A stretch of 64,000 nucleotides of DNA. Source: Candidatus Thorarchaeota archaeon. GTDB lineage: Archaea > Asgardarchaeota > Thorarchaeia > Thorarchaeales > Thorarchaeaceae. The stretch spans positions 71,672 through 135,671 of the forward strand of contig JBHLQM010000002.1 of NCBI GenBank assembly GCA_048884785.1. The letters are read 5' to 3'. This document shows, one piece after another, positions 1 to 64,000 of the stretch (its first letter is position 1; each line of letters begins with the position of its first letter). The notes under the pieces were generated by a model. That model saw nothing but the letters and a program-made list of their open reading frames with translations, made no database searches and was not told the DNA's origin. Made by a program: the position numbers and the translations under genes.

Positions 1-364
1 CGAGGATGTTATGACAGTTGTGAATCAAGGAGCAGTATCCGTAGATGGAATAAGAATTGGCACGACAAAGATGGAAACAGACGATTCTACCGTACGAGCC
101 GTGACATGGTCTCCACGCCATTCTGCATTAGATGTTCTACTTGATGTCACCTATGCTGGTGCCAATGGGGCGGTGATAGTCCTACGGGATGCTGATCCGG
201 AAATTGAAGTAATCTATAGGAATGAGATAAGAGAGCATCTTGGAAGTGGAACGCCCACGCGAGTTCTTTGTGTGGGCACTGAAATTGATAGATTTAAGCA
301 GCACGAAATTCAGAACATGCTTGAAGAACTATTCAAAGAGATTCTCGAATCAAAAAGAAAATAG
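1..364 (+). CDS. Degenerate small-GTPase-like (Rab/Ras fold) protein, 5'-truncated by window edge
   Basis: Frame is open from the window start. 'TYAGANGAVIV' resembles the Rab YYRGAxGAxxV segment, but the G3 and G4 positions read WSPRHS and VGTEID. Confidence 0.45.
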   Translation, partial: EDVMTVVNQGAVSVDGIRIGTTKMETDDSTVRAVTWSPRHSALDVLLDVTYAGANGAVIVLRDADPEIEVIYRNEIREHLGSGTPTRVLCVGTEIDRFKQHEIQNMLEELFKEILESKRK

Positions 365-439
365 GCCAAAAATCCATAATACCATGGTGATGGAAAGGCT
401 TTTCTCCAAAAACTGATTGCTCGACAGCAGGTGCGAAGA

Positions 440-1438
440 ATGAGCTCAGAGCAGAATAGGCACGAGGAGCATCAGAGGTCTGATGAGTACTGGATGGGCG
501 TTCGTGATGCCCTAAGAATGGTTGACTCATTTATCAAATGGGCGAAAACCAACAGAGAACGGGCAAAGACCTTGGAGGAATTTCTCCACGAGGGATTAAT
601 TGCTGCTGCTAAGCGCTGTGAGAGCTGCCTCTCCAAGCAACTTGGAGTGAAATTTGCATCTGATGAGCCCCTTCCTGACATTGATTCGGTAGAGGAAACG
701 GGGCCTTCTGAAACAGCACCTACTGAGCCAATTGAACCCGAGGAATCTCTAGAAGCAGCACCTCCAGAGATTGTCTTAGAGCCAGAGGGCAGCGAGGAAT
801 TCGAAGAGATTCCTATAGTTGTAGATATTGTGCCTGAATATGAGGCACCAAAGGATTCCTTTGATGATGCAGCTATTAGCATAGAATCAATTGGTTCCTC
901 TGAAGGATCAATCTTAGATGAATCTCTAGATACTGGTGAGCCTCGAGAATTCAAAGATGATTTTAGCCTCTCAGAACCCGATTCATTGTTTGTTGAGCCG
1001 GTACCTGATGGAATAGACGTTACAGAATCAGAAGAAGAATCCGAATCTGATTTGGCTGATATCACAATTGAAGATGACAAAGAGGAAGAAGAGCCAATCC
1101 CGATAGAAGAAGATGAAGATGTTTTGGTGGATGACTCAGAAATCTCGCCTAGCAAAGCCGAAAGTGAACTTCCATATCCTCCGAGTTTTATTGAGCCTCC
1201 TGCACCTGAATTTCCTAAAGAAGAAGAAGCACATGACTATCCTTCTGAAAGAGCGAGAATCTGGAGTTCAACGGATGAGCGACAACCGAGCGAGTTAATT
1301 CAGGACGAGGAGTCTGTGGATTTCAAGGATACAGAAACTGTCAAGTCGCCCCCTCCACCACCTCCCCCGCCTGTAGATGATGAGGAGAGTGAGGAAGAAA
1401 GAAGGCGGCGTGCAAGACGACTGTTCTTTGGAACCTAG
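440..1438 (+). CDS. Hypothetical protein: helical N-terminus with CxxC, long acidic disordered region, P8 tract, basic C-terminal helix
   Basis: ORF 431..1438; ATG at 440 follows AGGTG. E/D/P/S-rich; ends SPPPPPPPPVDDEESEEERRRRARRLFFGT. Confidence 0.75.
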   Translation: MSSEQNRHEEHQRSDEYWMGVRDALRMVDSFIKWAKTNRERAKTLEEFLHEGLIAAAKRCESCLSKQLGVKFASDEPLPDIDSVEETGPSETAPTEPIEPEESLEAAPPEIVLEPEGSEEFEEIPIVVDIVPEYEAPKDSFDDAAISIESIGSSEGSILDESLDTGEPREFKDDFSLSEPDSLFVEPVPDGIDVTESEEESESDLADITIEDDKEEEEPIPIEEDEDVLVDDSEISPSKAESELPYPPSFIEPPAPEFPKEEEAHDYPSERARIWSSTDERQPSELIQDEESVDFKDTETVKSPPPPPPPPVDDEESEEERRRRARRLFFGT

Positions 1439-1550
1439 AGATTGATGATCTTGGGTTAGGCTATGGTCCAAATCTCCTTTCGCCATTAATGGTTCTAGTG
1501 CTGGTCCCTCATTCGACTCACTTAAAGCCTTGTGACTACCACCTGAAACT

Positions 1551-2381
1551 ATGGACCAATTGTCATATGTTTCCGTGGCGATAAAGCGAACTCCAAAGGA
1601 GGCACTATCAACAGCTCTCTCAAAATTGCCTGTTCCTCTTTCAATATCGCCGGATGTGAAAAGAATTGTTTTGAAGCCGTCAATCTATGATCCAGAGCTT
1701 CCAGGAAACACTTCTTTCGATATGATGAGTGCAGTAGTTGACTTCTTCAAACAAGTCTCTCCAATCAGCATTGTTGAAAGCGACAATCCTGTTAGAACTG
1801 CTGAAGAAGCATATTCGAAATGCGGATACAAGGCGTTTCTGGAACAAGGAGTGGAATTGGTCAATCTCTCAAGTGCTACGGGAGGAATCCCCTTTGGAGG
1901 TATTCTCGAAAACGAATTGGTCCCGCCTATACTAGGCGCTAATAGATATCTGATCAATGTTGCAGCCCTAAAACATTCAGATTCTACTCACATAGGAGCT
2001 GGTATCAAAAACCTATTTGGTTTAATCTCACGGAGAGATAAGGACCAATATCATAGTAGATTGGCGGATGTCCTAGTTTTATTACTACAGAAACTCCCTC
2101 CTGTTTTATCGATAGTCGACCTCACCAGGTATGTTGTTGGTGATCGAAGAAATGCTCAGGTGCATGAAGTAGGCGGAGTTGTAATAGGCACTGATGCCCT
2201 AGCAGTTGATTCGTATTGCTGTGAGCTTCTAGATATTGATCCATTGGAAGTTGATTATATCCAAAAAGCCTATAGATTAGGGTTAGGGGAAGCCCTCTTG
2301 GAGCGAATCAGAGTGCTCGGAACGGAGCACCAAATTGAGAAACTCAAAACAATCTTTAGAAATATCCCTGTCCGCAAGTGA
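1551..2381 (+). CDS. DUF362 domain protein
   Basis: Motifs IVLKPS, LINVAALKH, GAGIKNLFG, DALAVD, YIQKAYRLGLG. Confidence 0.8.
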   Translation: MDQLSYVSVAIKRTPKEALSTALSKLPVPLSISPDVKRIVLKPSIYDPELPGNTSFDMMSAVVDFFKQVSPISIVESDNPVRTAEEAYSKCGYKAFLEQGVELVNLSSATGGIPFGGILENELVPPILGANRYLINVAALKHSDSTHIGAGIKNLFGLISRRDKDQYHSRLADVLVLLLQKLPPVLSIVDLTRYVVGDRRNAQVHEVGGVVIGTDALAVDSYCCELLDIDPLEVDYIQKAYRLGLGEALLERIRVLGTEHQIEKLKTIFRNIPVRK

Positions 2382-2452
2382 TATATTTAGAATGTTCGTG
2401 TGGAGCTCTCCCTGTCAACAGGGTATAATCCTTAAAGCAGGGTGCTGACAAA

Positions 2453-3619
2453 ATGGATTGGACATCACATCATATGGAGGTAATTCCTCCCTCTGGCACA
2501 CTTAGGTTATTTGATATTGCAAAGAGGATGGAGCGTGAGGGCAAAAAGGTCTACCACTTCGAAGTAGGCGAGCCAGATTTTCAGACACCTTTGCATATCA
2601 TCGATGCGGCTATTGAGGCATTGAAACAGGGGAAAACCGGATACACTTCTTCGAGAGGGATTCCTGAACTCCTTCATGCCATTCAGCGACGGTATGCCAA
2701 GAGGCATATAGCAATAAATGGGTCAACTGATGTAATTGTTACTCCTGGGGCAAAGATGGCCCTATTTCAAGGAATCTTATCAGTTATAGACCAAGGAGAT
2801 GACGTTTTGCTTCTGAGTCCAGCTTGGCCAACCTATAAGGTCATGATTCGAAACGCCGGAGGGAAACCTGTTGACGTTCCCACGAACCCAGGCTATGTCC
2901 TTAATGAGGAGGCCCTGAAAGGGCGTATGGGAAAAGAAGTATCGGCTTTAGTAATAAACTCCCCCAATAATCCAACTGGAGGAGTTCTGACCAAAGACCA
3001 GCTAAAATTCATCTATGATTTAGCAAGTGATCATAACTTCATGGTCTTCAGTGATGAGATTTATGAAGAATTGGTGTATGATGGATTCCGGCAGTCGTCT
3101 ATGCTGGAAGTTGATCCTAGTATGGAAAGGACGCTTGTGATTAGCGGGTTTTCTAAGTCCTATGCAATGACAGGTTGGCGTCTTGGATATGCTATCGCCG
3201 CTCCCTCTGTAATTGAAAACATGGTTCGAGTTCAACAGAATACAACATCGTGCGCCACGTCCTTTGTTCAATATGCAGGGGTTGAGGCGCTTGAAGGCGA
3301 TCAATCTCAAATTGAAAAGATGCGCAAATCCTATGAAGAAAGACGTAATCTTATTCTTAAATTACTCTCCGAAATTGATGGATTGGAGTGTTTGAATCCA
3401 ATGGGTGCATTCTATGTTTTTCCTAATTTTCGAGAGTATGGTCTGAGCAGCTCGACTTTAGCTGAATTGCTACTGAAAAAGACTGGAGTATCATCAATAC
3501 CTGGTTTATCCTTTGGGGATCCCTTTGATCAGCATCTACGATTCTCCTATGCGGCATCAGCTCATGATATTCAAGATGGTATGACTAGAATGAAGGAATT
3601 TCTTCCGACAATTCGGTAG
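2453..3619 (+). CDS. PLP-dependent class I/II aminotransferase (aspartate aminotransferase family)
   Basis: Motifs GEPDF, NSPNNPTG, SDEIY, SKSYAMTGWRLG, GAFY. Confidence 0.93.
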   Translation: MDWTSHHMEVIPPSGTLRLFDIAKRMEREGKKVYHFEVGEPDFQTPLHIIDAAIEALKQGKTGYTSSRGIPELLHAIQRRYAKRHIAINGSTDVIVTPGAKMALFQGILSVIDQGDDVLLLSPAWPTYKVMIRNAGGKPVDVPTNPGYVLNEEALKGRMGKEVSALVINSPNNPTGGVLTKDQLKFIYDLASDHNFMVFSDEIYEELVYDGFRQSSMLEVDPSMERTLVISGFSKSYAMTGWRLGYAIAAPSVIENMVRVQQNTTSCATSFVQYAGVEALEGDQSQIEKMRKSYEERRNLILKLLSEIDGLECLNPMGAFYVFPNFREYGLSSSTLAELLLKKTGVSSIPGLSFGDPFDQHLRFSYAASAHDIQDGMTRMKEFLPTIR

Positions 3620-3627
3620 GTGATTGC

Positions 3628-4212
3628 TTGGTCGTGAATCCACTGGATGTGCGATTCAAGTGTACAATGTGTGGTGCTTGCTGCAAGCATACCAGTTTGG
3701 TTGTGACACTTACAGGACGAGACATTGTTCGAATAGCGAGAGCTATTGAATTTGATAGCAGCCAAATCCTAAAGATCATCGACTTCTATTTGCCAAAGAA
3801 GAGAGATGCTCTTCCTCAAGGTCTGAAACATATTCCTAGAGTATTAACAGAGAAAGGTCCTGCAATCATAGCTTTGAAAAAGAGAGAATCCGGAGCTTGT
3901 GTCTTTCTGACTGCTGACAATCTGTGCGCTATTCATCAGTTTCGACCTGGAGCTTGTGCTTCTTTTCCGTTTGTTTTCAAAGAGTCTAATGGCGATATCA
4001 TGTGGGGCTTTAGTGCGATGAAAGAGATATGCCCTGGCATTGGAGATGGTCCAAAAATATCGGAACCGGAATTGCATGATATAGCTAGAGATGTCCTTGA
4101 GGATCTCCAAATCTATGGTGATTTCACTAGCGATTGGAATTCTCTTGATTCTGAACATGATGTGAATATGCTGCTAGAAAGCATTCTTTCAGACATACGA
4201 TTCAATGTGTGA
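3628..4212 (+). CDS. YkgJ-family cysteine-cluster (CxxCxxCC) protein
   Basis: FKCTMCGACC...CVFL...CAIHQFRPGACASFPF...CPGIG. Confidence 0.88.
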   Translation: MVVNPLDVRFKCTMCGACCKHTSLVVTLTGRDIVRIARAIEFDSSQILKIIDFYLPKKRDALPQGLKHIPRVLTEKGPAIIALKKRESGACVFLTADNLCAIHQFRPGACASFPFVFKESNGDIMWGFSAMKEICPGIGDGPKISEPELHDIARDVLEDLQIYGDFTSDWNSLDSEHDVNMLLESILSDIRFNV

Positions 4213-4259
4213 AAAGACTTATTCACGAGGTCATTCTGAAAAAGCCCGGGATTTGCACC

Positions 4260-5207
4260 TTGAAACGTGTACTCATTACAGGCGGAGCCGGTTTCATCGG
4301 AAGTCATCTCGTGGATGCAATGATAAGATCACATGAGGTGTGTGTTCTTGACGACTTATCTGAAGGGTCCATAGAGAATATCGAGAGCCATCTAGATAAT
4401 GAACAACTCACGTTTGTAAAGGGCTCGATACTCTCCGTTGATGATGTTATGACGGCCTTGGAGAATGTTGATACTGTTTTTCATTTTGCAGCACAACCGG
4501 ACGTACGTGTTAGCACAGAAAAGCCCTACTTCGATTTCCAAGTCAATGTAATCGGAAGCATGAACCTTCTAGAGGCTGTACGTTCAACTGGAATCAGAAG
4601 ATTCGTTTTTGCTTCTTCCGGGGGTACAGTCTATGGAGAATCACAAGTACATCCAACGCCCGAATCGACATGTTTCCGACCAATTAGCAATTATGGCGCT
4701 GGAAAAGGTGCCTTTGAAATGTATCTTTCGTCATATTCCGAGCTATATGGAATTGACTCAGTAAGTATGCGTTTAGCCAATATTATTGGCCCCAGATCAA
4801 GACATGGCATCATCTATGACTTTTTCATGAAACTGAAAAATGATGCATCATCACTAGAGGTGCTGGGCAACGGGTCCCAAGAGAAGACCTATATGTATGT
4901 TACAGATACGGTCGCAGCGGCCATTCTTCTGGCTAACAATATTGGTAGGGGATTTCTGCCTATCAATGTAGGATCCAGTGAGCGTCTGAGAGTTTCAAAG
5001 ATTGCCCAATTGGTATTAGTGTACCTCGGCCTGCCTGATACAAAAATAAACTACACTGGCACTGCTCGTGGGTGGGTTGGTGACATCTCTCTGACTGATA
5101 TGGATAATAAATTATTGAGATCCTATGGATGGGAGCAAAGAACACCTCTCGAGGAGGGTGTAAAACTCTACGTGGACTGGCTAAAGGAAACCTTTGGATT
5201 TCCATGA
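4260..5207 (+). CDS. NAD-dependent epimerase/dehydratase (UDP-glucose 4-epimerase-like extended SDR)
   Basis: TGGAGFIGSH, FASSGGTVYG, YGAGK (YxxxK). ORF opens at 4209; in-frame TTG at 4260 directly precedes the Rossmann motif. Confidence 0.9.
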   Translation: MKRVLITGGAGFIGSHLVDAMIRSHEVCVLDDLSEGSIENIESHLDNEQLTFVKGSILSVDDVMTALENVDTVFHFAAQPDVRVSTEKPYFDFQVNVIGSMNLLEAVRSTGIRRFVFASSGGTVYGESQVHPTPESTCFRPISNYGAGKGAFEMYLSSYSELYGIDSVSMRLANIIGPRSRHGIIYDFFMKLKNDASSLEVLGNGSQEKTYMYVTDTVAAAILLANNIGRGFLPINVGSSERLRVSKIAQLVLVYLGLPDTKINYTGTARGWVGDISLTDMDNKLLRSYGWEQRTPLEEGVKLYVDWLKETFGFP

Positions 5208-5220
5208 AATTACTGCTTTT

Positions 5221-6195
5221 TCAGAGCTTGCTGAGAATCTGTAGGATATTTCCAAAGTTGTGTTCTACAGTTCTTGACTTAGAGGCATATGACGCGAGAT
5301 GAGTCAAGCGCTCATCTGTTTTAGCAATTTCACAGAATTCACTTGACCTAATTATCGCATGGATTTTTTCATTTGTCTGAAGGATTTCTGCTGAAGAGCT
5401 TAAAACATATTGCAGCATTTTTATCATTAGGTGAAAGTCTGCTATATCTCGAAGTTGTAGCGTTTGACTATAGAATTGAAATTCCAATCGAGCTAGCTTC
5501 TCTCTTAAAAACACAAGATCCAACAGCCACTGATCGCTTTCTGATGCTTTTAGTTCCTTATGCAAATCTGCGTATCTGTTCTGCTGATCAAGAAGCTGGA
5601 CCAGGTATTCGCGTAGGAATGAGAAGTGGTCCACTCCTTCGTCAATTTGCTCTTCAGTCCCGATAGGATGCATCATTTCATCCATTTGGCTATGTTTGAC
5701 GGCAATCATTAGTGAGAATTTGTCAACATACCTCTTTACTTCATCTGTCTTTTCTTTCTTTGACATAAGATCTGCGAAGGTATCTCCAAGAGTCAGTATG
5801 AATTTGTAGAGGCACTCACTGCATATCTCAGCACTAGCCGTTAGGTCCTTCGTAGACAGGAATTGGAGAGCATCCTCCAGGTCGTTTCCTGGTACATCCT
5901 TTCCGTGTATTCGCAATGCCCATCCCTGTGAGATACAATAGACTCTGTTATCTGGATAGTTGACATAGATTGCAGCATAACAGATGTTCCCTTCCTGAGC
6001 TCTTTCATCCTCCATGCTATCTTTGTCTGGATGAAAGGCGAATAGCGAAGGGTCTAAATCAATAACATCAACTTCTAGGACATTGTCATCGTTGACGCAA
6101 AGATTCTCATCCCCAAATACCTTGTAGCATGGACACCCACGTACCACTTTGATGGATGCATCACCAATTTCACTCTTGCTTCCTAGCACATCCAT
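5221..6195 (-). CDS. Hypothetical Cys-motif protein with C-terminal helical bundle (paralog A)
   Basis: 324-aa ORF sharing VRGCPC, LCVN, YCISQ and ICSECLYK with the adjacent gene. Confidence 0.8.
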   Translation of the reverse strand: MDVLGSKSEIGDASIKVVRGCPCYKVFGDENLCVNDDNVLEVDVIDLDPSLFAFHPDKDSMEDERAQEGNICYAAIYVNYPDNRVYCISQGWALRIHGKDVPGNDLEDALQFLSTKDLTASAEICSECLYKFILTLGDTFADLMSKKEKTDEVKRYVDKFSLMIAVKHSQMDEMMHPIGTEEQIDEGVDHFSFLREYLVQLLDQQNRYADLHKELKASESDQWLLDLVFLREKLARLEFQFYSQTLQLRDIADFHLMIKMLQYVLSSSAEILQTNEKIHAIIRSSEFCEIAKTDERLTHLASYASKSRTVEHNFGNILQILSKL

Positions 6196-6272
6196 ATCAG
6201 GGGGTCTCCAAGCGTTGCGTTTGTTTGAATAAACCAGTATGAATGATTCATCTTAGACTGTTATATCGGTTT

Positions 6273-7244
6273 TTATGAAGGCCTATTGCTGATTTGAGCG
6301 ATTAGAGTCGCCAAATTTCGCAATCTTTGCTCTGCTTTTATCCGATTTTCTTCCTTTTGCTCCATTGCTTCCCCAAGATCTATGGACGCTTCTCCTTGGC
6401 CTATCAATCTCTGGCGTATTGAACGAATGTCATCATGAGTCTGAAGAATCCGTTTTGCAGTATCAAGCATCAATTTCAGAAGTGTTATAGCTGTAAGCTC
6501 GTCCTCTGCCTGATTCAGAGATAGGACCTGAAAAAGGAAGATAGAATCAAGCTTGTATAGATTCGTGTGAGCAGATACCAATGACGAAAGAATCACATTT
6601 GCTTCTGGTGACTGCGTCAGATGTATAATATTGCCAAGGTTCTCTCTTTCCTTTGATATCTCCTTAATTCTTACCTCAATTATCTCATCATTTGTGAGGT
6701 GAGCATTGGCATACCGCTGAATTACATTTTCACTCAGCTCGCTGGCAATCTTATTCACGAGTTCTTTCGAATACTGCAGAATCAATTCACTCTTTTCTTG
6801 GTCCGAGAGGAAATTTTCAAAGAGGTTAGTTAGAGTAATCAGATACTTGTAGAGACAGGATGAGCAGACTGCCTCATTGCTAGTATTGCTTGATATTAAT
6901 GCGAAGTCCAATGCTTCTTCTACATGTGCTGCACTGACCGGCTTCGCGTTGATTTGAATCATCTTTGATTGACTCACACAATATGTTGTGTCTTCTTCCA
7001 TATCCAAGTTGATGAGTGTGTAGCAGAGATCTTCCCTATCACTCTTAAATTGACTCAAGTCATCGACTGAACAGAGTTGCGCGAAGAATGTTGGGTCAAT
7101 GCTCATGGTCTTTATCGGAAGGACATCATCCCCATTAATGCACACTCTTTCATTTCCAAACTCTTTCATGCAGGGGCATCCTCTGACCAGTCGAATTCGT
7201 TGGTCGTGGTCTCCCGTGATTACCGAAGAGTCTGGGATCATCAA
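6273..7244 (-). CDS. Hypothetical Cys-motif protein (paralog B)
   Basis: 323-aa ORF with VRGCPC, VCIN, YCVSQ, VCSSCLYK; same length and layout as paralog A. Confidence 0.75.
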   Translation of the reverse strand: MMIPDSSVITGDHDQRIRLVRGCPCMKEFGNERVCINGDDVLPIKTMSIDPTFFAQLCSVDDLSQFKSDREDLCYTLINLDMEEDTTYCVSQSKMIQINAKPVSAAHVEEALDFALISSNTSNEAVCSSCLYKYLITLTNLFENFLSDQEKSELILQYSKELVNKIASELSENVIQRYANAHLTNDEIIEVRIKEISKERENLGNIIHLTQSPEANVILSSLVSAHTNLYKLDSIFLFQVLSLNQAEDELTAITLLKLMLDTAKRILQTHDDIRSIRQRLIGQGEASIDLGEAMEQKEENRIKAEQRLRNLATLIAQISNRPS

Positions 7245-7360
7245 TGCAACCCTAGAGCTATAGATGTGCCTAAATTGACTATCAAGATGACGGGGGTAGG
7301 CACCTAATCATTTGGCTCAAAGAGCATTGATTAAGCTATCTTGCACATGTAGCTCGGGTT

Positions 7361-7382
7361 GAGAAACCGAGTTCGGCTTCTC
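7361..7382 (-). terminator. Stem-loop directly after the RHH gene stop codon
   Basis: Minus strand GAGAAGCCG-AACT-CGGTTTCTC, a 9-bp stem with one G-U pair. Confidence 0.4.
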
Positions 7383-7383
7383 A

Positions 7384-7524
7384 CTAACCCCAGAGCTCTC
7401 TCTTGAGTAAGTCCCTTATCGCAATCCTGATAGCCTCGGATCTATTGGGATACAAATTGCTCTCAACAAGTTTCTCAAGCCCATCTATGTACGTTTCCGG
7501 GACATGCAGTGTAACCAGCTTCAT
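7384..7524 (-). CDS. 46-aa ribbon-helix-helix (CopG/Arc/MetJ) regulator, CdrS-like; absent from the ORF track
   Basis: Manual translation MKLVTLHVPETYIDGLEKLVESNLYPNRSEAIRIAIRDLLKRELWG*. GGTGA RBS lies 7 nt upstream; carries the YPNRSEAIR RHH signature. Confidence 0.9.
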   Translation of the reverse strand: MKLVTLHVPETYIDGLEKLVESNLYPNRSEAIRIAIRDLLKRELWG

Positions 7525-7623
7525 TCGTTTTTCACCAACATATCTCTCTCATAGGCGGATATTATTACCCTACAACCTATGGCGGTATTCACCTGATTAT
7601 TACCCACGTCATACATACATATG

Positions 7624-7648
7624 ATACTGAGTATTACTCACTCAGTAT
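7624..7648. promoter_or_regulatory. Nested palindromic operator candidate between the divergent RHH and acyl-CoA synthetase genes
   Basis: ATACTGAGT-N7-ACTCAGTAT perfect inverted repeat, overlapping a second palindrome TGAGTA-T-TACTCA (7628-7640). Confidence 0.55.
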
Positions 7649-7760
7649 TCACTCTTTGATTTTCGGATTAGTTTGGTCGTAATTTGCAGCCGTTACGATA
7701 GAAGTTAAAACTGAAATGATTCGAGGACCTCCTCAGTTCTTCAAAAGGTCGTGCGGCAAA

Positions 7761-9881
7761 GTGGATAGACAAGCAGGAATTGATGTTTTGTTCACACCAA
7801 AATCAATCGCTGTGATTGGCGCATCATCGACAAAAGGAAAGCTTGGTAATGACGTCATAAGGAATCTCATTGACAGCGGTTATGAAGGCCGTATATACCC
7901 TGTCAATCCTAAAGGTGGAGAGATACTCGGGAAAAAGGTGTTCAAGTCGGTAGCTGATATATCTGGGGCTATCGATGTCGCAGTAATAGTCATACCTGCG
8001 AAATATGTTCTGGAAGCCGTAGTAGACTGCGGGAAGAAGGGTGTAAGAGCTCTGGTGATAATTACTGCAGGTTTCAAAGAAGTCGGGCATGAAGGACAGA
8101 GTCTTGAACAAAAGATCATTGAACTTGCCGAGAAATACAACATGGTCGTGCAAGGCCCAAACTGCCTAGGTATTATCAACACACATGCTCCCTATAATGC
8201 ATCATTCTCTTCTGGCACACCATCCAAAGGTACCATTGCTTTTGCGTCACAGTCTGGTGCCTTAATGACCGGTATCCTAGATTGGAGTCTCATGGAGAAA
8301 ATTGGGTTTTCAAAATTTGTGAGTCTTGGGAACAAGGCTCAGCTAGATGAAGCAGATTTCATAGAAGCCTTTGGTAGAGACCCTGATTCAACATTCATAC
8401 TGTTATACATCGAATCAGTAGTTGATGGACCCAAGTTCATGAAAGCATGCAGGAATGTAGTGCAGCATAAGCCCATTTTTGTTGTAAAATCTGGAGTCAG
8501 CGCTGCAGGTGCTAGAGCCGCATCTTCACATACTGGGTCTCTTGCTGGAAGTGATATGGCATACGATGTTGCATTTAGACAAAGTGGAGTAAGCCGAGCA
8601 AAAAGCATGGCTGCACTTTTTGATGTGGCCAATGTCTTTGATGATATGCATTTGCCGGCAGGAAACAGAGTCGCTATTGTTACGAATGCTGGAGGGCCTG
8701 GTATCATCACAACCGATGCATGCGAGGCCAATGGACTACAAGTGGCAACTCTGAGTCCAGCAACTGCCGAGCATTTGAGAATGAATCTCCCTCCTGCAGC
8801 CTCGGTGTATAATCCGATTGATGCTCTTGGTACTGCATCTCCTGAAGACTATGCACTATGTATTGATGCAGCATTTAGGGATGAGAATATTGATTCCATA
8901 CTTGTCCTATTAACTCCTCAAGCCATGACTGATGAAACAGAAACTGCAAGAGTCATTGTAGAGGCTCATGCCAAGTATCCCAATAAACCAATAATCGCCG
9001 TATTTATGGGTGGCAACTCAATGGTCTATCCTAGAATTCTGCTAAATGAAGGTGGTGTCCCAATCTTTGATTTTCCCGAGAGGGCCGTCCACGCGCTTGC
9101 TGAACTCTACAAGTATACTGTTATCAGAGACAAGTTGTCAGATGAAGCGGTTCCTAAATTCAAGGTTGATAAGAAGAAGGTCGAGGATATTATCAAGAGG
9201 GTGCGAGAAGATGGGCGTCGTATTCTTTTGGGCAGTGAGGCTCATGCAATAGCTGAGGCATACAACATTCCAGTAGCTAAAATCAGACTTGCTACAAGCT
9301 CTGAAGAAGCCAAAAATCTGGCTAATGAACTTGGGTATCCCGTGGTCATGAAAATATCTAGTCCAGATATTGTGCATAAAACCGACATTGGGGGCATAAA
9401 GATTGGCCTCAAAACGCCTGAAGAAGTAGAATCAGCATTTGTTGAGATATTGGATAATGCAAGAAGGCATGTCCCTAAAGCAATGATCTATGGTGTTGAT
9501 ATTCAGGAGATGGCAGAGAAGGGAAAGGAGCTAATTATTGGTTGCTCACGAGACATCCAGTTTGGTCCTCTAATTATGTTTGGTGCAGGAGGTATCTATG
9601 TGAATTACCTAAAAGATGTATCATTTCGTCTTGCGCCCATGACTCGTCAAGATGCCGCAGAGCTAGTTATGGAAACAAAAATCGGAACAATGCTTCAAGG
9701 CGTGAGAGGAGAGCTGCCAAGCGATATACCAATGATTGAGGATGCCATTCTCAGGATAAGTCAACTTGTAACAGATTTCAAGGAAATTGTGGAATTGGAT
9801 ATAAATCCTGCATTTGCTTATGTGAAAGGGAAAGGCGTATCTGCTGTAGATGTGAAGATTACAATAGGAGGAGAAACCTAG
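7761..9881 (+). CDS. ADP-forming acetate/acyl-CoA ligase, fused alpha+beta (ACD)
   Basis: SIAVIGAS, GPNCLG, SQSGA, phospho-His motif SHTGSLAG, NAGGPG, C-terminal ATP-grasp (HKTDIGG, ELDINP). ORF opens at 7716; GTG 7761 is the likely start. Confidence 0.93.
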   Translation: MDRQAGIDVLFTPKSIAVIGASSTKGKLGNDVIRNLIDSGYEGRIYPVNPKGGEILGKKVFKSVADISGAIDVAVIVIPAKYVLEAVVDCGKKGVRALVIITAGFKEVGHEGQSLEQKIIELAEKYNMVVQGPNCLGIINTHAPYNASFSSGTPSKGTIAFASQSGALMTGILDWSLMEKIGFSKFVSLGNKAQLDEADFIEAFGRDPDSTFILLYIESVVDGPKFMKACRNVVQHKPIFVVKSGVSAAGARAASSHTGSLAGSDMAYDVAFRQSGVSRAKSMAALFDVANVFDDMHLPAGNRVAIVTNAGGPGIITTDACEANGLQVATLSPATAEHLRMNLPPAASVYNPIDALGTASPEDYALCIDAAFRDENIDSILVLLTPQAMTDETETARVIVEAHAKYPNKPIIAVFMGGNSMVYPRILLNEGGVPIFDFPERAVHALAELYKYTVIRDKLSDEAVPKFKVDKKKVEDIIKRVREDGRRILLGSEAHAIAEAYNIPVAKIRLATSSEEAKNLANELGYPVVMKISSPDIVHKTDIGGIKIGLKTPEEVESAFVEILDNARRHVPKAMIYGVDIQEMAEKGKELIIGCSRDIQFGPLIMFGAGGIYVNYLKDVSFRLAPMTRQDAAELVMETKIGTMLQGVRGELPSDIPMIEDAILRISQLVTDFKEIVELDINPAFAYVKGKGVSAVDVKITIGGET

Positions 9882-10919
9882 ATGTCTAAGAATATCGTTA
9901 TCAGCGGGGAAACACTCACTGGCAAAACATTGGTGGCCATTGGATTGGCTGCTTATTTGCGGCAAAAAGGAAAGAAAGTTGGTTATCTGAAGCCAGTCGG
10001 TAGTGCGAATGATGAGGACGCCGCTGTAATGAAGCAGGTATTAGATTTGGATCCTAATTTGGACGTCATTTGCCCAATCGTACAGACCCGTTCAAGCTAC
10101 GACGAATTCATCAGAATTGGACATGATGAGCTTCTGGCTCGCATCAAAAAGGCCTATGATGAAATATCCAAGAGTGTAGATGTTGTTATTATTGAAGGTC
10201 CAAAGGCTCCTTGGTATCTCCTTCATGTTGGTCTTTCAACACCTCATCTTGCGTCCGAATTCAATGCTTCTGTTCTAGGCCTCGTAAACTTCCCGGATGT
10301 CACTGCAATTGACGAAATTCACCATTTGCATAACCTGTTCAAACTGCACGGGATTGATACGATGTATTTTGTTCTAAATATGGTCCCTCCAATACATCGT
10401 AAACTCGTTTCAGAGAAAATTGGCCCATATATTGAAAGCTTGGGACTTGGGTACTTAGGAGCAATCTATCATCGCCGTGAACTCTTTAGTCCAACAGTTC
10501 GAGAGATCAAAAACATACTTGAGGGGGAGATGATTGAAGGACCGGAGAAACTCGATCTTCTCATTGATCAATTTATGGTTGGTAGCATGGCTCCTGAGAA
10601 CGCATTGAAATGGTTCCGACGGGCAAAAGACAAGGCTGTAATTACAAGCGGTGATCGTGCAGATATCTGTCTGGCTGCAATGGAGACTGATACAAATCTC
10701 CTAATCCTCACTGGAGGAATTGGTCCTGATGTTCGTACAGTCGCAAGAGCTAAGGAGCTCGGAATTCCCATAATGATGACTGCGCACGATACGTATACTA
10801 CCGGTCGACTTGTAGACACCCTAATTGGCACAGTATCTCGTGATGATCTTGAAAAGGTTGCAATTATTGAGCAAATCATTTTGGAGGCTCTAGATTTCAG
10901 AGTTCTTGGTATTGCATGA
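9882..10919 (+). CDS. BioD-like/DRTGG protein (phosphotransacetylase N-terminal family)
   Basis: P-loop TGKT, VGYLKPVG, VIIEG, GDRAD...LTGG. Usual neighbour of ACD genes. Confidence 0.88.
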   Translation: MSKNIVISGETLTGKTLVAIGLAAYLRQKGKKVGYLKPVGSANDEDAAVMKQVLDLDPNLDVICPIVQTRSSYDEFIRIGHDELLARIKKAYDEISKSVDVVIIEGPKAPWYLLHVGLSTPHLASEFNASVLGLVNFPDVTAIDEIHHLHNLFKLHGIDTMYFVLNMVPPIHRKLVSEKIGPYIESLGLGYLGAIYHRRELFSPTVREIKNILEGEMIEGPEKLDLLIDQFMVGSMAPENALKWFRRAKDKAVITSGDRADICLAAMETDTNLLILTGGIGPDVRTVARAKELGIPIMMTAHDTYTTGRLVDTLIGTVSRDDLEKVAIIEQIILEALDFRVLGIA

Positions 10920-10930
10920 GAGATGGTGAA

Positions 10931-10948
10931 AAGGAGCTTGAGCTCCTT
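10931..10948 (+). terminator. Inverted repeat after the ACD-DRTGG operon
   Basis: AAGGAGCT-TG-AGCTCCTT, 11 nt after the stop codon. Confidence 0.4.
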
Positions 10949-11181
10949 CTCTAAGAATGAAGCCAGTGTCACAGACTCCGGGAGAGAATGCAGGTGACAC
11001 TATCACATGGATGAAATTCTACCATAAGTCACCTTGTATGTTAGAGCTATTACTCACCTAATACTGCTGTCCCATTTGGACAATACCTAGAACTATTCTA
11101 CCGTAGTGTTCGCCGCAAATCCTTTTCTTCTTTCAAGAAGAGGTACAAGATGAGAAACTAGGTGAGTTTTCTGGTGGTAAT

Positions 11182-11925
11182 ATGGAGAAGAGAGATTCTT
11201 ACTATGAAAAAGGGGTTGCCACATGTATCCTCTGTGGAGAACCCTTGAAGGGATTAGAGAAGGTTCGATACCGGGGGTGGTGGTGCCATGCTGAATGTGC
11301 ACATAAATCACTTGAACAAAATGTGGATAATTTCAAGAAGTGGCCTTTCTGGATTGGGGTCTTGGGTACTCCAAGCGGGGCTTTCCTTGCACTAATGTTG
11401 TTGTCAATGTTCCTAGAATCGCCGCCCCTTCTGAACCCATGGCCAATAGCAATTCCTTTCTTCGGTATGGCCATCGGGCTGGCGTTTCAGAGTGTTGGCT
11501 TTCTCGGATTTTATGTGAGTTATTTGGAAAATAATGGAGTCGTACTATCTGTCTTAGCTGCTACAAGTTCCATATTTCATGCGCTCGTTGGATTTCTCCT
11601 AATTCTGAATGGATATAATCCGGCCTATTATGATCCCATATTAGGAACCTTGAATATTGCATTAATACCGGAATTATCGCTTTCAATCATTGTTGCATAC
11701 GCAACGCTTGCACTAGTCATGCTATTGACAGCCGTTGTTGTAATGATGCTTGAAGGCTCAATTGGAGTGGGTGTATTTAATCGCGCTTTGGCAATTCTCT
11801 TCGTAGGATTGATTGCGATTGTTCCCTTATCTCCAATCAATATCATTGTTGAATTCAGTGCTGTAACAATTCTCTTTCTTTCCGCAGGTCCACCCAAATC
11901 GTGGAAAGAGGTTTCCGTCGAATAA
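11182..11925 (+). CDS. Multi-pass membrane protein with N-terminal CxxC...HxxC zinc finger
   Basis: CILC...CHAEC followed by about 6 hydrophobic segments. Confidence 0.75.
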   Translation: MEKRDSYYEKGVATCILCGEPLKGLEKVRYRGWWCHAECAHKSLEQNVDNFKKWPFWIGVLGTPSGAFLALMLLSMFLESPPLLNPWPIAIPFFGMAIGLAFQSVGFLGFYVSYLENNGVVLSVLAATSSIFHALVGFLLILNGYNPAYYDPILGTLNIALIPELSLSIIVAYATLALVMLLTAVVVMMLEGSIGVGVFNRALAILFVGLIAIVPLSPINIIVEFSAVTILFLSAGPPKSWKEVSVE

Positions 11926-11975
11926 GGCATCGACTGATTCCAACGTGGCGATTTCCAGTAAAGGATTTATGTTGG

Positions 11976-11993
11976 CATCGACACAGGTCGATG
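11976..11993. promoter_or_regulatory. Palindromic operator candidate upstream of the nitroreductase-SCP2-HAD operon
   Basis: CATCGAC-ACAG-GTCGATG just downstream of TTTATG; an extra GGCATCGAC copy lies at 11926-11934. Confidence 0.45.
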
Positions 11994-12021
11994 TAGCGCT
12001 AAAAGTAATAGAGGTGTACAA

Positions 12022-12771
12022 ATGGCATCTGATGCAAAATCATCCGGTAAGGCCGAGGACACTGTGAAATCCGCTCAGGAACTTGAGTCCCTAAAGTGGA
12101 TTCGCGAGAGAAGGTCCATACGGGAGTTTACCGGTGAAAAGATACCCGACGAGCATATTGAGCTGATTCTGGAGGCGGCACGGCATGCGCCAAGCCCAGA
12201 AAACATGCTCATGATGCGATTCATTGTGATTCGCGATGATCAGGAGACAAAGGAGTTTTTGGCAGATATTGCCCAAGAGATGGCACAGACAGCATTTGGT
12301 GGAGCTCCATTTGAGCTCACAAGTGGTCGTAACTGGTTCATTTCTGATCCATACCGGGCAGCAGTCTATGCAAGGCTCAGAGATGGAGAGTTATTCCGAT
12401 ACCCTGAGAAAAGCGATACTGTGATTATTGTATGTGCAAGCGATTCTTGGCATGATGCTGGATATCTGTATCCAAACGAGTTGTTTGGTTCGGTAGTTTG
12501 CGGCATGGCTATAATGAACATGTGGTTAACAGCAACTGAACTTGGCTACGGTTGTGGCTATGAGGCGTTGGTGTGTTCAGATCCTAGGCATGCAGAGCTA
12601 ATCCGTGATAGGCTGGGAATTCCGCCAATTTGGCTACCAATAACTGCCTTCTGTATTGGTCAAAGAGTATCAGCAAGGGCTCTAGGTCCAAGCAGAGCTC
12701 CACTTGAGGGTCTAATGTACGATGAGAGATGGGGCAAACCATACAGACGTTTAGCATTCAGGGAGGAGTGA
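12022..12771 (+). CDS. Nitroreductase-family flavoprotein
   Basis: RRSIREF, ILEAARHAPS, AIMNMWLTATELGYG. Confidence 0.88.
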   Translation: MASDAKSSGKAEDTVKSAQELESLKWIRERRSIREFTGEKIPDEHIELILEAARHAPSPENMLMMRFIVIRDDQETKEFLADIAQEMAQTAFGGAPFELTSGRNWFISDPYRAAVYARLRDGELFRYPEKSDTVIIVCASDSWHDAGYLYPNELFGSVVCGMAIMNMWLTATELGYGCGYEALVCSDPRHAELIRDRLGIPPIWLPITAFCIGQRVSARALGPSRAPLEGLMYDERWGKPYRRLAFREE

Positions 12772-12775
12772 AACA

Positions 12776-13033
12776 ATGGAAGTAGATTTCAAACCAGAAA
12801 CTATGGACAAGATGAAAGAATTAGCTGAGGAAGCCGGACTTTCCATTGAAGGACTTATTATGGTCGTTATGGAGCAGTTCTCCCTTAACAAAGGTGGACG
12901 AGTCTATACTGGCCGTTGGTCTGGTGGCGAGGAGGATGGAGTCAAGGGGTTCCGATATTGTGTCCAGTGGCCATTCCGACCCGGTTTCAAAGAAGCCGTA
13001 GGTGCTGAAGTTAAGAAATGGAGGGCTGATTAA
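12776..13033 (+). CDS. Small protein with RHH-like N-terminus
   Basis: GGAGG/GAGTG RBS; strand-helix-helix pattern MEVDFKPETMDKMKELAEEAGLSIEGLI; embedded in operon. Confidence 0.7.
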   Translation: MEVDFKPETMDKMKELAEEAGLSIEGLIMVVMEQFSLNKGGRVYTGRWSGGEEDGVKGFRYCVQWPFRPGFKEAVGAEVKKWRAD

Positions 13034-13305
13034 TGGCGAAGTTCAGAAAACACCCAACCGGAGCATGGCCATTCTACCCATTCCTGAAAGAAGGGGATAT
13101 TGAACATGAGTATTGGAATTCCAAGAAGATGATTCACATGTCCTTTATCAATGACCGGAAAGGAAGAATTGTCACTCTGATGGAAAATGACAGGTATGAA
13201 GCTTTCATTGCAGAGATCAAGAAACGCAAAGGAAACTTCTGGGCAAGCACAATTGATGCAGTTATGCAAGAAGCAATTGACGATTGGATGAAAAAGGAGG
13301 AATAG
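13033..13305 (+). CDS. Small protein with RHH-like C-terminus
   Basis: Coupled by TAATG overlap; C-terminus IVTLMENDRYEAF...VMQEAIDDWMKK. Confidence 0.7.
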   Translation: MAKFRKHPTGAWPFYPFLKEGDIEHEYWNSKKMIHMSFINDRKGRIVTLMENDRYEAFIAEIKKRKGNFWASTIDAVMQEAIDDWMKKEE

Positions 13306-13307
13306 AA

Positions 13308-13667
13308 ATGAGTCAACTACAAGAGTTCTTCAAGTTTTTCATGCACCAGGTTAATACAAAATCTGATCTCAAGAAGAATCTGGAAACTTGGATTGGACCC
13401 TACCATGGCAAAATTTTGCAGGTTCATACGGAAGAAGGGGATCAATATCTAGTGGTCAAAAAGACTGGAATGTCATTGCATGACGGTGTCTACCCCAGTC
13501 CAGATGTTATCTACAAGTCTAACTCAGCCACACTCCTTGGAATATTCACTGGCGAAATTCCATTCAAGGATACCATGAAGGATGGCAGTTTAGAAGTAAT
13601 CGGAGCCGCCCATGAGAGCGACGCTCTTGCAAATCTAATACTAGTTGCAATGATGGGTGCAATGTAG
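13308..13667 (+). CDS. SCP2 sterol/lipid-binding domain protein
   Basis: PDVIYKSNSATLLGIFTGE...MKDGSLEVIG matches the SCP2 pattern; GGAGG RBS before ATG 13308. Confidence 0.75.
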   Translation: MSQLQEFFKFFMHQVNTKSDLKKNLETWIGPYHGKILQVHTEEGDQYLVVKKTGMSLHDGVYPSPDVIYKSNSATLLGIFTGEIPFKDTMKDGSLEVIGAAHESDALANLILVAMMGAM

Positions 13668-13678
13668 GAGGGCTTAGA

Positions 13679-14803
13679 GTGGAGATAAACAAGATTGCAG
13701 TCATCGGAGCTGGCCTAATGGGTGCCGGAATCGCCTATGTATCTGCAGGGAAAGGATACCATGTTACAATGGTAGACATCACGGAAGCAGCCGTTGACGC
13801 CGGGATGGAGAGAATAAGGAACGACGTGATGACTGGAGTAGATAAAGGCAAGCTCTCACTTAATGATGCACAGAGTCTCATGGGGAACTTGAGAACAACC
13901 ACTTCGAATGCTGAAGCCTGCAAAGATGCCGATCTGGTCATCGAGGCAATCTTTGAGAATATGGAGGTCAAGAAGAAGGTGTTTGCAGAACTGGACAAGG
14001 CAGCCCCGCCTCATGCCATTCTGGCGAGCAACACTTCAACACTAAGCATTGACGAGATTGCATCTGCAACAGGTCGTCCTGAGAAAGTTGTGGGTATGCA
14101 CTACTTCTCTCCGGTTGCAGCTATGAAGCTACTTGAAATCGTTGTTGGCGAAAAAACCAACAATGATACGGTTGCAGCAGCAGTTGCCGTCGGACAGAAA
14201 CAGGGAAAGACTACAGTAAAGGCGAAGAATAGTCCTGGATTCATCGTCAATAGAATTCTCATACCTGCCATGAGAGAAGCAGTACTCCTCTATGAGGGCG
14301 GAGCTGCCACGAAAGAGGAGATAGATAATGCCATGACAACCATTGCCAAGTATCCCGCAGGTCCATTTGCACTTGGTGATTTTGTTGGACTGGATATCGC
14401 GTACAATAGTGCAAGCACACTCGAACGGGAACTTGGTGACTGCTTTAATGTTCCTGCAACTCTCAAGAAGCTAGTTGAATCAGGAGCACTTGGCACAAAG
14501 ACCAAGAGAGGGTTCTATAGCTATGGTGGAGAACGAGATGAACCTGAACCTCCCAAAGGTGCAGATCCTCAGTGGATAGTTACTCAGCTTATGATGCCAA
14601 CCCTTAGGACAGCTATGATTCTAGTCGATGAGGGAATTGCTGAGGAGAAGGATATTGATCTTGCGATGAAACTAGGCGCATCATACCCGGAGGGACCGTT
14701 TGAAACACTCCACAGGATTGGCCGTGACAAGGTCAAAGCTGCGCTTGAGAAGTTGTATGAAGAGCGCGGCGAGTGTTATTCTGTCCCTAAGTACATAGGA
14801 TAA
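13679..14803 (+). CDS. 3-hydroxyacyl-CoA dehydrogenase with duplicated C-terminal domain
   Basis: GAGLMGAGIA, DLVIEA, ASNTS, GMHYF, PGFIVNR; two 'ID.AM...YP.GPF' repeats. Confidence 0.93.
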   Translation: MEINKIAVIGAGLMGAGIAYVSAGKGYHVTMVDITEAAVDAGMERIRNDVMTGVDKGKLSLNDAQSLMGNLRTTTSNAEACKDADLVIEAIFENMEVKKKVFAELDKAAPPHAILASNTSTLSIDEIASATGRPEKVVGMHYFSPVAAMKLLEIVVGEKTNNDTVAAAVAVGQKQGKTTVKAKNSPGFIVNRILIPAMREAVLLYEGGAATKEEIDNAMTTIAKYPAGPFALGDFVGLDIAYNSASTLERELGDCFNVPATLKKLVESGALGTKTKRGFYSYGGERDEPEPPKGADPQWIVTQLMMPTLRTAMILVDEGIAEEKDIDLAMKLGASYPEGPFETLHRIGRDKVKAALEKLYEERGECYSVPKYIG

Positions 14804-14812
14804 GAGAAAACT

Positions 14813-14850
14813 GGCAAGGAAACCTCCTTGCCTTCCCCTTTCTTTTTCTT
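14813..14850 (+). terminator. Hairpin plus pyrimidine tract
   Basis: GGCAAGGA-AACC-TCCTTGCC followed by TTCCCCTTTCTTTTTCTT. Confidence 0.7.
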
Positions 14851-14941
14851 CACATCAAGTCGAAGAGAGAATCGACATTCTGTTATGGTCTGGATTTATT
14901 AGGTGCATGTATCTCTCTCCTTGGTAGAATCTTCATAGAAG

Positions 14942-15763
14942 GTGATTAAAATTCCAGAGTATGCTACCATGCTTTATTCAAAGGAGGGCTCGTTTCTCTC
15001 TCCTGTGAAAAATGTCGCTGTCATAAAGATGAATCGAGTGGACGCCATGAACAGCATCAATGACCAATTTCTCAATGATCTTGTTGCTGCTCTGCAGGAG
15101 GCTGAAAGAGATCCTGACGTTCGTTCGATTGTTATAGCTTCTGCACATGATAAGGTATACTCGACTGGAGCTGACCTAAAGACAGCTCAAGGTTTTCTTG
15201 GAAAACCAGACGAGGTTAAACCCTTACTTGAAGAAGGCCAGCGAGCTATTGATACAATTGCTAGGCTAAGCAAGCCGGTAATTGCTGCGATTAATGGGCT
15301 ATGTCTCGGAGGCGGTACAGAGATAGCACTTGCTGCAGATATTCGTATTTGTGAAACTGAAGCAAAGATCGGAACACCTGAAGTTAGTCTTGGACTAATA
15401 CCTGCTTGGGGAGGTTGCACACGTCTTCCAAGAATTGTTGGTCTTGGCAAGGCGATGGAAATAATCCTTACAGGCGGCGCAATAACCGCGGAGGAAGCTC
15501 TGGCGATAGGTCTTGTCAGTAAAGTAGTAAACAAAGACGAGCTGCTGAGTCAGGCAATGTGGTATGGTGCAAAGCTTGGTGGGAACGCCCCAGTTGCTCT
15601 GAAATGGGCGAAAGAAGCTACACACAAAGCTTTCGAAGAATCATACGACAAGAATCACGAATTTCAGACTGAGGCTGGTGTTGCACTTTTCAATACCAAA
15701 GACCTTGGAGAGGGAATAGCTTCCGTTTTTGAAAAACGACGCGGAAAATTCACAGGTCAGTAG
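14942..15763 (+). CDS. Enoyl-CoA hydratase/isomerase (crotonase) family
   Basis: STGADL, AAINGLCLGGGTE, GTPEVSLGLIPAWGG. Confidence 0.92.
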   Translation: MIKIPEYATMLYSKEGSFLSPVKNVAVIKMNRVDAMNSINDQFLNDLVAALQEAERDPDVRSIVIASAHDKVYSTGADLKTAQGFLGKPDEVKPLLEEGQRAIDTIARLSKPVIAAINGLCLGGGTEIALAADIRICETEAKIGTPEVSLGLIPAWGGCTRLPRIVGLGKAMEIILTGGAITAEEALAIGLVSKVVNKDELLSQAMWYGAKLGGNAPVALKWAKEATHKAFEESYDKNHEFQTEAGVALFNTKDLGEGIASVFEKRRGKFTGQ

Positions 15764-15770
15764 ACTCTTG

Positions 15771-15797
15771 TGTAGGTTGGGGGCAACCCCACCTACA
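15771..15797. terminator. Hairpin with GCAA tetraloop between convergent genes
   Basis: TGTAGGT(T)GGGG-GCAA-CCCCACCTACA. Confidence 0.6.
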
Positions 15798-15799
15798 TA

Positions 15800-16741
15800 C
15801 TATTTTTGCTCTGATTTTCTCCAAATATACATTGAATAATGCCTGACATCCTCATATCCAAGGGATTCGTATAGTTGCTTTGCTACATTCTTCTTGGTAA
15901 CATCAAGATTGATTCTCTCGAGTGCCTGTTCCTTTTCCATCATTTTCTTCATGGAATATATGAGTAGAGCTCTGCCCAACCCCATCCTGCGAAGCTCTTT
16001 TGAAATGCAAATATCAGGTATGTACCCTGTATCATCAGTAGTCATTGTTAGGAAGCAAACGCCTGCAGGTGATTCATTATGCATCAATACTTGGGATAGT
16101 AGTGGCTTATAGACTCCGTATCTATTTTGTTCAATCCTCTCAATGAGAGCCAGGACATTACTAAAGCTTCCAAAGAAATCTGGGAAGACTTCAACATCGA
16201 TATTTCCTATGTTTGAATAGAAAACCAAATCCGCGATTGCATCCCTCATGCTCTCCTCGTAAACTTGAAAATAATAGCCATCAGGGAGAATTGGAGACTT
16301 CAGCTCATCTATTCTGTCACGTGTAAGAGTCATATGCTTTCGGTCATATTTCTTGAATCCCTTTTCCTCGAAATACCCTCCAAGTGTATCACTGACAGCC
16401 CCGCCACTGGAGCCACTAAACTTAACGATAGAAGATGAATGTGATAGATATTCAAATCCATGTTCAAAGAGCATTCGTTCCTCGTAGATGATATCATCAG
16501 CCATTTCATCAACAAACAGTGCATTGATAGTAGAGGATTGGTTGCCCAGAGCTATAAATCCAATAGGTTTGCCATTTTCATATTTCGCAAAGACCTTCAG
16601 GTTATTTGATACAATTGCTGATTTGATACGTTCTGTGAATGAGGATGATGATTGAAAGAAACCTATTTCTCTGCTCTTCTGAAATGAATCTATGAGGAAC
16701 TCAAATTCGCCAAACGTGTCTATGGTAACTTCGCGAATCAT
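15800..16741 (-). CDS. Tandem GNAT N-acetyltransferase
   Basis: C-terminal RRMGLGRALL...LDVTKKNVAKQLYESLGY; degenerate N-terminal GNAT half. Confidence 0.85.
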   Translation of the reverse strand: MIREVTIDTFGEFEFLIDSFQKSREIGFFQSSSSFTERIKSAIVSNNLKVFAKYENGKPIGFIALGNQSSTINALFVDEMADDIIYEERMLFEHGFEYLSHSSSIVKFSGSSGGAVSDTLGGYFEEKGFKKYDRKHMTLTRDRIDELKSPILPDGYYFQVYEESMRDAIADLVFYSNIGNIDVEVFPDFFGSFSNVLALIERIEQNRYGVYKPLLSQVLMHNESPAGVCFLTMTTDDTGYIPDICISKELRRMGLGRALLIYSMKKMMEKEQALERINLDVTKKNVAKQLYESLGYEDVRHYSMYIWRKSEQK

Positions 16742-16962
16742 GAATCTTTATTGACATATTAGTATCAAAGCAGTTGAGTTTGACGCAATTGTTTCATCAA
16801 AGCCAAGTTTGATATACATTAGGGGCAAGATTATGACGAATTCAACTTCGTTGACCTTCAATCCGTCAACCTTAAGATGTGCTTCTCAGATGATTCTTAT
16901 CGAATGTTGAAGTTTGAGAATCTTCTTCAATGAAACAGAAGGTTCCTCACGGAGGAAAAGAA

Positions 16963-18132
16963 ATGGCGAGAAAAGTCGCTGTTGTGGCTGGAGGCCACAG
17001 CAAGTTCGGAAAGCGGAAAGATGCCACGATGAGAGAGCTGTGTGCTGAAGCATACAAGCCTATCTACGATGAAGGCATCACACAAGACAAGATCGATGCC
17101 AGTGTCCTATCATATGCTGCTTCGCAGTTTACTGGGCAAGGCGCAGGTTCAGCCCTGATAGCGGACTATATCGGTATTCAGGACAAGCCACATCTTAGAG
17201 TGGAATCTGCGTGCACAACAGGAACTGCCTCACTTAGGGCTGCATGGGGAATGGTTGCTTCTGGTTTGTATGATGTCATGTTGGTGCTGGGAGTCGAACA
17301 GATGAATAGAGTGTCATCAGCTACCGCTACAGAGTATATGTCTCAAGCAGGTGATATGCGGTGGGAATATCCTTACGGAATTTCATTCCCAGCTTTTTAT
17401 GCGCTCATGGCTTCAAGATATATGCATGAATATGGAATGACACATGATACACTTGCGAAGATTGCTGTTAAATCACATCACTACGGAGCACAAAATCCCA
17501 AGGCGCATTTACCAAAAGAGGTTTCATTTGAAGAGGCAAATAATGCAATTCCTATCTGTAGACCTCTCAACCTCTATGACTGTAGTCTAATTACAGATGG
17601 AGCAGCTGCTGTTGTGATTGCGGCTGAGGATAGAGTCAAAGAGTTCACTGACAGACCTATGTGGATCAAAGGAATCGGTGCAGGTGCTTCAGAGATGATG
17701 ATTCAAGATAGGACAAGTTTAACTTCGATTCCAGGTGCAAAGAGGGCAGCAAAGGCAGCATACGAAATGGCTGGATTGAAACCTGAAGATATCAATATGG
17801 CGCAGGTTCATGATTGCTTCACTATCGCTGAATTAATTGCGTATGAAGACTTGGGATTTGTAGAGCCCGGAAAAGGTCCCGAATTTGTCGAAAACAAGGA
17901 GAACTACCACACAGGACGAATGCCCGTTAACTGTGATGGAGGTCTCAAGAGCAAGGGTCATCCATTGGGTGCAACAGGTGTGTCAATGACCTATGAGATT
18001 CTGAAACAGATGCGAGGTGAGGCTCAGAACCCATCTCGGCAAATCAAGGATGTAAAATATGGACTTGCGCACAATGTTGGGCAATCTGGGCAATTTGTTA
18101 ATATCTTCATTTTCGAAAGAGGGTGGTCATAA
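16963..18132 (+). CDS. Archaeal-type thiolase (acetyl-CoA C-acyltransferase)
   Basis: VESACTTG, DCSLITDGAAA, QVHDCF, KGHPLGATG; GGAGG RBS before ATG 16963. Confidence 0.93.
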   Translation: MARKVAVVAGGHSKFGKRKDATMRELCAEAYKPIYDEGITQDKIDASVLSYAASQFTGQGAGSALIADYIGIQDKPHLRVESACTTGTASLRAAWGMVASGLYDVMLVLGVEQMNRVSSATATEYMSQAGDMRWEYPYGISFPAFYALMASRYMHEYGMTHDTLAKIAVKSHHYGAQNPKAHLPKEVSFEEANNAIPICRPLNLYDCSLITDGAAAVVIAAEDRVKEFTDRPMWIKGIGAGASEMMIQDRTSLTSIPGAKRAAKAAYEMAGLKPEDINMAQVHDCFTIAELIAYEDLGFVEPGKGPEFVENKENYHTGRMPVNCDGGLKSKGHPLGATGVSMTYEILKQMRGEAQNPSRQIKDVKYGLAHNVGQSGQFVNIFIFERGWS

Positions 18133-18549
18133 ATGGCAGAACAGAAAGAACTCTATCTTGGATACGCCACTGACAAGGCTGTAACACCTTTTATGCAGAA
18201 ATTCCTTGAAGCTTTGGATAATGAAAATCTAATGATGAGTAAATGTACATCATGTGGCACTGAGTTTCTTCCCCCGCGGCAGCATTGTCAGAAGTGCTTG
18301 AGTGAATGTGAGCTCAAGCCCTTTACAGAAAAAGAAGCAAAGCTTAGATCATATGTTGTAGTTGACTTCGCACCAGAGAGTCTCTCTGCAAGAGCGCCAT
18401 ATGTTGTTGCAATTGGTGAGTTTCCGTCAGGCAAGAGACTAACCGCTCATATCACAAATCTCATGAGCATGCCCGAAGTTGGGATGACTCTCAAGTTGGG
18501 CTTCGAGAAAGTTGACGACAAGAAAATAACATACAAGTGGCTCAGTTAG
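18133..18549 (+). CDS. DUF35 Zn-ribbon/OB-fold thiolase partner
   Basis: CTSCG...PPRQHCQKC followed by OB-fold; immediately after thiolase. Confidence 0.92.
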   Translation: MAEQKELYLGYATDKAVTPFMQKFLEALDNENLMMSKCTSCGTEFLPPRQHCQKCLSECELKPFTEKEAKLRSYVVVDFAPESLSARAPYVVAIGEFPSGKRLTAHITNLMSMPEVGMTLKLGFEKVDDKKITYKWLS

Positions 18550-19006
18550 CAGCTCTGAGGGCAGATTTGCCCTCAGCCTCCTTTTCTTTTGATTTATTGG
18601 ACATTGCAGAGTACTCCAACACAGTCGCCATTTTGGATGTTCTCGCAACTGACTTCAGGGTTGAAAGGTAAATTCTTGAGGGCTCTATACAATCGCTGTC
18701 TTCAAGCTCATGGACAGCTTCGTCTATGATTTCAACGGCATCTTGTATCCTTTTCTTTCCATCATTTCTGCGATATCCTGAAAATACAATATAGTCCGGC
18801 ACAGGATTCCTGATTGCCTTTAGGAGCAAATTCTCCTCTGTCACAGTTGTCTTCATTTCATAGGAGCTCACTAAGGAGTTTCTCATGGCAAGAAGAGATT
18901 CCACTAGTACACTATTTTTATCAGACCGCTGCAAATACACTCTCTCTCCGATTGACCTCGGCGTGTGTGTGGTGGAAGAGCAAACGACTAGATAAATATG
19001 TATCAT
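18542..19006 (-). CDS. Hypothetical helical protein (paralog of next gene); start uncertain
   Basis: Shares ESLLA.R.SL.SSYE and DY.VFS.YRRN.G..R..D..E.ID.A with 19028..19360. Confidence 0.65.
   Translation of the reverse strand: MIHIYLVVCSSTTHTPRSIGERVYLQRSDKNSVLVESLLAMRNSLVSSYEMKTTVTEENLLLKAIRNPVPDYIVFSGYRRNDGKKRIQDAVEIIDEAVHELEDSDCIEPSRIYLSTLKSVARTSKMATVLEYSAMSNKSKEKEAEGKSALRAAN
18555..18590 (+). terminator. Hairpin plus T tract ending the thiolase-DUF35 operon
   Basis: CTGAGGGCA-GATT-TGCCCTCAG then CCTCCTTTTCTTTT. Confidence 0.6.
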
Positions 19007-19027
19007 GAAATCTGATAATTCTTATTT

Positions 19028-19360
19028 CTAAGCAGATGCCTCAAGAATTCGCGCCCATTGCTTTACCATTGATACCGATTTCATTGTTTTTGCATAGATT
19101 TCTGATGGCGACGGGTCTTCTCCTTCGTCAAGTAGCAGCAATGCATAGTCAATGACTTCTAGTACATCGCGAAGTCGTCGTATTCCTTCGTTTCTTCTAT
19201 AATCCGAAAACACGAAGTAATCTGTCTTCTTCTCAGACCAAGCTTCAACAAATAGGGCTTCTTCTAGAAGAGCACTGCCAAATTCATATGAGCTCTCCAA
19301 GGATTGTCTTAGTGCCAGAAGAGACTCTCTACAGACCTCTCTTAGCATTCCTCCGCTCAT
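19028..19360 (-). CDS. Hypothetical helical protein (YRRNxG motif paralog)
   Basis: 110-aa ORF, clearly homologous to its neighbour. Confidence 0.7.
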   Translation of the reverse strand: MSGGMLREVCRESLLALRQSLESSYEFGSALLEEALFVEAWSEKKTDYFVFSDYRRNEGIRRLRDVLEVIDYALLLLDEGEDPSPSEIYAKTMKSVSMVKQWARILEASA

Positions 19361-19489
19361 TATCCATCCCTACCTAGGCTAGCCAATTAGTTGGCCAATC
19401 ACGTAATGCTATCGTACTTAAAAGCCATTGCTAAGAATGCTTAATTAGGGGCCTTAATGGAGGTAGGGTGTATTCAGGAGGAATATGTT

Positions 19490-20275
19490 ATGTCCGAAGA
19501 GATAGTACTCTATGAGGAAATTGGAAGCGTTGCTAAAATCACAATTAATCGGCCTAGCAAATACAACGCCCTGAATGTCAGTGTTGTTAACAGAATATCT
19601 GAAATGATGAAAAAAGCTGAGAACGACCCTAGGATCAGGGTGGTTGTCCTTACTGGAGCAGGTGACAAAGCGTTTGCAGCTGGAGCTGATATTTCAGAGT
19701 TTGTTGATAAGACAGGAGAAGAAGTGAAACCGTTAGTGCAGAATGGTCAGGGTCTTTGCACCTATATAGAATCTATGTCTAAGCCTGTAGTCGCCGCCAT
19801 CAATGGATTTGCCCTAGGAGGCGGCTGCGAGATTGCCATGGCATGTGATATTCGTTATGCTTCTGCAAATGCTAGGTTCGGTCAACCAGAGATTAATCTT
19901 GGGATTATTCCGGGATACGGTGGGACAGTACGTCTACCTCGTCTCGTAGGATTAGGAATGGCGAAAGAGCTTGTATATTCGGGAGATAATATCAAAGCAG
20001 ACGAAGCACTCCGAATTGGATTGGTTAACAAGGTCTTTGCCACTATTGATGAACTTCACGCAGGAACAATGGAAATGGCAAATAAACTGGCAACAAAGCC
20101 AGGTGTAGCTTTAAAGCTAGCTAAGCAGTCCTTGAATAAGGCATGGGAAGTTCCTCTAGCAGAGAATCTTGGATTTGAAGTTGATGTATTCTGTGTGACC
20201 TTTGACACAGAGGATAAAGTTGAAGGTGTCGATGCATTTCTCAACAAACGCGAAGCCAAGTTCTCTCACAAATAA
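19490..20275 (+). CDS. Enoyl-CoA hydratase (crotonase) family
   Basis: AFAAGADI, AINGFALGGGCE, FGQPEINLGIIPGYGG; GGAGG RBS before ATG 19490. Confidence 0.93.
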   Translation: MSEEIVLYEEIGSVAKITINRPSKYNALNVSVVNRISEMMKKAENDPRIRVVVLTGAGDKAFAAGADISEFVDKTGEEVKPLVQNGQGLCTYIESMSKPVVAAINGFALGGGCEIAMACDIRYASANARFGQPEINLGIIPGYGGTVRLPRLVGLGMAKELVYSGDNIKADEALRIGLVNKVFATIDELHAGTMEMANKLATKPGVALKLAKQSLNKAWEVPLAENLGFEVDVFCVTFDTEDKVEGVDAFLNKREAKFSHK

Positions 20276-20320
20276 GTAGTCATCAGGATTCTTCTCTTGA
20301 ATTTGAGGAGAATCCCTTGC

Positions 20321-21253
20321 CTACTTGAGGTATATTGTTGTCCCATCAAAATCGATGATTCCCCTCTCTACCATATCTTCAACATGCTTGAGCAGCATAT
20401 ATTCCTCAAAGATTACATACGGTGCATATGGTATGCGCGGATAAATAGTCGGGATGCTGGCCAACTTCTCAATTGTGTCGAGTCCCTCGCCTATTGATTT
20501 TATAATCTTCTTTTCTCTAGTATCAATTACAGCAAGATAGTTCTGAAGTTTGTGGGGTATATCCTCCACCACTGGATCTATGAGGTGACTACTAATTCCT
20601 ACTTTGGGCTCAAAATCAATAACCTTCTTTATTGATTTGCGGAAATCAGAAATATTGCTCACAAGGTTTCCATACCATGGTCCAAACTGTGTAAGATCGA
20701 TGTCAACAAGAAGAAGGGTTTCATAGCCGTTAACACCGATAATGGTATGGTCATGTGTATGTCCAGGTGTGTGAATAGGAATGAGCCGTGTGTCGCCAAT
20801 GCCTATTGATTCTCCATCGGCGAAAGTCCCTGTTACTTCGTAGTCGGCAAAGACGTGAGGCATAATGGATTCTATATATTGCCTCCATACATCATAGAGT
20901 CTATGCTCCTTGATTCCATAGACCTCAACGATGCCGCCAATCGTTTCTATGCCTTTCTTTGCCAGCGGATGACAGATAATATCGCAGTTGGATTGAAGCT
21001 GAATTGATGCAGCGTGCCCTTTGTGATCAATGTGGAAATGTGTGAGGATAATCTGCTCTATATCAGCAATCGAATGTCCTAAGTCTGCAAGTGTTTTTGA
21101 AATGTTCTCAACGCTTGTACCCGCATCAACTAGTGTTAGTGGAGATTCATCAACTACAAGACTATTTGCCTCTGGAAACCTTGCTCGATTCTCTCCTCTA
21201 ACAAGGTGAACATTCGGAGCGACTTCAATATGAATGGAATAATTCGCCGACAT
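20321..21253 (-). CDS. Metallo-beta-lactamase-fold hydrolase with C-terminal wHTH
   Basis: THFHIDH, HTPGHT, SSH. ORF opens at 21304; ATG 21253 is the likely start. Confidence 0.88.
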   Translation of the reverse strand: MSANYSIHIEVAPNVHLVRGENRARFPEANSLVVDESPLTLVDAGTSVENISKTLADLGHSIADIEQIILTHFHIDHKGHAASIQLQSNCDIICHPLAKKGIETIGGIVEVYGIKEHRLYDVWRQYIESIMPHVFADYEVTGTFADGESIGIGDTRLIPIHTPGHTHDHTIIGVNGYETLLLVDIDLTQFGPWYGNLVSNISDFRKSIKKVIDFEPKVGISSHLIDPVVEDIPHKLQNYLAVIDTREKKIIKSIGEGLDTIEKLASIPTIYPRIPYAPYVIFEEYMLLKHVEDMVERGIIDFDGTTIYLK

Positions 21254-21365
21254 TGCTAATGCGATTATTGGATGGGTTTGATAACTGTGTCGGGGGAAAT
21301 CCAATTAAGATGGATGGAGATTCATTTTGGACAATGGTCAGAAAAAAAGTCGCTACCATGAATAG

Positions 21366-22832
21366 GTGATGAGATTGAGCAGTCGTATCTTTGCAGTATT
21401 TGATATTGGAACCACCGGAGCTAGGTCAGTCCTTGTCGATGAAGAGGGGAGAGAGCTGTCTAAGGCATACGAAGAGTATCCTCCAATACCTCGAGAGCTT
21501 AATATTCACGAACAACTTTCTGATACCTTTTGGCGTACTGCCTGCAATACAATGCAAAGAGCAATCACGTCACTAGATGCAGGAGCAGATGCTATTTCAG
21601 GCGTCATCGTCGCCACAACAAGAGATTGTCTCACTCCTGTTGACAAAATGGGCAACCCTTTGGGACCCACAGTCACATGGGTCGACAACAGGTCCACTGC
21701 AAAAAGCAAGGAGATGATGGCAGAAATAGGACCAAGAAAGAGCTGCAACAAACTCATGTGGTTTATTGAGAACAAACCCACCCTCTTTGCCAAAGCATAC
21801 AAGTTCATCCATCTTGATGCTTTCATTAATAACAGACTGTGTGGGGAAATGGTCAGCGAACCAGCAAACGCGCGATATGGTCCAATTGATCATGAAACAC
21901 TTCAGTGGTCTGAGGAGCTCTGCCAAGCAACAGGCATTCCTATTGAGAAACTCGTTGAGATTGTTTCTCCGGGGCAAATCATTGGAGAGATCTCCAAAGA
22001 AGCAGCCAAGGTGACAGCACTACGTTCAGGAACCCCAGTGATAATGGGAAGCGGTGACCAGCAGTGTTCAGCATTAGGAACTGGTACAATTAAGACTGGG
22101 CTCGTGAAAGCAACTACCGGCACTGGGACATTTGTGATTACTCACACAGAGGAACACATCGAGGACCCCTATGTTATGTTCTCGAATCCTTCAGCAATGC
22201 CTGGAAAATGGATTCTTGAAGGTGCCATTCCCGGAACCGGCCTTGCCTATAAGTGGTACCGAGACAATTACTGTGAATCAGAAATTGCACAAGCGGCTAA
22301 ATCCAACAGAGATGTCTATGATTTGATCGAATCTTCTGCTGCATCCGTCCCTGCAGGTAGTGATGGTCTCGTTGTGTTTCCTTTCATGGCATACAACAAA
22401 GGCATTTTCTATAACCTTGGCTTCAGACATACCAAAGGGCATGTTGCTAGGGCAATCATGGAAGCAAATGGATTGGGTATACGCATGTATATAGAGATGC
22501 TTGAGGGAATGCTTGATGTTGAATTCGAAGAAATGAGAATTGATGGCGGAGGCTCGAATTCCCCATTGTGGAGGCAGATTCAGGCCGATTGTACGAATAA
22601 GACAGTTCTTCTTCCAAAATCAAAGGACTCGACTGCCATTGGAGCAGCAATGCTAGGAACGGTAGGCACAGGAATCTATGGCGATTTTGAGGAGGCGGTA
22701 TCGAATATGTTTCAAGTTCAAGAGCGACGAAAGCCCATACCTGAGAATTATGATGTCTACACACAACTATACACTGTCTTCAACCAATTGCTAATAGCTG
22801 AACTACCTGCATTAATTGAACTAACATCATAG
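21366..22832 (+). CDS. FGGY-family carbohydrate/polyol kinase (glycerol-kinase-like)
   Basis: DIGTTGAR, TWVDNRS, GSGDQQ, TTGTG, DGGGSNS..WRQIQAD. Confidence 0.9.
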   Translation: MMRLSSRIFAVFDIGTTGARSVLVDEEGRELSKAYEEYPPIPRELNIHEQLSDTFWRTACNTMQRAITSLDAGADAISGVIVATTRDCLTPVDKMGNPLGPTVTWVDNRSTAKSKEMMAEIGPRKSCNKLMWFIENKPTLFAKAYKFIHLDAFINNRLCGEMVSEPANARYGPIDHETLQWSEELCQATGIPIEKLVEIVSPGQIIGEISKEAAKVTALRSGTPVIMGSGDQQCSALGTGTIKTGLVKATTGTGTFVITHTEEHIEDPYVMFSNPSAMPGKWILEGAIPGTGLAYKWYRDNYCESEIAQAAKSNRDVYDLIESSAASVPAGSDGLVVFPFMAYNKGIFYNLGFRHTKGHVARAIMEANGLGIRMYIEMLEGMLDVEFEEMRIDGGGSNSPLWRQIQADCTNKTVLLPKSKDSTAIGAAMLGTVGTGIYGDFEEAVSNMFQVQERRKPIPENYDVYTQLYTVFNQLLIAELPALIELTS

Positions 22833-22926
22833 GAAATGAATCCGAAAGCCTTCTATTGTCCTTGGTACTGAGTTCCCTTGTTCAGTCTAAAACAGAAAGG
22901 CCGAACTCATAGGAGATATCATCCCT

Positions 22927-24582
22927 TTGACAGAGTATGAAGTTATTGTCATAGGTGGCGGCAGTACAGGAACTGCAGTGGCTAGAGATTGCGCAATGCG
23001 CGGAATGAGTACATTGCTACTTGAACGAGATGATATTGCATCAGGCACAGCTGGGACCTCTGCAGGCATGATAAGCTCAGGTTTCAAGTATTATAGCGAA
23101 CCAGAGGTTATGGATATCTGCTCACATGAAGTCATGCATCTGCGGCATATTGCCCGACATATTGCAGCCAAACTACCAATTCTCTTCCCAATAATGGATC
23201 TTGGTGAGCTCGGATCAGCCAGAGGTGGGATGATGGAATATGAAAAGCGAGTAAAAGAACGAGGTGTCCCACCTTTCTTGATTCTTACACCTGAAGACTC
23301 TCGGATGATTGAACCAATGTTGCACCCTGATATAATTGCGAGTGGGTATATTGAAGAGTTTTTCATTGATCCTTTCCGGCTCTGTATTCTGCAAGCAAAA
23401 GACGCCCAAGGACATGGTGCTGACATTCGGACATATTGCGAAGTTCTGGAAATCAATAGGGCGAATGGGAGAGTTGAGGGTGTTACATACTTCAATAGAT
23501 TGACTGGCACAGTTGAAACCGCCAAATGCAAGGTCCTGGTAAATGCGGGTGGTCCTTGGGCCGATAGAATTGCTAAGCAGGCTGGACTTGATTTTGAATT
23601 GCGTCTAAACAAAGGCGCCCATATCATTCTTGACCGGCGTGTTGTAAATGTTGGAATTTCAACAAGGGCAGTAGATCGAAGATGGGCATACATGTTTCCA
23701 CATGAAAACACCACTCTTATTGGTACTACGGCACTTGATACATGGGAAGACCCGGATCAGCTGACTACTACTCAAGATGAGATTGAATATCTTCTGAAAA
23801 GCCTAGAATTTGTTATTCCTTCTATTCGAGATGCGAGGATAATTCGTACAATGGAAGGCGTGCGTCCTATGGCTCCAATTTGGAAGGTGCCAGAGGATGA
23901 GGTTACTCGAGGATATGAAATAGTTGATCACGAGAAAGATGGTATAGATGGTTTTCTCTCATTTATCGGCGGCAAACTTGTAATGTGTCGCCACATGGCA
24001 GAAAGCGTCACAGACATGGTCGCCAAGAAACTTGGTAACACCTCTCCATGCAGAACACACTTGGAACCTCTCCCTGGGAACGAGGATGACATCGATGTCC
24101 TTTCGATTGCTAATGAATTTGGTATTTCGCAGCATGCAATTGAGCGATTACGGGCAAGACGAGGTACTGAGATAGGAGAGATTCTCAAGTTGACCAACGA
24201 CCATCCTTCATGGAAGTCGAACGTATGTACATGTGAACCTGTAATAGAAGCCGAGCTTAGATACGCGATTCGCAACGAATTTCCGCAGACTCTGAACGAC
24301 TTAAGACGACGTGTTAGGCTTGGCACAGGTCCTTGTCAAGGCACATTCTGCACATACAAAGCCGCTTCAATCATGGCAGAAGAGATGGAACTCAACGGAC
24401 GGCAATTTCAGAATGATATCATGGATTTCCTGTCTGAAAGATGGAAAGGAAAACGTCCGCCCATTCGAGGTATTGCACTTGCTCAAGAAGAACTTGTTCA
24501 AGGGATCTATGCATGTGTAGCAAATTTGGACCACACGAATATAGACTATGAACCTAAGCCTTGGGAGGACGCCTCTAAATGA
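22927..24582 (+). CDS. glpA: Anaerobic glycerol-3-phosphate dehydrogenase subunit A
   Basis: IGGGSTG, DCAMRG, VNAGGPWA, GVRP, GGKL, C-terminal BFD-like CxCE...RLGTGPCQGTFC. Confidence 0.9.
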   Translation: MTEYEVIVIGGGSTGTAVARDCAMRGMSTLLLERDDIASGTAGTSAGMISSGFKYYSEPEVMDICSHEVMHLRHIARHIAAKLPILFPIMDLGELGSARGGMMEYEKRVKERGVPPFLILTPEDSRMIEPMLHPDIIASGYIEEFFIDPFRLCILQAKDAQGHGADIRTYCEVLEINRANGRVEGVTYFNRLTGTVETAKCKVLVNAGGPWADRIAKQAGLDFELRLNKGAHIILDRRVVNVGISTRAVDRRWAYMFPHENTTLIGTTALDTWEDPDQLTTTQDEIEYLLKSLEFVIPSIRDARIIRTMEGVRPMAPIWKVPEDEVTRGYEIVDHEKDGIDGFLSFIGGKLVMCRHMAESVTDMVAKKLGNTSPCRTHLEPLPGNEDDIDVLSIANEFGISQHAIERLRARRGTEIGEILKLTNDHPSWKSNVCTCEPVIEAELRYAIRNEFPQTLNDLRRRVRLGTGPCQGTFCTYKAASIMAEEMELNGRQFQNDIMDFLSERWKGKRPPIRGIALAQEELVQGIYACVANLDHTNIDYEPKPWEDASK

Positions 24583-25946
24583 ATCTTGAAACAGATGTAC
24601 TCGTAGTAGGAGGAGGAATGGCAGGGCTAGTTGCTGGCATAACTGCGTTACAGGAAGGAGCAAAGAGTATTGTTGTTCGCAAAGGTCAAGGAGCTACTGC
24701 AGACTCATCAGGTGCCATAGATGTTGCAGGGTATCTTCCTGGCGGTGAGGCACCATTTATCTCTCCTATTGAGGGTCTATCTGCATACGCGTCATTGCTT
24801 CCTTTTCATCCATACACAATTCTTGGCCGTACTGAATTTGGAGAAACAGATATCGAATTAATCGTTGATATTGTTCGCGAGGCTATCGATTGGCTCAAGA
24901 ATAGTTTAGATAATTCTCACTCCTCTCTTATTGGATCGATTGACTCCAACATTGGTGCTCTATCCATCCTAGGTACTTGGAAACCTACGTGCCTTCTTCA
25001 GAAAACAATGCACACCGAGCATCTTGGGAATGAAGACGAAGTGCTTCTTTTTGCCGGAATTGCGGGTATGCCTAGTTTCGTTCCTTCATCCACAGCCAAG
25101 TCATTCATTGATTTGGTAATGTCTAGCGGAATTGGTACAAGAAAAGTTGTCCATACCATCATGGAAGATTTGAGCATTTCAAAACAGCCAAACCTCACAG
25201 AAATTGATGTGGCACGATTCATCGAAACCGAAGCAGGTCTCTTAGAAACTGCAAAATCATTGAAAAACCACGTTCAGAAATCGGGTGCAAGTCTTGTCGC
25301 TATTCCTGCAGTCATGGGAGTAGAAAATCCGCAAAAGGTGCGAGAATACCTGGAGAACGAAATCGGTGCAGAAGTATTCGAGCTGATTTCGTTTCCCCCT
25401 TCTGTTCCGGGATATCGCCTGCAGCGGTCGCTAGAATCATTATTTGAACGAGCAGGTGGCAAGCTAATGATGGGATACCAAGCATCTAGTTTTGAAAAAG
25501 AGGGTACAATCATATCATCAATACATCTGAAAGGACCTAGGAGAACAATCGAGGTCGAAACGAAATCTGTTGTTCTTTGCACGGGTAAATTCATCGGACA
25601 GGGTCTCATCAGCCAGAGGATGGGTATTGAAGAGTGCCTATTTGGTTTGCCAGTTTTTGATTCAGATCATATACCAGTCAAAGATACACGCCCAGAGAAG
25701 ATGACAAATGTACTCTCTATTCAAAAAGAAGGCCATACCCTCTTTGGATGTGGAATCGGATATGACTCATCTCTCAAACCTATTGATTCCAATGGCAATG
25801 TTTACGCATCGAACCTTCATGCTGCAGGCTCCATTCTTTCTGGGTACAATTATACGGCTGAGAAGAGCGGCTTAGGCGTTGCCTTGACGACTGGGAGAGT
25901 AGCAGGCAAACGAGCCGCTGGGGCTCAAAAGGAGGTGCCTTCATGA
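24579..25946 (+). CDS. glpB: Anaerobic glycerol-3-phosphate dehydrogenase subunit B
   Basis: VGGGMAG, SSGAID, PPSVPGYRL, LCTGKFIGQGL, SGLGVALTTG; overlaps glpA (ATGA-type coupling). Confidence 0.9.
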   Translation: MNLETDVLVVGGGMAGLVAGITALQEGAKSIVVRKGQGATADSSGAIDVAGYLPGGEAPFISPIEGLSAYASLLPFHPYTILGRTEFGETDIELIVDIVREAIDWLKNSLDNSHSSLIGSIDSNIGALSILGTWKPTCLLQKTMHTEHLGNEDEVLLFAGIAGMPSFVPSSTAKSFIDLVMSSGIGTRKVVHTIMEDLSISKQPNLTEIDVARFIETEAGLLETAKSLKNHVQKSGASLVAIPAVMGVENPQKVREYLENEIGAEVFELISFPPSVPGYRLQRSLESLFERAGGKLMMGYQASSFEKEGTIISSIHLKGPRRTIEVETKSVVLCTGKFIGQGLISQRMGIEECLFGLPVFDSDHIPVKDTRPEKMTNVLSIQKEGHTLFGCGIGYDSSLKPIDSNGNVYASNLHAAGSILSGYNYTAEKSGLGVALTTGRVAGKRAAGAQKEVPS

Positions 25947-27181
25947 CAGAAGAAGAAAACTATGAATATGTCAAAGAAACGCTAAAAGAGGAGTATATAG
26001 TTTCCTTCAAAAGCGAAGACCTTCACATCATCAAAAGCATTGAATCTTGTATAAACTGTGGAATTTGCTTATACCATTGCCCAGTTATTAGGGCTGTAGG
26101 GGTGCATCGCTTCACTGGTCCTAGAGGTATCGCGGTTGAATTGAGTCGCTCCCCGCCGGAATACTGGTCTTCTGCTGATAGAATCTATCTTTGCACTGGT
26201 TGTGGAACATGTCGTGAGGTTTGCCCCAATAATGTCAACATTCCTGAGATAGTCCATCTCATTCGTGCCAGAATCTTCATTCAGAAACCAGCTTTGGTGC
26301 CAACCAGTTTGAAGAGTCAGGTTGAAATTCTTCGAGAACATGACCTCGCATTTGAACCGTGGGATGACCCTCAAGAAAAGATAGACAGTCGCCTTATGCG
26401 TCTGCAACGTTTTGGCTTACCTATTATTGAGGATCGAACAGTTTCTGGAGCAGATGTCTTATTCTATCCTGGCTGCCAGGCTGAAGAGCGTGCTCAGGAA
26501 GTTCGAGAAGCTGCTAAGACCATATTTGAATACTTCAATATTCAGTATACGCTCCTTGATGAGATGAGCTGTTGCGGATTGCCATCCGCTCTTGCCGGAG
26601 ACCATGAAAAAACCGAAGATCTCACCAAAAAACTAAGAAAAAAGGTTGATAGTCTCCGGGTAAAGAAGATTGTCACAACATGCGCTGGGTGCACTTCAAA
26701 TTTAGGTGGGATTGCCGAAAGAGAGAATTGGGGCATTCCTGTTCTACATATGCTGGAATATCTTGTTGAGGAAATTGGGATTGAAGCACTGTCTTCTTCC
26801 TTCAAAAAGAAGACCAAATCAGATCCTGTTACTGTTACGGTGCATGACCCCTGCCACCTAATTCGACACACTTCACGTCAGGTAATGGACTATGCGGATT
26901 TGATCCTGAAAGCCATCCCCTCTGTTCAAGTGAACAGGTCGTCACTTCATGATTCATGTTGTGGCGGCGGAGGTCTTGTAGGCAGACATTCTCCAGATGT
27001 AGCTAGAGGCATTGTGAAGGAAAATGTGAGGGCAATTTCATCAACAGGAGCGCATCGTGTAGTAACACCATGTCCGTTATGTACCGCCCAGCTAGAAGAG
27101 AATCTTCACAGGCAGGGCAGCAGCATTGAGGTAGATGATTTGACCGTCTTTATAGCTCAGTCACTTTCGCAGGAGGAGTAA
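25943..27181 (+). CDS. glpC: GlpC-type Fe-S protein (2x[4Fe-4S] plus two CCG domains)
   Basis: CINCGICLYHCP, CTGCGTCREVCP, CCG, TCAGC, HDPCH, CCGGGG, CPLC. Confidence 0.82.
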   Translation: MTEEENYEYVKETLKEEYIVSFKSEDLHIIKSIESCINCGICLYHCPVIRAVGVHRFTGPRGIAVELSRSPPEYWSSADRIYLCTGCGTCREVCPNNVNIPEIVHLIRARIFIQKPALVPTSLKSQVEILREHDLAFEPWDDPQEKIDSRLMRLQRFGLPIIEDRTVSGADVLFYPGCQAEERAQEVREAAKTIFEYFNIQYTLLDEMSCCGLPSALAGDHEKTEDLTKKLRKKVDSLRVKKIVTTCAGCTSNLGGIAERENWGIPVLHMLEYLVEEIGIEALSSSFKKKTKSDPVTVTVHDPCHLIRHTSRQVMDYADLILKAIPSVQVNRSSLHDSCCGGGGLVGRHSPDVARGIVKENVRAISSTGAHRVVTPCPLCTAQLEENLHRQGSSIEVDDLTVFIAQSLSQEE

Positions 27182-27185
27182 AGAT

Positions 27186-28613
27186 ATGCTTGATGCAAAA
27201 GCTAGGAATCTCTTGGCCAAGAAAATTGCCAAAGTAATTGGCGATGAGTATGTTACAATTCAGGAAACTGATGCTATCCTGCATGCTCATGATGCATGGC
27301 CATTAAGTCTGGCAAAGATACGGGCTGGCGAGGTGCTTGCGCTTGCAGATATAGTCGCATTCCCCACAAGCACTGAAGAGGTTTCGAGAATTCTCCATCT
27401 CTGCAATGAATCCAAAGTCCCAGTTGTTCCTGTAGGTGGCGGTGCTGGTTCTTGCGGCGGTAGTCTTCCTATCTATGGCGGAGTACAGCTTGACCTCAAG
27501 AGAATGGATAGAATCCTCCATGTTGATCACGAATCATTGCTTGTCAAGGTTGAGGCAGGAGTTGTAGGCATTGACTTGGAAGAATCGCTGAATAGATTTG
27601 GGTATACAATGGGGCACACTCCAACGTCATTAAGGGCCTCAAACATTGGTGGTTTCATCGCTACGCGATCGGGTGGCTCGATGTCATCTTTGTATGGCAA
27701 GATCGAAGATTTAACACTGGGGATTCAAGTTGTTCTTCCTGATGGAACTGTGATAGAAACAAAAGCAGTTCCAAGACATTCAGTTGGCCCAGATTTGAAA
27801 CAGCTATTCATAGGATCTGAAGGCACACTTGGAGTCATTACTGAAGCCACCCTACGGATTTTTCCTCTACCCGAGGAACGTCGATTTCGGAGCATGAGTT
27901 TTCCCAGCGTCCACACAGGATTGGAAGCAATTCGAGAAATATTCCGTGTGGGGATTCAGCCCTCAATTGTAAGATTATATGATCCAATAGACACCGCCAT
28001 ATCAATGGGCTCTGACTTTGAAATTGAAGAAGAATCATGCATGCTATTGCTTGCTTTTGATGGCTCCCTAAAGCAAGTAGATCTCGATGAGGAGGTTTCT
28101 GTTAACATATGTCTATCTCATGGTGCTCAAGATTATGGGGATGGTCCCTCAAGGAGATGGTGGGAGCATCGGTATGACATGTACTATCCGACCAAATTCA
28201 CAACCGCGGGCTATTCAATTGGTGATACAATTGATATTGTAGCCACATATGACAAGCTAGAGAATGTCTACCATGGCATGAAGGAGGCTATGGAAAGCGA
28301 AGGAGCAATTGTGCTATCCCATTTCTCACATATGTATCAGAATGGGGGGAGCATCTACATGATTTTCTTTTCTTCTCAGCCCGATGCAGAGAGTGCTTGG
28401 GAAACCTATCGCCGCATATGGGACAGAGGCATTGAAGCGTGTTTGAAGGAAGGTGGTATGATGAGCCATCAGCATGGTGTGGGTCTCTCTAGGAGCACTT
28501 ATACTGAATCTGAGCTGGGATCAGGATTCGAAGTGCTAAGGGTGATTAAAGATGTACTCGATCCGCATGGTATTATGAATCCTGGAAAACTCGGGCTGGG
28601 GGTAAGGAAATGA
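27186..28613 (+). CDS. VAO/PCMH-type FAD-binding oxidoreductase, alkyl-DHAP synthase (AGPS)-like clade
   Basis: GHTPTS...IGGFIATRSGG..S.LYGKIED, GPDLKQLFIGSEGTLG, SHFSHMY...SIY, GGMMSHQHGVG, DPHGIMNPGKL. Confidence 0.85.
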   Translation: MLDAKARNLLAKKIAKVIGDEYVTIQETDAILHAHDAWPLSLAKIRAGEVLALADIVAFPTSTEEVSRILHLCNESKVPVVPVGGGAGSCGGSLPIYGGVQLDLKRMDRILHVDHESLLVKVEAGVVGIDLEESLNRFGYTMGHTPTSLRASNIGGFIATRSGGSMSSLYGKIEDLTLGIQVVLPDGTVIETKAVPRHSVGPDLKQLFIGSEGTLGVITEATLRIFPLPEERRFRSMSFPSVHTGLEAIREIFRVGIQPSIVRLYDPIDTAISMGSDFEIEEESCMLLLAFDGSLKQVDLDEEVSVNICLSHGAQDYGDGPSRRWWEHRYDMYYPTKFTTAGYSIGDTIDIVATYDKLENVYHGMKEAMESEGAIVLSHFSHMYQNGGSIYMIFFSSQPDAESAWETYRRIWDRGIEACLKEGGMMSHQHGVGLSRSTYTESELGSGFEVLRVIKDVLDPHGIMNPGKLGLGVRK

Positions 28614-29734
28614 TGGATTCAGAAACCCAAGCTGAGCAAGTACGAATGTGTGCCTCATGCCCTAAGATGTGCCGTCATATATGCCCGACATTCAATGCAT
28701 GGAGGTCTGATTCTCCAACACCCCATGGCAGAGCCCTGCTACTTCATTATGAGAACATTGGAACTCGTAAATTGGATAAACGTGCAATCGAAGTCCTCTA
28801 TCAATGTCTGGAGTGCAGTCATTGTCTGACCTGGTGTGTGCCGGGAATAGACATTGCATCTATCATTGAATCTGCACGAACTCGCATTGTATCTCAAAAT
28901 CGACATCCCAAAGAACTTGATAGAATGAGGGATTCTATCATTAATAGTCATAATCCATTTGATGAGCCGCATGCCAATCGGAATTCTTGGTTTCATCCAA
29001 AAAGGAAAGGCGTCAAGAGTATCATCTATTTCTCAGGTTGCACAGCATCATATAGAGAGCAAAGCATCGCCAAAGACACCGTGGAGTTGCTTGAGTTTCT
29101 CGATTATAGGGTTAACTTATCTCCTGACGAGTTTTGCTGTGGGTCCCCATTATTCAGAACAGGATTTGACAAAGATGCTCGTTCTCAGGCCGAGCATAAT
29201 GTAAAGGTATTGAATTCCATGGATGGGGATATTATTGTCGCAACTTGTCCTGGATGCTATCGAGCCCTCGTAGATGATTATTCTCTTCTAGGATTCGACT
29301 TGAATAAGCCTGTAGAACACATTAGTCAACTGCTTGATCATGAACTTCAAGACACCAAAGATCTCATGCCCGGAAAACGAATTACTTACCATGACCCTTG
29401 CCATCTTGGACGGCATAGAGGAGAGTACGAAGCACCTCGGAGTGTTATCAAAAAGATCACCGGGCATGAACCTATTGAAATGGAACGGAATAGAGATAAT
29501 GCCACCTGCTGTGGAAATGGAGCTGGACTTCGAACGCTTTTTCCTGAATATGCACAAAAGATTGGAAGTTCACGTCTTCAGGATGCCAGACAAATAGAAG
29601 CCGAATTAATCGTCACAGCGTGTCCATTCTGCAAGAACATGCTTGAGAAGGAATCAAAGGAACAAATAGAAGTGCTGGATTTGCCCGAGCTAGTGCTTGG
29701 AATATTAAAGAGCCGCGAGGCAAAACATGATTAG
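28610..29734 (+). CDS. Fe-S oxidoreductase with CCG domains (GlcF/HdrD-like)
   Basis: CASCPKMCRHICP, CLECSHC...C, CCG, TCPGC, HDPCHLGR, CCG, CPFC. Confidence 0.88.
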   Translation: MMDSETQAEQVRMCASCPKMCRHICPTFNAWRSDSPTPHGRALLLHYENIGTRKLDKRAIEVLYQCLECSHCLTWCVPGIDIASIIESARTRIVSQNRHPKELDRMRDSIINSHNPFDEPHANRNSWFHPKRKGVKSIIYFSGCTASYREQSIAKDTVELLEFLDYRVNLSPDEFCCGSPLFRTGFDKDARSQAEHNVKVLNSMDGDIIVATCPGCYRALVDDYSLLGFDLNKPVEHISQLLDHELQDTKDLMPGKRITYHDPCHLGRHRGEYEAPRSVIKKITGHEPIEMERNRDNATCCGNGAGLRTLFPEYAQKIGSSRLQDARQIEAELIVTACPFCKNMLEKESKEQIEVLDLPELVLGILKSREAKHD

Positions 29735-29763
29735 GAAATACGGTTCAATCCGCGAGATGCAAA

Positions 29764-30879
29764 ATGGAGAGAGAGGAACTCCTAAGATTAAAAATACGCC
29801 TATTGACCGAAGGCGTAAGGCTACCTGAAGGAATTTCAACAGGTAGAAAAGGAGGCGCCGGCCCAGTCGGAGCTAGATACTTTCTATTGCCAGATGGAAG
29901 TACAATAGGTATCCCAATCCGTGGGGGAAGAGTGGCTGAAACCTTCAATTCTGCAAATCTTGAGCAGACAGAAACTAAGGGTATGTGGCTTTATGATTCC
30001 AAGTATCTGCTAACAGAGGTTCCCAGACCCGCATTCTACGATATGAGAACTGAAGACTCGATTGAATTCAGCAAACTTGCGCTTCTTCATGGTAGTGATT
30101 GCCTCGCGACAACAGTTCTTCAGGAATGCAAATACTGGGGGTCTGGAGAGCAATGCAAGTTTTGCACAATTCCCACATCGTATCTCGCTGGAAGCACAAC
30201 AAAGGAAAAGACTCCCTCTCAAATCGCACAAATAGTTGCTCAAGCTGAGAGCGATGGAATAATCAAACACATCCTACTCACCACTGGAACTAGTGAGGAG
30301 CCCGACATGGGTGTAGGTAGGATGGTCAATATTGTAAGTGAAATCAGGAAACTCAGCAATCTGCCAATTGCGGTTCAATTTGAACCACCAGATGATTTGA
30401 CACAAATTGATTCGCTGGCAAAAGCGGGAGTCAATGCTGTTGGTATTCATATTGAGAGTGCAGATGAGGAAATTAGGATGCGGGTGTGCCCAGGAAAATA
30501 CGATCATGCATCCCGTGAAGACTATATTGCCGCTTGGGATTATGCTCGGCGTTTCTTTGCTAAGGGCGATGTTTCCACTTTCTTACTATATGGACTAGGT
30601 GAGGATGAGGAGAAGACATTGGAATTCTGTGATTTTATTGCGAGCAAAGGTGTTTTCCCCATTGTAACGCCAGTAAGACCAGCTCTTGGAAGTCAGCTGG
30701 CAGAATACATTCCATCTTATGTTGGAAATCTTGATCACGTTGTTGAATTCTATAAGCGCCTTGGTAAAATTCTAGTTAAACACGAATTGGATCCAAGAGC
30801 TACAGCGGGTAGCTGTTCCCGATGTGGTGGCTGCACTCCAATTCAAGAGGCATATAATTGGGCGTCGCAAGAAATCTAA
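29764..30879 (+). CDS. Radical SAM protein, MSMEG_0568-like family
   Basis: RKGGAGP, LHGSDCLATTV, Cx8CxxC (CKYWGSGEQCKFC), C-terminal CSRCGGC. Confidence 0.82.
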   Translation: MEREELLRLKIRLLTEGVRLPEGISTGRKGGAGPVGARYFLLPDGSTIGIPIRGGRVAETFNSANLEQTETKGMWLYDSKYLLTEVPRPAFYDMRTEDSIEFSKLALLHGSDCLATTVLQECKYWGSGEQCKFCTIPTSYLAGSTTKEKTPSQIAQIVAQAESDGIIKHILLTTGTSEEPDMGVGRMVNIVSEIRKLSNLPIAVQFEPPDDLTQIDSLAKAGVNAVGIHIESADEEIRMRVCPGKYDHASREDYIAAWDYARRFFAKGDVSTFLLYGLGEDEEKTLEFCDFIASKGVFPIVTPVRPALGSQLAEYIPSYVGNLDHVVEFYKRLGKILVKHELDPRATAGSCSRCGGCTPIQEAYNWASQEI

Positions 30880-30928
30880 CCAAGAAGTAGAGTTTTATTT
30901 GAATTTGTTACTAAGAGGATTGATTGCC

Positions 30929-31426
30929 ATGTCCGGTTATCCTGAAGAAGAAATCCGCATTGTCGAATTTGGAGAACAGGATGCCAAGGAAATATCAGAA
31001 CTCTTCGCAACTGTCTGGCCTTTTGCAGTTGAATACCCCGAAGAGTGGCGAAAAAAACGCATGTACTCACCAGAGCAGATTATCTCAGAGATGCGAGAAG
31101 GATATCACTATTTTGGAGCAAGATTGGAAGGCAAGATCGTGGGAGTCTACAAAGCTATAATCACTGAAAAGGGCCTATTTGGAGAACATCAAACTGTGAG
31201 TCTTGTTTGTCGGAATACGGGTTTAGCATCTGCGATGTATATCCAGTTTGCTGAATTTGGACGAAAGAATGGCTGCGAACGAAACTACTGCAACATACTT
31301 GTCGGGCAGGTATCTAGTGAAAAGCTCATGAAACGATTTGGATTCAAAGCTTGGGGGGAGCCATATGAACAACACAAGGGTATGCAGGTCCAGTTGTATG
31401 AGCGACCTCTGAAAGATATTGAGTAA
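30929..31426 (+). CDS. GNAT-family N-acetyltransferase
   Basis: EGKIVG...CRNTGLAS...SEKLMKRFGF; ATG 30929 follows GAGG. Confidence 0.75.
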   Translation: MSGYPEEEIRIVEFGEQDAKEISELFATVWPFAVEYPEEWRKKRMYSPEQIISEMREGYHYFGARLEGKIVGVYKAIITEKGLFGEHQTVSLVCRNTGLASAMYIQFAEFGRKNGCERNYCNILVGQVSSEKLMKRFGFKAWGEPYEQHKGMQVQLYERPLKDIE

Positions 31427-31484
31427 CCTTTGCAATGAGCATTCATTTTATCTAATGTCGCCTACGTATTGAGTACTGAGTGAC

Positions 31485-34382
31485 ATGAATAAGAGAGAGA
31501 GGTCTCCATCTTTCCGTGGAAGCGGACTTTGGCCGATTGCCTACGCAGTTTCATCAATACGAAAGAATGCATCAAAAAGCATAGGAATTGCGGTGATTCT
31601 CGGTTTAGGTCTCTCTTTAATTCCGGCTGTCATGACATGGACTTCTACGGGAATTCGCATTGAAGTAAACGAGTTTGTTGATGAAACTGTATATCAGCTT
31701 GGCATGAAGCCAATAAACTACGAAGAAGCAAATGGCTATGATCTCCTTCTCGCAGCAGAACAACTCTACTCATCTCATCCTTGGGTGAAATCCATTGATC
31801 GAATACTGTCAACTGTCTGTATAGTTGATGGCCCTCCTGAAGCTGCTGAGGTATATCCACTGAACCAAGATCTCTACTATACTCAAGGGTATAAGGATGC
31901 TAGAATTATTCTTGCGGATTCAAATACTTTGGAGCGTTGGAAACCCCTATTTAATTGGAGGGGTGATTTTCGAATCGGCACCAATCAGGTGGTTGTTTCT
32001 GAAGTATTCATTGATTATCTTGAGATTGCTACTGGGCGAAGGGTGCAAATTGGAGATGTTATTGACATAGAAATTGTACTTGGCGCACATGGGCCATTTC
32101 CAAACATGCGCGGCAACCGAGGGCATTCTTTGCAGAATTTGACTATAGTCGGAGTTTATGAGCTGAGTTCAGGTACAAGTGTTTTCAGTAATGCATTCAT
32201 CAGCATGTCTCGAAAGCTTGTCGATCCATTCGCATATCCTCAGCCAGTTTTGGGAGTATCTGATTCTGTCATTGTAAATCTTGATGATATTCCTGACGAA
32301 GTTGTTGAAGAAGTGACTACAAGATCATTCTTCTCTGTTTCAAGTCTGATTCAGGCGAATGCAGATGGACTTCTGGCTATGGGTGAGAGTGAAATTCCCT
32401 ATCATCTTCAGAGTCTGATAGAATTCATAGGAGAACCCGAAGGCTTAGATGCTTGGGGAATATTAGAGGTAGAGAAACTTGAGTATCATATTAATACATA
32501 TCAGCAGAGCCGAATACTTGCAGTTCTATCGCTCCCTGTTCTGTTTGTATCTTTAATCATCATGGTAAATGCAGCCGAGTCCTCAGTTATGAAACGGAGA
32601 AACGAAGCCTCGCTCTTGAGAACAAAAGGCGCATCGTATAACCAAATTCTATCAAGCTACATATGGGAATCAATCCTCCTCTTTGCTATTTCATGGCTCA
32701 TTGGAATCAGTCTATCGTTGCCGTTTGCTTCTCTGATAGGATCTACGACAGGAATCTTGGCTCTCAACTACACCACATATTTACTGTTCTCTAATATGCA
32801 GGTCATCAACGCCTTAGGCTTCGTGCTGGCTACAGTTGTAGGTCTATCGCTACCCATAGCATATCTTCTGCAAATAGGACGGCTGATAGAAACAGATGAA
32901 TTGATAGCTCTTCGAGAAGAAGTTCAAAATGAAGTCGAACAGAGTAGTAGTCTACTAAGAACGGGTCTATTGATATGCATTATTCTAATTGTCATTGTCA
33001 TACTGCCCTATATTATACTGCCAATTGGTTTCGCAGGAATAGGGGAGCTTCTCATTTTAACAGTCGCTCTTTATGTAACATCTTTCTTGGGAGCAAGATT
33101 TGCCAAACAAATGCTAGCTTCAGCAACAGCAGGTCTGTCGTTTCTCATTGGCGAAAAGAGCATTTACATTTCAAGATCGCTGAGTAAAAGAAAAGGTCGT
33201 CTTCTACCATTAATCGTGATTCTAACACTTATCATAACCTCAACAAATATGATGATTGTCGAATTGAATAGCTTCCATCGGAATCTGGAAAGTGAAATTG
33301 ACTATGCAATTGGTGCAGACATGCGAATAGAACGAGAGAATGCCTCTCTGGAATTGGCAGACTCATTCAGACATATCGCAGGGATAATAGAAACCACTCC
33401 TGTTGTTGAGTTCGAAGCACAGATCGGCAACAATCAATTCTATCTTGAGGGTGTCGAAGCAGCTGCCTACTCCCGAATAGCCCATTTTAGAGAAAATTCC
33501 TTCATATCCAACACCACACAAAATATACTGGCAAAACTGGATGAAGTTCCAAATGGAATAATCCTAAGCGAATATCATGGAAACCTCTGGAATAAATCAA
33601 TTGGTGATTCGATTGAAATCACATATTTTAGACCTTTAATTGCTATCACAGAATTCACGATTATTGGATTCATGAATAGCGCCCCAGGATTTGGGGTAGC
33701 CTCGACTAAAGATTTGACATATCCCTCGATTTCAAGTGGATTCGGATTCCAGGTGGGAAGAGGAGGTTTTGCCCTCACTAATTTCGAATTCCTTCGAAGG
33801 GCTGTCAATGTATCGAATGTTGAATTATTCTTTGCATCTGTAATTTCAGGCACAAATATGCAAATACTTTCTACAGCGTTGAGTTCAAATTTCGATGCGA
33901 CTGTTTATGCACCAGGATTCTCAAACCCCCGTGATATTTCTCGTTCAGTTAATCTTTTTCTAAGCGGGTTTGAAAGCCTTATTTCATTATCAGTGGTTAT
34001 CTTGGCAGTGATGGGTGTATTCGCAATCATCTCGCTATTGTCATCAGCTGTCGCTGAGCGCTCTCAGGAATATGCTGTGCTGAGAGCCGTTGGTGCAACG
34101 AAAAAACAGGTTGTTTCAATGGTATTCCAAGAATTTGCTAGTGTATTGTTTTCTGTAATAACTATAAGCATGGTTTTGGGCATTGCTCTTGGAACGACAC
34201 TTGGTTTGTTGGCGATGGGAATATCTCCTATTTGGTCCACCTTACACTACACTCCTGATTTTTCTATTCTCCACCTTATCTTGATCTCATTGATGGAAAC
34301 AGTAGTATTGTCAGTCGCATGCTATATACCTGCAAGATGGTCAACTAAGTATAATCTCTCAGAAATGCTCCGGAATCTCTAG
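31485..34382 (+). CDS. FtsX/MacB-like ABC permease (two permease halves)
   Basis: RRNEASLLRTKGAS and ERSQEYAVLRAVGAT motifs; two large extracytoplasmic loops. Confidence 0.85.
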   Translation: MNKRERSPSFRGSGLWPIAYAVSSIRKNASKSIGIAVILGLGLSLIPAVMTWTSTGIRIEVNEFVDETVYQLGMKPINYEEANGYDLLLAAEQLYSSHPWVKSIDRILSTVCIVDGPPEAAEVYPLNQDLYYTQGYKDARIILADSNTLERWKPLFNWRGDFRIGTNQVVVSEVFIDYLEIATGRRVQIGDVIDIEIVLGAHGPFPNMRGNRGHSLQNLTIVGVYELSSGTSVFSNAFISMSRKLVDPFAYPQPVLGVSDSVIVNLDDIPDEVVEEVTTRSFFSVSSLIQANADGLLAMGESEIPYHLQSLIEFIGEPEGLDAWGILEVEKLEYHINTYQQSRILAVLSLPVLFVSLIIMVNAAESSVMKRRNEASLLRTKGASYNQILSSYIWESILLFAISWLIGISLSLPFASLIGSTTGILALNYTTYLLFSNMQVINALGFVLATVVGLSLPIAYLLQIGRLIETDELIALREEVQNEVEQSSSLLRTGLLICIILIVIVILPYIILPIGFAGIGELLILTVALYVTSFLGARFAKQMLASATAGLSFLIGEKSIYISRSLSKRKGRLLPLIVILTLIITSTNMMIVELNSFHRNLESEIDYAIGADMRIERENASLELADSFRHIAGIIETTPVVEFEAQIGNNQFYLEGVEAAAYSRIAHFRENSFISNTTQNILAKLDEVPNGIILSEYHGNLWNKSIGDSIEITYFRPLIAITEFTIIGFMNSAPGFGVASTKDLTYPSISSGFGFQVGRGGFALTNFEFLRRAVNVSNVELFFASVISGTNMQILSTALSSNFDATVYAPGFSNPRDISRSVNLFLSGFESLISLSVVILAVMGVFAIISLLSSAVAERSQEYAVLRAVGATKKQVVSMVFQEFASVLFSVITISMVLGIALGTTLGLLAMGISPIWSTLHYTPDFSILHLILISLMETVVLSVACYIPARWSTKYNLSEMLRNL

Positions 34383-34459
34383 TTTTCACTAATGATTCCG
34401 AAAGACTCATAGATATGATAAGAAGTCAGGATGTGCTCAGCTACGGCGGAGAATGTCTA

Positions 34460-36127
34460 ATGGCAGTATACCCCATTCTTGTTGACGGCAAGGAGATTGA
34501 CACAGGAAGATACATTCCTTTTCCAGACATGGACAAAGTGGTAATGGATCCAGGTCTTGCGCTAGCACTACAGCTTCGATATGCATCTCAATCTCAGAAG
34601 CTTATTGCATCCAGATTGCCTTTTCTTATTCCAAGAAACTCTCCCGAGAATAGATATGTCAGGGACTACTTGCGGGTGCATGGGATGCCCAATTATTCAA
34701 AAGATGAACTTGATGAGGTTTTGTATGCGAATGTTTGTGTTGCAACTAGTTCTGACATAAACCGTGCGCTAGATGCAGGTGTTAGAGACCACAAGAAACT
34801 CTTTAATCCATTTTCAAAACCCGGAGAAGGTGCTACTCTCCAAGAAAGAGTTGAAGCACTCTATTCAGCCGGCCTAGCCATGAAAGACCGCTTTGAAGAA
34901 GTGCGTGAAGTATCTGTGAAAGAAGGGGTTCCAATTGGCACTTTCAAATGGACTTGGGATATGTTTACCAAGTATCTTGAGCGAGAAACTTTCGAACTAT
35001 GGGGGGAGGCTCTCGATGTCAGGAGTGCGCCAGGACGAGATGGAGGGAAGAACTACCAGTTCAGAGAACCATATGGAGTTGCATGTTTATTCACCCCCTA
35101 TAACTCTCCTCTAGCCCTTGGGATTTTAAGTATCACATCCTCAATCCTGGCAGGGAATGCTACTATCCTTAAACCTCCGGCAAAAGTTCCATTAAGTACC
35201 ATCTTACTTGGACGGATTTTCATGAACACTTTTTTGGAGCTGGATTTGCCCCCAGCTCTGCTTCAAGTTGTTACAGGTGGGGGAAAGGAACTGATGCTGC
35301 GATTCTTGAATGACTCAAGAGTTGGAACTATTGTTTGGTATGGTGATAGCGACAGAGGAGTTGAGCTATGGTCCCATGCAGTAAAGCAAAGGATTCAGAT
35401 GGCTCCTGAATTGGCGGGCTCAGATGCAAGTCTGGTTTGGGGCAGAGATGTTGACCTTGAATTTGCTGCAAAGATGATTGTAAAAGGACGTTTTCTTGGA
35501 AGTGGACAGGCATGTATGGCAATTAAGCGCCTATTGGTTCAGGATGTATTGTTTGAAGAGCTACTTCGACTTATCATTGAAGAAGCAGAAAGCCTACAAG
35601 TAGGTCGACCATCCAATCCAGAAGTCACCTTACCTCCATTGGGTACAACAGCACTGTATCTACTAGTAGACCAAATGAAAGACGCATTGGCAAGAGGTGC
35701 GCATGTTCATACTGGAGGATACAGAATGAACTATCTGGGAGAGAGTGATCCTGCTGGTATCTTCTATAAACCAACAATACTAACGAATATTTCCGCAGAT
35801 ATGAGAATCATGCAGGAAGAAGTATTTGCCCCAGCTCTGCCAATTCTAAGCGTTTCGTCAGTCGATGAGGCAATTAGTATTGCCAATAATACCCGCTTCG
35901 GACTACGTTCTTCAATATTCACAGATAACCCTGAGATTCGGATGAAATGGGCAAAAGAGATTGAAGCGGCTGGTGTATGCATAGGGCAAGATCACCTATA
36001 CTTCGATCCTCATATGCCTCACCTCGGAGGATATAAGGACTCAGGCATTATTGGAGGCAAGTACTTCCCTGAGATGCTGACCAGAATGAAATATGTTCAT
36101 GTTGGTCCTGATGTCAGTTTCAATTAG
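34460..36127 (+). CDS. Aldehyde dehydrogenase superfamily protein (divergent)
   Basis: REPYGV...PYN, KP, ELAG, GQACMA (catalytic Cys), EEVFAP, GGYKDSG. Confidence 0.88.
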   Translation: MAVYPILVDGKEIDTGRYIPFPDMDKVVMDPGLALALQLRYASQSQKLIASRLPFLIPRNSPENRYVRDYLRVHGMPNYSKDELDEVLYANVCVATSSDINRALDAGVRDHKKLFNPFSKPGEGATLQERVEALYSAGLAMKDRFEEVREVSVKEGVPIGTFKWTWDMFTKYLERETFELWGEALDVRSAPGRDGGKNYQFREPYGVACLFTPYNSPLALGILSITSSILAGNATILKPPAKVPLSTILLGRIFMNTFLELDLPPALLQVVTGGGKELMLRFLNDSRVGTIVWYGDSDRGVELWSHAVKQRIQMAPELAGSDASLVWGRDVDLEFAAKMIVKGRFLGSGQACMAIKRLLVQDVLFEELLRLIIEEAESLQVGRPSNPEVTLPPLGTTALYLLVDQMKDALARGAHVHTGGYRMNYLGESDPAGIFYKPTILTNISADMRIMQEEVFAPALPILSVSSVDEAISIANNTRFGLRSSIFTDNPEIRMKWAKEIEAAGVCIGQDHLYFDPHMPHLGGYKDSGIIGGKYFPEMLTRMKYVHVGPDVSFN

Positions 36128-36139
36128 TTGGGGGATATA

Positions 36140-37480
36140 ATGGCCTCTAAGGATGCTAGGTCTGTAGATTGGCAGCAGATAAAAAACGGAACACTAGAAG
36201 TCTTGAATAATTATGAAACCGGTCGAAAGTCAGTCAAGTCCATTCTTAGAAGCTATAGAAGTGAGATTCAGCTTGGCGATGCAATTCATGCAAAAATCGA
36301 ATATTACTCAATTGGTGTAATCCGCTTCCTGAATACAATCGATTTCTATCTATCCAAAGCCATGAAATATTCTGATCAACAACAATTGTCTTCTACGAAG
36401 CGCAATCTCCTAAGAATGGCAGTCTATCAATTCTGCTGGGCTAATACTCCAATATCTGAGATTGCTGAGCATCTATTGAAGGATGACAACCAATCTTTGA
36501 AAATACTGAAGAATATTTCACTAGAGAACATAGAAACAGCTGTTGCACGACTACCTGTTGAAGAAAGCTTAAGCATTCGTCTTTCGCATCCTTCTTTTCT
36601 GGTTAGAGCACTGCTCGAAAATCTTGGTGAGAAAGATACGATTAAGCTGCTCAATGCGAATAACAAGGAGTCATCATCATATATACGTCCAAATAATCTA
36701 ATTTCATCGGTGGGAGTTATTGACGAAATCAATGAGATCGAAGGCGTTTCACTTGAAGAAGATCAGGATGTTCAAGGATTATATAGAATTCAAGCTGGTT
36801 TGGACCGAATTGTGAAATCCAAGGCCTTCAGTTCAAATAGAGTGCTAATCCAAGACAAAGCGAGTGTCCTTGCTGTAAAGGTATTAGATCCGAATCCCGG
36901 TGAATTCGTATGGGATGCGTGCGGCGCGCCAGGAATGAAAACACAGCTAATATGGGAAATCATGAATAGGAATGGCAAGGTAGTCGCGACGGACACAAAT
37001 CGAACTCGATTCCTCGCAGCTAAAAAGAGGGCACTAGCACTGGGCGCATCTGAAGTCGAGTGGCGCCTTCAAGATGCGTCTCATGCTCCAGTAGAGAACG
37101 CTCAGAAAATTCTAATCGATGCCCCTTGTACATCAACCGGCAAGCTTCAGAGTCATCCATCTTACAAATGGCGACTTAACAAGAAGACACTCTTTTCAAT
37201 GATGACAATACAAAACAAGATTTTGGAAGGCATTCTTTCTGCATACTCTAAATCTTCTGGCACTGAGATAGTATACGCTACTTGCTCCCTATTGCCGCAT
37301 GAGGGAGAGAGTCAAATTGATTCAGTCCTTCAGAAATATCCAATTGAGCTATTGGGAATTCATCAAGTGAACTCGCCGGGATATCCTGGTTTTACCTGTT
37401 CAGGAAAGATTTGTCGAATGTTTCCTCATACCCATCAATCCAATGGATTTTTCATATCAAAATTCAGGGTTGTCCCCTAA
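36140..37480 (+). CDS. RsmB/NOP2-family RNA m5C methyltransferase with NusB-like N-terminus
   Basis: IQDKAS, DACGAPGMKT, DAPCTSTG, YATCS, GFFI; N-terminal LLRMAVYQ. Confidence 0.92.
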   Translation: MASKDARSVDWQQIKNGTLEVLNNYETGRKSVKSILRSYRSEIQLGDAIHAKIEYYSIGVIRFLNTIDFYLSKAMKYSDQQQLSSTKRNLLRMAVYQFCWANTPISEIAEHLLKDDNQSLKILKNISLENIETAVARLPVEESLSIRLSHPSFLVRALLENLGEKDTIKLLNANNKESSSYIRPNNLISSVGVIDEINEIEGVSLEEDQDVQGLYRIQAGLDRIVKSKAFSSNRVLIQDKASVLAVKVLDPNPGEFVWDACGAPGMKTQLIWEIMNRNGKVVATDTNRTRFLAAKKRALALGASEVEWRLQDASHAPVENAQKILIDAPCTSTGKLQSHPSYKWRLNKKTLFSMMTIQNKILEGILSAYSKSSGTEIVYATCSLLPHEGESQIDSVLQKYPIELLGIHQVNSPGYPGFTCSGKICRMFPHTHQSNGFFISKFRVVP

Positions 37481-38405
37481 CTCGACGGGTAACCGAATCC
37501 ATAATTCTTCGGCCAAATTCCCTATCGTCTTTATAGCTCCATGGAATATTCAGGAATATCTTCTGTGCCTTAGTAACAGCTTCTTCATCTCTTTCAACTT
37601 GTGCTTTGAAAATCAGCTTTGCCCATTCAAAACATGGATGATTTAGGAATTCTTCTCTCACTTCTTGCTGAGCTGCAATATCAACCAAATATGACATCCC
37701 TTCTCTTGGCTTTCCGAGCATTAAATCTGAGAGAGCCCCCATGCAGGCGAAAACTATACCATTCTTACCAATGCCTGATTTTATGAACTTCTCTGCACCA
37801 TCCTTGTACTCCTTGGCCTTCTTCTCATAAAGAGCTCGGCCATGTGAGAAGACCAGGTTATTTGCTCCTTCCTCCTTTTCCGCTTTCTTTAGACTCACTC
37901 CGCTTAACAGACTAGCTTTGAGTTCTGCCTGGAGGTCTGTTTCAGGAGCGCTCTCTTTCCTCTTCTTTGCTGCATCGATAATTGAATATCCAACATCCAA
38001 TAGTCTAGCTTTTGTTGAGGAATTATTGAGTGAACGGTCATTCTCTATCAATCCTGTTTCATACATAGACCTCCCGTAGGCAAAGAATGAGTAAGCTTTC
38101 TCGATTAGGTTCTTTTCGAGGGCGAAATTAATTCCCTTAAGTATAGCATTAATTGCATTGTCGAGTTCACTTAAATTTTCGAATTGGCTTGCCGCATCGA
38201 GTAGCCAAGGCAAAGCATCTGTGCTTTCTTCTGCAAGGCTTTCCTGCCCTCGTGCAAGAGAACTGTAAGCATCAACACACATTACAGCAAGATCTGCTAG
38301 TAGACATTTTTGTGTGACTTCTGGAATGGGCAGTTTCTGTGTACGCAATCTGCAACCATATCCCGCTCCTATTGTTTCAAGCCAATCGCATCTTTGCTCT
38401 GCCAT
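37464..38405 (-). CDS. Hypothetical alpha-helical (TPR/solenoid-like) protein with Cys-rich N-terminus
   Basis: ORF opens at 38435. Four Cys in the first ~40 aa, then amphipathic helices. Confidence 0.7.
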   Translation of the reverse strand: MAEQRCDWLETIGAGYGCRLRTQKLPIPEVTQKCLLADLAVMCVDAYSSLARGQESLAEESTDALPWLLDAASQFENLSELDNAINAILKGINFALEKNLIEKAYSFFAYGRSMYETGLIENDRSLNNSSTKARLLDVGYSIIDAAKKRKESAPETDLQAELKASLLSGVSLKKAEKEEGANNLVFSHGRALYEKKAKEYKDGAEKFIKSGIGKNGIVFACMGALSDLMLGKPREGMSYLVDIAAQQEVREEFLNHPCFEWAKLIFKAQVERDEEAVTKAQKIFLNIPWSYKDDREFGRRIMDSVTRRVRGQP

Positions 38406-38537
38406 ATTGCTCATCTCTTGCAATACATGCAACAATGATTTTCTTCTTCAAGATGCCTTACAGCAGTTCCGTTAAAAAGGCCTTCTCGTCGCATCGAGAG
38501 TTTTAAGTGGTGATATATTCCGAGAATCATTGATGAT

Positions 38538-38942
38538 ATGGCTATGAATGATGATGATACAGAGCTGGCTTTGCTAAGAAGGAAAAAAATGGCTCAACTG
38601 ATTGAAAGAGAAAAGCAGCTTCAAGAAACGAAAGAGCGTCAAGAGAAAGTCGAAGTTGAACGTTCTAAGCTCTTGAAGAGATTTCTTGATTCTGAGGCTG
38701 AATCATATCTATCTACTCTTCAAACCCGCGAGCCTCAGGTTGCAGCTCGAATCAAAGACATCATTCTCTATTTGGTAACTTATCGCAGCATTAGACATAT
38801 TTTCTCACAACTGGATATCAGATATATTGAGCGTCAAGTGAAAGGGGAAGAACCAAAGATTCGTGTTCAAAGAGATGGAGAAACCTCAGATTTCTCAGAT
38901 TATGTCAGAGAGGCCCTAAAGAAAAACGGAAAAGAAGGATGA
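38538..38942 (+). CDS. PDCD5-like (dsDNA-binding) protein, divergent
   Basis: DTELALLRRKKMAQL...LLKRFLDSEAESYL...PQVAARI follows the PDCD5 pattern. Confidence 0.7.
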   Translation: MAMNDDDTELALLRRKKMAQLIEREKQLQETKERQEKVEVERSKLLKRFLDSEAESYLSTLQTREPQVAARIKDIILYLVTYRSIRHIFSQLDIRYIERQVKGEEPKIRVQRDGETSDFSDYVREALKKNGKEG

Positions 38943-38943
38943 G

Positions 38944-39828
38944 CTAGGACAATGCTCTTGATTTCCAATCTCTAATTGCGTATCTTAGTTCTTCAATATC
39001 TCCATTGTTTCTTTTCCAATCAGTGGCAGTCCGTCTCATTTGAAATACGAGTGATCCTCCTCGCGACATTTTCTGTTCGAGAATCTCAACAGCTCTCTCG
39101 AGCGCCTCGACTATCGCCTCGTTTCCCTCAACCTTTTCCACAAATGATTCAAGGGAGTCAAAGATTTCTGAAGGCTCCATCTTCATCCAGTCTTCAACTG
39201 GTATTCTGGTTTCCCGATATTTCTTGGCTGGTATCACAGTATTGCTCTCTTTTAGCATAACTTCTCCGGCCGCTTGTAGACTATCTACTACACGCATGAC
39301 TGACGAAATGTCGGTCAGTGTCATTGATGCCAGCTCATCAATCTTTAGAGACCTGTTTTCAAGAACCAAATTGAGAATTCTATGCTGAATATCTCCTACG
39401 TCACTCACAGCTCGCCGGAGCTTTTCCATGCTGCCGCTCTTCTCAAGTAACACATCTGTTGCGGCTTGAGAGAGCGCTCTAACGTCTTCTTTGAGCCTTG
39501 ATAATTCCCCCTCTGCCTTCTGCAAATTCTCTCGAGATATGTCCTGGTCAGTTTTTCTAGCCTCTGATTCTCTTTTTGGGGGTTTTGCGCCTTGTATCTG
39601 ACCACTAATGACATCTAGGGCTTCTTGAGTTCGCTTGAGTTCAGCCGTCAATGATTGAATCTCATAATCCTTTTCTCTAATCAACGCTTCAAAGGATTGG
39701 ACTTGTTCGTTTAATTGCGATGCTCTTCGCTGAGCACCGCCCAGTTGCGCCTGTAATGCTTCCATCTTTTGATTGAGCATTGCAATTTGCATAGTTTTTT
39801 CACGCAGGCGTTCATTTACATCAGACAT
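38944..39828 (-). CDS. Long coiled-coil + winged-helix + helical-bundle protein
   Basis: Heptad-rich N-terminus; ILNLV...LKIDELA...VMRVVDSLQAAGEV wHTH pattern. Confidence 0.75.
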   Translation of the reverse strand: MSDVNERLREKTMQIAMLNQKMEALQAQLGGAQRRASQLNEQVQSFEALIREKDYEIQSLTAELKRTQEALDVISGQIQGAKPPKRESEARKTDQDISRENLQKAEGELSRLKEDVRALSQAATDVLLEKSGSMEKLRRAVSDVGDIQHRILNLVLENRSLKIDELASMTLTDISSVMRVVDSLQAAGEVMLKESNTVIPAKKYRETRIPVEDWMKMEPSEIFDSLESFVEKVEGNEAIVEALERAVEILEQKMSRGGSLVFQMRRTATDWKRNNGDIEELRYAIRDWKSRALS

Positions 39829-39908
39829 GGCAATTTCGGTTGCTTCACATTCCAATAGAATTAAAGTCAATCTCATGGGTATCCTCGGATAGCAGGAGTA
39901 TAATTTGC

Positions 39909-40673
39909 ATGAACTTCTTTGATGCCCATACCCACATCGACATGAAACATTTCAACCATGATAGGGATGCCGTGATATCACGGGCTAAGTCAAAGGGCCT
40001 CGTTGGTATGGTAACCAGCTCTATTGGTCCAGGTTCTTTTCGCAGAACATTAGGCATTATTGACAAGCACAAGGGATTCATCCACCATTCTGCAGGATGT
40101 AGCGTTTCTCAGCTCACAAGGAAAGACGCTGACACGATCATTTCTTTGATTCGGAAGTATTCCTCATCAATAGTTGCAGTAGGAGAGGTTGGGCTGGATT
40201 ATCACTGGATAAAGGATCCTGCAGGACGAAAGGCACAGGAACCACTATTCATTGATTTCATTAAACTGGCTACTGAACTCGATATGCCTCTTGTTATCCA
40301 CTCACGCAAAGCAGAGCCAGAAGCCACAGCGATCTTAGAAAAGGAGTTCGCAGGCAACGTGCTCATGCATTGCTTTGATGGATCTCCAGAGGTCGCAAAG
40401 AGGATTCGTGATAATGGATGGTACATTACCTTGCCTGCCAACTTTGGCCGATATAGGAATAGAGTTGATTCTGCGTCAATACTTCCTTTGGAGCAGATCC
40501 TTCTTGAAACGGATGGTCCGTATCTCTCACCTACAGAAAAGAGGAATGAACCCGCGAATGTAATCATTGGATGCGAGGTTCTTGCAGGTGTACTTGGATT
40601 GCCGCTAGAAGATGTAGCTGAAACCACAACAAAGAATGCCATCCAATTCTATAATCTGGTCCGCGACCGATAG
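39909..40673 (+). CDS. tatD: TatD-family nuclease
   Basis: DAHTH, VGEVGLDY, IHSR, HCF, LLETDGPY. Confidence 0.93.
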   Translation: MNFFDAHTHIDMKHFNHDRDAVISRAKSKGLVGMVTSSIGPGSFRRTLGIIDKHKGFIHHSAGCSVSQLTRKDADTIISLIRKYSSSIVAVGEVGLDYHWIKDPAGRKAQEPLFIDFIKLATELDMPLVIHSRKAEPEATAILEKEFAGNVLMHCFDGSPEVAKRIRDNGWYITLPANFGRYRNRVDSASILPLEQILLETDGPYLSPTEKRNEPANVIIGCEVLAGVLGLPLEDVAETTTKNAIQFYNLVRDR

Positions 40674-40718
40674 TACCAAATGCTTTAGAATGACAGGATA
40701 ATTGGGAAATATATCATC

Positions 40719-41510
40719 ATGAGAGAAATCAAATACATCGATATCAGTGCCTCTAACCTTCGAGACCCTGTTGCAATTCTTGGATTGCCAGGCATTGGCA
40801 ATGTAGGAAGAATCGCAGTAGAGGCTTTAATAGAAGCATTGCAGGCCCCTCCTGTATTGGATTTCTATAGCGATGATTTTCCTGCAAGAGTAATCGTGAA
40901 GGACGGTCTTTCTCAATTTCCTAAATCCACAATACATCTCTATCGTGCAGCACCAGATGAGCCACACGATGTTCTGCTTCTCACCGCCGACCATCAGCCG
41001 GGATCAGGCAAAGGTGTCTTTGAATATGCGGACTATGTGGTGGCACAGTTCAATGAACTTAAGGTAAAGGAGGTTTATGCGTTGGCCGCATATGAACAGG
41101 GATATTCGGAGTTTTTCCAAGCATACCCTTCTCCTCCTCGGATATTTGTTTCTGCCAGTTCTCCAAGAATGCTTGAGAAAATTGAGTTGATGGAGGGTAC
41201 AATTCCCACCAAAGATGGAGTGATATCTGGTGCAAATGGATTCATTCCTGCCTGGGCAGCAACGAAGTATGGATTAGAAGGTGCCTGTCTTCTTGGAGAA
41301 ACCCTTGGAATTATCAAACTGGATTATCGTGCGTCAAGAGAAGTTATGCAAAAAGCAGCCCAACTAATCGGTTTAAAAATGGACATTGATATATTAGATG
41401 ATCACGTAGAACAGGTGATTGAGTTTATTGAGTGGGCGATGAAAGAAATCGATCGAAGAGCTACTCAAAGTGATGAAGGCGAAAGCCCTTCTGATCATTA
41501 CATAGGATAG
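40719..41510 (+). CDS. PAC2-family proteasome assembly chaperone
   Basis: GLPGIGNVGRIA, ADHQP, GVISGANG, CLLGET. Confidence 0.9.
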   Translation: MREIKYIDISASNLRDPVAILGLPGIGNVGRIAVEALIEALQAPPVLDFYSDDFPARVIVKDGLSQFPKSTIHLYRAAPDEPHDVLLLTADHQPGSGKGVFEYADYVVAQFNELKVKEVYALAAYEQGYSEFFQAYPSPPRIFVSASSPRMLEKIELMEGTIPTKDGVISGANGFIPAWAATKYGLEGACLLGETLGIIKLDYRASREVMQKAAQLIGLKMDIDILDDHVEQVIEFIEWAMKEIDRRATQSDEGESPSDHYIG

Positions 41511-41705
41511 TCACTCAACCATCTCTGGTGTGAGGATATCTGTAATCCATGCCTGGCTATCAATATTGATGTAGAAATAATGCTTCTCATGTTTTACTCT
41601 GATTGTAAAAGGAAATCGTTTTGCCTTTTTCAAGACCCCATCTGGAACTCTCAATATCGTTTTCTTTTTGCACACCGGGCAATCAGCATATCGTTCAAAA
41701 GCCAT
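41511..41705 (-). CDS. Small CPxC...H..H putative zinc-binding protein
   Basis: 64 aa, CPVC...FPF...HEKH...ID; GGAGTG RBS. Confidence 0.7.
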   Translation of the reverse strand: MAFERYADCPVCKKKTILRVPDGVLKKAKRFPFTIRVKHEKHYFYINIDSQAWITDILTPEMVE

Positions 41706-41728
41706 GTTATTCACTCCAAAAGATGTGC

Positions 41729-42139
41729 TCACTTCATTTTTACTTTGGTATCACTGCTCAATGTTATGATAGTATCGCATTTCTCTGGATACTGAAGTGC
41801 TTCAGTGAATACCTTTTCAATTATATCAGGTTCTTTGTTTGCTAGATCATTATTATCTGTACCAACAATTCTAAGATTTTCATACACACCTGCTTCAACA
41901 AGGAAACGGAATTGCTCTCCATCTTGAGATGTCCTTAGAATCATGAATTTGGCAAAATCCTGAAATTCATCCTTTGGCCCTCTTAGTGATCCATTTTGAT
42001 TTGTCACTCGATTCGTATGTGAAACATTATCCAATAGGTATGCTCTCAGTATTCTGTTTCCCACTTTTCGACGAATATCTATGAATTGCTCAACTGTGCC
42101 GTCTTCGAGTTTTAATTTCCACAAATTTGGGCTGCTCAA
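41729..42139 (-). CDS. Hypothetical protein
   Basis: 136-aa ORF co-oriented with the downstream zinc protein. Confidence 0.65.
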   Translation of the reverse strand: MSSPNLWKLKLEDGTVEQFIDIRRKVGNRILRAYLLDNVSHTNRVTNQNGSLRGPKDEFQDFAKFMILRTSQDGEQFRFLVEAGVYENLRIVGTDNNDLANKEPDIIEKVFTEALQYPEKCDTIITLSSDTKVKMK

Positions 42140-42277
42140 GAGAACACCGGTGAAGACTGCTTCATAGGATAATATAGAGATTGCCTTGGTGTATTCGGTT
42201 TCTTTGCTGCAGCATAGTTTTATTTGTTGGTTCGCATATTAAAAGAAACACTAGCTTGCTTGAAGGAAGAAACCAAG

Positions 42278-42985
42278 ATGCTGCAGACCTTCGATATGAT
42301 TGTTCGGGAAGTTCACGTTGGACTTTGGTTTTTGGTCGTGGGTTACTATTTTCTAATCTTTGTAATTTTGCTATTATTCCGCTGGAGAAAGACTCGTAAC
42401 CCTTTTTCCTTGGCAATGGCTGGATTCTTTCTTCTTCTTGCAGTTGGGAGAGTGTTCTATTTCATTGGGGATTTCTACGCAGACTCTCGTTCACTTCCAA
42501 CTAGCGTACCAGATATTACGCCTTACCTAGGTACATCTGAGGTTTGGACGCAAGCAGGTGGTTTCTTTCAATGGATGGCCCTTGCCGCACTAGCCGCTAC
42601 AGCCGGATTCTTGATAATAGGGAAGAGATGGGCCGAGATCGCATTTGCCATTCCTGCCGTGTTAATTGGCCTTCTAATAATTGCATTTCCTGGAGACATC
42701 ACTGATATTGCCGTAGGAATCGGTGCTTTATTCTATGCTTTATTCATCCCATTGTTATTCTGGTATCTTGCGTGGGTCTCGGGAGGAGTTCTGAGAAAAT
42801 CGAACTTTGTCTTGGGTTTGGGATTCCTAGTCCTATTTGCTGGACGTGTTGTGCATTCAGCAAGATTTGCATTAGAATCGGCCGGGATGCTTTCCTATGC
42901 AGCGAGTGGGGTTCTTGCTCCTGGATTAATAGTAATCGGATTGATACTAATAACCGCAGGAAATGAATGGGGACAAGCACAATAG
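42278..42985 (+). CDS. Stand-alone seven-transmembrane protein
   Basis: Seven hydrophobic segments, GRV motif in TM2 and TM6, no soluble domain. Confidence 0.75.
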   Translation: MLQTFDMIVREVHVGLWFLVVGYYFLIFVILLLFRWRKTRNPFSLAMAGFFLLLAVGRVFYFIGDFYADSRSLPTSVPDITPYLGTSEVWTQAGGFFQWMALAALAATAGFLIIGKRWAEIAFAIPAVLIGLLIIAFPGDITDIAVGIGALFYALFIPLLFWYLAWVSGGVLRKSNFVLGLGFLVLFAGRVVHSARFALESAGMLSYAASGVLAPGLIVIGLILITAGNEWGQAQ

Positions 42986-43010
42986 ATGCATGGGCAGAAA
43001 TAGTAGTTTA

Positions 43011-43631
43011 TCAGTGTCCAATTTCCTTCCAATCAAGCATTTTCATATCTTCTAGGCTATGAAGTGCTTTCTGGACATCTTTGACAGTTTTACCCAACTG
43101 ATCTGCGATATCACGCACAGTTAGTTTTCCAGTGCACATTTGGCCAACATCATATACTTCCTGAGATATTTGTCCCAAACGGACTAGCATTGGTGATACT
43201 TTGCCCTTTAGTAATGGGACTAGGATTTTCATTTCTGAGGCTTTTCCATCCTTCGTGATTTCATCTAATTTGGGAACGAATGATTCGAAAGGTTCAAGAT
43301 TTCCATCCCAGTTTGGCAGGATAGAAGAATACTGCCTCACAAATTGGTTATTCACATCCGCCAGAACCGCCATAGCGGCATTACCATCATCCGTCTTGTC
43401 GACAGTTGCGGCAACTATGACATTATTCCTTAAGGAGAGACATATATCAAACGCACCGAAGTCGATGACATGCACTCGATTTCCTGAACTCAATTCCTGT
43501 CCAAACGAAATGAGAGCAGTGAGAAATCCGCTTATGAGATTGGGGTCCATTTCGGCCTCTCCGTATTTGCGGTCAAGCACGCACAGGCCACTGTCAGCAA
43601 TGAGCACGTATATTGCTTGAATCAACCTCAT
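43011..43631 (-). CDS. Longin domain + C-terminal winged helix (NPRL2-like architecture)
   Basis: IYVL...SGLCV...DPNLISGFLTAL..F..E is the Asgard longin pattern; C-terminal CTGKLTVRDIA...VQKALHSLEDMKML wHTH. Confidence 0.8.
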   Translation of the reverse strand: MRLIQAIYVLIADSGLCVLDRKYGEAEMDPNLISGFLTALISFGQELSSGNRVHVIDFGAFDICLSLRNNVIVAATVDKTDDGNAAMAVLADVNNQFVRQYSSILPNWDGNLEPFESFVPKLDEITKDGKASEMKILVPLLKGKVSPMLVRLGQISQEVYDVGQMCTGKLTVRDIADQLGKTVKDVQKALHSLEDMKMLDWKEIGH

Positions 43632-43744
43632 TCGCTCCTTAATGGAATGTTGATTTTTATCCCTTCTAGCTTTATATCACTTCTCGTGTTCTATCCCCTG
43701 AAGCAGCGACTATTTTATCTGCTCATTACAACGTTCCTTCTCAG

Positions 43745-44449
43745 GTGGTGAATGTGGATACAGCAAAAGATGGTCGTGTCCTTATTCTAGAGGATGCTCT
43801 TAGAAGACTCAATGAGATTGTCGGAAATCGTAAACTGAAGATGCATATTGACTACAACAAGCTTGGTGAGTCTTTGAAAACTGCTGGGAGTCTTCTCTAC
43901 GAGGTAAAATATTCATATACTGATTCGAAGGCCTTGGCTGATTTGCCAGCAACAACCCAGATTGTTGATGCCGTGGCTGATTTTGGTAATGTATATCACG
44001 CCGCAATGAAGTCTGGATACAAAGCGAGCACCATTAAAGAAGCTCTAACATTTGCCGAGATTGAATACAGTCTGCGAATTGCATCGGGGTTTCAAGAGCG
44101 TTTACGTGTTTTTGAGGATGACCCTGGCCTCGCAGTTGATATCATCGTAGTAGAAGTGACTTCTGTTGGCCCTGTTGAGGGGTCAAGTAACTTGAAGGAA
44201 TGTCGATGCACCGATGGCACTCGAATCTGGCGAATTGTTACAAATATCAAAGATATAAAAACCGACTCCAAAATGATCTGTGCAGTTCTCCCTCCAGTGG
44301 AGATGATGAATGTCGTTAGCGAAGCAATGTTTCTTGGCGGCAATCCTCTACCGGAAGAAACCGAGCTTGGTATTTTGAAAAATCCGCCCAGCAATGCGTT
44401 GAATCAGGCGAGAGCCCAGGTTATGGAAATCACAAAGAGGATGATTTGA
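43745..44449 (+). CDS. Archaeal tRNA-binding (Trbp111/EMAP-like OB-fold) protein
   Basis: VDIIVVEVTSV...IVTN...LPPVEMMNVVSEAMF. Confidence 0.8.
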   Translation: MVNVDTAKDGRVLILEDALRRLNEIVGNRKLKMHIDYNKLGESLKTAGSLLYEVKYSYTDSKALADLPATTQIVDAVADFGNVYHAAMKSGYKASTIKEALTFAEIEYSLRIASGFQERLRVFEDDPGLAVDIIVVEVTSVGPVEGSSNLKECRCTDGTRIWRIVTNIKDIKTDSKMICAVLPPVEMMNVVSEAMFLGGNPLPEETELGILKNPPSNALNQARAQVMEITKRMI

Positions 44450-44450
44450 A

Positions 44451-44789
44451 ATGCATCTTCAAGATATTCAAAAAATGAAAGCTGACTTTGAAAAAGCTAG
44501 AGGATGGAATAAGTTTCCAGCATCACAGGTATTTACGCATCTAATCGAGGAGCTTGGAGAAATATCGCGTCATATTACCATCGAGGAAGGTTACAAAGTT
44601 GTTGGGATTGGTCATGAAGCTGCAAAACCTGATAGCCTCAAACGAGAATTTGCCCAATCGTTCTCACTCTTCATTCAGCTAGCAAACCATTTCAATATAG
44701 ACCTTGAACAAGCAGTGATTGATGAAGTTAAAATAATGTCAGAACGTTTTCCGGCTGAAGAATGGCGCAAGTACATGCAAAACAGATGA
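44451..44789 (+). CDS. MazG-like nucleotide pyrophosphohydrolase
   Basis: HLIEELGEI...REFA...LANHFNIDLE. Confidence 0.85.
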   Translation: MHLQDIQKMKADFEKARGWNKFPASQVFTHLIEELGEISRHITIEEGYKVVGIGHEAAKPDSLKREFAQSFSLFIQLANHFNIDLEQAVIDEVKIMSERFPAEEWRKYMQNR

Positions 44790-44797
44790 GTCTTGTG

Positions 44798-45235
44798 TCA
44801 TCCTTTTTGTGTTTTCTCAAGGGCTTTTTTCGCCATATCCTCCAAGTCCTTTGTGGCTGCAAGAAGGCCTATTGCTTTCTTGTATACGACCGTGATGTTT
44901 TTCTCTTTAGCCCATTGTGCCAATCCATTTACCAAGGGTCCCAGCGCAGTTCGAGCAGCTTCGACTGTCCCAACGGCTTTACCCATTAACTCAACGCGGT
45001 GTTCTTTGTCCTTTCCTGCCTCGGCAACCCTGAGCCATACAAGTGCATGAATCATATAGAGGGCATCAAGCATGAGAGTAGGACTTTTTGGATTGTCCTG
45101 AACTTTTTTCAGCAGTCTTTCTTGTCTACTCTCAAATACATCCTTGAAGTAGCCAAATGCTTTCTTGTCATTTCCTTTGTCAAGTTCAATTATGCCTTTC
45201 TGGAGTTTCTCGTCGGTTTCGGACAATATCATCAT
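44798..45235 (-). CDS. Hypothetical helical protein
   Basis: 145-aa ORF filling the gap, with GAGG/GAG RBS-like upstream sequence. Confidence 0.65.
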   Translation of the reverse strand: MMILSETDEKLQKGIIELDKGNDKKAFGYFKDVFESRQERLLKKVQDNPKSPTLMLDALYMIHALVWLRVAEAGKDKEHRVELMGKAVGTVEAARTALGPLVNGLAQWAKEKNITVVYKKAIGLLAATKDLEDMAKKALEKTQKG

Positions 45236-45412
45236 GCTCCTCGAAATTCAGACTATTACTGCAGAACCACTGCTATGCCTATATGAGTTTCTACGGTTTC
45301 TACTATAAGAATCGACGTAATGCCTTGCAACATCCTCTGAAATGATTCTCGCAATCTTTATTATTCGGCTATTGTCGAATACCTTCTTCGAGCAGAGAGT
45401 TTTTGGTGGGTA

Positions 45413-47011
45413 ATGATAATGGTCAAGACCACATTCACGTTTGAGGAATTGAAGAGAACTAATCATCAAGAAATCAAGGGGATGCAGGACCAAAAGTTCC
45501 GGGCTTTTATCAGGTATCAAGTATGGCCCAATCATCCTTACTACAGGCGCTTGTTCAAAGAGAATAATATCGATCCATTCAACATAACATGTATTGAAGA
45601 CTGGGCTAAATACAAGATACCGCTAGTCAAAAAGAAAGACTACAAAGACAACATGACACAGTTTGTTCTTAATCCCTCTCAGGTTGATGGAAATGAACGA
45701 AATCCTGCTGAGATTGTTTCAACTCTCATGAAATATTCTAAGGAATCCGGAAACCATGAGTTATACAAATTCATCCGTAACAATGGGGTTCGTGTGAAGA
45801 CCAAGATGGGTGGTGCTCAAGCAATGAATCGGCTTCGCGAGAAACTAACCTATCAATATGCTCCACTCCAGTTTTGGCTGAGTTCAGGTCGGGCTTCAGG
45901 GCTACCTTCTCCTGTTTTTCTCACACGATATGATAACGAGCTACTCTACAGAAACTGCGTTAAAGCAGGGCAGCTAGCTGTCGATCCTTGGGCTCAGGAA
46001 GGATGGGAGATGATCAGCATGAATCTCTTTCCATATGCTCCTCATTTGGGATGGCATGCGGTTAATACCGGACTTGGACAAATGTCAAAGTTCTATGTTG
46101 CTACCAGTGCCGGGGGGGCAATTCCAAGTGACAAACTGGTAGAGTTGGCGGGTGCATTCAAGGCAAATGGATTTGCAGGTATGCCTAGCTACCTTCGAAA
46201 CCGTTTCTTCAAAGAAATGGCTCGGTCAAACTACACTGCTCCTGAAAGGGTCGTCGTTCTTCTTGCAGGAGAGAAGATCTATGATGCTGTCGCAGATGAC
46301 ATAGTTTCTATCTTGATGGAGAAAGGTGCCAAAGAAGTCCGAATCATTGGAGGCTATGCATCTTCTGAAAGCAAGATATCATTTGCCGCACAATGTGATA
46401 GGCGAGGACCATATCACAATGTATCTCCTTTGATGCTATCATTCGAGCTTATTGCATTGAATGATGATGGAACATATGACTTCATCACTGATGATTCATC
46501 TGGTTATATGACTCTCTTCCACTTGGATGGTACAGGAACTATTTTCGAGGGCTTTCTGCTAGGTGATGTGGCATCTCACCAAGAACGAGGAAAGTGCCCT
46601 GTTTGTGGAATAGATGGTCCATTCTTTTGGGACATAGGAAGAACCAATGATGCAGAAACCCAACTTGAAGTGATGGGTCTGAGTGAGAAGAAGATTAAGG
46701 GTTCGACTGTTAATCTTACTGCGTTACGCGCCGACCTGCTTGCTCTCTCAGAAATTGAAGAGGTTCAAATCGAAGTAGCCAAAGAGGACATGAATGATCC
46801 ATATAGCATGGATGTGTTGAATCTATATGTTGCCCCAAGGGGACCAATCAATGCGGACTACTCCACGCTTATTCAAGAGATTATAAGATTAGCAAAAAAG
46901 GGAACTGAAGTAACTCCTTCAGTTACACTACTTCAATTTGAGGAATTGATGGATAAGGCTGGTGGAATGAAATTCATGGAGATTTCAGATGTTCGTCCAA
47001 AACCTGCATAG
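45413..47011 (+). CDS. Phenylacetate-CoA-ligase-like (ANL adenylate-forming) enzyme, divergent
   Basis: HPYYRRLF, IPLVKK, SSGRASG, GMPSY, AGE, GYASSE, GD, GR, KIKG. Confidence 0.8.
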   Translation: MIMVKTTFTFEELKRTNHQEIKGMQDQKFRAFIRYQVWPNHPYYRRLFKENNIDPFNITCIEDWAKYKIPLVKKKDYKDNMTQFVLNPSQVDGNERNPAEIVSTLMKYSKESGNHELYKFIRNNGVRVKTKMGGAQAMNRLREKLTYQYAPLQFWLSSGRASGLPSPVFLTRYDNELLYRNCVKAGQLAVDPWAQEGWEMISMNLFPYAPHLGWHAVNTGLGQMSKFYVATSAGGAIPSDKLVELAGAFKANGFAGMPSYLRNRFFKEMARSNYTAPERVVVLLAGEKIYDAVADDIVSILMEKGAKEVRIIGGYASSESKISFAAQCDRRGPYHNVSPLMLSFELIALNDDGTYDFITDDSSGYMTLFHLDGTGTIFEGFLLGDVASHQERGKCPVCGIDGPFFWDIGRTNDAETQLEVMGLSEKKIKGSTVNLTALRADLLALSEIEEVQIEVAKEDMNDPYSMDVLNLYVAPRGPINADYSTLIQEIIRLAKKGTEVTPSVTLLQFEELMDKAGGMKFMEISDVRPKPA

Positions 47012-47085
47012 ATGAATTGTCAGCCATTGACGGCCTTCATAGGTATTATAAGTGAGAGCAACCGAAACATGACTGAGGATTGATA

Positions 47086-48039
47086 ATGGCAATAGATTTT
47101 GATGAAGACTCAGGTCAGAAAGGACAATCTCTAGCGGATTATACAGTAAGTGCATCTGGACTTGTTTCAAGGACCTTAAGTTTGTGGTTTAGAAAACTCC
47201 CCCACTATATTCTCATTGCCGGCGGTATAATTACAATTCTAACCTTGTTGGAAGTTGTTACTAGTTTCTATATTCTCGGTGAATTATATACAGCTGGTCT
47301 TCCAAGTGATATCACGAGTTTTATCGTGCAGGCTTTATACACCCTACTATATCCATCCTCTGTTTCCGAAACATATTCTACCTTAATGATTATATCATCA
47401 ATCTTTCTTGTAATCAGCTTGATTGTGAATGGAGTAGTTGTAGGTGCAGTAGTAAAACTAGCACTTGATGATTACACTAGTAGAAGTGGAAATGCAGGGA
47501 AAAGCCTCTCTTTTGCAGTTTCTCGATTTGTGCCTATGGTCGTGGCAATCGTTATCATAAATTTGATTGTCGGTCTTTTTATGGCGCCTGGAAACGTACT
47601 GCTCCTCTATAGCTTGGAAAATGTTGATTTGATAAACATGATTATTCCTGAAGAAATGCTTACCGGACTAATGCTCTTTGTTGTGCTAGGAATACCCGTT
47701 CTATATATCATAATACGTCTCTCCCCAATTTATGCCGTTGTGATAGCTGAAGATGTTACTGGCACAGGAGCATTCAACAGAGCCTTTCAGATGACTCGTG
47801 GTCATTTCATGCATGTCTTTACTGGATTGTTTGTCATCTTTATAGTGAATTTCGTTCTTGATTTATTCATCAATATTCTTGTAGGAGGATTAGAGCTTAT
47901 CCTTGGACCTCCTTTAACATTGCTTATCTACAACCTGATTGGCTTGCTTCTTTTCACTCCTCTGACCTACATATTCTTCGCAGTTCTATACATGGATTTA
48001 GAATCCCGAGCCAGAGTTGCGCCGCAGGAGTATTGGTGA
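47086..48039 (+). CDS. Multi-pass membrane protein
   Basis: About 6 TM segments; AFNRAFQMTRGH and LYMDLESR typical of GDPD-membrane-domain-like proteins. Confidence 0.75.
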   Translation: MAIDFDEDSGQKGQSLADYTVSASGLVSRTLSLWFRKLPHYILIAGGIITILTLLEVVTSFYILGELYTAGLPSDITSFIVQALYTLLYPSSVSETYSTLMIISSIFLVISLIVNGVVVGAVVKLALDDYTSRSGNAGKSLSFAVSRFVPMVVAIVIINLIVGLFMAPGNVLLLYSLENVDLINMIIPEEMLTGLMLFVVLGIPVLYIIIRLSPIYAVVIAEDVTGTGAFNRAFQMTRGHFMHVFTGLFVIFIVNFVLDLFINILVGGLELILGPPLTLLIYNLIGLLLFTPLTYIFFAVLYMDLESRARVAPQEYW

Positions 48040-48090
48040 ACGTCAAAGCAGGATTAGTGGGGATCCGAGGATTGAGCCCCGGAATCACTC

Positions 48091-49422
48091 CTACTTCAAA
48101 TTGTGCTTTTTGACAAAATCCTTCAAGACATCTTCCAAATTTGGCCTGCCTATCTCCTGCAGATCATATCGAATCCTGGTATTAGGTTTCTTTATCTCAA
48201 TGATCTTGGCGAGGTCAATGGGTGTCCCTATCACAACAGCATCTACATCAGATTTGTTGATTGTTTTCTCCAATTCCTCCATCTGCTTCTTGCCATATCC
48301 CATTGCTGGAAGTACATCTTCAAGATGATCATACTTTTCGAATGTGGCTTTAATGCTCCCTACTGCAAATGGTCTGGGATCCACAACTATAGCTCCTGCC
48401 TTTCGAGCCGCTATGTATCCTGCACCATATGGCATATCGCCATGGGTGACTGTTGGGCCATCCTCTATAACAATGACTCTCTTTCCTTTGATCTTCTCGA
48501 TATCCTCGATGAGGACTGGAGAAGCGGCATCAATTATCTGAGCGTTCGGATTAGTAGCTATGACATTCTCACGAACGAATTCTATATCCTCATAATCTGC
48601 TGTATCAATCTTATTGATCACTACAACATCAGCCATTCTAAGATTTGTTTCACCGGGATAGTAGTTCACTTCATGACCCGGTCTGTGGGGATCGACAATT
48701 ACAATTAGTAAATCTGGTTTGTAGAATGGAAAATCATTGTTGCCCCCATCCCAAGTAATAACATCTGCTTCTTGTTCGGCTCTTTCCAGAATTTTCCCAT
48801 AATCCACTCCCGCATAGAGAGTTATGCCCATCTTAATCATAGGTTCGTATTCTTCTCTTTCTTCGATGGTGCATCGATACTTATCCATATCCTCGAGATT
48901 TCCATATCGCTGCGCAATTTGAGTTGTGAGGTCAGGATCATATGGCATCGGATGTCTAATGTTTACAGGCTTCAATCCCATATCTACTAAGATCTGATTC
49001 ACTCGTCTGGATGTCTGACTCTTACCACAACCGGTTCTGACTGCACAAACTGCAACAACCGGTTTTTTGCTTTTCAGCATAGTAGTTTGGGTTCCCATCA
49101 ACCGGAAATCTGCGCCAAGTGAGGTGACCCATGCGATTTTGTGTCCAACTGTTTCGTACGGAAGATCTGAGTATGCCAATATACATTGTTCGATACCATG
49201 CTCTCTAATCAATTCAGGAAGTTTTTCCTCTGGATATATTTTGATTCCCTCAGGATAGAGCTTTCCTGATAGCTCAGGCGGATAGATACGGTCTCCAATT
49301 CCTGGTATCTGTTCAGCAGTAAAAGCAACAATCTCATAGTCTTCATTATCTCTAAAGTACACGTTGAAATTATGGAAGTCACGACCAGCTGCTCCCATTA
49401 TGATGACTTTCTTTCTACTCAT
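48091..49422 (-). CDS. arcE: Arginine synthetase-like protein (COG2403, often annotated cyclic 2,3-diphosphoglycerate synthetase/GTPase)
   Basis: GAAGRDFHNFN, AVRTGCGKSQ, RHPMPY, TIEEREEYE, WDGGNND, EDGPT.THG, PAMGY match the Thermococcales ArcE family as I recall it. Confidence 0.8.
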   Translation of the reverse strand: MSRKKVIIMGAAGRDFHNFNVYFRDNEDYEIVAFTAEQIPGIGDRIYPPELSGKLYPEGIKIYPEEKLPELIREHGIEQCILAYSDLPYETVGHKIAWVTSLGADFRLMGTQTTMLKSKKPVVAVCAVRTGCGKSQTSRRVNQILVDMGLKPVNIRHPMPYDPDLTTQIAQRYGNLEDMDKYRCTIEEREEYEPMIKMGITLYAGVDYGKILERAEQEADVITWDGGNNDFPFYKPDLLIVIVDPHRPGHEVNYYPGETNLRMADVVVINKIDTADYEDIEFVRENVIATNPNAQIIDAASPVLIEDIEKIKGKRVIVIEDGPTVTHGDMPYGAGYIAARKAGAIVVDPRPFAVGSIKATFEKYDHLEDVLPAMGYGKKQMEELEKTINKSDVDAVVIGTPIDLAKIIEIKKPNTRIRYDLQEIGRPNLEDVLKDFVKKHNLK

Positions 49423-49587
49423 TGCAACCACCTTGTGGTACCATCGTCGTATCTGGTGCGGAACCTAAACTCCTATGTTAAGAAATTGCCGGTATCGAAC
49501 TTCCATATTTCAGGATACTTTAAGCTGTCAATTATTCAGAGCAGAATTCGATTTTTTGAACAACCTCTGCAATAATGCTATACTTCC

Positions 49588-49617
49588 TTTTTCGAAACGT
49601 ACATTCCTTTCGAAAAA
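49588..49617. promoter_or_regulatory. Inverted repeat in the divergent promoter between arcE-like and E2F-like genes
   Basis: TTTTTCGAAA-N10-TTTCGAAAAA; each arm contains the palindrome TTTCGAAA. Confidence 0.45.
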
Positions 49618-49724
49618 TCGAAGAAAAAAGGAAGATGTAACACAAATCGTTAAATAGTAGGTACGCGAATTTAATGGAAGGTTGCCAGAGGAGCCTATCA
49701 TCTTTACTTGTATGGGGTGCAGTT

Positions 49725-50276
49725 GTGAAACTTGTTGAATTGGCTCGGAAGTCGCTTTCTATCCTAAAGGAGATTGGAGAGGAAGGAATTAGGAGCGATG
49801 AGCTTGCGGATGTTTTGAGGGTTCCAAAGAGAAGGGTCTACGATGTTGTTGCGGTGCTGAAGGCTCTTGATCATGTTGACACCAAAAGACGCTTCAATGG
49901 GACCACAGTCACTTGGGTTGACCGATCCAAAGAGTTCGTTCCTAAGAAAGAGTATGATATTTTGAAGTCTCGACTTGAAGACGAGAGTTCAGCAAGAAGG
50001 GAGATTCAAACACAACTGGCCGAGGTAAAAGAACAGCTAAGAATAACACGTTCAAAACTGAGGTTGGATGTTCAGGCAGTCGAATGCGCAAAGAAGACCG
50101 AGTTCAATACTACCTATCTCAGAATACGCGCTTTATCAGGACGTGGATTCAAACGAGTCGCTGATTCAGGGCATGAAGCCATTGTTGAAACTTATGAACC
50201 TGGACTCATTGTTGATCCATCTGAAGTGGAAATTGACGAGAATGAGTCAATTCTAAAGAATATCAAGAGCGTTTGA
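49725..50276 (+). CDS. E2F/DP-like winged-helix transcription factor with coiled coil and beta-rich C-terminus
   Basis: LADVLRVPKRRVYDVVAVLKAL...VTWV carries the E2F/DP RRxYD signature, followed by a heptad region. GGGGTG RBS before GTG 49725; ORF opens at 49674. Confidence 0.8.
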   Translation: MKLVELARKSLSILKEIGEEGIRSDELADVLRVPKRRVYDVVAVLKALDHVDTKRRFNGTTVTWVDRSKEFVPKKEYDILKSRLEDESSARREIQTQLAEVKEQLRITRSKLRLDVQAVECAKKTEFNTTYLRIRALSGRGFKRVADSGHEAIVETYEPGLIVDPSEVEIDENESILKNIKSV

Positions 50277-50279
50277 AAA

Positions 50280-50660
50280 TCAGTCTTTGAGGCGTAGTGT
50301 GACTTGACTGCCTCTTCGCACATTCTTGATATTATCCAGTATATCATCACTTGAAGTTACTGAACCAAGAATATTCACAGGACTGAATGTATTCATGTCC
50401 TGAAGATAGATGCAAAGGGAATCTCCAAGTGGCATGTATGCAATATCCCCTCTTTTTGCGACCTTTGTAGGTTTCAAATTTCCTTTGGAAATCCCTAGTG
50501 TGATTTTCATTTCACCTCTTAGGTATGCAGTTTTTCCTTCAAGTGGGAGTCTGGATTTAATTTCTTCAATAAGTAGAGGACCTAGAACTCGATCCAAAGA
50601 GGCAGTCAATATGAGACCTTTTTCAAATACAATCTCAATCGGAACATCACTCTCAGTCAT
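50280..50660 (-). CDS. Cyclophilin-like fold protein (DUF369/TM1367 type)
   Basis: LPLEG...GDIAYMPLGDSLCIY...SPVNILG. Confidence 0.8.
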   Translation of the reverse strand: MTESDVPIEIVFEKGLILTASLDRVLGPLLIEEIKSRLPLEGKTAYLRGEMKITLGISKGNLKPTKVAKRGDIAYMPLGDSLCIYLQDMNTFSPVNILGSVTSSDDILDNIKNVRRGSQVTLRLKD

Positions 50661-50730
50661 AGTGCACCACAGAATTTCTAATAACTAGGCGACTAAAATC
50701 TGCTTTGGCACCGCTATTCTGAAAAGGCTT

Positions 50731-51897
50731 ATGTGTCCACAGGCATCTGATTCAAATGGGGTGGAACGCATTCACGTCGCCAAACTAGATGTGGCATTTG
50801 TAGTAGATACAACTGGTTCAATGAAAGATGATATCAGAGCTGTCAAGGATTCTCTATTTGATATTGTTGACAAAGTAGTTTCTAAAACTGAAGGATTATC
50901 CATTAGGTTCGGGATAGTGTCCTATAGGGATCATCCTCCTCAGGATAGAACCTATGTCACTAGAGTTTTTGATTTCACATCAAAGATAAAAGATGTTCAT
51001 ACAGAGATATCACGTCTTCGTCCTTCGGAAGGCGGCGACACTCCTGAAGCTGTGGCTGATGGTCTTTTTGATGCAAGAACGAAACTGACATGGGAAAAGG
51101 ATGCGTACAAAGTCCTACTTCTTGTTGGCGATGCTCCTCCTCATGGCAGATTGTATAACTCACTCAGTGACGATTACTTCCCTGATGGCTGTCCCAGAGG
51201 CCATGATCCTTGTAGAGAGGTACAAGATCTAGTCAAGGATTTTGGTACAACGATTTTTGTGTTTGTTCTCGGCTGCAATCCACTTGTAGAGCAATCATTT
51301 AGAAAAATCGCGTCTGCAACAGAGAATGGAGAATATTACTCTTTATCCAGGGCACATGAACTTCCAGAGGCAATTCTGCGAATCCTTGAGGGAGTTAGCG
51401 ATTTAATTGAAGAAGACCGGAAGGTTTTGGCATTTTATGAGGCTAACGATGGAATTTTCGACATAGGAAATGCCGCTCAGGAAATAGGAATGGAAGTCAG
51501 ACAGCTGAAAATCTCTCTCTCACGCCTTCTTGAGCTGGAACGAATCCCTCGATGGCCAAAGGGTCGGCCTCTGTCTCCTGATAAGATGGGCATCAAAGTT
51601 GTGCTAGGCGATGTACCTGATGCCCTTATTGCAGGAAGAGCCTTTAATTATCGTTTACGAGTAACCAATCCAAGTTCAACAATTCTAGGAATCAGGGTAA
51701 TTGTAACTCTTGTAACTGATGAAGGCGTATCCGAGATTACCAATGAACAGCATGAAATTGGTCCCCGAAATGATAGGCAAATTGAGCTAAGCTTGATACC
51801 TATGACAGAATCTAGAGAGAAAGCCAGTTTGCGGGTTGAAGTGTTTTATGGATCAAAAGCCGTGGCTCAGAAAATATACACCACACGAGTGTACTAA
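50731..51897 (+). CDS. vWA domain protein with intact MIDAS + wHTH + Ig-like C-terminal domain
   Basis: FVVDTTGSM, YRDHPP, GGDTPEA, GDAPPH; then AAQEIGMEVRQLKISLSRL and a beta-rich tail. Confidence 0.85.
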   Translation: MCPQASDSNGVERIHVAKLDVAFVVDTTGSMKDDIRAVKDSLFDIVDKVVSKTEGLSIRFGIVSYRDHPPQDRTYVTRVFDFTSKIKDVHTEISRLRPSEGGDTPEAVADGLFDARTKLTWEKDAYKVLLLVGDAPPHGRLYNSLSDDYFPDGCPRGHDPCREVQDLVKDFGTTIFVFVLGCNPLVEQSFRKIASATENGEYYSLSRAHELPEAILRILEGVSDLIEEDRKVLAFYEANDGIFDIGNAAQEIGMEVRQLKISLSRLLELERIPRWPKGRPLSPDKMGIKVVLGDVPDALIAGRAFNYRLRVTNPSSTILGIRVIVTLVTDEGVSEITNEQHEIGPRNDRQIELSLIPMTESREKASLRVEVFYGSKAVAQKIYTTRVY

Positions 51898-51911
51898 GCG
51901 GTGAGGATAGA

Positions 51912-53075
51912 GTGCAGCTTAAGGCGATCAGAGGACGAAACCAACGCGGATTATCATTCCTAGCTACCGGAAGCGGATTGGTAGACAAGACTGTCAGAAT
52001 AACACTTGGTTCAAATAGCATCCTCACTCGAATTCGTGATTCTCCAAAGGTCCCCTCAGATTTGATAGTCATTGACAGCCGACTCTACGACTCTCTTGGA
52101 GCAAAAGCAGGCGCAGAAGTGGAGGTTGCTGTTGTGAATTCAAAGATACCCTCCTGTACTGAATTGACATTGGTCGTTTCAGCAAAGCAAGATATCGATA
52201 CCAAAGATGTTGTAAAAGACCTATCTAACAGAATTGAGATTTTAGAGGAACACATCGACGGTCTGATTCTGAGATGTCGCCAAATCATTAGAATCCCGCC
52301 ACTTGGAATCTCAGTAAAAGTACGTGATATTCATCCGGTTTCAAGCGATCTTGGAGTAGCAATCCTAGATTGGAAAAGGAACACGAAGATATACCTGCAG
52401 GCAGATTTAGGGACAAAATGCTTCAATCTCATCTTAGTTACTGATGTCGGAGCCGCATCAAAAAAGGCCGACATTTCGCTATCGCATTCAGATGTAGATA
52501 TTGCCGGAGACTCGGTGATGAAACGCCATGAAGCAGCGGACCAATTAACAAGGTCTCTAATTGATGCTATCTCATTATGCGAGGGTGACCCTCTCCTCTC
52601 TTCTATAATCTATTCCGAGGAGACTGATGTTTTCCGAATCAATGATTCATCCGATGAAGTTGATAATGAGGTCATTGATATACATTCGCCCAGCATTTCA
52701 GAAATTCATTCAAAGTGGATTTCCAATTCAAGTGATGCACATGCAGAAGACGCCTCGAATCCGTCACTGGGTATTGAGCGAGCATTTTCAATCGCCACGA
52801 AGCTAAGGTCAAAAAACCATCTTCCAACCCTCATAGTGCTTCTTTCAAGTGGAGCATACTCGCATGGAAAGAACCCCGTGGCTACTGCAAAGAAATATGC
52901 ATCAGTTGATCAGGGGATATCGCTGGCTTGTGTAGGGTTAGGAACCAGGTGTGAGGAATCTCTACTGGTTGGAATTGCTGATGCCGCAGGAGGAACAGTT
53001 GATATTATCAAGGAGATTGCAGATATTCCGATTGTTCGAGACCGTCTTATTCAAACAGCACAAAAGGAGGCATAG
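51912..53075 (+). CDS. CDC48-N-like two-lobe domain + degenerate vWA (paralog of 58875..60164)
   Basis: IVIDSRLYDSLGAKAGAEVEV barrel motif; TKDVV...LEEHIDG aligns with TEDLV...LEDLIGG; FNLILVTDVGA, LIVLLSSG, CVGLG. Confidence 0.75.
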   Translation: MQLKAIRGRNQRGLSFLATGSGLVDKTVRITLGSNSILTRIRDSPKVPSDLIVIDSRLYDSLGAKAGAEVEVAVVNSKIPSCTELTLVVSAKQDIDTKDVVKDLSNRIEILEEHIDGLILRCRQIIRIPPLGISVKVRDIHPVSSDLGVAILDWKRNTKIYLQADLGTKCFNLILVTDVGAASKKADISLSHSDVDIAGDSVMKRHEAADQLTRSLIDAISLCEGDPLLSSIIYSEETDVFRINDSSDEVDNEVIDIHSPSISEIHSKWISNSSDAHAEDASNPSLGIERAFSIATKLRSKNHLPTLIVLLSSGAYSHGKNPVATAKKYASVDQGISLACVGLGTRCEESLLVGIADAAGGTVDIIKEIADIPIVRDRLIQTAQKEA

Positions 53076-53111
53076 TTTCTGACAGAACAACTAAGATCCC
53101 GACTCGAAGCC

Positions 53112-54251
53112 ATGTATGCAGGCGGAGAGATTATGGGGCACATCTCAGTAAAATTACCAGGAAGCAAAATAGCGGCAGGATGGATTGAACGGGGAATCAT
53201 TGCACAAGGGATTGGTGGCCATTTAGGTTCAAAAGAAAATCAAGAAAAATTCGCAATACCACTGAGCATAACAATGAGGTTTGTTGTTGATAGAGGGATT
53301 GATTCTGAAGGCGATTCTGGTATTCTAATCCTAGGGGAAAAAGGTTCAGAAAGAGAGAAATTTGTGGTTATATTCCAAAACAATTTCACAGAACGAAATG
53401 TAACCAAGATTATCTCAGCGTTTTGGCTAAAATCCGATTCACCAAAAGAGATACTCCAGCTGTTTACACGTTCAGTTCTTAATCATCAATTTGTGGAGCC
53501 TAACGTAGAGCCACCAATTGATTATGTTGAGTATATACGAGAAAGCGCTTCTGTCTTGAATTGTACAGAAGGATTTGCATTGGAGATTCCACAGAATTGG
53601 AAAAAAAAGAGAAATTGGATACCAGAAACACTTCAAGGTGATTCAACAAGCTCAGTTCTATTCAAACATAAACATCCAAAGGATTCCATATCTCTAGCTT
53701 TATTGCTGAGCAACTGGATTGCAGAAATGAATGAAACCCTAAGAGTTACGAATTTAGTTGGAGCATGTTTCTTCCTTCGGTCAGATACTATAGAGAGTTT
53801 CCTCTGGGATGGACCTAGAAGTATTCTAACGTCATCTATTTTCGGGAGTTCAAATTTTGAAGCCATCTCAGTGAATACTCTTGCCTTTTTGTGGGAATCT
53901 ATGGACACACATATTTCCCAGATAGATTCCAAAGCTATCAGGAGCGAGGATGAACCTCTGCCAAAAGAAAGAGTAGTAGTCCCCCCCGAATATGAACGCC
54001 TGGCAAGCGTGGCAAGAGGGCTGCTTGGCAAGATAGATATTGAAGATATGTTTCGAAGAATTGAAAGAACCGAAGCTATACTAGGCGAGCTCGAAAGAGC
54101 TAGCAGTACCAAACCAGACGAAGAGAAACCAAAATTACCGACTCATATTGAATCAAGACTTCGTGATGCATTAGACCAGCTTGAAAACCTGGCGACTCGA
54201 CTCATAGAAATGGAACAACGAATTCAAGCTATATGTAATCAATTGGAGTAA
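53112..54251 (+). CDS. Hypothetical protein with C-terminal coiled coil
   Basis: 379-aa ORF (alternative ATG 53133 after GGAG); heptads in the last ~80 aa. Confidence 0.7.
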   Translation: MYAGGEIMGHISVKLPGSKIAAGWIERGIIAQGIGGHLGSKENQEKFAIPLSITMRFVVDRGIDSEGDSGILILGEKGSEREKFVVIFQNNFTERNVTKIISAFWLKSDSPKEILQLFTRSVLNHQFVEPNVEPPIDYVEYIRESASVLNCTEGFALEIPQNWKKKRNWIPETLQGDSTSSVLFKHKHPKDSISLALLLSNWIAEMNETLRVTNLVGACFFLRSDTIESFLWDGPRSILTSSIFGSSNFEAISVNTLAFLWESMDTHISQIDSKAIRSEDEPLPKERVVVPPEYERLASVARGLLGKIDIEDMFRRIERTEAILGELERASSTKPDEEKPKLPTHIESRLRDALDQLENLATRLIEMEQRIQAICNQLE

Positions 54252-54258
54252 TTGAATA

Positions 54259-54528
54259 ATGACAGATGCTTGGATCTCGCAGATGAATATGCTCCTGCAT
54301 TCTCTAGAAGAGATAGATGAAGCCAGGATAAGAATTCGGGAAGTTGAATCTAGGATATTGGATTTCACAAAAGGCAAAGAGGCATCATTGGAGAAGGAAG
54401 GGATCAAAGAATCATCAGATATTTCCTTGATTGATGAGGTCCTTCGCTTTATTGAAGATGTAGAACTATCTGTAAACCGCTTGGATATTCGCCTATCCGC
54501 AATTGAACGCTTAGTAAAAAAAGAGTGA
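54259..54528 (+). CDS. Small coiled-coil protein
   Basis: 89 aa, GGAG RBS, two amphipathic helices. Confidence 0.65.
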   Translation: MTDAWISQMNMLLHSLEEIDEARIRIREVESRILDFTKGKEASLEKEGIKESSDISLIDEVLRFIEDVELSVNRLDIRLSAIERLVKKE

Positions 54529-54541
54529 TAATTTGCCTATC

Positions 54542-57166
54542 CTAACGTGGCGAAATCTGCTTTATCACTGATTGCAAATATCCTAAATAATCAAACATGG
54601 AGAGCTCATTAAGGGGCAGAATTCTTACTTTCAATCCCTTCAAAATACTTTGAGCTCTCGTTGTTTCAAATCCATTGCCAATACCGATTAATTCTAGATG
54701 ATAGTTTACACTGCCTGAGATAGCTTTTGTATACGAGTCAATCTCAGCTTCTTGACCCTCTAGATTGCTAGCGCATATTATCACTATTGTCGGCCGGTCA
54801 CCACCAAAATCCTCAAGCATCTCAGCAATGCTTCTAAAGATTCCCGTGGGATTAGTTGGGCCTTCAGGTAGCTCTCCTGAATCAAGAATTGAATAGATCA
54901 GGGATGTGATCACTTCATTGTTATTCATGTCGTCATACAATTCAATATAGTCCTGTGAAGTTGCCCCTTTCTGGATAGAGAATTTCATAGGTGAACTACC
55001 AGCAAATATAATTCCCATCTTTCCATCTGATCTATTGCGCTTCATTCGCATAAGTGTCAGCAATCCAATAATAGTCGAAACATCCCCTCTCGAAACTGTC
55101 GTACCCAATCCTTTCAGATACTGTTGCAAATCAATATTTCCTTCAGCAAATGGCTCTAGGTATTTTTTAAGAGATGTAGGAGTTGCCAGTTGCACATCCC
55201 GTGTCTTCATCTCGCTTCCTGTTGAGAGAATAAGTAGAATATTCAGGTCGTTGAGAAAGACCCTAGGCTGGATTTCAACAAGGGTATCGCCAATTCTTGC
55301 TAATTGATTTCGCTCTATAGCTGGTTCAGTATATGCCACATCAAGTTCCACACCTTTTGAAGTCACAAACCTACTACCAATTCCTATCAAGTGGCTGGAT
55401 ATTCTTTTTATTATCTCATCTCTCTCAATGTGAAGATGTGTAGATAGTTCGGATTCTGTAAATCCTGGGACGTCTTCATAAGTCAAGAGGACACTCGTCA
55501 AATCTGCAACTTTGTCAACATATCTTATTACATCCAATTTTGAAGACTGCGTGAGACCATAGCATTTAGAATCATTGGCACTGAGCCCAAGATTTCTTGA
55601 GGGACAGGTTTTACTGGGATTTACACTAGCTCCCCACCAATGACCAGAATTTGCATCAAGGATTGTTACTGTATTACCAGATTTCACTCCAATTGCCTTC
55701 ATGTCTCCTGAACACATCGATATTTTACCTGGATCGATTTCGTCATTTTCAATGCCAAATTGTAGAGATGACATCACTTCCTTTGTAGCGCTCACTCCCA
55801 AAGCATTCAGGAATGTGTTATTAAAGGCGGAAATATGACTCGGAGCATCAAGTACTGGTCCCTTATCTGCCGCCACAATGCTTGTCCTGAAGGCTTTTGC
55901 GTTTCTTGGTGTAACTGATTCTGAAAATACAGGGTTCCAAGCTACAAGCCTAAGAGATCCGCCTTGTTCTCGATGAAGGGCGACACTGTTTGCCAATCCT
56001 GTTTTGATGTCTTCCACTGTGAGTATTCCAGAGTCAAAATCAACAAGGCCATTATTAGAATCTAGCATAAAATCGAATGATATTATGTCCTGTATTTTTC
56101 TTACAGAGAGAACACGTAGGAGCCGGGATATTTCTAGTAGGGCAGTCTTCCCTAGTTTCCCCTCAGCGAGAGCTGTGTTTTCATTAAACCTGTATCCAAG
56201 AAAAGATGGTCTCACAGGCAACAGCGAGAGAATATTACCTGCCAGGATTCTTTGTAAATCCTCTAGTGTGGCTCCCATATTCTTACTGAGGATAAAGCTA
56301 AGTATCTCTGGAACTGTATCACCTAGTTGGGTTTCCGGATATGCACTTGAAAATATCAGCTTCTCCGACCAATGCATATCAGTATCAGTCTTCTTCAGAA
56401 CATTGATTATAGTTGATAGTGATCCTATTGTCGCACCAGATGTTAGCAGGCGTGTCCTAGGGAGTTCCAGAAGTGCAAGTATATGTTCTTCTAGATGCTT
56501 ATGAGAGGGCACCAAGAAGACCACTTCTGGTTGTGGAAGAGCCGCTTCCTTTACAAAAACGAGCCATTCAAGTATCTCATCTATCGCACGCATTTCATTC
56601 AGATGTAAATAGATTGGCTCTCTGTTCTTAATGCATTGAATCAAAGCATCTTTGTCTTTTCCTTCAAAAACATTCGACAAACTAGACGCATCAAGTAGAC
56701 ATCCCCATCCCGCAGGGATTTTCAGACCATGTCCCAAATTTCTCAAGGCGTATATGCGGGAAGAAAACTCTGATTTGGCTCCCCATCGAAAGCATGAATC
56801 TATGTTATTTCTTTGCTGAAACCTTGGAAGTGCCTTATTAGATACCTCAGTCAGTGGATGCGCTACAAACATGTCTGCAATCCATGAACCATCGACTGAA
56901 CTTGGGTTGCTATCGTAGATATCTGCAAGAAGAGGAGGTCGCGATAGGTATGAATAGGCTCTTCTCGGGAGATACCGAAATGAAGTCGCATATTGTGACG
57001 CCAAGTCATATACTTGAGAGCCAACAAGGTCATAGAATCTCAGGAGCCTTTCAGGGTCGAACGAGCGAATACTGGCTCCTAATTGTATGATTCCCAACTT
57101 AACGCTGGCGTCCACTAATAGGAGCTGCTTGAGCTCATTCGTTTCTCTGTCCTCTACGACTAACAT
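54542..57166 (-). CDS. Fusion of inactive amidohydrolase-like barrel + CDC48-N-like domain + degenerate vWA
   Basis: N-half aligns with 57297..58805 (MLVV...VDA, HWSE.L.F, QRIL.GN.LS) but lacks the metal ligands. C-half aligns with 58875..60164 (WGA, MKT.DV, TVSR, PT, IG.G). Confidence 0.8.
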   Translation of the reverse strand: MLVVEDRETNELKQLLLVDASVKLGIIQLGASIRSFDPERLLRFYDLVGSQVYDLASQYATSFRYLPRRAYSYLSRPPLLADIYDSNPSSVDGSWIADMFVAHPLTEVSNKALPRFQQRNNIDSCFRWGAKSEFSSRIYALRNLGHGLKIPAGWGCLLDASSLSNVFEGKDKDALIQCIKNREPIYLHLNEMRAIDEILEWLVFVKEAALPQPEVVFLVPSHKHLEEHILALLELPRTRLLTSGATIGSLSTIINVLKKTDTDMHWSEKLIFSSAYPETQLGDTVPEILSFILSKNMGATLEDLQRILAGNILSLLPVRPSFLGYRFNENTALAEGKLGKTALLEISRLLRVLSVRKIQDIISFDFMLDSNNGLVDFDSGILTVEDIKTGLANSVALHREQGGSLRLVAWNPVFSESVTPRNAKAFRTSIVAADKGPVLDAPSHISAFNNTFLNALGVSATKEVMSSLQFGIENDEIDPGKISMCSGDMKAIGVKSGNTVTILDANSGHWWGASVNPSKTCPSRNLGLSANDSKCYGLTQSSKLDVIRYVDKVADLTSVLLTYEDVPGFTESELSTHLHIERDEIIKRISSHLIGIGSRFVTSKGVELDVAYTEPAIERNQLARIGDTLVEIQPRVFLNDLNILLILSTGSEMKTRDVQLATPTSLKKYLEPFAEGNIDLQQYLKGLGTTVSRGDVSTIIGLLTLMRMKRNRSDGKMGIIFAGSSPMKFSIQKGATSQDYIELYDDMNNNEVITSLIYSILDSGELPEGPTNPTGIFRSIAEMLEDFGGDRPTIVIICASNLEGQEAEIDSYTKAISGSVNYHLELIGIGNGFETTRAQSILKGLKVRILPLNELSMFDYLGYLQSVIKQISPR

Positions 57167-57296
57167 CCAATGCTCTTCCTGAAGGTTTCATGCAATTCGT
57201 GTTTGTGAAGCAATTTATGCATAATGAAGCTTTTCAAAGAATGGGAATAGTTTATCACTGGTGGCTCTTTTCACCTTAGAGAGGCATGCTATAATA

Positions 57297-58805
57297 ATGC
57301 TTGTTGTCCGAGCTCTTGATGATGCACCTGAGCAAGGTGTGCGAAAGGATGACATTTATCGACTGTATATAGTCGATGCTCACCATCATATGGGTAAAGA
57401 AAAAACACATCGAAATACACCCGGTGGCGCATATGACTTCTACCAGCTCTTGTGGTTTGAAATGAAGCGGCTTTCTCAGCATGAACTTGAGAATGATAGT
57501 CTGCTGTTTGAGCCTGTAGATGTAGTTGCTTCTCCGTTCCCCTCTAGTGTCTTCTCAAGTAGAGATAGCTGGTCCCGAATGAATCACGGGTGGCTTGTCG
57601 ATAGAACGATTGCATTTCCATATTCAGATGACTATTCAAAAACAGGGAAAGATGGTGAAGCATCATTTAAGGTTTCAAATGATAAAATCGCAGGATGGAC
57701 AACACGTGCTCCTCACTCGACAAGGCTTATTGGTTTCGGACGTGTTGATCCACAAGATGCCAAAAAAGGTAATCCTGACATTGCTGTAAGAGAATTAGAC
57801 CGAGCTGTTCTTACTCTTGGATTAAGAGGATTGAAACTACACCCGCTTGCTCAGCTGTTCATTGATGAATTGGAGGGTGACATAACCAAGAGGATCCTAA
57901 AGCGAGCTGGTGAACTTGGAATCCCTGCAATTTTTGATACGAGAAATATAAAGACAGTGATTCGAATAAAGCATCTTGTTGATGCCATGAGTGAAGATCC
58001 AGTGTATTCACAGGCCGCAAAGAAACTAAACATCATATTGGCCCATTGTGGAATGAGTCCTGGTGACTCCAAATTATATGACATTTTGAGGGATCCACGT
58101 TTCTCTGCAGATACTTCTACACTGCATGATCAAGACATTCCGCTGCTTTGTGATATGGCCATAAATCGAATAAATACTCCCGCAAAACATTGGTCTGAGA
58201 GCTTGCTATTTGGGACAGATTATAGTTTCCTCTCAACTCAAGCAGCAGAAGTCATTCTTTACACCCTCTCAAGGGATTTTCCAGGCAGATTGAGTGACGC
58301 TCAACGGATTCTAGGCGGAAATGCACTTTCAATAATTCAACAGCCATTCAAGACAACCAGAAGGAGTAGAAGATATCCTCGCCAATTATCCTGCCCCAAT
58401 GAAGAAGGAAAGTCTAGATACATAATTGAAAAGGCGATTATCTCACTTCTTCATAATGGCGAATGGGACTTATCATCTCTTGATAGCATGCTACCACCTC
58501 TGCATACATGGCCTGAGTTACTGCCCGAAGAACTGGGAGGGTTTAACGGAGTATACACTGATTCATTACTGGCAACTCTTCAGTCAAAAGAGGAGGATTA
58601 TGAATTGCACCTCTGGATTCGAACGAATCCGGGTGATATTCTAACAGTTGCGGCCGTTGGAACAAAAGGCGAGGATTCACTCAAAACCTTGGAGTTTACA
58701 ACACAGAGAATTGGTGAGAGCTTACTTGAAGAACTCTCGAAAAACACACGTCACGAGAGCAATGCGCATTCTCTAGTGGACAGCATTCCAAGAATATTGA
58801 GGTAG
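57297..58805 (+). CDS. Amidohydrolase_2-type metal-dependent TIM-barrel enzyme with extra C-terminal domain
   Basis: VDAHHH, GLRGLKLHP, ILAHCG, LLFGTDY, ILGGNA. ATG 57297 chosen because the paralog also begins MLVV; ORF opens at 57261. Confidence 0.88.
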   Translation: MLVVRALDDAPEQGVRKDDIYRLYIVDAHHHMGKEKTHRNTPGGAYDFYQLLWFEMKRLSQHELENDSLLFEPVDVVASPFPSSVFSSRDSWSRMNHGWLVDRTIAFPYSDDYSKTGKDGEASFKVSNDKIAGWTTRAPHSTRLIGFGRVDPQDAKKGNPDIAVRELDRAVLTLGLRGLKLHPLAQLFIDELEGDITKRILKRAGELGIPAIFDTRNIKTVIRIKHLVDAMSEDPVYSQAAKKLNIILAHCGMSPGDSKLYDILRDPRFSADTSTLHDQDIPLLCDMAINRINTPAKHWSESLLFGTDYSFLSTQAAEVILYTLSRDFPGRLSDAQRILGGNALSIIQQPFKTTRRSRRYPRQLSCPNEEGKSRYIIEKAIISLLHNGEWDLSSLDSMLPPLHTWPELLPEELGGFNGVYTDSLLATLQSKEEDYELHLWIRTNPGDILTVAAVGTKGEDSLKTLEFTTQRIGESLLEELSKNTRHESNAHSLVDSIPRILR

Positions 58806-58874
58806 ATGCCTGATGCACTATCCTTTATATCGTTACATGCTTTGATTAAATTAGGAGTCTAGGAGGCTTTTGCT

Positions 58875-60164
58875 ATCGTCGATAATCTGAACCTTGAAAT
58901 TGTAGATGGCGGGGATCTACGCGGGTACGCCACACTAAATCCCAAAACCGCAGATGCTCTTAAAGCTGAGATTGGATCCATTGTAATTTTTGAAGACCCT
59001 GAGAGTAGTTTTTGGGGAGCTGCTGAGATACGGAAGAGCAATGATGTTCCTGAAGGCCAAATTTTTGTGGACACATTGGTACTTGAAGCATCACTCCTTA
59101 TGGAGGGCGATAGCGTTGAGGTTTCATTATATGAGCGAGACATGATAGCACTAGACTATGTTGAATTTGGATTGAAACCCCTTTCTGAGGATGCGAACAC
59201 CGAGGATTTAGTCACGAGGGCTGCCGAGAAAGTTGAATCGTTGGAGGATCTCATTGGAGGCCGTTTGGTCTATCCGGGCATGTCTTTCAATTGGCCAGAC
59301 TTAGATGTTAAGGTTGAGATTATGAACACTCGTCCTGGCTTAACAGGCAAGAGTTTCGCAAAACTTGCTTTCGAAGCCCTGAAAGAGAGAACCGGATATC
59401 AATTTAAAACAATAGGCATTGCCACACCATTCAATGCCATCCTCTGTATTGATACAAGCGGGTCAATGAAGACAAATGATGTTCCCGTACAGGACATAGC
59501 CCATGCAAGGGAAGGTCTCAAGGATTTGGCAGGAGATAATCCTGAGGTTCAAGCATTTCTGGATAGATTCGAAGAAGGAAGAACAGTAAGTAGAGCTGAG
59601 GCGGCGGCTATGGCAGTTTTGCTGTATCTGGCTGAGAAAGTTGGCCGAGGCTATGGTGAAAAAGTAGGCGTCATTACATTTGAAAAAGAAGTCGCTGAAA
59701 TGACATTTCTCAATGCCGATACAGGTGAAGTACAACCATTTGTGGAGTGTACGGGACGTGAGAAAGCACTGGGTTTGCAGATCATAAGCACTCATGTAGT
59801 AGACAAGGTTGAGGAAGGCGGGACTTTGACAAACATGGGTAATGCATTGGCAAAGGCTGCAGATGTCCTTAGCGCCATGGGTGATCCAACCAAGCCTACT
59901 ATGTTCATTCTTCTAACTGACGGTATGACAACAGCTGGTCCACCACCCCTAAAAGTCATGAAAGACCGTTTTCCTGATAGAAGCAGCTTTGTAATGTATT
60001 GTATTGGATTGGGAGAACGAAGCGAATTGGACGAGGAATTGATGCTTGCTCTCTCACAATACGGCAATGGTACCTATCGACATGTCGACAATATGAGAGA
60101 TTTGCTGGAATGGTATGGCCGCTTAGCTAGTGAGTTTGCCATTGTAATTCGTGGAGCAGAGTAG
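58875..60164 (+). CDS. CDC48/NSF-N-like two-lobe domain + vWA with intact MIDAS (DEPDC5/Iml1 NTD-SABA-like); probable ATC start
   Basis: Frame is open from 58863 and encodes RGYATLNPKTADALKAEIGSIV...WGAAEI...GQIFVD upstream of the tracked GTG 59067. MIDAS DTSGS / T / LTDG; AGGAGG at 58861-58866. Confidence 0.8.
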   Translation: MVDNLNLEIVDGGDLRGYATLNPKTADALKAEIGSIVIFEDPESSFWGAAEIRKSNDVPEGQIFVDTLVLEASLLMEGDSVEVSLYERDMIALDYVEFGLKPLSEDANTEDLVTRAAEKVESLEDLIGGRLVYPGMSFNWPDLDVKVEIMNTRPGLTGKSFAKLAFEALKERTGYQFKTIGIATPFNAILCIDTSGSMKTNDVPVQDIAHAREGLKDLAGDNPEVQAFLDRFEEGRTVSRAEAAAMAVLLYLAEKVGRGYGEKVGVITFEKEVAEMTFLNADTGEVQPFVECTGREKALGLQIISTHVVDKVEEGGTLTNMGNALAKAADVLSAMGDPTKPTMFILLTDGMTTAGPPPLKVMKDRFPDRSSFVMYCIGLGERSELDEELMLALSQYGNGTYRHVDNMRDLLEWYGRLASEFAIVIRGAE

Positions 60165-60165
60165 T

Positions 60166-61359
60166 TCATCTAGGTTCCAATGCATCTGCAAGATCTTTCA
60201 ATGAGTCGATATCCATCTCTTGAATCTGGTCTTCAGGGATACCCGCCAACATCTCCTCTGGGATATTCGAGAGTATCTTCGCCTTTTCTTCCCCATACTT
60301 CTCAATCAAGGCTGAGATTCTCACATCGTCTTCGGATTCTTTCGTCTTCTTCGGCTTCTCTTTCTTAGGGGCTTCTTTTTCGGGAACGCTCACTCCCTCA
60401 TCAACAGGAGCCATAGGAGCAATCTCTGAACTTGATGCCACGACAGCTTCAAGTTCTTCTATTGAGAGACCTTCCAGAACATCTTCGGGGAGCGATGCCT
60501 TTACTTCCTCAGGGATTTGCTCAAGTAGATCCTCTTTGGATGGTCCGGTCCTCTTCTTAACTTTCTTTACCTTGGTGACCTTTACCGTCTTTTTCTTGAG
60601 CTCCTTATCCTTTTTGCTAGGAGCCGCAGCAAGTAGTGAATTCACCAGTTCTCTTGCTGTATTTGGCGTTAGTCGTCTCAGGTCCTCCTCAGGAAGTGTT
60701 TCTCTGATTTCATCGGGGAGTTCGGAAAGGATTTCTTCTACCTCAGGGGAAATCCCAGTTGGTTTAGAAAGGATTGGTGATTCCATTTCAGCGCCTTCCA
60801 AGATAATTGGTCCTGACTCCATTGCCTCTATTATAGAAGTGTCAATCTCAACCTCGTAATTCTGCTTTCTCCATTTCATGAAGCGATCAATTTGCTTTGG
60901 CCTTACTTTGATATCGAGAAGGAAACTGCGAATTTGCTCTTCATCCATCTCTGGAAAATCAGCAAGAATTTTGTCAACACTGTCTTTTGATAATCGTGCC
61001 CAAATGGGTCCTGCTATTAGTTTTGAAAGTCCATTGGCACAGTGGGATCGCACCCAAGTACTTGGATCCTTCAATCCCTCAACCAAAGTCGGGATTGTAG
61101 ACGGTTGTTGGTACCAAGCCAGAACTTCAGCTGCAGCTATTCTGACTTCTTCCTCATCATCCTTTAATGCTTGTACAACATCCTTGACAATTGTTGGATC
61201 TGCAAGCTCGAGCGTTGCAATCAAAGCTCTTTGTCTAACGATGTCCGAAGTGTCTGATATTGCCTTCACAAGTGCTTGTCTAACGGCCGAATTACTACGC
61301 GCGCGAACCCCTACTTCCTCGGTTAGGAAATCTAGCAGCATTCTCCTAGTTTCAGACAT
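60166..61359 (-). CDS. HEAT/PBS-lyase repeat protein with three acidic L/IPEE helical repeats
   Basis: DIVRQRAL, EEVRIAAAEVL, TWVRSHCANGL repeats; C-terminal LPDEI/IPEEV/IPEEM units. ATG 61359 follows GGAGAGG. Confidence 0.82.
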   Translation of the reverse strand: MSETRRMLLDFLTEEVGVRARSNSAVRQALVKAISDTSDIVRQRALIATLELADPTIVKDVVQALKDDEEEVRIAAAEVLAWYQQPSTIPTLVEGLKDPSTWVRSHCANGLSKLIAGPIWARLSKDSVDKILADFPEMDEEQIRSFLLDIKVRPKQIDRFMKWRKQNYEVEIDTSIIEAMESGPIILEGAEMESPILSKPTGISPEVEEILSELPDEIRETLPEEDLRRLTPNTARELVNSLLAAAPSKKDKELKKKTVKVTKVKKVKKRTGPSKEDLLEQIPEEVKASLPEDVLEGLSIEELEAVVASSSEIAPMAPVDEGVSVPEKEAPKKEKPKKTKESEDDVRISALIEKYGEEKAKILSNIPEEMLAGIPEDQIQEMDIDSLKDLADALEPR

Positions 61360-61606
61360 AGATTGCCTCTCCACACGTATAGACATATTATGATGAGGGT
61401 TTAATGCTCGTTTTGATTCTATCACTTAAATGAGTTGGCTCTATGTATTGTTTTCACTTCTTGAAAAACAATGTGACAGCAACACATAGTCACCTCTCAT
61501 GACAAATGCAATCACCAAAATAATCTATTCCTAGATAATAGCTTCTGGTGTCTACCCATCGTACAAGATTTAACGGGGATTGATTGTTCACGACTGGGTT
61601 GACAAT

Positions 61607-62422
61607 ATGACAACACAGAGCGATCTCAGAACATTGCGTGTATTACTCTTTACAGGAATTATGTTTCTCCTTGTTCTAATGTCCCCACTTTTAACTGCAC
61701 CCTTTGCAGGAACTGAGATGTATGGTCTTGTTGGAACTGCATTGTTCTTTCTGAATTTCGGATTAATCTATATCATAGTTCTGGTGTTTTTGCGATTAGA
61801 AGGCAGGCCATCCCTAAGTGAAGTTGGATTTGAAATCGAGGATAGTAGAATGATCCCCCATTTAGCGATAGGAGCTGTCGCAGGGACACTCGCTGCTGGA
61901 CTAGTTGTTCTCATCGCAATGGTTTTTGGAGGGAATCTTAGACCAATTGATCAAGTCACAGTAGACCTTATTGTTGGCGAAATTGTAATAACTGCTCCAA
62001 CTGCTATCTTTGAAGAGATTGCCTATCGTGGATATATGATGCCACGAATGGTTGATATCTGGGGCAAGGGGTCTGGTATTTTAATTGGCTCTCTATTCTT
62101 CTCATTGTTTCACTTCGGATGGTGGGTGCCGCTTGGCTCTGTACCATTGGTGCCGGTATTAATATTCATCCTTAATTTGACCATTGGGGGCATACTTCTA
62201 TCATTGTCATACTATTGGTCAGACAAGAGACTGTGGGTTCCCATTGGATTTCATTTCATGTGGAACATGCTTGCGTACATCCTGTTCCCTGTATATCCTC
62301 GCGAAACTGTTGTTTTGCCTGAGATATTCCAGATAGAATGGGGTGTTACTACAATTGTAGGATTCTTATTCGGACTAAGCATAATCTGGATGTTAATCAC
62401 ACAATATGGAAGAAAAAGGTAG
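61607..62422 (+). CDS. CPBP (type II CAAX/Abi) intramembrane metalloprotease
   Basis: EEIAYRG, FSLFH, HFMWN; multi-pass. Confidence 0.9.
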   Translation: MTTQSDLRTLRVLLFTGIMFLLVLMSPLLTAPFAGTEMYGLVGTALFFLNFGLIYIIVLVFLRLEGRPSLSEVGFEIEDSRMIPHLAIGAVAGTLAAGLVVLIAMVFGGNLRPIDQVTVDLIVGEIVITAPTAIFEEIAYRGYMMPRMVDIWGKGSGILIGSLFFSLFHFGWWVPLGSVPLVPVLIFILNLTIGGILLSLSYYWSDKRLWVPIGFHFMWNMLAYILFPVYPRETVVLPEIFQIEWGVTTIVGFLFGLSIIWMLITQYGRKR

Positions 62423-62424
62423 AA

Positions 62425-62445
62425 TGGGTTGGAATCACCAACCCA
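62425..62445. terminator. Hairpin between convergent genes
   Basis: TGGGTTGG-AATCA-CCAACCCA. Confidence 0.6.
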
Positions 62446-62463
62446 ATCTTATAGGCATAGCAA

Positions 62464-63165
62464 CTATTGATCGGATGCGATTTCGCTTCCTATTCCTTTT
62501 GTGACAACCATCGTCATGCCACTCAAGCCAAGAACATTCACGGTTTCGCCCTCGTAGATTGGTGGACCTGTTGTTTTTGCCCACCATATCTCAGCTCCAG
62601 ATTTGACCTTTCCCTTTGGATTGATGTCAGTTATCGCAACAATATTCCTCATCTTGGCATATTCGTACTGTGGCCATTTATCATAGTCCCTCAGAAATAC
62701 AATGTACAAGCCCATCAGGCTCAGGATTGTGCCAACCATGATGTATACAGGCATGTGTCCTGTGGGGTCAATGAACCATGCCACGAATATCGCAACTCCA
62801 TATATTGGGAACAGCTTGAGCGATAGCTTTGCGTCAATGATACCCCCCTCTATTCCAGTTGCTCCTCCCGTGAAAACAGAAAATAGAATGTAAAGGAAAG
62901 CACCTGCTATGAATATCATAATCGGGTCGAACACAAACGCTGCTCCAACATAGATCAGTTGGAAGACAAAAAGGACGATGACTATCGGAATAGTCACTTG
63001 CGCCATTGCCTTTCCTGTTGCAGGTTCTACTGTCAATACCATGAGTGTGAGTATAATCCCGACTAGGATGAGCCCATAAAAGGGATTCAATACTACAATA
63101 CCAATAACCATGCTCAACGCTGACATGAGTATCATGACGACGAGGATCTTTATCCAGGCGTCCAT
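62464..63165 (-). CDS. NfeD-like membrane protein (C-terminal OB-fold)
   Basis: TM region, then GKVKSGAEIWWA...IYEGETVNVLGLSGMTMVV; downstream of stomatin. Confidence 0.85.
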   Translation of the reverse strand: MDAWIKILVVMILMSALSMVIGIVVLNPFYGLILVGIILTLMVLTVEPATGKAMAQVTIPIVIVLFVFQLIYVGAAFVFDPIMIFIAGAFLYILFSVFTGGATGIEGGIIDAKLSLKLFPIYGVAIFVAWFIDPTGHMPVYIMVGTILSLMGLYIVFLRDYDKWPQYEYAKMRNIVAITDINPKGKVKSGAEIWWAKTTGPPIYEGETVNVLGLSGMTMVVTKGIGSEIASDQ

Positions 63166-63201
63166 TCTTTCAACTCCTTAGATTCTATTGAACGGTGAGA
63201 T

Positions 63202-64000
63202 TTACTTCTCCTCATCCGTTCCCTTGTTTCTGGGAATCTTCATACCACCAGTTCCTGCCGTTATGGCTGCTGCCATTCCAGCTGACATACCAACCTCAGG
63301 AATGTTCGTAGGTACCATGATGATTAGATTGGCGTTCTTGCTAATCTCCTGCATGATGTTCCAGGTACGTAGTGTCATACCTGAGGGAGAACGCTCATAG
63401 GTCTGTGCCGCTTTTAGCATGGCCTCTGAAGCCTCAAGCTCAGCTTGTGCAAGAGTGATTCTCGCACGCCTCTCTCTTTCCGCTTGTGCTTCTCTGCTCA
63501 TTGCATCTTGCAGCTGGGTTGGGATAACCACGTCTCGTATCTCAACGGCTGTTACTTTCACACCCCAGTGTTCAGTCTTCTCATCAATCAGCTCCTGCAA
63601 ATGAGCAGCAATTCTATCTCTGTCGGACAGCAATTCATCCAGAGTCACTTTACCAGTGGTTTCTCTGAGTGTTGTCTGAGCTGCTAGCTCCACTGCAACA
63701 GTGTATCTCTCAACGCTGAGGATTGCCTTTTCAACATCAATCACTCTGAAATACATCACAGCATCAACAACCACAGGTACATTATCCTTTGTGAGAGACC
63801 TCTCAGTTTTGAAAGCGTATGTGAGTAATCTTAGAGATACTCTCATGGCAACCTTATCAAGGAAAGGAGTCACCCATATGATTCCTGGTCCGCGAATGTG
63901 CTTGAATTTACCAAGCCTAAGAATGGCCACTCGCTCCCATTCCTTCAAAATCTTGATACCACTAGCTATGAACATCAAGGCGAAGAATGCGAGGACTATC
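63202..64000 (-). CDS. Stomatin/SPFH (slipin) protein, N-terminus beyond window edge
   Basis: EWERVAILRLG, LTKDNV, AQTTLR, WGVKVTAVEIRD, AERERRA; frame stays open (IVLAFFAL) to the window end. Confidence 0.93.
   Translation of the reverse strand, partial: IVLAFFALMFIASGIKILKEWERVAILRLGKFKHIRGPGIIWVTPFLDKVAMRVSLRLLTYAFKTERSLTKDNVPVVVDAVMYFRVIDVEKAILSVERYTVAVELAAQTTLRETTGKVTLDELLSDRDRIAAHLQELIDEKTEHWGVKVTAVEIRDVVIPTQLQDAMSREAQAERERRARITLAQAELEASEAMLKAAQTYERSPSGMTLRTWNIMQEISKNANLIIMVPTNIPEVGMSAGMAAAITAGTGGMKIPRNKGTDEEK

What the first reader, a model, noticed from the sequence alone, without database searches (positions are those of the whole stretch)
49725..50276. E2F/DP-like transcription factor with apparent coiled-coil and marked-box-like region
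Seen: wHTH with KRRVYDVVAVL...W, then a ~40-aa heptad stretch, then YLRIRA...KRVADSGHEAIVETYEPGLIV. Established: RRxYD is the DNA-recognition signature of E2F/DP cell-cycle factors, followed by a coiled-coil + marked-box dimerisation domain (E2F1 from memory: VMVIKA...QAVDSSENFQISLKSKQGPIDV). Inference: a minimal, probably homodimeric E2F/DP relative without an Rb-binding tail, located beside the vWA cluster. Asgard E2F/DP-domain hits may already be reported; the full DBD+CC-MB architecture and this gene context are what merit attention.
Basis: partly seen in the sequence, partly recalled or inferred. Interest (0 to 1): 0.78.

Follow-up and report, generated by a model that had tools for sequence, protein, structure and literature searches.

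The report
Known Asgard E2F-like transcription factor
This Thorarchaeota gene encodes a small DNA-binding protein truly related to the eukaryotic cell-cycle factor E2F, a family already published for Asgard archaea; its tail is not a detectable 'marked box', but textbook E2F DNA sites are conserved in front of the thymidylate synthase gene.

Summary
Its N-terminal domain is a genuine E2F/DP-type winged helix: Pfam E2F_TDP scores 34.3 bits against a cut-off of 25.7, and RRxYD is invariant.

The 50-residue helix that follows has heptad periodicity. It aligns collinearly with the eukaryotic E2F coiled coil better than 40 heptad-preserving shuffles do.

The C-terminal beta-rich module folds confidently when given a deep alignment. 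No test detected marked-box similarity: Pfam, hhalign, HMM against reversed controls, Foldseek, VIA-align and the Atlas fold search were all negative. Short natural variants keep this module without the helix.

The gene is single-copy with no DP-like paralogue, so a homodimer is the likely form.

Asgard E2F/DP homologues are published (Eme et al. 2023, Suppl. 4.1.5). This scan has met the family many times on other genomes.

Beyond the literature:
- A divergent cyclophilin-like gene lies convergent and immediately downstream in about 50 of 54 full-length loci.
- A TTTGGCGCG site is conserved upstream of thymidylate synthase in 26 of 30 family genomes. Controls gave 3/30, 8/27 and a 5% genome base rate.
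- The vWA neighbourhood is not conserved outside Thor-like lineages.

The parts
49725..50276 (+). E2F-like transcription factor gene, 183 aa, GTG start (stop codon included)
   Evidence: ORF list and translation. Homologues are 183 aa with the same N-terminus. Single copy in the genome.
49725..49922 (+). E2F/DP-type winged-helix DNA-binding domain (residues 1-66)
   Evidence: Pfam PF02319 scores 34.3 bits against a cut-off of 25.7. The AF2 wHTH has pLDDT about 90. hhalign against eukaryotic E2F gives 98.5%. PDB E2F8 4yo2 matches at E=1e-4.
49830..49844 (+). RRVYD recognition-helix motif (R36-D40)
   Evidence: Invariant in 24 Thor sequences and in 17 sequences spanning Asgard lineages. It aligns to RRIYD of E2F4 and E2F8.
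49944..50096 (+). Long amphipathic helix, coiled-coil-like (residues 74-124)
   Evidence: AF2 helix with pLDDT about 90. Periodicity of 3.5-3.6. hhalign against the E2F coiled coil scores 20.7 (65%), against 12.3+-1.8 (max 18.0) for heptad-preserving shuffles.
50097..50219 (+). Asgard-specific beta-module (residues 125-165); not a detectable marked box
   Evidence: AF2 with a 62-sequence alignment gives pLDDT 82-94 and 4 main strands. Conserved in all lineages, including short variants without the helix. No match to any PDB or Atlas fold or to the E2F/DP MB.
50238..50267 (+). Short C-terminal helix (residues 172-181)
   Evidence: Predicted in both AF2 models. pLDDT is about 58-62 in the C-terminal-only model, and the segment is poorly conserved outside Thor.
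50280..50660 (-). Convergent cyclophilin-like gene (126 aa), the conserved neighbour
   Evidence: Pfam PF04126 at 6.7e-11. TM1367 (PDB 2ka0/1zx8) at E=3e-4. Convergent and adjacent in about 50 of 54 full-length loci across more than 10 GTDB families, and co-directional and abutting in one lineage.
49609..49620 (+). Proximal copy of the conserved promoter element TTCGAAAAATCG
   Evidence: The only exact copy in the 3.6-Mb genome. Present with <=1 mismatch in 24 of 29 family promoters and paired in 25 of 28.
49549..49560 (-). Distal inverted copy of the same element (1 mismatch)
49650..49657 (+). TATA-like box TTAAATAG
   Evidence: Sequence. A TTTAAATA/TAAATA box sits at about -75 in most orthologous promoters.
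49714..49719 (+). Shine-Dalgarno-like GGGGTG, 5 nt before the GTG
   Evidence: Sequence. GGGGTGC is conserved at this place in orthologues, which explains the apparent 'WGA' in longer ORF calls.

Best explanation
The gene encodes a member of the published Asgard E2F/DP-homologue family. It is a small transcription factor with three parts.
- An E2F-type winged helix reads DNA through the invariant RRxYD recognition helix.
- A roughly 50-residue amphipathic helix resembles the coiled coil (leucine zipper) of eukaryotic E2Fs.
- A compact beta-module is found only in Asgard archaea.

Because the gene is single-copy and there is no DP-like partner, the protein most likely pairs with itself through the helix. 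That would place two winged helices on a palindromic GCGC-core site.

The best candidate target in this lineage is the thymidylate synthase gene, whose promoter keeps a textbook E2F site (TTTGGCGCG).

The beta-module is not demonstrably the E2F/DP marked box. It probably extends the dimer or docks a partner. The obvious partner candidate is the divergent cyclophilin-like protein encoded tail-to-tail next to the gene in nearly all lineages.

Shown: family membership, domain layout, helix similarity, gene pairing and site conservation. Inferred: homodimerisation, binding to the thyA site and the partner role.
For: - Winged helix: Pfam E2F_TDP is above its cut-off, and R36/R37/Y39/D40/W64 are invariant.
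- Relatives: an exhaustive profile search returns only Asgard relatives and eukaryotic E2Fs, with no DP and no TrmB.
- Full-length hhalign gives 98.5% over residues 3-110. The archaeal HMM aligns to 98 of 110 eukaryotic E2Fs up to positions 100-129.
- Helix against E2F coiled coil scores 20.7. Heptad-preserving shuffles give 12.3+-1.8 (max 18.0) and the reversed helix gives 12.7.
- The gene is single-copy in a 91%-complete genome.
- The beta-module is confident with a deep MSA and conserved in every lineage.
- The cyclophilin-like neighbour is present in about 50 of 54 full-length loci.
- thyA promoters: SGCGCS occurs in 26 of 30 family genomes, and an E2F 8- or 10-mer in 18 of 30. The consensus is TTTGGCGCG.
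- Controls: UvrC 3/30 and Toprim 8/27; genome base rates 5.1% and 2.5%; 0/19 in a family without the gene.
- Literature: Eme et al. 2023, Suppl. 4.1.5, reports conserved base-contact residues.
Against: - No multimer prediction or experiment supports the homodimer.
- The helix similarity is modest (65% probability), and natural short variants lack the helix entirely.
- Nothing shows that this protein, rather than another factor, binds the thyA site. In this genome the site is imperfect (ATTGGCGCGATT).
- E2F-type 8-mers are not enriched genome-wide.
- Sites at the UvrC and Toprim genes are not conserved, so no wider DNA-synthesis regulon was shown here.
- The negative-control family has much lower GC and a different thyA subfamily.
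- The cyclophilin-like family is wider than the E2F-like gene in Asgards (200/301 against 125/301 genomes). One short-variant lineage has none (f14, 0/11).
Confidence: 0.7

Rival explanations
1. One reading: the protein carries the complete E2F/DP architecture. On this view the beta-rich C-terminus is a true homologue of the marked box, and the helix plus module form a homodimeric version of the E2F-DP CC-MB dimerisation domain.
For: - The domain order is the same: wHTH, then helix, then about five beta-strands.
- The helix resembles the E2F coiled coil.
- The language-model feature search of residues 118-183 put an E2F_CC-MB cluster first, at score 0.77.
- Earlier unchecked scan notes on other genomes describe a self-pairing tail shaped like the E2F-DP module.
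Against: - No PF16421 or PF08781 hit at E<=10.
- hhalign of the module against the MB gives 0.3% probability, and the forced alignment has zero confidence.
- The MB HMM scores <=3.2 bits with inconsistent registers, equal to reversed controls.
- The Atlas fold search matches only the protein's own family.
- The 0.77 score is in the range reached by shuffled sequences and was not reproduced with a divergent member.
- The module occurs without any coiled coil in short variants.
Confidence: 0.12
2. The protein is a TrmB-like archaeal regulator: a winged helix, a dimerising helix and a C-terminal effector-binding domain that senses a small molecule. On this view the E2F resemblance is only general wHTH similarity.
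For: - A sub-threshold Pfam TrmB match (15.7 bits).
- JGI automatic names for two homologues.
- Full-length Foldseek hits include TrmBL2 and BusR, which share the wHTH + coiled coil + C-domain layout.
Against: - The TrmB score is below its cut-off (25.6), while E2F_TDP is above its own.
- Eukaryotic E2Fs themselves give sub-threshold TrmB hits.
- The RRxYD signature is invariant.
- No TrmB-family protein appears among the 67 hits of the exhaustive profile search.
- The beta-module matches no TrmB C-domain.
Confidence: 0.05
3. Partner-controlled factor: the beta-module is chiefly a docking surface for the neighbouring divergent cyclophilin-like protein. That protein would switch the factor's DNA binding or stability, so the pair is the functional unit.
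For: - The convergent pair is conserved in about 50 of 54 full-length loci across more than 10 GTDB families, while all other neighbours change.
- The two genes are co-directional and abutting (operon-like) in one lineage.
- In genomes with two PF04126 copies, the adjacent copy is the divergent one.
- All 7 genomes of the family that lack one gene also lack the other.
Against: - Convergent genes are not co-transcribed.
- The short-variant lineage f14 keeps the beta-module but has no PF04126 gene in 11 genomes.
- PF04126 is common in Asgard families without the E2F-like gene.
- The joint absences may reflect a single unassembled contig.
Confidence: 0.3

Closest known systems
Asgard archaeal E2F/DP homologues (Eme et al. 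2023, Nature 618:992, PMC10307638, Suppl. 4.1.5 and ESP table; arCOG02749)
   Same: It is the same family. 183-aa Thorarchaeota orthologues with GTG starts, and members from other lineages, are listed under E2F/DP PF02319. The conserved base-contact residues are as described there.
   Different: [quoted passage not shown] Here the following helix aligns with the E2F coiled coil above controls. A conserved C-terminal beta-module, a conserved cyclophilin-like neighbour and a conserved thyA site are added. This exact sequence was not found in the stored part of the table.
Typical eukaryotic E2Fs (E2F1-6; Pfam PF02319 + PF16421)
   Same: The RRxYD winged helix is followed directly by a heptad helix. 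These are the best non-archaeal hits of the family profile. The candidate DNA site, TTTGGCGCG, equals the E2F consensus.
   Different: There is no detectable marked box, no DP partner, no transactivation or pocket-protein-binding tail, and the protein is less than half the length. It is probably a homodimer.
Atypical E2F7/E2F8/DEL (two tandem E2F_TDP domains; PDB 4yo2)
   Same: It is the best PDB sequence match (E2F8, E=1e-4). Both work without DP.
   Different: E2F7/8 achieve two DNA-reading heads by tandem duplication within one chain. This protein has one head and a dimerising helix.
TrmB/TrmBL2 and BusR-type prokaryotic regulators
   Same: The general layout of winged helix, long helix and C-terminal domain is shared, and these proteins are weak structural neighbours.
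   Different: Pfam TrmB is below its cut-off, the RRxYD signature is absent from those families, and the C-terminal domains are unrelated.

Membership tests
E2F/DP winged-helix family (Pfam PF02319) | Match to the family HMM above the curated gathering score | tested here: met
   34.3 bits against 25.7, residues 21-81 of the 200-aa frame. The same holds in 10 distant Asgard relatives.
E2F/DP winged-helix family (Pfam PF02319) | RRxYD DNA-recognition motif in helix 3 and a Trp after the wing | tested here: met
   R36, R37, Y39, D40 and W64 are invariant. The motif aligns to RRIYD of E2F4 and E2F8.
E2F/DP winged-helix family (Pfam PF02319) | Reciprocal relation: the family profile retrieves eukaryotic E2F/DP proteins | tested here: met
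   Every non-archaeal hit that was scanned carries E2F_TDP, and none is DP or TrmB. hhalign gives 98.5%.
Typical E2F with CC-MB (Pfam PF16421) | Coiled coil directly after the DNA-binding domain, homologous to the E2F leucine zipper | tested here: inconclusive
   The alignment is collinear with score 20.7 and 65% probability. It exceeds all 40 heptad-preserving shuffles (max 18.0). It is not significant as a stand-alone match (36%).
Typical E2F with CC-MB (Pfam PF16421) | Marked-box beta-sandwich domain | tested here: not met
   Searches were all negative. The single weak lead did not replicate. Caveat: only a monomer model could be made.
Typical E2F with CC-MB (Pfam PF16421) | Heterodimer with a DP subunit | tested here: not met
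   There is only one PF02319 match and one family member in the 91%-complete genome. No DP domain hit was found.
Typical E2F with CC-MB (Pfam PF16421) | C-terminal transactivation and pocket-protein-binding region | tested here: not met
   The protein ends 18 residues after the beta-module, and no further domain was found.
DP (Pfam PF08781) | DP dimerisation domain | tested here: not met
   No hit at E<=10. No DP protein appears among the profile-search hits. No DP alignment could be built for hhalign.
Asgard E2F/DP homologues (Eme et al. 2023) | Orthology to the sequences listed as E2F/DP PF02319 in the ESP table | tested here: met
   Thorarchaeota 183-aa entries and the Sif and Hermod entries in the table share the same layout and motifs. 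The exact sequence was not found in the stored part.
TrmB family (Pfam PF01978) | Match above the gathering score | tested here: not met
   15.7 bits against 25.6.

The most novel reading that the evidence does not exclude
E2F-type control of DNA-precursor synthesis predates eukaryotes. On this reading, the single-gene factor binds the conserved TTTGGCGCG site upstream of thymidylate synthase as a coiled-coil homodimer. The eukaryotic E2F-DP heterodimer would be a later duplication of this arrangement. The Asgard-specific beta-module would be the docking point for the conserved cyclophilin-like neighbour, which regulates the factor.
Probability: 0.2. Interest if true: 0.8.

Novelty: new member of a known kind. 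Interest (0 to 1): 0.45.

Why it matters
E2F/DP drives the G1/S transcription programme in eukaryotes, and its classic targets include thymidylate synthase. The Asgard homologues are catalogued, but the literature describes them as bare DNA-binding domains of unknown function.

If the factor pairs through an E2F-like coiled coil and sits on a textbook E2F site in front of thyA, then part of the E2F circuit existed before eukaryotes. That can be tested directly with recombinant protein.

The marked-box claim that made this finding look special is not supported. The protein family itself is already known, and this scan has met it repeatedly.

Tried and rejected
1. Marked-box homology was rejected after eight negative tests. 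The one language-model lead at score 0.77 failed replication with a divergent member submitted on its own.

2. A DP-like second subunit was sought in the genome and none was found.

3. The vWA cluster as functional context was rejected. It is present only in Thor-like loci and one other lineage, and absent from the Hel, Odin/Baldr, 'Ran' and Loki loci.

4. TCGRAAAATCG as a regulon motif was rejected. The 12-mer is unique in the genome, and no other strong site pair exists. It is also absent from the cyclophilin-like promoter and from other lineages.

5. Genome-wide enrichment of E2F 8-mers was not seen (294 observed against about 250 expected).

6. A wider DNA-metabolism regulon was not supported. 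Sites next to UvrC, a MutS-like gene and a Toprim gene looked suggestive in this genome. However, the UvrC site is not conserved (3/30), and the Toprim site is conserved only within the genus (8/27).

7. Autoregulation through an E2F-type site was rejected. Own promoters have SGCGCS in 2 of 28 cases.

8. Full-length fold searches gave only generic wHTH hits.

9. The NCBIfam search found nothing.

10. A homodimer prediction and a direct superposition on the E2F-DP CC-MB structures could not be made with the tools on hand.

Full report
**Observation.** The window holds an open frame at 49674-50276 on the + strand. This is the true start: most of the 153 close homologues are 183 aa and begin MKLVELA. 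A conserved SD-like GGGGTG lies at 49714-49719. The apparently conserved 'WGA' in longer ORF calls is this ribosome-binding site read as protein. The opposite strand is closed.

**Organism and family.** Named homologues are almost all Candidatus Thorarchaeota. The genome is a 3.6-Mb assembly, 91% complete.
- An exhaustive profile search of 1.84 billion representatives found only 67 clusters.
- Full-length relatives of 165-183 aa come from bins labelled Loki, Hel, Odin, Baldr, 'Ranarchaeia', Hermod, 'Asgardarchaeum' and Hod.
- In a sample of 301 genomes of the phylum, 125 carry the gene. It is nearly universal in some GTDB families (f1 69/76) and was not found in others (f9 0/68, f5 0/28, f22 0/21).

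**DNA-binding domain.**
- Pfam E2F_TDP matches above its gathering score, 34.3 against 25.7 bits. TrmB scores 15.7, below its cut-off.
- R36, R37, Y39, D40 and W64 are invariant over all lineages.
- The best PDB sequence matches are E2F8 and E2F4.
- Every non-archaeal hit of the family profile that I scanned is a eukaryotic E2F, with either E2F_TDP plus E2F_CC-MB or two E2F_TDP domains. None is DP or TrmB.
- Profile-profile comparison with 123 eukaryotic E2Fs gives 98.5% probability.
- Membership of the E2F/DP winged-helix family is therefore established.

**Helix.**
- AF2 predicts one long helix over residues 74-124 at pLDDT about 90. Conserved hydrophobic positions have a 3.5-3.6-residue period.
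- The confident part of the hhalign alignment runs through residue 110.
- The archaeal HMM aligns to 98 of 110 eukaryotic E2Fs up to positions 100-129, that is, into their coiled coil, and never further.
- The helix alone against the E2F coiled coil scores 20.7 (65%, collinear 4-38 to 6-40). Column shuffles give 7.8+-2.3, heptad-phase-preserving shuffles give 12.3+-1.8 (max 18.0), and the reversed helix gives 12.7.
- The similarity therefore goes beyond generic heptad composition, although it is modest. This differs from the published statement that these proteins lack the dimerisation domain.
- The gene is single-copy and no DP-like paralogue exists, so a homodimer is the likely form. This is inferred, not shown.

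**C-terminal module.**
- With a shallow alignment the C-terminus was modelled at pLDDT below 50.
- With 62 non-redundant sequences from all lineages (A3), it folds at pLDDT 82-94. It forms a small all-beta module with main strands at residues 132-136, 142-147, 152-156 and 161-165, followed by a short helix.
- No marked-box test was positive. There was no PF16421 or PF08781 hit at E<=10. hhalign gave 0.3% probability, and the forced alignment had zero confidence.
- A eukaryotic marked-box HMM scored <=3.2 bits on the 62 modules with inconsistent registers. Reversed controls reached 1.3, and both medians were -1.4.
- The language-model feature search put an E2F_CC-MB cluster first for residues 118-183. 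The score was 0.77, a range the tool says shuffled sequences reach. A divergent family member's module gave no usable hit.
- Natural short variants of about 120-130 aa keep the winged helix and the beta-module but lack the helix. They occur in two GTDB families (one of them labelled Heimdallarchaeota by its submitter) and in a Sifarchaeia entry of the published table.
- The module is therefore an autonomous, Asgard-specific domain and not an appendage of the coiled coil.
- Caveat: the E2F-DP marked box folds only in the dimer, I could model only a monomer, and a missing fold match is not proof of a different fold. I put marked-box homology at about 0.12.

**Gene context.** The conserved feature is the 126-aa cyclophilin-like gene (PF04126; nearest solved relative TM1367, function unknown). 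It lies convergent, 3 nt from the stop codon.
- The same tail-to-tail pair is found in the Thor, Hel, Odin/Baldr, 'Ran' and Loki loci, while all other neighbours differ.
- The pair occurs in about 50 of 54 loci with a full-length gene. The exceptions are a contig end, a second paralogue, one locus without it and one rearranged locus.
- In one short-variant lineage the cyclophilin-like gene is co-directional and abutting.
- PF04126 is wider in Asgards than the E2F-like gene (200/301). In genomes with two copies, however, the adjacent copy is the divergent one. The seven family genomes lacking the E2F-like gene also lack PF04126.
- This points to a functional link whose nature is unknown.

**Promoter.** A paired element, TCGRAAAATCG, lies at 49609-49620 and, inverted with one mismatch, at 49549-49560. 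It sits about 30 nt upstream of a TATA-like box.
- 24 of 29 family promoters have it with <=1 mismatch.
- 25 of 28 have two or more sites, against 0.13 expected.
- It is the only strong pair in the genome.
- It is absent from other lineages and from the partner's promoter, and its binder is unknown.

**Targets.** Earlier notes of this scan on other genomes claimed E2F sites upstream of thymidylate synthase and DNA-precursor genes. I tested this here.
- In 30 genomes of the window's family, 26 thyA promoters carry an SGCGCS core and 18 carry a textbook E2F 8- or 10-mer, at -90 to -175.
- The consensus is TTTGGCGCG, with an invariant GCGC core. This genome has ATTGGCGCGATT at -148.
- Controls: 5.1% and 2.5% of all upstream windows in this genome carry these motifs. 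UvrC promoters have them in 3/30 and Toprim-primase promoters in 8/27, the latter within the genus only. The count is 0/19 for thyA promoters in family f9, which lacks the factor but also has low GC and a longer thyA subfamily.
- E2F 8-mers are not enriched genome-wide.
- The factor's own promoter and its partner's promoter lack such sites (2/28 and 0/28).
- The thyA site is therefore a robust and specific footprint that matches the E2F consensus. That this protein binds it is inference, supported by the conserved base-contact residues.

**Comparison with the literature.** Eme et al. 2023 (Suppl. 4.1.5) report Asgard E2F/DP homologues across most groups, with conserved base contacts. [quoted passage not shown] Thor orthologues of 183 aa are in their table. 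A 2024 review also mentions Asgard E2F. I found no paper describing the helix similarity, the beta-module, the cyclophilin-like neighbour or the thyA site. The library does not hold subscription journals.

**Verdict.**
- The protein is a member of a known, published family that this scan has met repeatedly on other genomes.
- The feature that made the finding look special, a full DBD + CC-MB architecture, is supported for the coiled coil at modest strength and not supported for the marked box.
- The additions worth keeping are the conserved cyclophilin-like partner and the E2F-consensus site at thyA.

Noticed in passing
window 50280-50660 (-); loci L005-L011, L012-L060: A divergent Cyclophil_like (PF04126) gene is kept convergent and immediately downstream of the E2F-like gene in about 50 of 54 full-length loci from more than 10 GTDB families. 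It is co-directional and abutting in L069-L071.
   Followed up: yes
window 49549-49560 (-) and 49609-49620 (+): A paired promoter element, TCGRAAAATCG, lies upstream of a TATA-like box. It is conserved in 25 of 28 family promoters and is the only strong pair in this genome. It is not an E2F-type site and its binder is unknown. It may also serve the divergent gene at 48091-49431.
   Followed up: partly
G000:C42:906-917 (locus L161), outside the window: An E2F-consensus site, TTTGGCGCG, is conserved 90-175 nt upstream of the thymidylate synthase (PF00303) gene in 26 of 30 family genomes. This genome has ATTGGCGCGATT.
   Followed up: yes
G000:C7:71447-71458 (locus L162), outside the window: The only perfect palindromic E2F 12-mer in the genome, TTTCGCGCCAAA, lies in an intergenic region 171 nt upstream of an FKBP-type peptidyl-prolyl isomerase gene. 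Its conservation was not tested.
   Followed up: no
loci L061-L068 and L069-L071: Short family variants of about 120-130 aa have the winged helix joined directly to the beta-module, with no long helix. One group is in bins labelled Heimdallarchaeota by the submitter.
   Followed up: partly
locus L156 (DATKTP010000167.1): A full-length family member with Asgard-type neighbours sits in a bin labelled Candidatus Deferrimicrobium sp. (a bacterium), which is probably a mis-binned contig.
   Followed up: no
window 48091-49431 (-): A 446-aa gene with a weak CobW/HypB/UreG P-loop match is transcribed divergently from the E2F-like gene and shares its promoter region. The same neighbour is present in another Thor genome (L005/L006).
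   Followed up: no
loci L008, L046, L051 (Odin/Baldr-type): A perfect inverted repeat, AGAGGTAT-N9-ATACCTCT, lies just upstream of the start codon of the E2F-like gene in these lineages. This promoter or leader element differs from the Thor one.
   Followed up: no

Follow-up and report, generated by a model that had tools for sequence, protein, structure and literature searches.

Gene content of the cluster

The window analyzed here, a 64,000-nucleotide stretch of a Candidatus Thorarchaeota contig, holds a gene cluster at 50731-61359, and all of the cluster's open reading frames (ORFs) listed in an earlier sequence-only reading are present in the sequence. The cluster opens on the plus strand with P0001 (50731-51897), a 388-aa protein composed of a vWA domain (residues 20-212), in which the MIDAS-like DxTxS metal site is intact (D-T-T-G-S, T104, D134), and an uncharacterized C-terminal half. 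This protein is kept in Thorarchaeota and is 63% identical to the copy in a complete relative (L005). Two further plus-strand genes follow: P0002 (51912-53075, 387 aa), which is restricted to some Thorarchaeota and belongs to the paralog family described below, and P0003 (53112-54251, 379 aa), which joins a globular N-terminal part without an assigned fold to a C-terminal coiled coil. P0003 occurs in 22 of the 44 sampled genomes of the source organism's own family, adjacent to the cluster every time, at identities of 20-44%. Beyond a plus-strand ORF of 89 aa with no family match (54259-54528), putatively a coiled-coil protein according to the sequence-only reading, lie P0004 (54542-57166, minus strand, 874 aa), a fused protein, and P0005 (also P0302; 57297-58805, plus strand, 502 aa), a TIM-barrel metal hydrolase of the Amidohydro_2 family with a C-terminal extension of ~150 aa. 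An alternative GTG start at 57261 would lengthen P0005 to 514 aa. The cluster ends with P0007 (58875-60164, plus strand, 429 aa) and, converging with it, P0006 (60166-61359, minus strand), a HEAT-repeat protein with an acidic, Lys-rich repetitive tail whose conservation is limited to Thorarchaeota. The neighbors that had been claimed are present, namely a fourth vWA protein, an Amidohydro_2 hydrolase, a HEAT protein and coiled-coil C-termini. Elsewhere in the window are a longin-wHTH gene (43011-43631; Pfam Longin E 0.029), 7 kb upstream of the cluster, and a PAC2 proteasome-assembly gene (40719-41510), 10 kb from the cluster and outside its conserved core.

P0007 consists of a two-lobe Cdc48-N domain (residues ~1-185) followed by a vWA domain with a full MIDAS, and we refer to this core adaptor family as NvWA. 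Its frame begins at 58875 with an ATC codon, which is preceded by AGGAGG 8 nt before and by an in-frame TAG 4 codons before; the first canonical start, GTG at 59067, would remove half the barrel. Judging from these sequence features, ATC at 58875 is the probable start. Sequence and model evidence agree with the proposal that P0002 and the C-terminal half of P0004 are paralogs of P0007 with the same two-domain organization. P0002 aligns with P0007 over nearly its full length (BLASTP 3e-11, 21% identity), and the P0004 C-half is related to the other paralogs over the segment following the MIDAS motif (BLASTP 5e-4). Moreover, the P0007 family profile, over positions 6-352, matches P0004-type proteins of 870-890 aa (1e-8 to 1e-15), and an AlphaFold model of the P0004 C-half places Cdc48-N before vWA, as in P0007. 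A Pfam search yielded zero AAA family matches in all three paralogs, as had been claimed, and the residues of P0007 after position 185 fold as vWA rather than as AAA+ D1/D2 with Walker motifs.

Among these three paralogs, residue comparison finds the full MIDAS (DxSxS..T..D) in P0007 only. Its vWA domain has, in the model, both the fold and the metal site (D193-x-S195-x-S197, T319, D349), which is invariant across the family, and an insert of ~40 residues is conserved after the DxSxS loop. The corresponding motifs are degenerate in P0002 (D-V-G-A-A, with S at the last position) and in P0004 (S-T-G-S-E, also with S at the last position). Compared with the nearest relative, P0007 is 94% identical and P0004 56%, consistent with P0007 being an active adaptor under constraint and P0004 a pseudo-copy that is freer to diverge.

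P0005 matches Amidohydro_2 (PF04909) at 41.9 bits (cut-off 26.4; E 1.3e-10) and has the invariant residues D27, H29, H31, K180, H182, H250 and D308, which include the HxH, His, His and Asp metal/catalytic set of members such as ACMSD, LigI and IDCase. It differs from these enzymes in its C-terminal extension, its obligate genomic pairing with NvWA and the existence of a dead, fused paralog. That paralog is P0004, whose N-half is homologous to P0005 (1e-8; residues 265-316 align with 310-359) and in which the catalytic Asp of strand 8 is replaced (FSSAY, versus FGTDY in P0005). By these residues, P0004 is a fast-evolving, catalytically dead fusion of hydrolase and NvWA in which both metal sites are lost. 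A Rosetta-stone fusion also occurs in another genome (G038), where a single ORF is matched by the hydrolase and NvWA profiles alike.

A ligase and the distribution of the three core genes

A third gene accompanies the hydrolase and NvWA. Contig C84 of the source genome carries PfkB-like and DUF92 genes and a 1144-aa ORF in the same order as is found downstream of the cluster in L005, placing this ORF 7-8 kb downstream of the hydrolase/NvWA pair on a contig that continues the window. The ORF scores above the cut-off of 21 for PF04107 (24.0-24.2 bits), over a span of only ~45 positions, and matches TIGR02050 (YbdK/glutamate-cysteine-ligase) at 60.9 bits (1.2e-16), below that model's cut-off of 176. 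We therefore annotate it as a putative carboxylate-amine ligase of the GCS2/YbdK type. Ligases found with NvWA carry 500-900 extra residues.

The presence or absence of these genes was scored in 201 genomes of the phylum from 27 families, related genomes being non-independent samples. NvWA was found in 101 genomes, the hydrolase in 99 and the ligase in 100; all three occupy the same 9 families and none of the remaining 18. Within the source organism's own family, seven genomes lack the three genes together, and one (G055) has a ligase match without NvWA and hydrolase. NvWA extends across genomes labeled Thor, Odin/Asgardarchaeia, Hermod, Sigyn and Heimdall, and in the ESM Atlas the whole two-domain model was matched by one cluster only, from Asgard archaea (TM 0.86).

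Gene order recurs as well. Hydrolase (plus), NvWA (plus) and ligase (minus) lie within 6-8 kb of one another at seven loci (two each in G038, G006 and G076, and L007), and the three are also close together, on a single strand and in a different order, in G102. Heimdall and other loci have operons of three to four NvWA paralogs with GCS2. From the distant loci read, the core is kept across Asgard lineages, and the coupling to the amidohydrolase proposed from sequence is strongly supported by the near-identical presence and absence of the genes and their recurrent order. Some arrangements count against a module: in one family (f9) the ligase adjoins the hydrolase with NvWA 10-50 kb off; in Thorarchaeota unrelated genes (HEAT, Rce1-like, NfeD, Band 7, PfkB-like and DUF92) intervene between the pair and the ligase; and the Thorarchaeota ligase adjoins oligopeptide ABC ATPase genes, in a block that is duplicated elsewhere without NvWA. 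The hydrolase, adaptor and ligase form a trio that is conserved, duplicated and inherited as a unit, and roughly half of the Asgard genomes sampled have it. The trio has no described function, and we found no published description of it.

A candidate adaptor-organized modification module

Structure prediction suggests that the hydrolase and the adaptor interact directly. The predicted complex of P0302 and P0007 scored 0.62, compared with 0.00 for the best of three controls, with at least 80% contact agreement between runs and a partner pLDDT of at least 77. Of 80 solved complexes, 58 attained the same mark, as did 2 of 110 mismatched pairs; these counts hold only roughly here because our own alignments were used as input. 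The predicted interface comprises hydrolase residues 33-55, 89-97, 111-134, 275-283 and 312-317 and, in the P0007 N domain, residues 11-14, 43-46, 67-76, 101-108, 135-146 and 180-185. The hydrolase is thus predicted to bind P0007.

We propose, with a probability of roughly 55%, that NvWA proteins are non-ATPase adaptors or scaffolds of an undescribed, Asgard-specific module that also comprises the Amidohydro_2 hydrolase and the large GCS2 ligase. The active pair in the window would be the hydrolase at 57297-58805 and the MIDAS-intact NvWA at 58875-60164. In the model, the NvWA N domain clamps onto the hydrolase barrel at its catalytic face. This would leave the MIDAS metal free to bind a third partner or a substrate through a carboxylate, whether that of Asp, of Glu or of a C-terminus. 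We speculate that the ligase makes an amide bond that the hydrolase removes, so that the two would constitute a writer/eraser pair organized by the adaptor and acting on a protein, peptide or metabolite. P0002 is a second NvWA copy without MIDAS; together with P0004 and the coiled-coil, vWA and HEAT proteins, it would most likely have a scaffolding or regulatory role, without catalysis, in a hetero-oligomer. Such a complex, which the sequence-only reading tentatively linked to metabolite sensing or proteostasis, is plausible. The module may represent a previously undescribed reversible system of amide-linked modification. Should it indeed write and erase an amide-linked mark, Asgard archaea, to which eukaryotes are most closely related, would possess a modification system of a new kind.

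By analogy only, this arrangement recalls pupylation, in which a glutamine-synthetase/GCS2-like ligase works with an opposing amidase (PafA/Dop): both would combine an ATP-dependent carboxylate-amine ligase, an enzyme able to undo the bond and a non-catalytic recognition protein. In contrast to pupylation, the opposing enzyme of the Asgard module is not a ligase paralog but a TIM-barrel hydrolase of the Amidohydro_2 family, and there is neither a conserved Pup-like tag gene nor a proteasomal ATPase partner; no small ORF that might encode a tag was conserved in the module loci read.

A rather unlikely alternative assigns the genes to small-molecule metabolism, with the ligase making an amide metabolite, of the gamma-glutamyl type or another, and the hydrolase degrading or processing it. 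NvWA would then not present a protein substrate but regulate or assemble the two enzymes, perhaps as an allosteric subunit or one that delivers metal. The affinity of the ligase to YbdK/glutamate-cysteine-ligase models and its oligopeptide ABC ATPase neighbors in Thorarchaeota favor this reading, and the predicted NvWA contact over the catalytic face could gate access. To our knowledge, moreover, the Amidohydro_2 enzymes studied to date (decarboxylases, lactonases and hydratases) act on small molecules and not on proteins. However, the large extra regions of the ligase and the C-terminal extension of the hydrolase would be unusual for simple metabolic enzymes; the degenerate NvWA paralogs, the dead-enzyme fusion and the coiled-coil partners resemble a macromolecular assembly; and Cdc48-N domains are, as far as we know, protein- or peptide-binding modules in every context studied.

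Comparison with DEPDC5/Iml1, Cdc48 and vWA proteins

The sequence-only reading described the paralogs as archaeal relatives of the GATOR1 scaffold and staked this in advance on whether the joined two-domain region would score DEPDC5/Iml1 above generic Cdc48-N and vWA proteins, which it did, and on whether related genomes keep the cluster, whose core does recur across Asgard lineages. In a Foldseek search of PDB with the P0007 model, DEPDC5/Iml1 chains took ranks 1-10 (5.6e-14 to 1.6e-10, ~430 columns), ahead of p97/NSF N-D1 (2e-10 at best), of the p97 N domain by itself (2.7e-9) and of vWA on its own (4e-9), and they took ranks 1-4 with the independently modeled P0004. This lead is due to the shared domain order, and global superposition of P0007 on DEPDC5/Iml1 is poor (TM by query 0.36-0.42, rmsd ~10 A), the orientation of the two domains being different. 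Taken singly, the domains appear closer to other proteins. The N domain superposes on p97 N in both lobes (TM by target 0.70-0.73, rmsd 3.4-4.3), and the NvWA family profile reaches Cdc48 N at 25.7-27.8 bits (1.4e-5) and DEPDC5 residues 38-123, in a construct with two tandem copies, at only 24.9 bits, making the N domain, by score, at least as close to Cdc48; Pfam CDC48_N matches P0007 at E 0.019, below the family cut-off. The residue matches to human DEPDC5 proposed in the sequence-only reading were not confirmed, and a phmmer search of all PDB sequences with P0007 residues 1-110 did not find DEPDC5 at E<=10. Aligned rigidly, the vWA domain has generic vWA, TFIIH, ArnB and Sec24 domains as its nearest matches, with DEPDC5 outside the best 50. 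The Pfam IML1 family (PF12257) has zero matches at E<=1 to any cluster protein and at E<=10 in a six-frame search of the source genome, which is 91% complete. Of the relationship originally proposed, the common architecture is therefore real, and homology to GATOR1 is unproven, as is common ancestry of NvWA with DEPDC5.

Taken as a true GATOR1 relationship, that proposal would hold that NvWA is homologous to the NTD-SABA region of DEPDC5/Iml1 and, with NPRL2-like longins of Thorarchaeota, forms a nutrient-sensing scaffold that controls a Rag-like GTPase. Like NvWA, DEPDC5/Iml1 (Sea1; GATOR1/SEACIT) has a two-lobe NSF/Cdc48-N-like domain, immediately after it a vWA-type alpha/beta domain, and no ATPase. 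Its NTD resembles the NSF N domain and its SABA domain the Sec23 trunk, a domain composition said to occur in no other protein (PMC8534245). NPRL2-like proteins have been reported from most Thor genomes (bioRxiv 10.1101/2020.10.19.343400), a longin-wHTH gene lies upstream of the cluster, and NvWA is limited to Asgard archaea. Beyond the weak superposition and missing IML1 matches, however, NvWA lacks the SHEN, DEP and CTD regions: P0007 and P0002 end with vWA, P0004 extends N-terminally, with its dead hydrolase, and zero DEP matches were found. The invariant MIDAS of P0007 and the insert conserved after it also argue against this reading, as do the partners, since DEPDC5/Iml1 acts with NPRL2/3 and Rag GTPases and the conserved hydrolase and ligase have no GATOR1 counterpart. 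Longin, Roadblock and Rag genes were not recurrent in the conserved neighborhoods, eight distant loci included. We consider this reading improbable.

A looser connection is doubtful but less so. No prokaryotic counterpart of DEPDC5/Iml1 was found in the literature searched, and the layout that NvWA has in common with DEPDC5/Iml1 makes it a candidate source of the NTD-SABA module. When eukaryotes arose, the adaptor of a ligase/hydrolase module in Asgard archaea might then have been co-opted as the scaffold of GATOR1, the GAP complex for Rag GTPases. An Asgard-wide family with this layout gives the question of where that scaffold came from a specific candidate that can be tested, and complements the NPRL2-like longins previously reported from Thorarchaeota.

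It is very unlikely that NvWA instead forms a Ufd1-like and Rpn10-like receptor that brings proteins with a ubiquitin-like tag to the proteasome or Cdc48. In favor of such a receptor, the p97 and Cdc48 N domains matched by its N domain include ones solved with UBX, SHP and VBM ligands, Rpn10 is well known to have the vWA fold, and a PAC2 gene lies in the window. However, that gene is distant from the conserved core, it is the hydrolase and ligase that are kept as partners, and genes for ubiquitin, E1/E2/E3, Cdc48 or the proteasome do not recur beside NvWA in any of the loci read.

The N domain shares its double-psi barrel and second lobe with the N domains of Cdc48, p97, VAT and NSF and with Ufd1 UT3. 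In Cdc48, p97 and VAT, this domain is followed by AAA+ D1/D2 rings with Walker motifs, whereas NvWA continues into vWA; and where the Cdc48/p97 N domain docks UBX/SHP cofactors, that of NvWA is predicted to dock an enzyme. Conversely, the vWA domains of ArnB (8s05, 5a8j), TFIIH p44/p34, the Sec23/24 trunk and ITIH1 lack a Cdc48-N head, and P0007 differs from such stand-alone modules in its post-DxSxS insert, its partners and its gene context.

Paralogous proteins joining a Cdc48-N and a vWA domain

All ORFs listed in the sequence-only reading are present in the window (C2:71672-135671), which derives from a 3.6-Mb Thorarchaeota bin that is 91% complete. P0007 (58875..60164, +; 429 aa) joins a two-lobe Cdc48-N domain to a vWA domain, an arrangement we refer to as NvWA. 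Its alignment with the paralog P0002 (51912..53075, +) spans nearly the whole length (3e-11), and its direct similarity to P0004 (54542..57166, -; 874 aa; 22% identity) is confined to the part downstream of the MIDAS loop (5e-4). When a profile of P0007 orthologs was searched exhaustively, 95 cluster representatives scored E<=1e-10. Most top-scoring matches covered the full length, and the list includes P0004-type proteins (870-890 aa) matched across positions 6-352 of the profile.

Structural models extend the comparison. An AlphaFold model of P0007, built from a 62-sequence family alignment (pLDDT 91.6, pTM 0.84), resembles the whole p97 N domain, both lobes, across residues 1-185 (TM by target 0.73, rmsd 4.0). 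The P0004 model (pLDDT 79.7) has an alpha/beta N-terminal half followed by the N-plus-vWA arrangement seen in P0007. The P0007 family retains MIDAS residues D193, S195, S197, T319, and D349, and P0002 and P0004 have lost them. The alignments, profile matches, models, and MIDAS pattern therefore confirm the earlier observation of three paralogs that combine Cdc48-N with vWA.

The P0007 ORF begins at an ATC codon (58875), 8 nt past AGGAGG and four codons past an in-frame TAG. Were translation to begin at the earliest canonical codon, GTG 59067, the protein would lose half of its N-terminal barrel, and all orthologs keep this barrel. The orthologs have their initial Met slightly further upstream, by a few residues (e.g., MEAITIV), where our genome reads stop-EAFAIV (58860-58877). 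Pfam identified vWA families in P0001 (50731..51897, +) and P0007, Amidohydro_2 in P0005 (57297..58805, +), HEAT repeats in P0006 (60166..61359, -), and a sub-threshold CDC48_N match on P0007 (E 0.019). It gave zero matches for P0002, P0004, and the coiled-coil protein P0003 (53112..54251, +), and an AAA domain in none of the cluster proteins. NCBIfam holds no name for the NvWA, P0003, P0004, or P0005 proteins.

Linkage to a hydrolase and a GCS2 ligase across Asgard archaea

The core of the cluster is conserved in related genomes. A complete Thorarchaeota relative (L005) keeps its core order of vWA protein, 878-aa fusion, hydrolase, NvWA, and HEAT protein, with P0002 and P0003 absent. At distant Asgard loci we found two to four NvWA paralogs each, together with a P0005-type hydrolase and a large GCS2 (PF04107) carboxylate-amine ligase. 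Five further genomes add to this: hydrolase (+), NvWA (+), and ligase (-) follow in this order within 6-8 kb twice each in genomes G038, G006, and G076, and the same gene order occurs at locus L007; in G102 the three are also neighbors, but all on one strand and differently ordered. The contig of the window stops at 64000, and the ligase falls outside the window. Contig C84 of the same genome carries PfkB-like, DUF92, and 1144-aa GCS2 ORFs in the order found downstream of the cluster in L005, and therefore the ligase of this genome is ~7-8 kb beyond P0007. The C84 block (C84:1102-7910, L017) has a paralogous counterpart in the genome (C6:3453-10284, L018). Each contains a pair of oligopeptide-type ABC ATPase genes, two small ORFs (~146 and ~223 aa), and a GCS2 ligase (1144 and 1151 aa, respectively), after which come a DUF92 and a PfkB-like gene. 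The NvWA cluster is near the C84 block only, and the C6 ligase block has no NvWA gene nearby.

Of the 201 genomes sampled from the phylum, 101 have NvWA, 99 have the hydrolase, and 100 have the ligase. Because related genomes are not independent, we place weight on the family-level pattern: all three are restricted to the same nine of the 27 families, the remaining 18 having none of them. Seven genomes of the family to which ours belongs are without all three, and an eighth (G055) lacks NvWA and hydrolase with a ligase match present. Named NvWA members come from Thor, Odin/Asgardarchaeia, Hermod, Sigyn, and Heimdall bins, plus one Korarchaeota-labelled bin. A structure search of the ESM Atlas found a single cluster matching both domains, which is Asgard (TM 0.86). 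Actinomycetota vWA clusters raised by a language-model atlas (score 0.93) were set aside, since the atlas structure search gave the two-domain fold in the Asgard cluster only. In one large Asgard family (f9), ORFs that match NvWA are ~660-770 aa long, implying an N-terminal extension of ~300 aa; there the NvWA gene is unlinked from the ligase-hydrolase pair, which is adjacent.

Conservation of P0001 and the HEAT protein is limited to Thorarchaeota. P0003, a coiled coil preceded by an N-terminal part with no assigned fold, is present in 22 of the 44 sampled genomes of this archaeal family, each time adjoining the cluster; it diverges fast, and in both PDB and Pfam every match of its profile is a coiled coil. 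At Heimdall loci, NvWA genes likewise have long coiled-coil neighbors, 621-646 aa in length (L009:7827-9767 and L010:11469-13334). ATG17_like matches to these 621-aa and 646-aa neighbors (31.1 and 20.1 bits, with a Pfam cut-off of 43) were rejected as probably compositional because they are sub-cut-off and inside long coiled coils. The 200-aa product of 49674-50276 (+), beside the cluster, contains an E2F/DP winged-helix domain (PF02319, 1.9e-8), and its gene adjoins the cluster in L005 too. The nearest NTPase is the 446-aa product of 48091-49431 (-), a weak CobW/HypB/UreG GTPase match (1.3e-5) that is 80% identical in L005. A PAC2-family (proteasome assembly chaperone) gene lies at 40719-41510 (+), and locus L014 also has a PAC2 gene ~6.5 kb from an NvWA gene.

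A fused dead copy and a predicted hydrolase-NvWA complex

In P0005, residues H29, H31, H182, H250, and D308 are invariant. Within the P0004 N-terminal half, one segment shares homology with the final strands of the P0005 barrel (1e-8), and there the catalytic Asp motif FGTDY is changed to FSSAY. Given this and the lost MIDAS, P0004 represents a hydrolase-NvWA fusion lacking both metal sites. Its sequence identities mark it as fast-evolving: P0007 is 94% identical in the nearest relative versus 56% for P0004, and 78% versus 33% in L005.

A fusion of this kind predicts binding between the stand-alone hydrolase and NvWA proteins. Complex prediction for the hydrolase (as P0302) with P0007 scored 0.62, versus 0.00 for the best of three controls. 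The 0.62 mark was reached by 58 of 80 solved complexes and by 2 of 110 mismatched pairs; because our prediction used its own alignments, these counts apply only roughly. Runs agreed in at least 80% of contacts, and partner pLDDT was at least 77. The modeling supports but does not demonstrate hydrolase-P0007 binding, with the P0007 N domain and inter-lobe linker predicted to sit on the catalytic face of the barrel, leaving the MIDAS site free. The coupling to an amidohydrolase that had been proposed from the gene cluster has strong support.

Putting together the observed folds, paralogy, motif loss, linkage, and co-occurrence with the predicted hydrolase-NvWA binding, we favor, at slightly better than even odds (roughly 0.55), NvWA proteins as non-ATPase adaptors of an Asgard ligase/hydrolase module. 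The Cdc48-N domain of P0007 would dock the hydrolase, and its MIDAS would hold a carboxylate-bearing partner on which the GCS2 ligase would form an amide bond that the hydrolase would remove. Degenerate NvWA paralogs, the dead fusion included, may be scaffolds or regulators. We infer the MIDAS ligand, the writer/eraser logic, and the substrate class, which may be protein, peptide, or metabolite. If the linked enzymes belonged to small-molecule metabolism, NvWA would be its regulator, a reading we consider unlikely. A defense system was rejected, PADLOC returning no meaningful match for the cluster proteins or the ligase. In the literature searched, the NvWA family and the ligase/hydrolase module that we propose it serves are described nowhere.

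Resemblance to the GATOR1 scaffold

The sequence-only reading regarded the paralogs as archaeal relatives of the GATOR1 scaffold DEPDC5/Iml1. DEPDC5 itself has an NTD similar to the NSF N domain and a SABA domain similar to the Sec23 trunk, a combination considered unique (PMC8534245). In Foldseek searches of PDB with the P0007 model, human DEPDC5 and yeast Iml1/Sea1 chains fill the first ten places (5.6e-14 to 1.6e-10; ~430 aligned columns). Below these come p97/NSF N-D1 (2e-10 and weaker), p97 N alone (2.7e-9), and the ITIH1 vWA (4e-9). The P0004 model yielded the same top four, so that with both models DEPDC5/Iml1 is ahead of generic Cdc48-N and vWA across the joined domains. In our reading, the architecture is genuinely shared and no other match is statistically better, but this alone does not establish common descent.

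DEPDC5/Iml1 reaches a TM by query no higher than 0.36-0.42 and an rmsd of about 10 A, values that superposing one domain would give. Rigid alignment places the P0007 vWA domain nearest to generic vWA, TFIIH p44/p34, ArnB, and Sec24, and DEPDC5 is missing from its 50 best matches. An N-domain profile matched Cdc48 at 25.7 bits with one domain and DEPDC5 at 24.9 bits only in a two-copy tandem construct; the "2 stretches" in 9xzy, considered as NTD plus SABA, are both copies in that construct. Searches of PDB by phmmer with P0007 residues 1-110 and full length did not find DEPDC5, and Pfam IML1 had zero matches in the cluster proteins and the genome. DEPDC5/Iml1 also differs in possessing SHEN, DEP, and CTD regions, which NvWA proteins lack.

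The resemblance is one of domain layout, and GATOR1 orthology is unsupported. A true GATOR1-like regulator of Rag proteins seems quite improbable to us, and we give very little credence to a Ufd1/Rpn10-like proteostasis adaptor. Separately, the 206-aa product of 43011-43631 (-), 7 kb upstream of the cluster, matches Longin weakly (E 0.029), carries a C-terminal winged-helix region, and has no PDB sequence match; it is of interest because NPRL2-like longins have been reported in Thorarchaeota (bioRxiv 10.1101/2020.10.19.343400).

Follow-up and report, generated by a model that had tools for sequence, protein, structure and literature searches.

An 874-aa minus-strand gene in the window (the whole 64,000-nucleotide stretch of Candidatus Thorarchaeota DNA analysed here) is probably a functional, non-catalytic fused paralogue of the amidohydrolase/Cdc48N-vWA gene pair that it faces, and belongs to the same module as this pair. 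The positions of the three reading frames and the 130-bp length of the spacer, as given in the initial annotation, were confirmed (Table 1).

Table 1. Features of the fused-gene locus, with positions counted from the first letter of the window
Feature	Position	Strand	Basis
Fused double-pseudoenzyme gene (P0001), 874 aa	54542..57166	-	ORF, collinearity with both neighbours, model, dN/dS
Fusion residues 1-320: (beta/alpha)8 barrel of the amidohydrolase fold, lacking metal ligands; family motifs PRRAYSYLS, S-x-YPETQ	56207..57166	-	
Fusion residues 321-465: alpha/beta middle domain	55772..56206	-	hhalign, Atlas match, omega 0.10
Fusion residues 466-630: Cdc48/VAT-N-like domain	55277..55771	-	hhalign to N domain of vWA protein; Foldseek p97-N
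Fusion residues 631-874: vWA fold, MIDAS lost (DxSxS to SxGxE; TDG to CAS)	54545..55276	-	
Divergent intergenic spacer, 130 bp, two AT-rich boxes	57167..57296	.	Six-locus alignment
Active-type amidohydrolase (P0010), 502 aa, PF04909 plus C-terminal extension	57297..58805	+	Pfam, relatives, invariant ligands
Cdc48N-vWA protein, about 430 aa, complete MIDAS (DTSGS...T...TDG)	58863..60164	+	Pfam, invariant residues, dN/dS
Third full-length Cdc48N-vWA paralogue, 387 aa, degenerate MIDAS	51912..53075	+	hhalign; syntenic in L001, L005, L009
Plain vWA protein, 388 aa, DxTGS as MIDAS start; leads conserved upstream operon	50731..51897	+	Pfam VWA_4/VWA; synteny
HEAT-repeat protein, convergent to vWA gene, conserved neighbour	60166..61425	-	Pfam HEAT_2; position kept in L001, L003, L004, L005, L009

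Collinearity and loss of the metal sites

The fused protein aligns end to end, and in order, with the amidohydrolase and then with the Cdc48N-vWA protein. BLASTP detects two segments of this likeness, fusion residues 265-316 with amidohydrolase residues 310-359 (E 3e-8) and fusion residues 641-720 with vWA protein residues 122-203 (E 2e-5). Profile-profile comparison (hhalign) pairs fusion residues 9-433 with amidohydrolase residues 17-469 (probability 97%, E 4.8e-11) and residues 467-868 with vWA protein residues 8-425 (probability 97%, E 4.2e-11), which upholds the collinearity proposed initially; the motif pairs quoted for it are all present in the translations and mutually aligned by hhalign. 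Stand-alone members of both families are also found by a plain HMM of the fused family (E 1e-11 to 1e-6), and the model of the fusion (pLDDT 88.4) confirms both the amidohydrolase barrel and the vWA fold. The status of the fusion as an ancient paralogue of both neighbours is supported by these data. Its middle domain is the counterpart of the C-terminal extension of the active amidohydrolase (residues about 360-470): the hhalign alignment continues through it to fusion residue 433 and amidohydrolase residue 469, and an Atlas match covers fusion residues 1-491. In the N-like domain, the fusion has WWGA where the vWA protein has FWGAAE.

The loss of the HxH, KLH, AH and GTD ligands and of the DxSxS MIDAS in the fusion, claimed earlier from the translation, is borne out by alignments that include 28 full-length fused sequences. 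In the barrel, HxH is replaced by S-V-K and GTD by SSA, and the histidines of KLH and AH have no counterpart; in the vWA domain, DxSxS reads SxGxE and the Asp of LTDG is lost, with CAS there. The strand-8 Asp and two His ligands are absent from all 28 fused relatives, and HxH is kept in one of them, Jordarchaeial P0285. MIDAS is missing from every Thorarchaeota fused sequence, D-x-S persisting only in Jordarchaeial P0285 and P0288. Since P0285 retains both HxH and D-x-S, the decay of the sites came after descent from an active form.

When compared to PF04909 enzymes (e.g., the uncharacterised amidohydrolase CAC3332, PDB 3cjp), the N-terminal part of the fusion has the barrel fold, but neither a metal ligand nor a score at the Pfam gathering cut-off; similarly, the C-terminal part has the alpha/beta fold of vWA domains, but not the MIDAS residues DxSxS...T...D. 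Both the fusion and the active amidohydrolase differ from PF04909 enzymes by an extra domain of ~140 aa past the barrel. Pfam and NCBIfam searches of the fusion returned no match, Amidohydro_2 being absent even at E <= 1, and the homology is visible by profile-profile comparison only. Two motifs of the fused family, PRRAYSYLS and W-S-x-K...S-x-YPETQ-x-GD, are invariant or nearly so across seven orthologues at 41-56% identity; most of the 28 fused relatives retain YPET, at a place where the active family has D-Y-S-F-L. Such nearly invariant polar motifs of its own could mark a new site in the fusion, which would speak against inertness.

Distribution, selection and origin of the fused gene

Gene order is identical in five other Thorarchaeota loci (L001, L003, L004, L005, L009). 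The divergent arrangement of fusion and pair occurs in about 40 genomes among those listed, and this linkage is maintained throughout Thorarchaeia. The fused gene is also found in Jordarchaeia, where it lies away from the pair and adjoins a Band_7 gene; the amidohydrolase and Cdc48N-vWA genes are neighbours in Jordarchaeales too. A six-locus alignment of the spacer revealed that its two AT-rich boxes are each conserved separately, which points to candidate back-to-back archaeal promoters, and the fused gene and the pair may be co-regulated from this spacer, as was proposed initially.

Purifying selection acts on the fused gene in four Asgard families. The dN/dS between its orthologues is 0.11, and omega is 0.10-0.13 in each of its four segments; by comparison, the amidohydrolase has a dN/dS of 0.076, the vWA protein one of 0.011, and the neighbours range over 0.03-0.25. 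The gene is full-length and without stops in 79 of 85, 1 of 1, 5 of 5 and 6 of 6 genomes of families f1, f2, f15 and f16, respectively, in total 91 genomes. The earlier description of an open reading frame intact over 2.6 kb and of a maintained double pseudoenzyme agrees with these values. A dying duplicate or annotation artefact with incidental likeness to its neighbours, for which the internal stops seen in one (G333) of 91 genomes with a match could be cited, is already refuted and deserves practically no credence: the E-values to both partners are of the order of 1e-11, the frame is intact over its whole length in four families, and no neutral decay is observed, since omega is low and a strain 95-99% identical differs by substitutions only, with no indels and with 12 of 16 listed changes at third codon positions. 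Another explanation is that the fusion was neofunctionalised and acquired a new catalytic or ligand site from its own invariant residues, independent of the pair. The PRRAYSYLS and YPETQ motifs, an omega as low as in ordinary enzymes and the separation from the pair in Jordarchaeia favour it; however, there is no recognisable known catalytic constellation and no match in Pfam or NCBIfam, and the divergent linkage to the pair was retained across Thorarchaeia, so we regard such an origin of function as rather unlikely.

The route by which the fused gene arose is a separate question. The initial annotation proposed an inverted duplication in situ; the lack of linkage between fused gene and pair in Jordarchaeia means that this cannot be taken as established. 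It can be considered whether the fused form is ancestral, the active pair having been split by gene fission and the sites lost later in the fused lineage. In an unrooted tree (the row p3_L003, a wrong gene, was disregarded), the fused C-halves branch outside the entire stand-alone Cdc48N-vWA family, and the HxH and partial MIDAS retained in Jordarchaeial fused proteins imply that an active fused ancestor once existed. The outside position could reflect great age or, equally, rapid evolution. However, stand-alone Cdc48N-vWA proteins occur without a fused gene in Heimdallarchaeaceae, Korarchaeota and many coded families, a single domain is the general state of PF04909 enzymes, and the pair is split in all genomes examined, which makes it quite improbable that the fused form is ancestral to the split pair. 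An apparent natural active fusion in one genome (G312), a 966-aa open frame, proved to be two ORFs.

The active pair, its predicted complex and its neighbours

The amidohydrolase matches PF04909 (Amidohydro_2) with 41.9 bits (cut-off 26.4) and has the full ligand set HxH, KLH, AH and GTD; five of its residues (H29, H31, H182, H250, D308) do not vary among 26 sequences. Its ATG start gives 502 aa and an alternative GTG at 57261 gives 514 aa. More than 260 relatives were found by word-indexed search, and among the 120 listed, identity is 52-72% and the names are Thorarchaeota/Promethearchaeota. The vWA protein matches VWA_2 (40.6 bits, cut-off 27) with D197, S199, S201, T323 and D353 invariant. 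At omega 0.011 and about 80% identity across the class it is very strongly conserved, which makes it a likely core component. Its true start is uncertain, because the frame is open from 58863 and no ATG, GTG or TTG occurs upstream of 59067; the TAG at 58860 was confirmed by an independent sample. Amidohydrolase and vWA protein share one frame with two TAGs between them, and in-frame readthrough was considered and rejected, as the frame is the same in about one third of relatives and the stops vary (TGA, TAA, TAG), as expected by chance.

The Cdc48-N signal in the vWA protein sequence is below the Pfam threshold (CDC48_N 15.6 bits, cut-off 35.1). The vWA-family profile matches VAT-N and designed DPBB chains (E 4e-5 to 1e-3), a Jordarchaeal orthologue has a precomputed CDC48_N match, and Foldseek with the fusion model retrieves p97-N domains with a TM of about 0.6 by target. 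The model of the stand-alone vWA protein has a pLDDT of just 63.8, so its structural matches weigh less.

The initial annotation took the fusion as Rosetta-stone evidence that amidohydrolase and vWA protein work together. One chain is homologous in order to two proteins, and independent support is provided by the adjacency of the two genes in two Asgard classes, Jordarchaeales included, and by complex prediction, in which the two active proteins reach an ipSAE of 0.69, the best control having 0.00. Among solved complexes 58 of 80 attain this ipSAE mark, as do 2 of 110 mismatched pairs (approximate counts, own alignments used); at least 63% of contacts are common between runs, with partner pLDDT at least 77. 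The pass is unlikely to reflect a remembered complex, because the amidohydrolase-family profile found no PDB sequence at E <= 0.01. The prediction is evidence, though not proof, that the two active proteins bind each other. The predicted contact residues between amidohydrolase and N domain show no higher conservation within the fused family, nor are they shared more often with the split family (Mann-Whitney p 0.28-0.97), which leaves collinearity and the model pTM of 0.76 as the grounds on which the fusion may be said to mimic the heterodimer.

Two components extend the account given initially. The third Cdc48N-vWA paralogue aligns with the stand-alone family (hhalign E 2.9e-10) and with the fused C-half (E 1.2e-9). 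The 379-aa ORF at 53112-54251, considered as another member, showed no relation to the amidohydrolase or vWA family. The second addition is a gene for a large GCS2-like carboxylate-amine ligase, syntenic with the module and probably a part of it; its match to GCS2 is weak (17-24 bits, cut-off 21), and in this assembly the link was drawn across a contig break. With a ligase probably in the module, the likely chemistry is the addition and removal of an amide-linked group on some target. In literature on Asgard archaea with amidohydrolase, vWA, DEPDC5 or GATOR1, no description of this module was found.

Known systems and the proposed role

For two independent models, the top Foldseek matches in PDB are DEPDC5/Iml1 (9xzy, E 4.8e-12; 8adl_W, 9e-10; 8ae6_W, 3.8e-8), although the lead over p97 N-D1 (9e-10 and 8.8e-8) is narrow and rmsd exceeds 16 Å. 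The NTD and SABA half of DEPDC5/Iml1 (Sea1) has, as here, a Cdc48/NSF-N-like domain that leads directly into a vWA/Sec23-trunk-like alpha/beta domain, and likewise lacks an ATPase (PMC8534245). In contrast, DEPDC5/Iml1 also has SHEN, DEP and C-terminal domains, whereas the proteins described here stop after the vWA domain, and its partners are NPRL2/3, whereas the conserved partners here are the hydrolase, the ligase-like protein, the vWA paralogues and the HEAT protein. Pfam IML1 (PF12257) has no match over the entire genome at E <= 10, and the vWA-family profile reached no DEPDC5 chain among PDB sequences. NPRL2-like proteins were reported in Thorarchaeota (bioRxiv 10.1101/2020.10.19.343400). 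A longin-wHTH gene lies 11 kb off, with sub-threshold Pfam matches only. The Sulfolobus vWA proteins ArnB and ArnE (PDB 8s05, 5a8j) are another comparison; ArnB combines a split beta-sandwich with a phosphorylated helical bundle, its partner being the FHA/zinc-finger protein ArnA (PMC12852372), but it is without a Cdc48-N domain, hydrolase partner or fused dead paralogue.

In the reading that we favour, the fusion is a functional, non-catalytic paralogue. The active amidohydrolase and its Cdc48N-vWA partner would form a heterodimer via the Cdc48-N-like domain, and the fusion would be a covalent, inert version of it, serving the module as a non-hydrolysing subunit. It might be a structural partner that would pair with the active proteins via paralogous interfaces, or it might bind the substrate of the hydrolase without cleavage, as a reader or trap; the scaffold or ligand-sensor role proposed initially is conjectural. 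CRMP/dihydropyrimidinase-like pseudoenzymes are amidohydrolase folds without metal ligands that are maintained by selection for binding instead of catalysis. The fusion differs from them in that two dead modules, barrel and vWA, are present in one chain beside active counterparts, and we know of no sequence relationship between the two. Taken together, the data suggest that fusion, amidohydrolase and vWA protein function as one machine. A broader and unlikely scheme is that Asgard archaea have a writer/eraser/reader system acting on an amide-linked tag, in which the GCS2-like ligase would write, the PF04909 hydrolase docked by the Cdc48N-vWA adaptor would erase, and the dead fusion would read or regulate, the ATPase-less adaptors being the archaeal stock of the DEPDC5/Iml1 NTD-SABA front half (GATOR1/SEACIT).

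A three-protein assembly in Asgard archaea is a testable prediction of this analysis. A fused copy that misses both metal sites, lies beside enzyme and adaptor and was kept by selection since before the Thorarchaeia/Jordarchaeia split is an unusually clean natural case. If the likeness to DEPDC5/Iml1 reflects ancestry, the module would supply a missing piece in tracing eukaryotic nutrient signalling back to archaea.

Collinearity of the fused protein with the facing gene pair

The fused gene is separated by a 130-bp spacer from the amidohydrolase gene, behind which the gene of the vWA protein lies. In Pfam, the amidohydrolase is recognized as Amidohydro_2 (41.9 bits vs. a cut-off of 26.4) and the vWA protein as VWA_2 (40.6 bits vs. 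27), with a CDC48_N match below threshold at the N-terminus of the latter; the fusion gives zero Pfam matches. The initial annotation had described the fusion as collinear with both plus-strand genes, and this was confirmed. BLASTP gave one significant match of the fusion to the amidohydrolase (E 3e-8) and one to the vWA protein (E 2e-5), both in the expected order. Alignments were built of 7 fused orthologues, 26 amidohydrolases, and 20 vWA proteins. In hhalign, residues 17–469 of the amidohydrolase aligned with 9–433 of the fusion (97%, E 4.8e-11) and residues 8–425 of the vWA protein with 467–868 (97%, E 4.2e-11), which covers essentially entire lengths, including the ~140-aa post-barrel extension of the active amidohydrolase. 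Stand-alone members of both families are also reached when 1.8 billion representatives are searched with a plain HMM built from the fused proteins. The Rosetta-stone link proposed between amidohydrolase and vWA protein is supported as part of the core of this interpretation.

In the region 58803–59069 the first ATG/GTG/TTG of the MIDAS-intact vWA gene occurs at 59067, although the 68 codons upstream of it code conserved N-domain sequence. The M or L start of orthologues falls exactly at a TAG (58860–58862), also present in the contig of an independent sample; a GGAGG (58862–58866) stands ahead of an ATC at 58875. The vWA and amidohydrolase genes are in the same frame, with two TAGs between them.

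Features of the locus and of compared loci
Feature	Location	Strand	Remarks
206-aa protein	43011-43631	minus	sub-threshold Pfam: Longin (E 0.029), winged-helix
E2F/DP-type winged-helix protein	49674-50276	plus	Pfam E 1.9e-8
Plain vWA gene	50731-51897		upstream operon
Third full-length Cdc48N-vWA paralogue, 387 aa	51912-53075	plus	upstream operon; eroded MIDAS
Two ORFs	53112-54251; 54259-54528		upstream operon
Fused protein, 874 aa	54542-57166	minus	ORF
Amidohydrolase, 502 aa	57297-58805	plus	ATG start matches where orthologues begin
vWA-protein frame	58863-60164	plus	open ORF
Band_7/NfeD pair	62464-63978		Thorarchaeota; three genes from module
Fused gene/Band_7 (SPFH), divergent	L006 6787-10670; L007 6886-10544		Jordarchaeia
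Heimdallarchaeaceae cluster	L011 218-13299		GCS2 / Cdc48N-vWA / 241 aa / Amidohydro_2-like 580 aa / vWA / 244 aa / vWA
GCS2-like (carboxylate-amine ligase) copies, ~1,150 aa	G000 (source assembly) C6 3453-6908 (L015); C84 4476-7910 (L016)

Loss of the metal sites and maintenance of the fused gene

All 28 fused sequences of full length have a substitution at the strand-8 Asp, the two later metal-ligand histidines have no equivalent, and HxH is kept only in the Jordarchaeial protein P0285. The MIDAS (DxSxS...T...D) is absent from all Thorarchaeota fused copies, D-x-S being retained only by the two Jordarchaeial fused proteins. In the stand-alone families all metal-ligand and MIDAS residues are kept. 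The reported loss of both sites holds for the window copy and for all Thorarchaeota copies. The residual HxH and D-x-S point to descent of the fused lineage from active forms, with stepwise loss of sites. The lineage also acquired two invariant motifs of its own, PRRAYSYLS and S-x-YPETQ.

Across 400 scanned genomes of the phylum, the gene was full-length and stop-free in four coded families (f1, 79/85; f2, 1/1; f15, 5/5; f16, 6/6), and by source names the fused proteins occur in Thorarchaeota and in Jordarchaeia/Freyarchaeota. Between two genomes whose fused proteins are 83% identical, dN/dS was 0.11 for the fusion (0.10–0.13 in each of its four segments), 0.076 for the amidohydrolase, 0.011 for the vWA protein, and 0.03–0.25 for neighbours, the third Cdc48N-vWA paralogue having the top value of the locus (omega 0.25). 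Contigs of a 95–99% identical strain from a separate study differ by substitutions only, and 12 of the 16 listed fall in third codon positions. Internal stops were found in just one genome. The dN/dS value and the stop-free copies show that the gene is maintained, and the reading of the fusion as an ancient, maintained double pseudoenzyme, proposed in the initial annotation, is supported. The dead copy may serve as scaffold or sensor and may be co-regulated with the pair.

The sole genome with stops among 91 matching (G333:C3:785286-787917) carries an internal TGA and TAG, either a true pseudogene or an assembly error.

Predicted binding and resemblance to known systems

The predicted complex of amidohydrolase and vWA protein reached an ipSAE of 0.69 (median of three runs), while the highest-scoring of its three controls gave 0.00. 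Of 80 solved complexes, 58 reached this mark, as did 2 of 110 mismatched pairs, a rough calibration since custom alignments were used. The runs had at least 63% of contacts in common, with partner pLDDT of at least 77, and placed the Cdc48-N-like domain against the strand-1 face of the barrel. The model supports, and does not prove, binding of the two proteins; the fusion showed no special conservation at the predicted interface residues.

For both models the best Foldseek matches in the PDB were DEPDC5 and Iml1/Sea1 (~420–550 columns aligned), with p97 N-D1 a close second. DEPDC5 has been described as having an NSF-like N-domain with a Sec23-like SABA domain after it (PMC8534245). No sequence support was found for the DEPDC5/Iml1 link, and the partners of DEPDC5/Iml1 are unlike those of the Thorarchaeota module; the likeness is one of architecture and does not amount to membership. 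In sequence terms, the closest counterparts of the vWA domain are ArnB/ArnE of Sulfolobus (PMC12852372). Most Thor MAGs were reported to have NPRL2-like proteins, but no Depdc5 counterpart was reported (Liu et al., bioRxiv 10.1101/2020.10.19.343400). The 206-aa Longin/winged-helix candidate, earlier labelled NPRL2-like, lies 11 kb from the module, beyond the observed syntenic block. The literature search found no published description of the module.

Conserved neighbourhood and origin of the arrangement

The conserved gene order is E2F-like wHTH, cyclophilin-like, vWA, Cdc48N-vWA-like, ~380 aa, ~85 aa, fusion (opposite strand), amidohydrolase, Cdc48N-vWA, HEAT (opposite strand), Rce1-like, NfeD, and Band_7. 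The vWA gene, the third paralogue, and the two ORFs that follow form a conserved upstream operon. Five further loci of Thorarchaeota repeat this order; within the window itself no cyclophilin-like gene was seen. In every Thorarchaeota locus examined the E2F/DP-type gene marks the start of the neighbourhood.

The divergent layout of fusion and pair occurs in ~40 genomes among those listed. In Jordarchaeales the amidohydrolase and CDC48_N+VWA genes likewise adjoin; the fused gene stands at a separate place and diverges there from a Band_7 gene. The mirror-image layout therefore belongs to Thorarchaeia, and with the Jordarchaeales fused gene unlinked from the pair, the proposed inverted duplication in situ was not demonstrated. 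In the Cdc48N-vWA tree, a branch with SH-aLRT 96 sets every stand-alone protein (Thor, Jord, Heimdall, Kor) apart from the fused C-halves, a position compatible with great age of the duplication as well as with accelerated evolution.

In two Thorarchaeota loci a GCS2-like protein of ~1,150 aa is encoded ~7 kb away from the module, and in Jordarchaeales one is encoded ~7 kb away from the fused gene; the large proteins have marginal Pfam GCS2 scores (17–24 bits). The window's end is the contig end in the source assembly. Contig C6 of that assembly opens with a 267-aa membrane protein/PfkB/DUF92/GCS2-like series, and since locus L004 has the same series after Band_7, C6 probably continues the window's contig and the ligase-like gene probably lies ~7 kb downstream of the module here too. 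The second copy, on contig C84, may be a paralogue or come from the 5.4% contamination. In the Heimdallarchaeaceae cluster a 493-aa GCS2 directly precedes the Cdc48N-vWA gene, with an Amidohydro_2-like gene in the same cluster; the same gene set is present there in another arrangement and without the fused dead copy. The proximity of Band_7 in both Jordarchaeia and Thorarchaeota may reflect a recurrent link to membrane-scaffold proteins.
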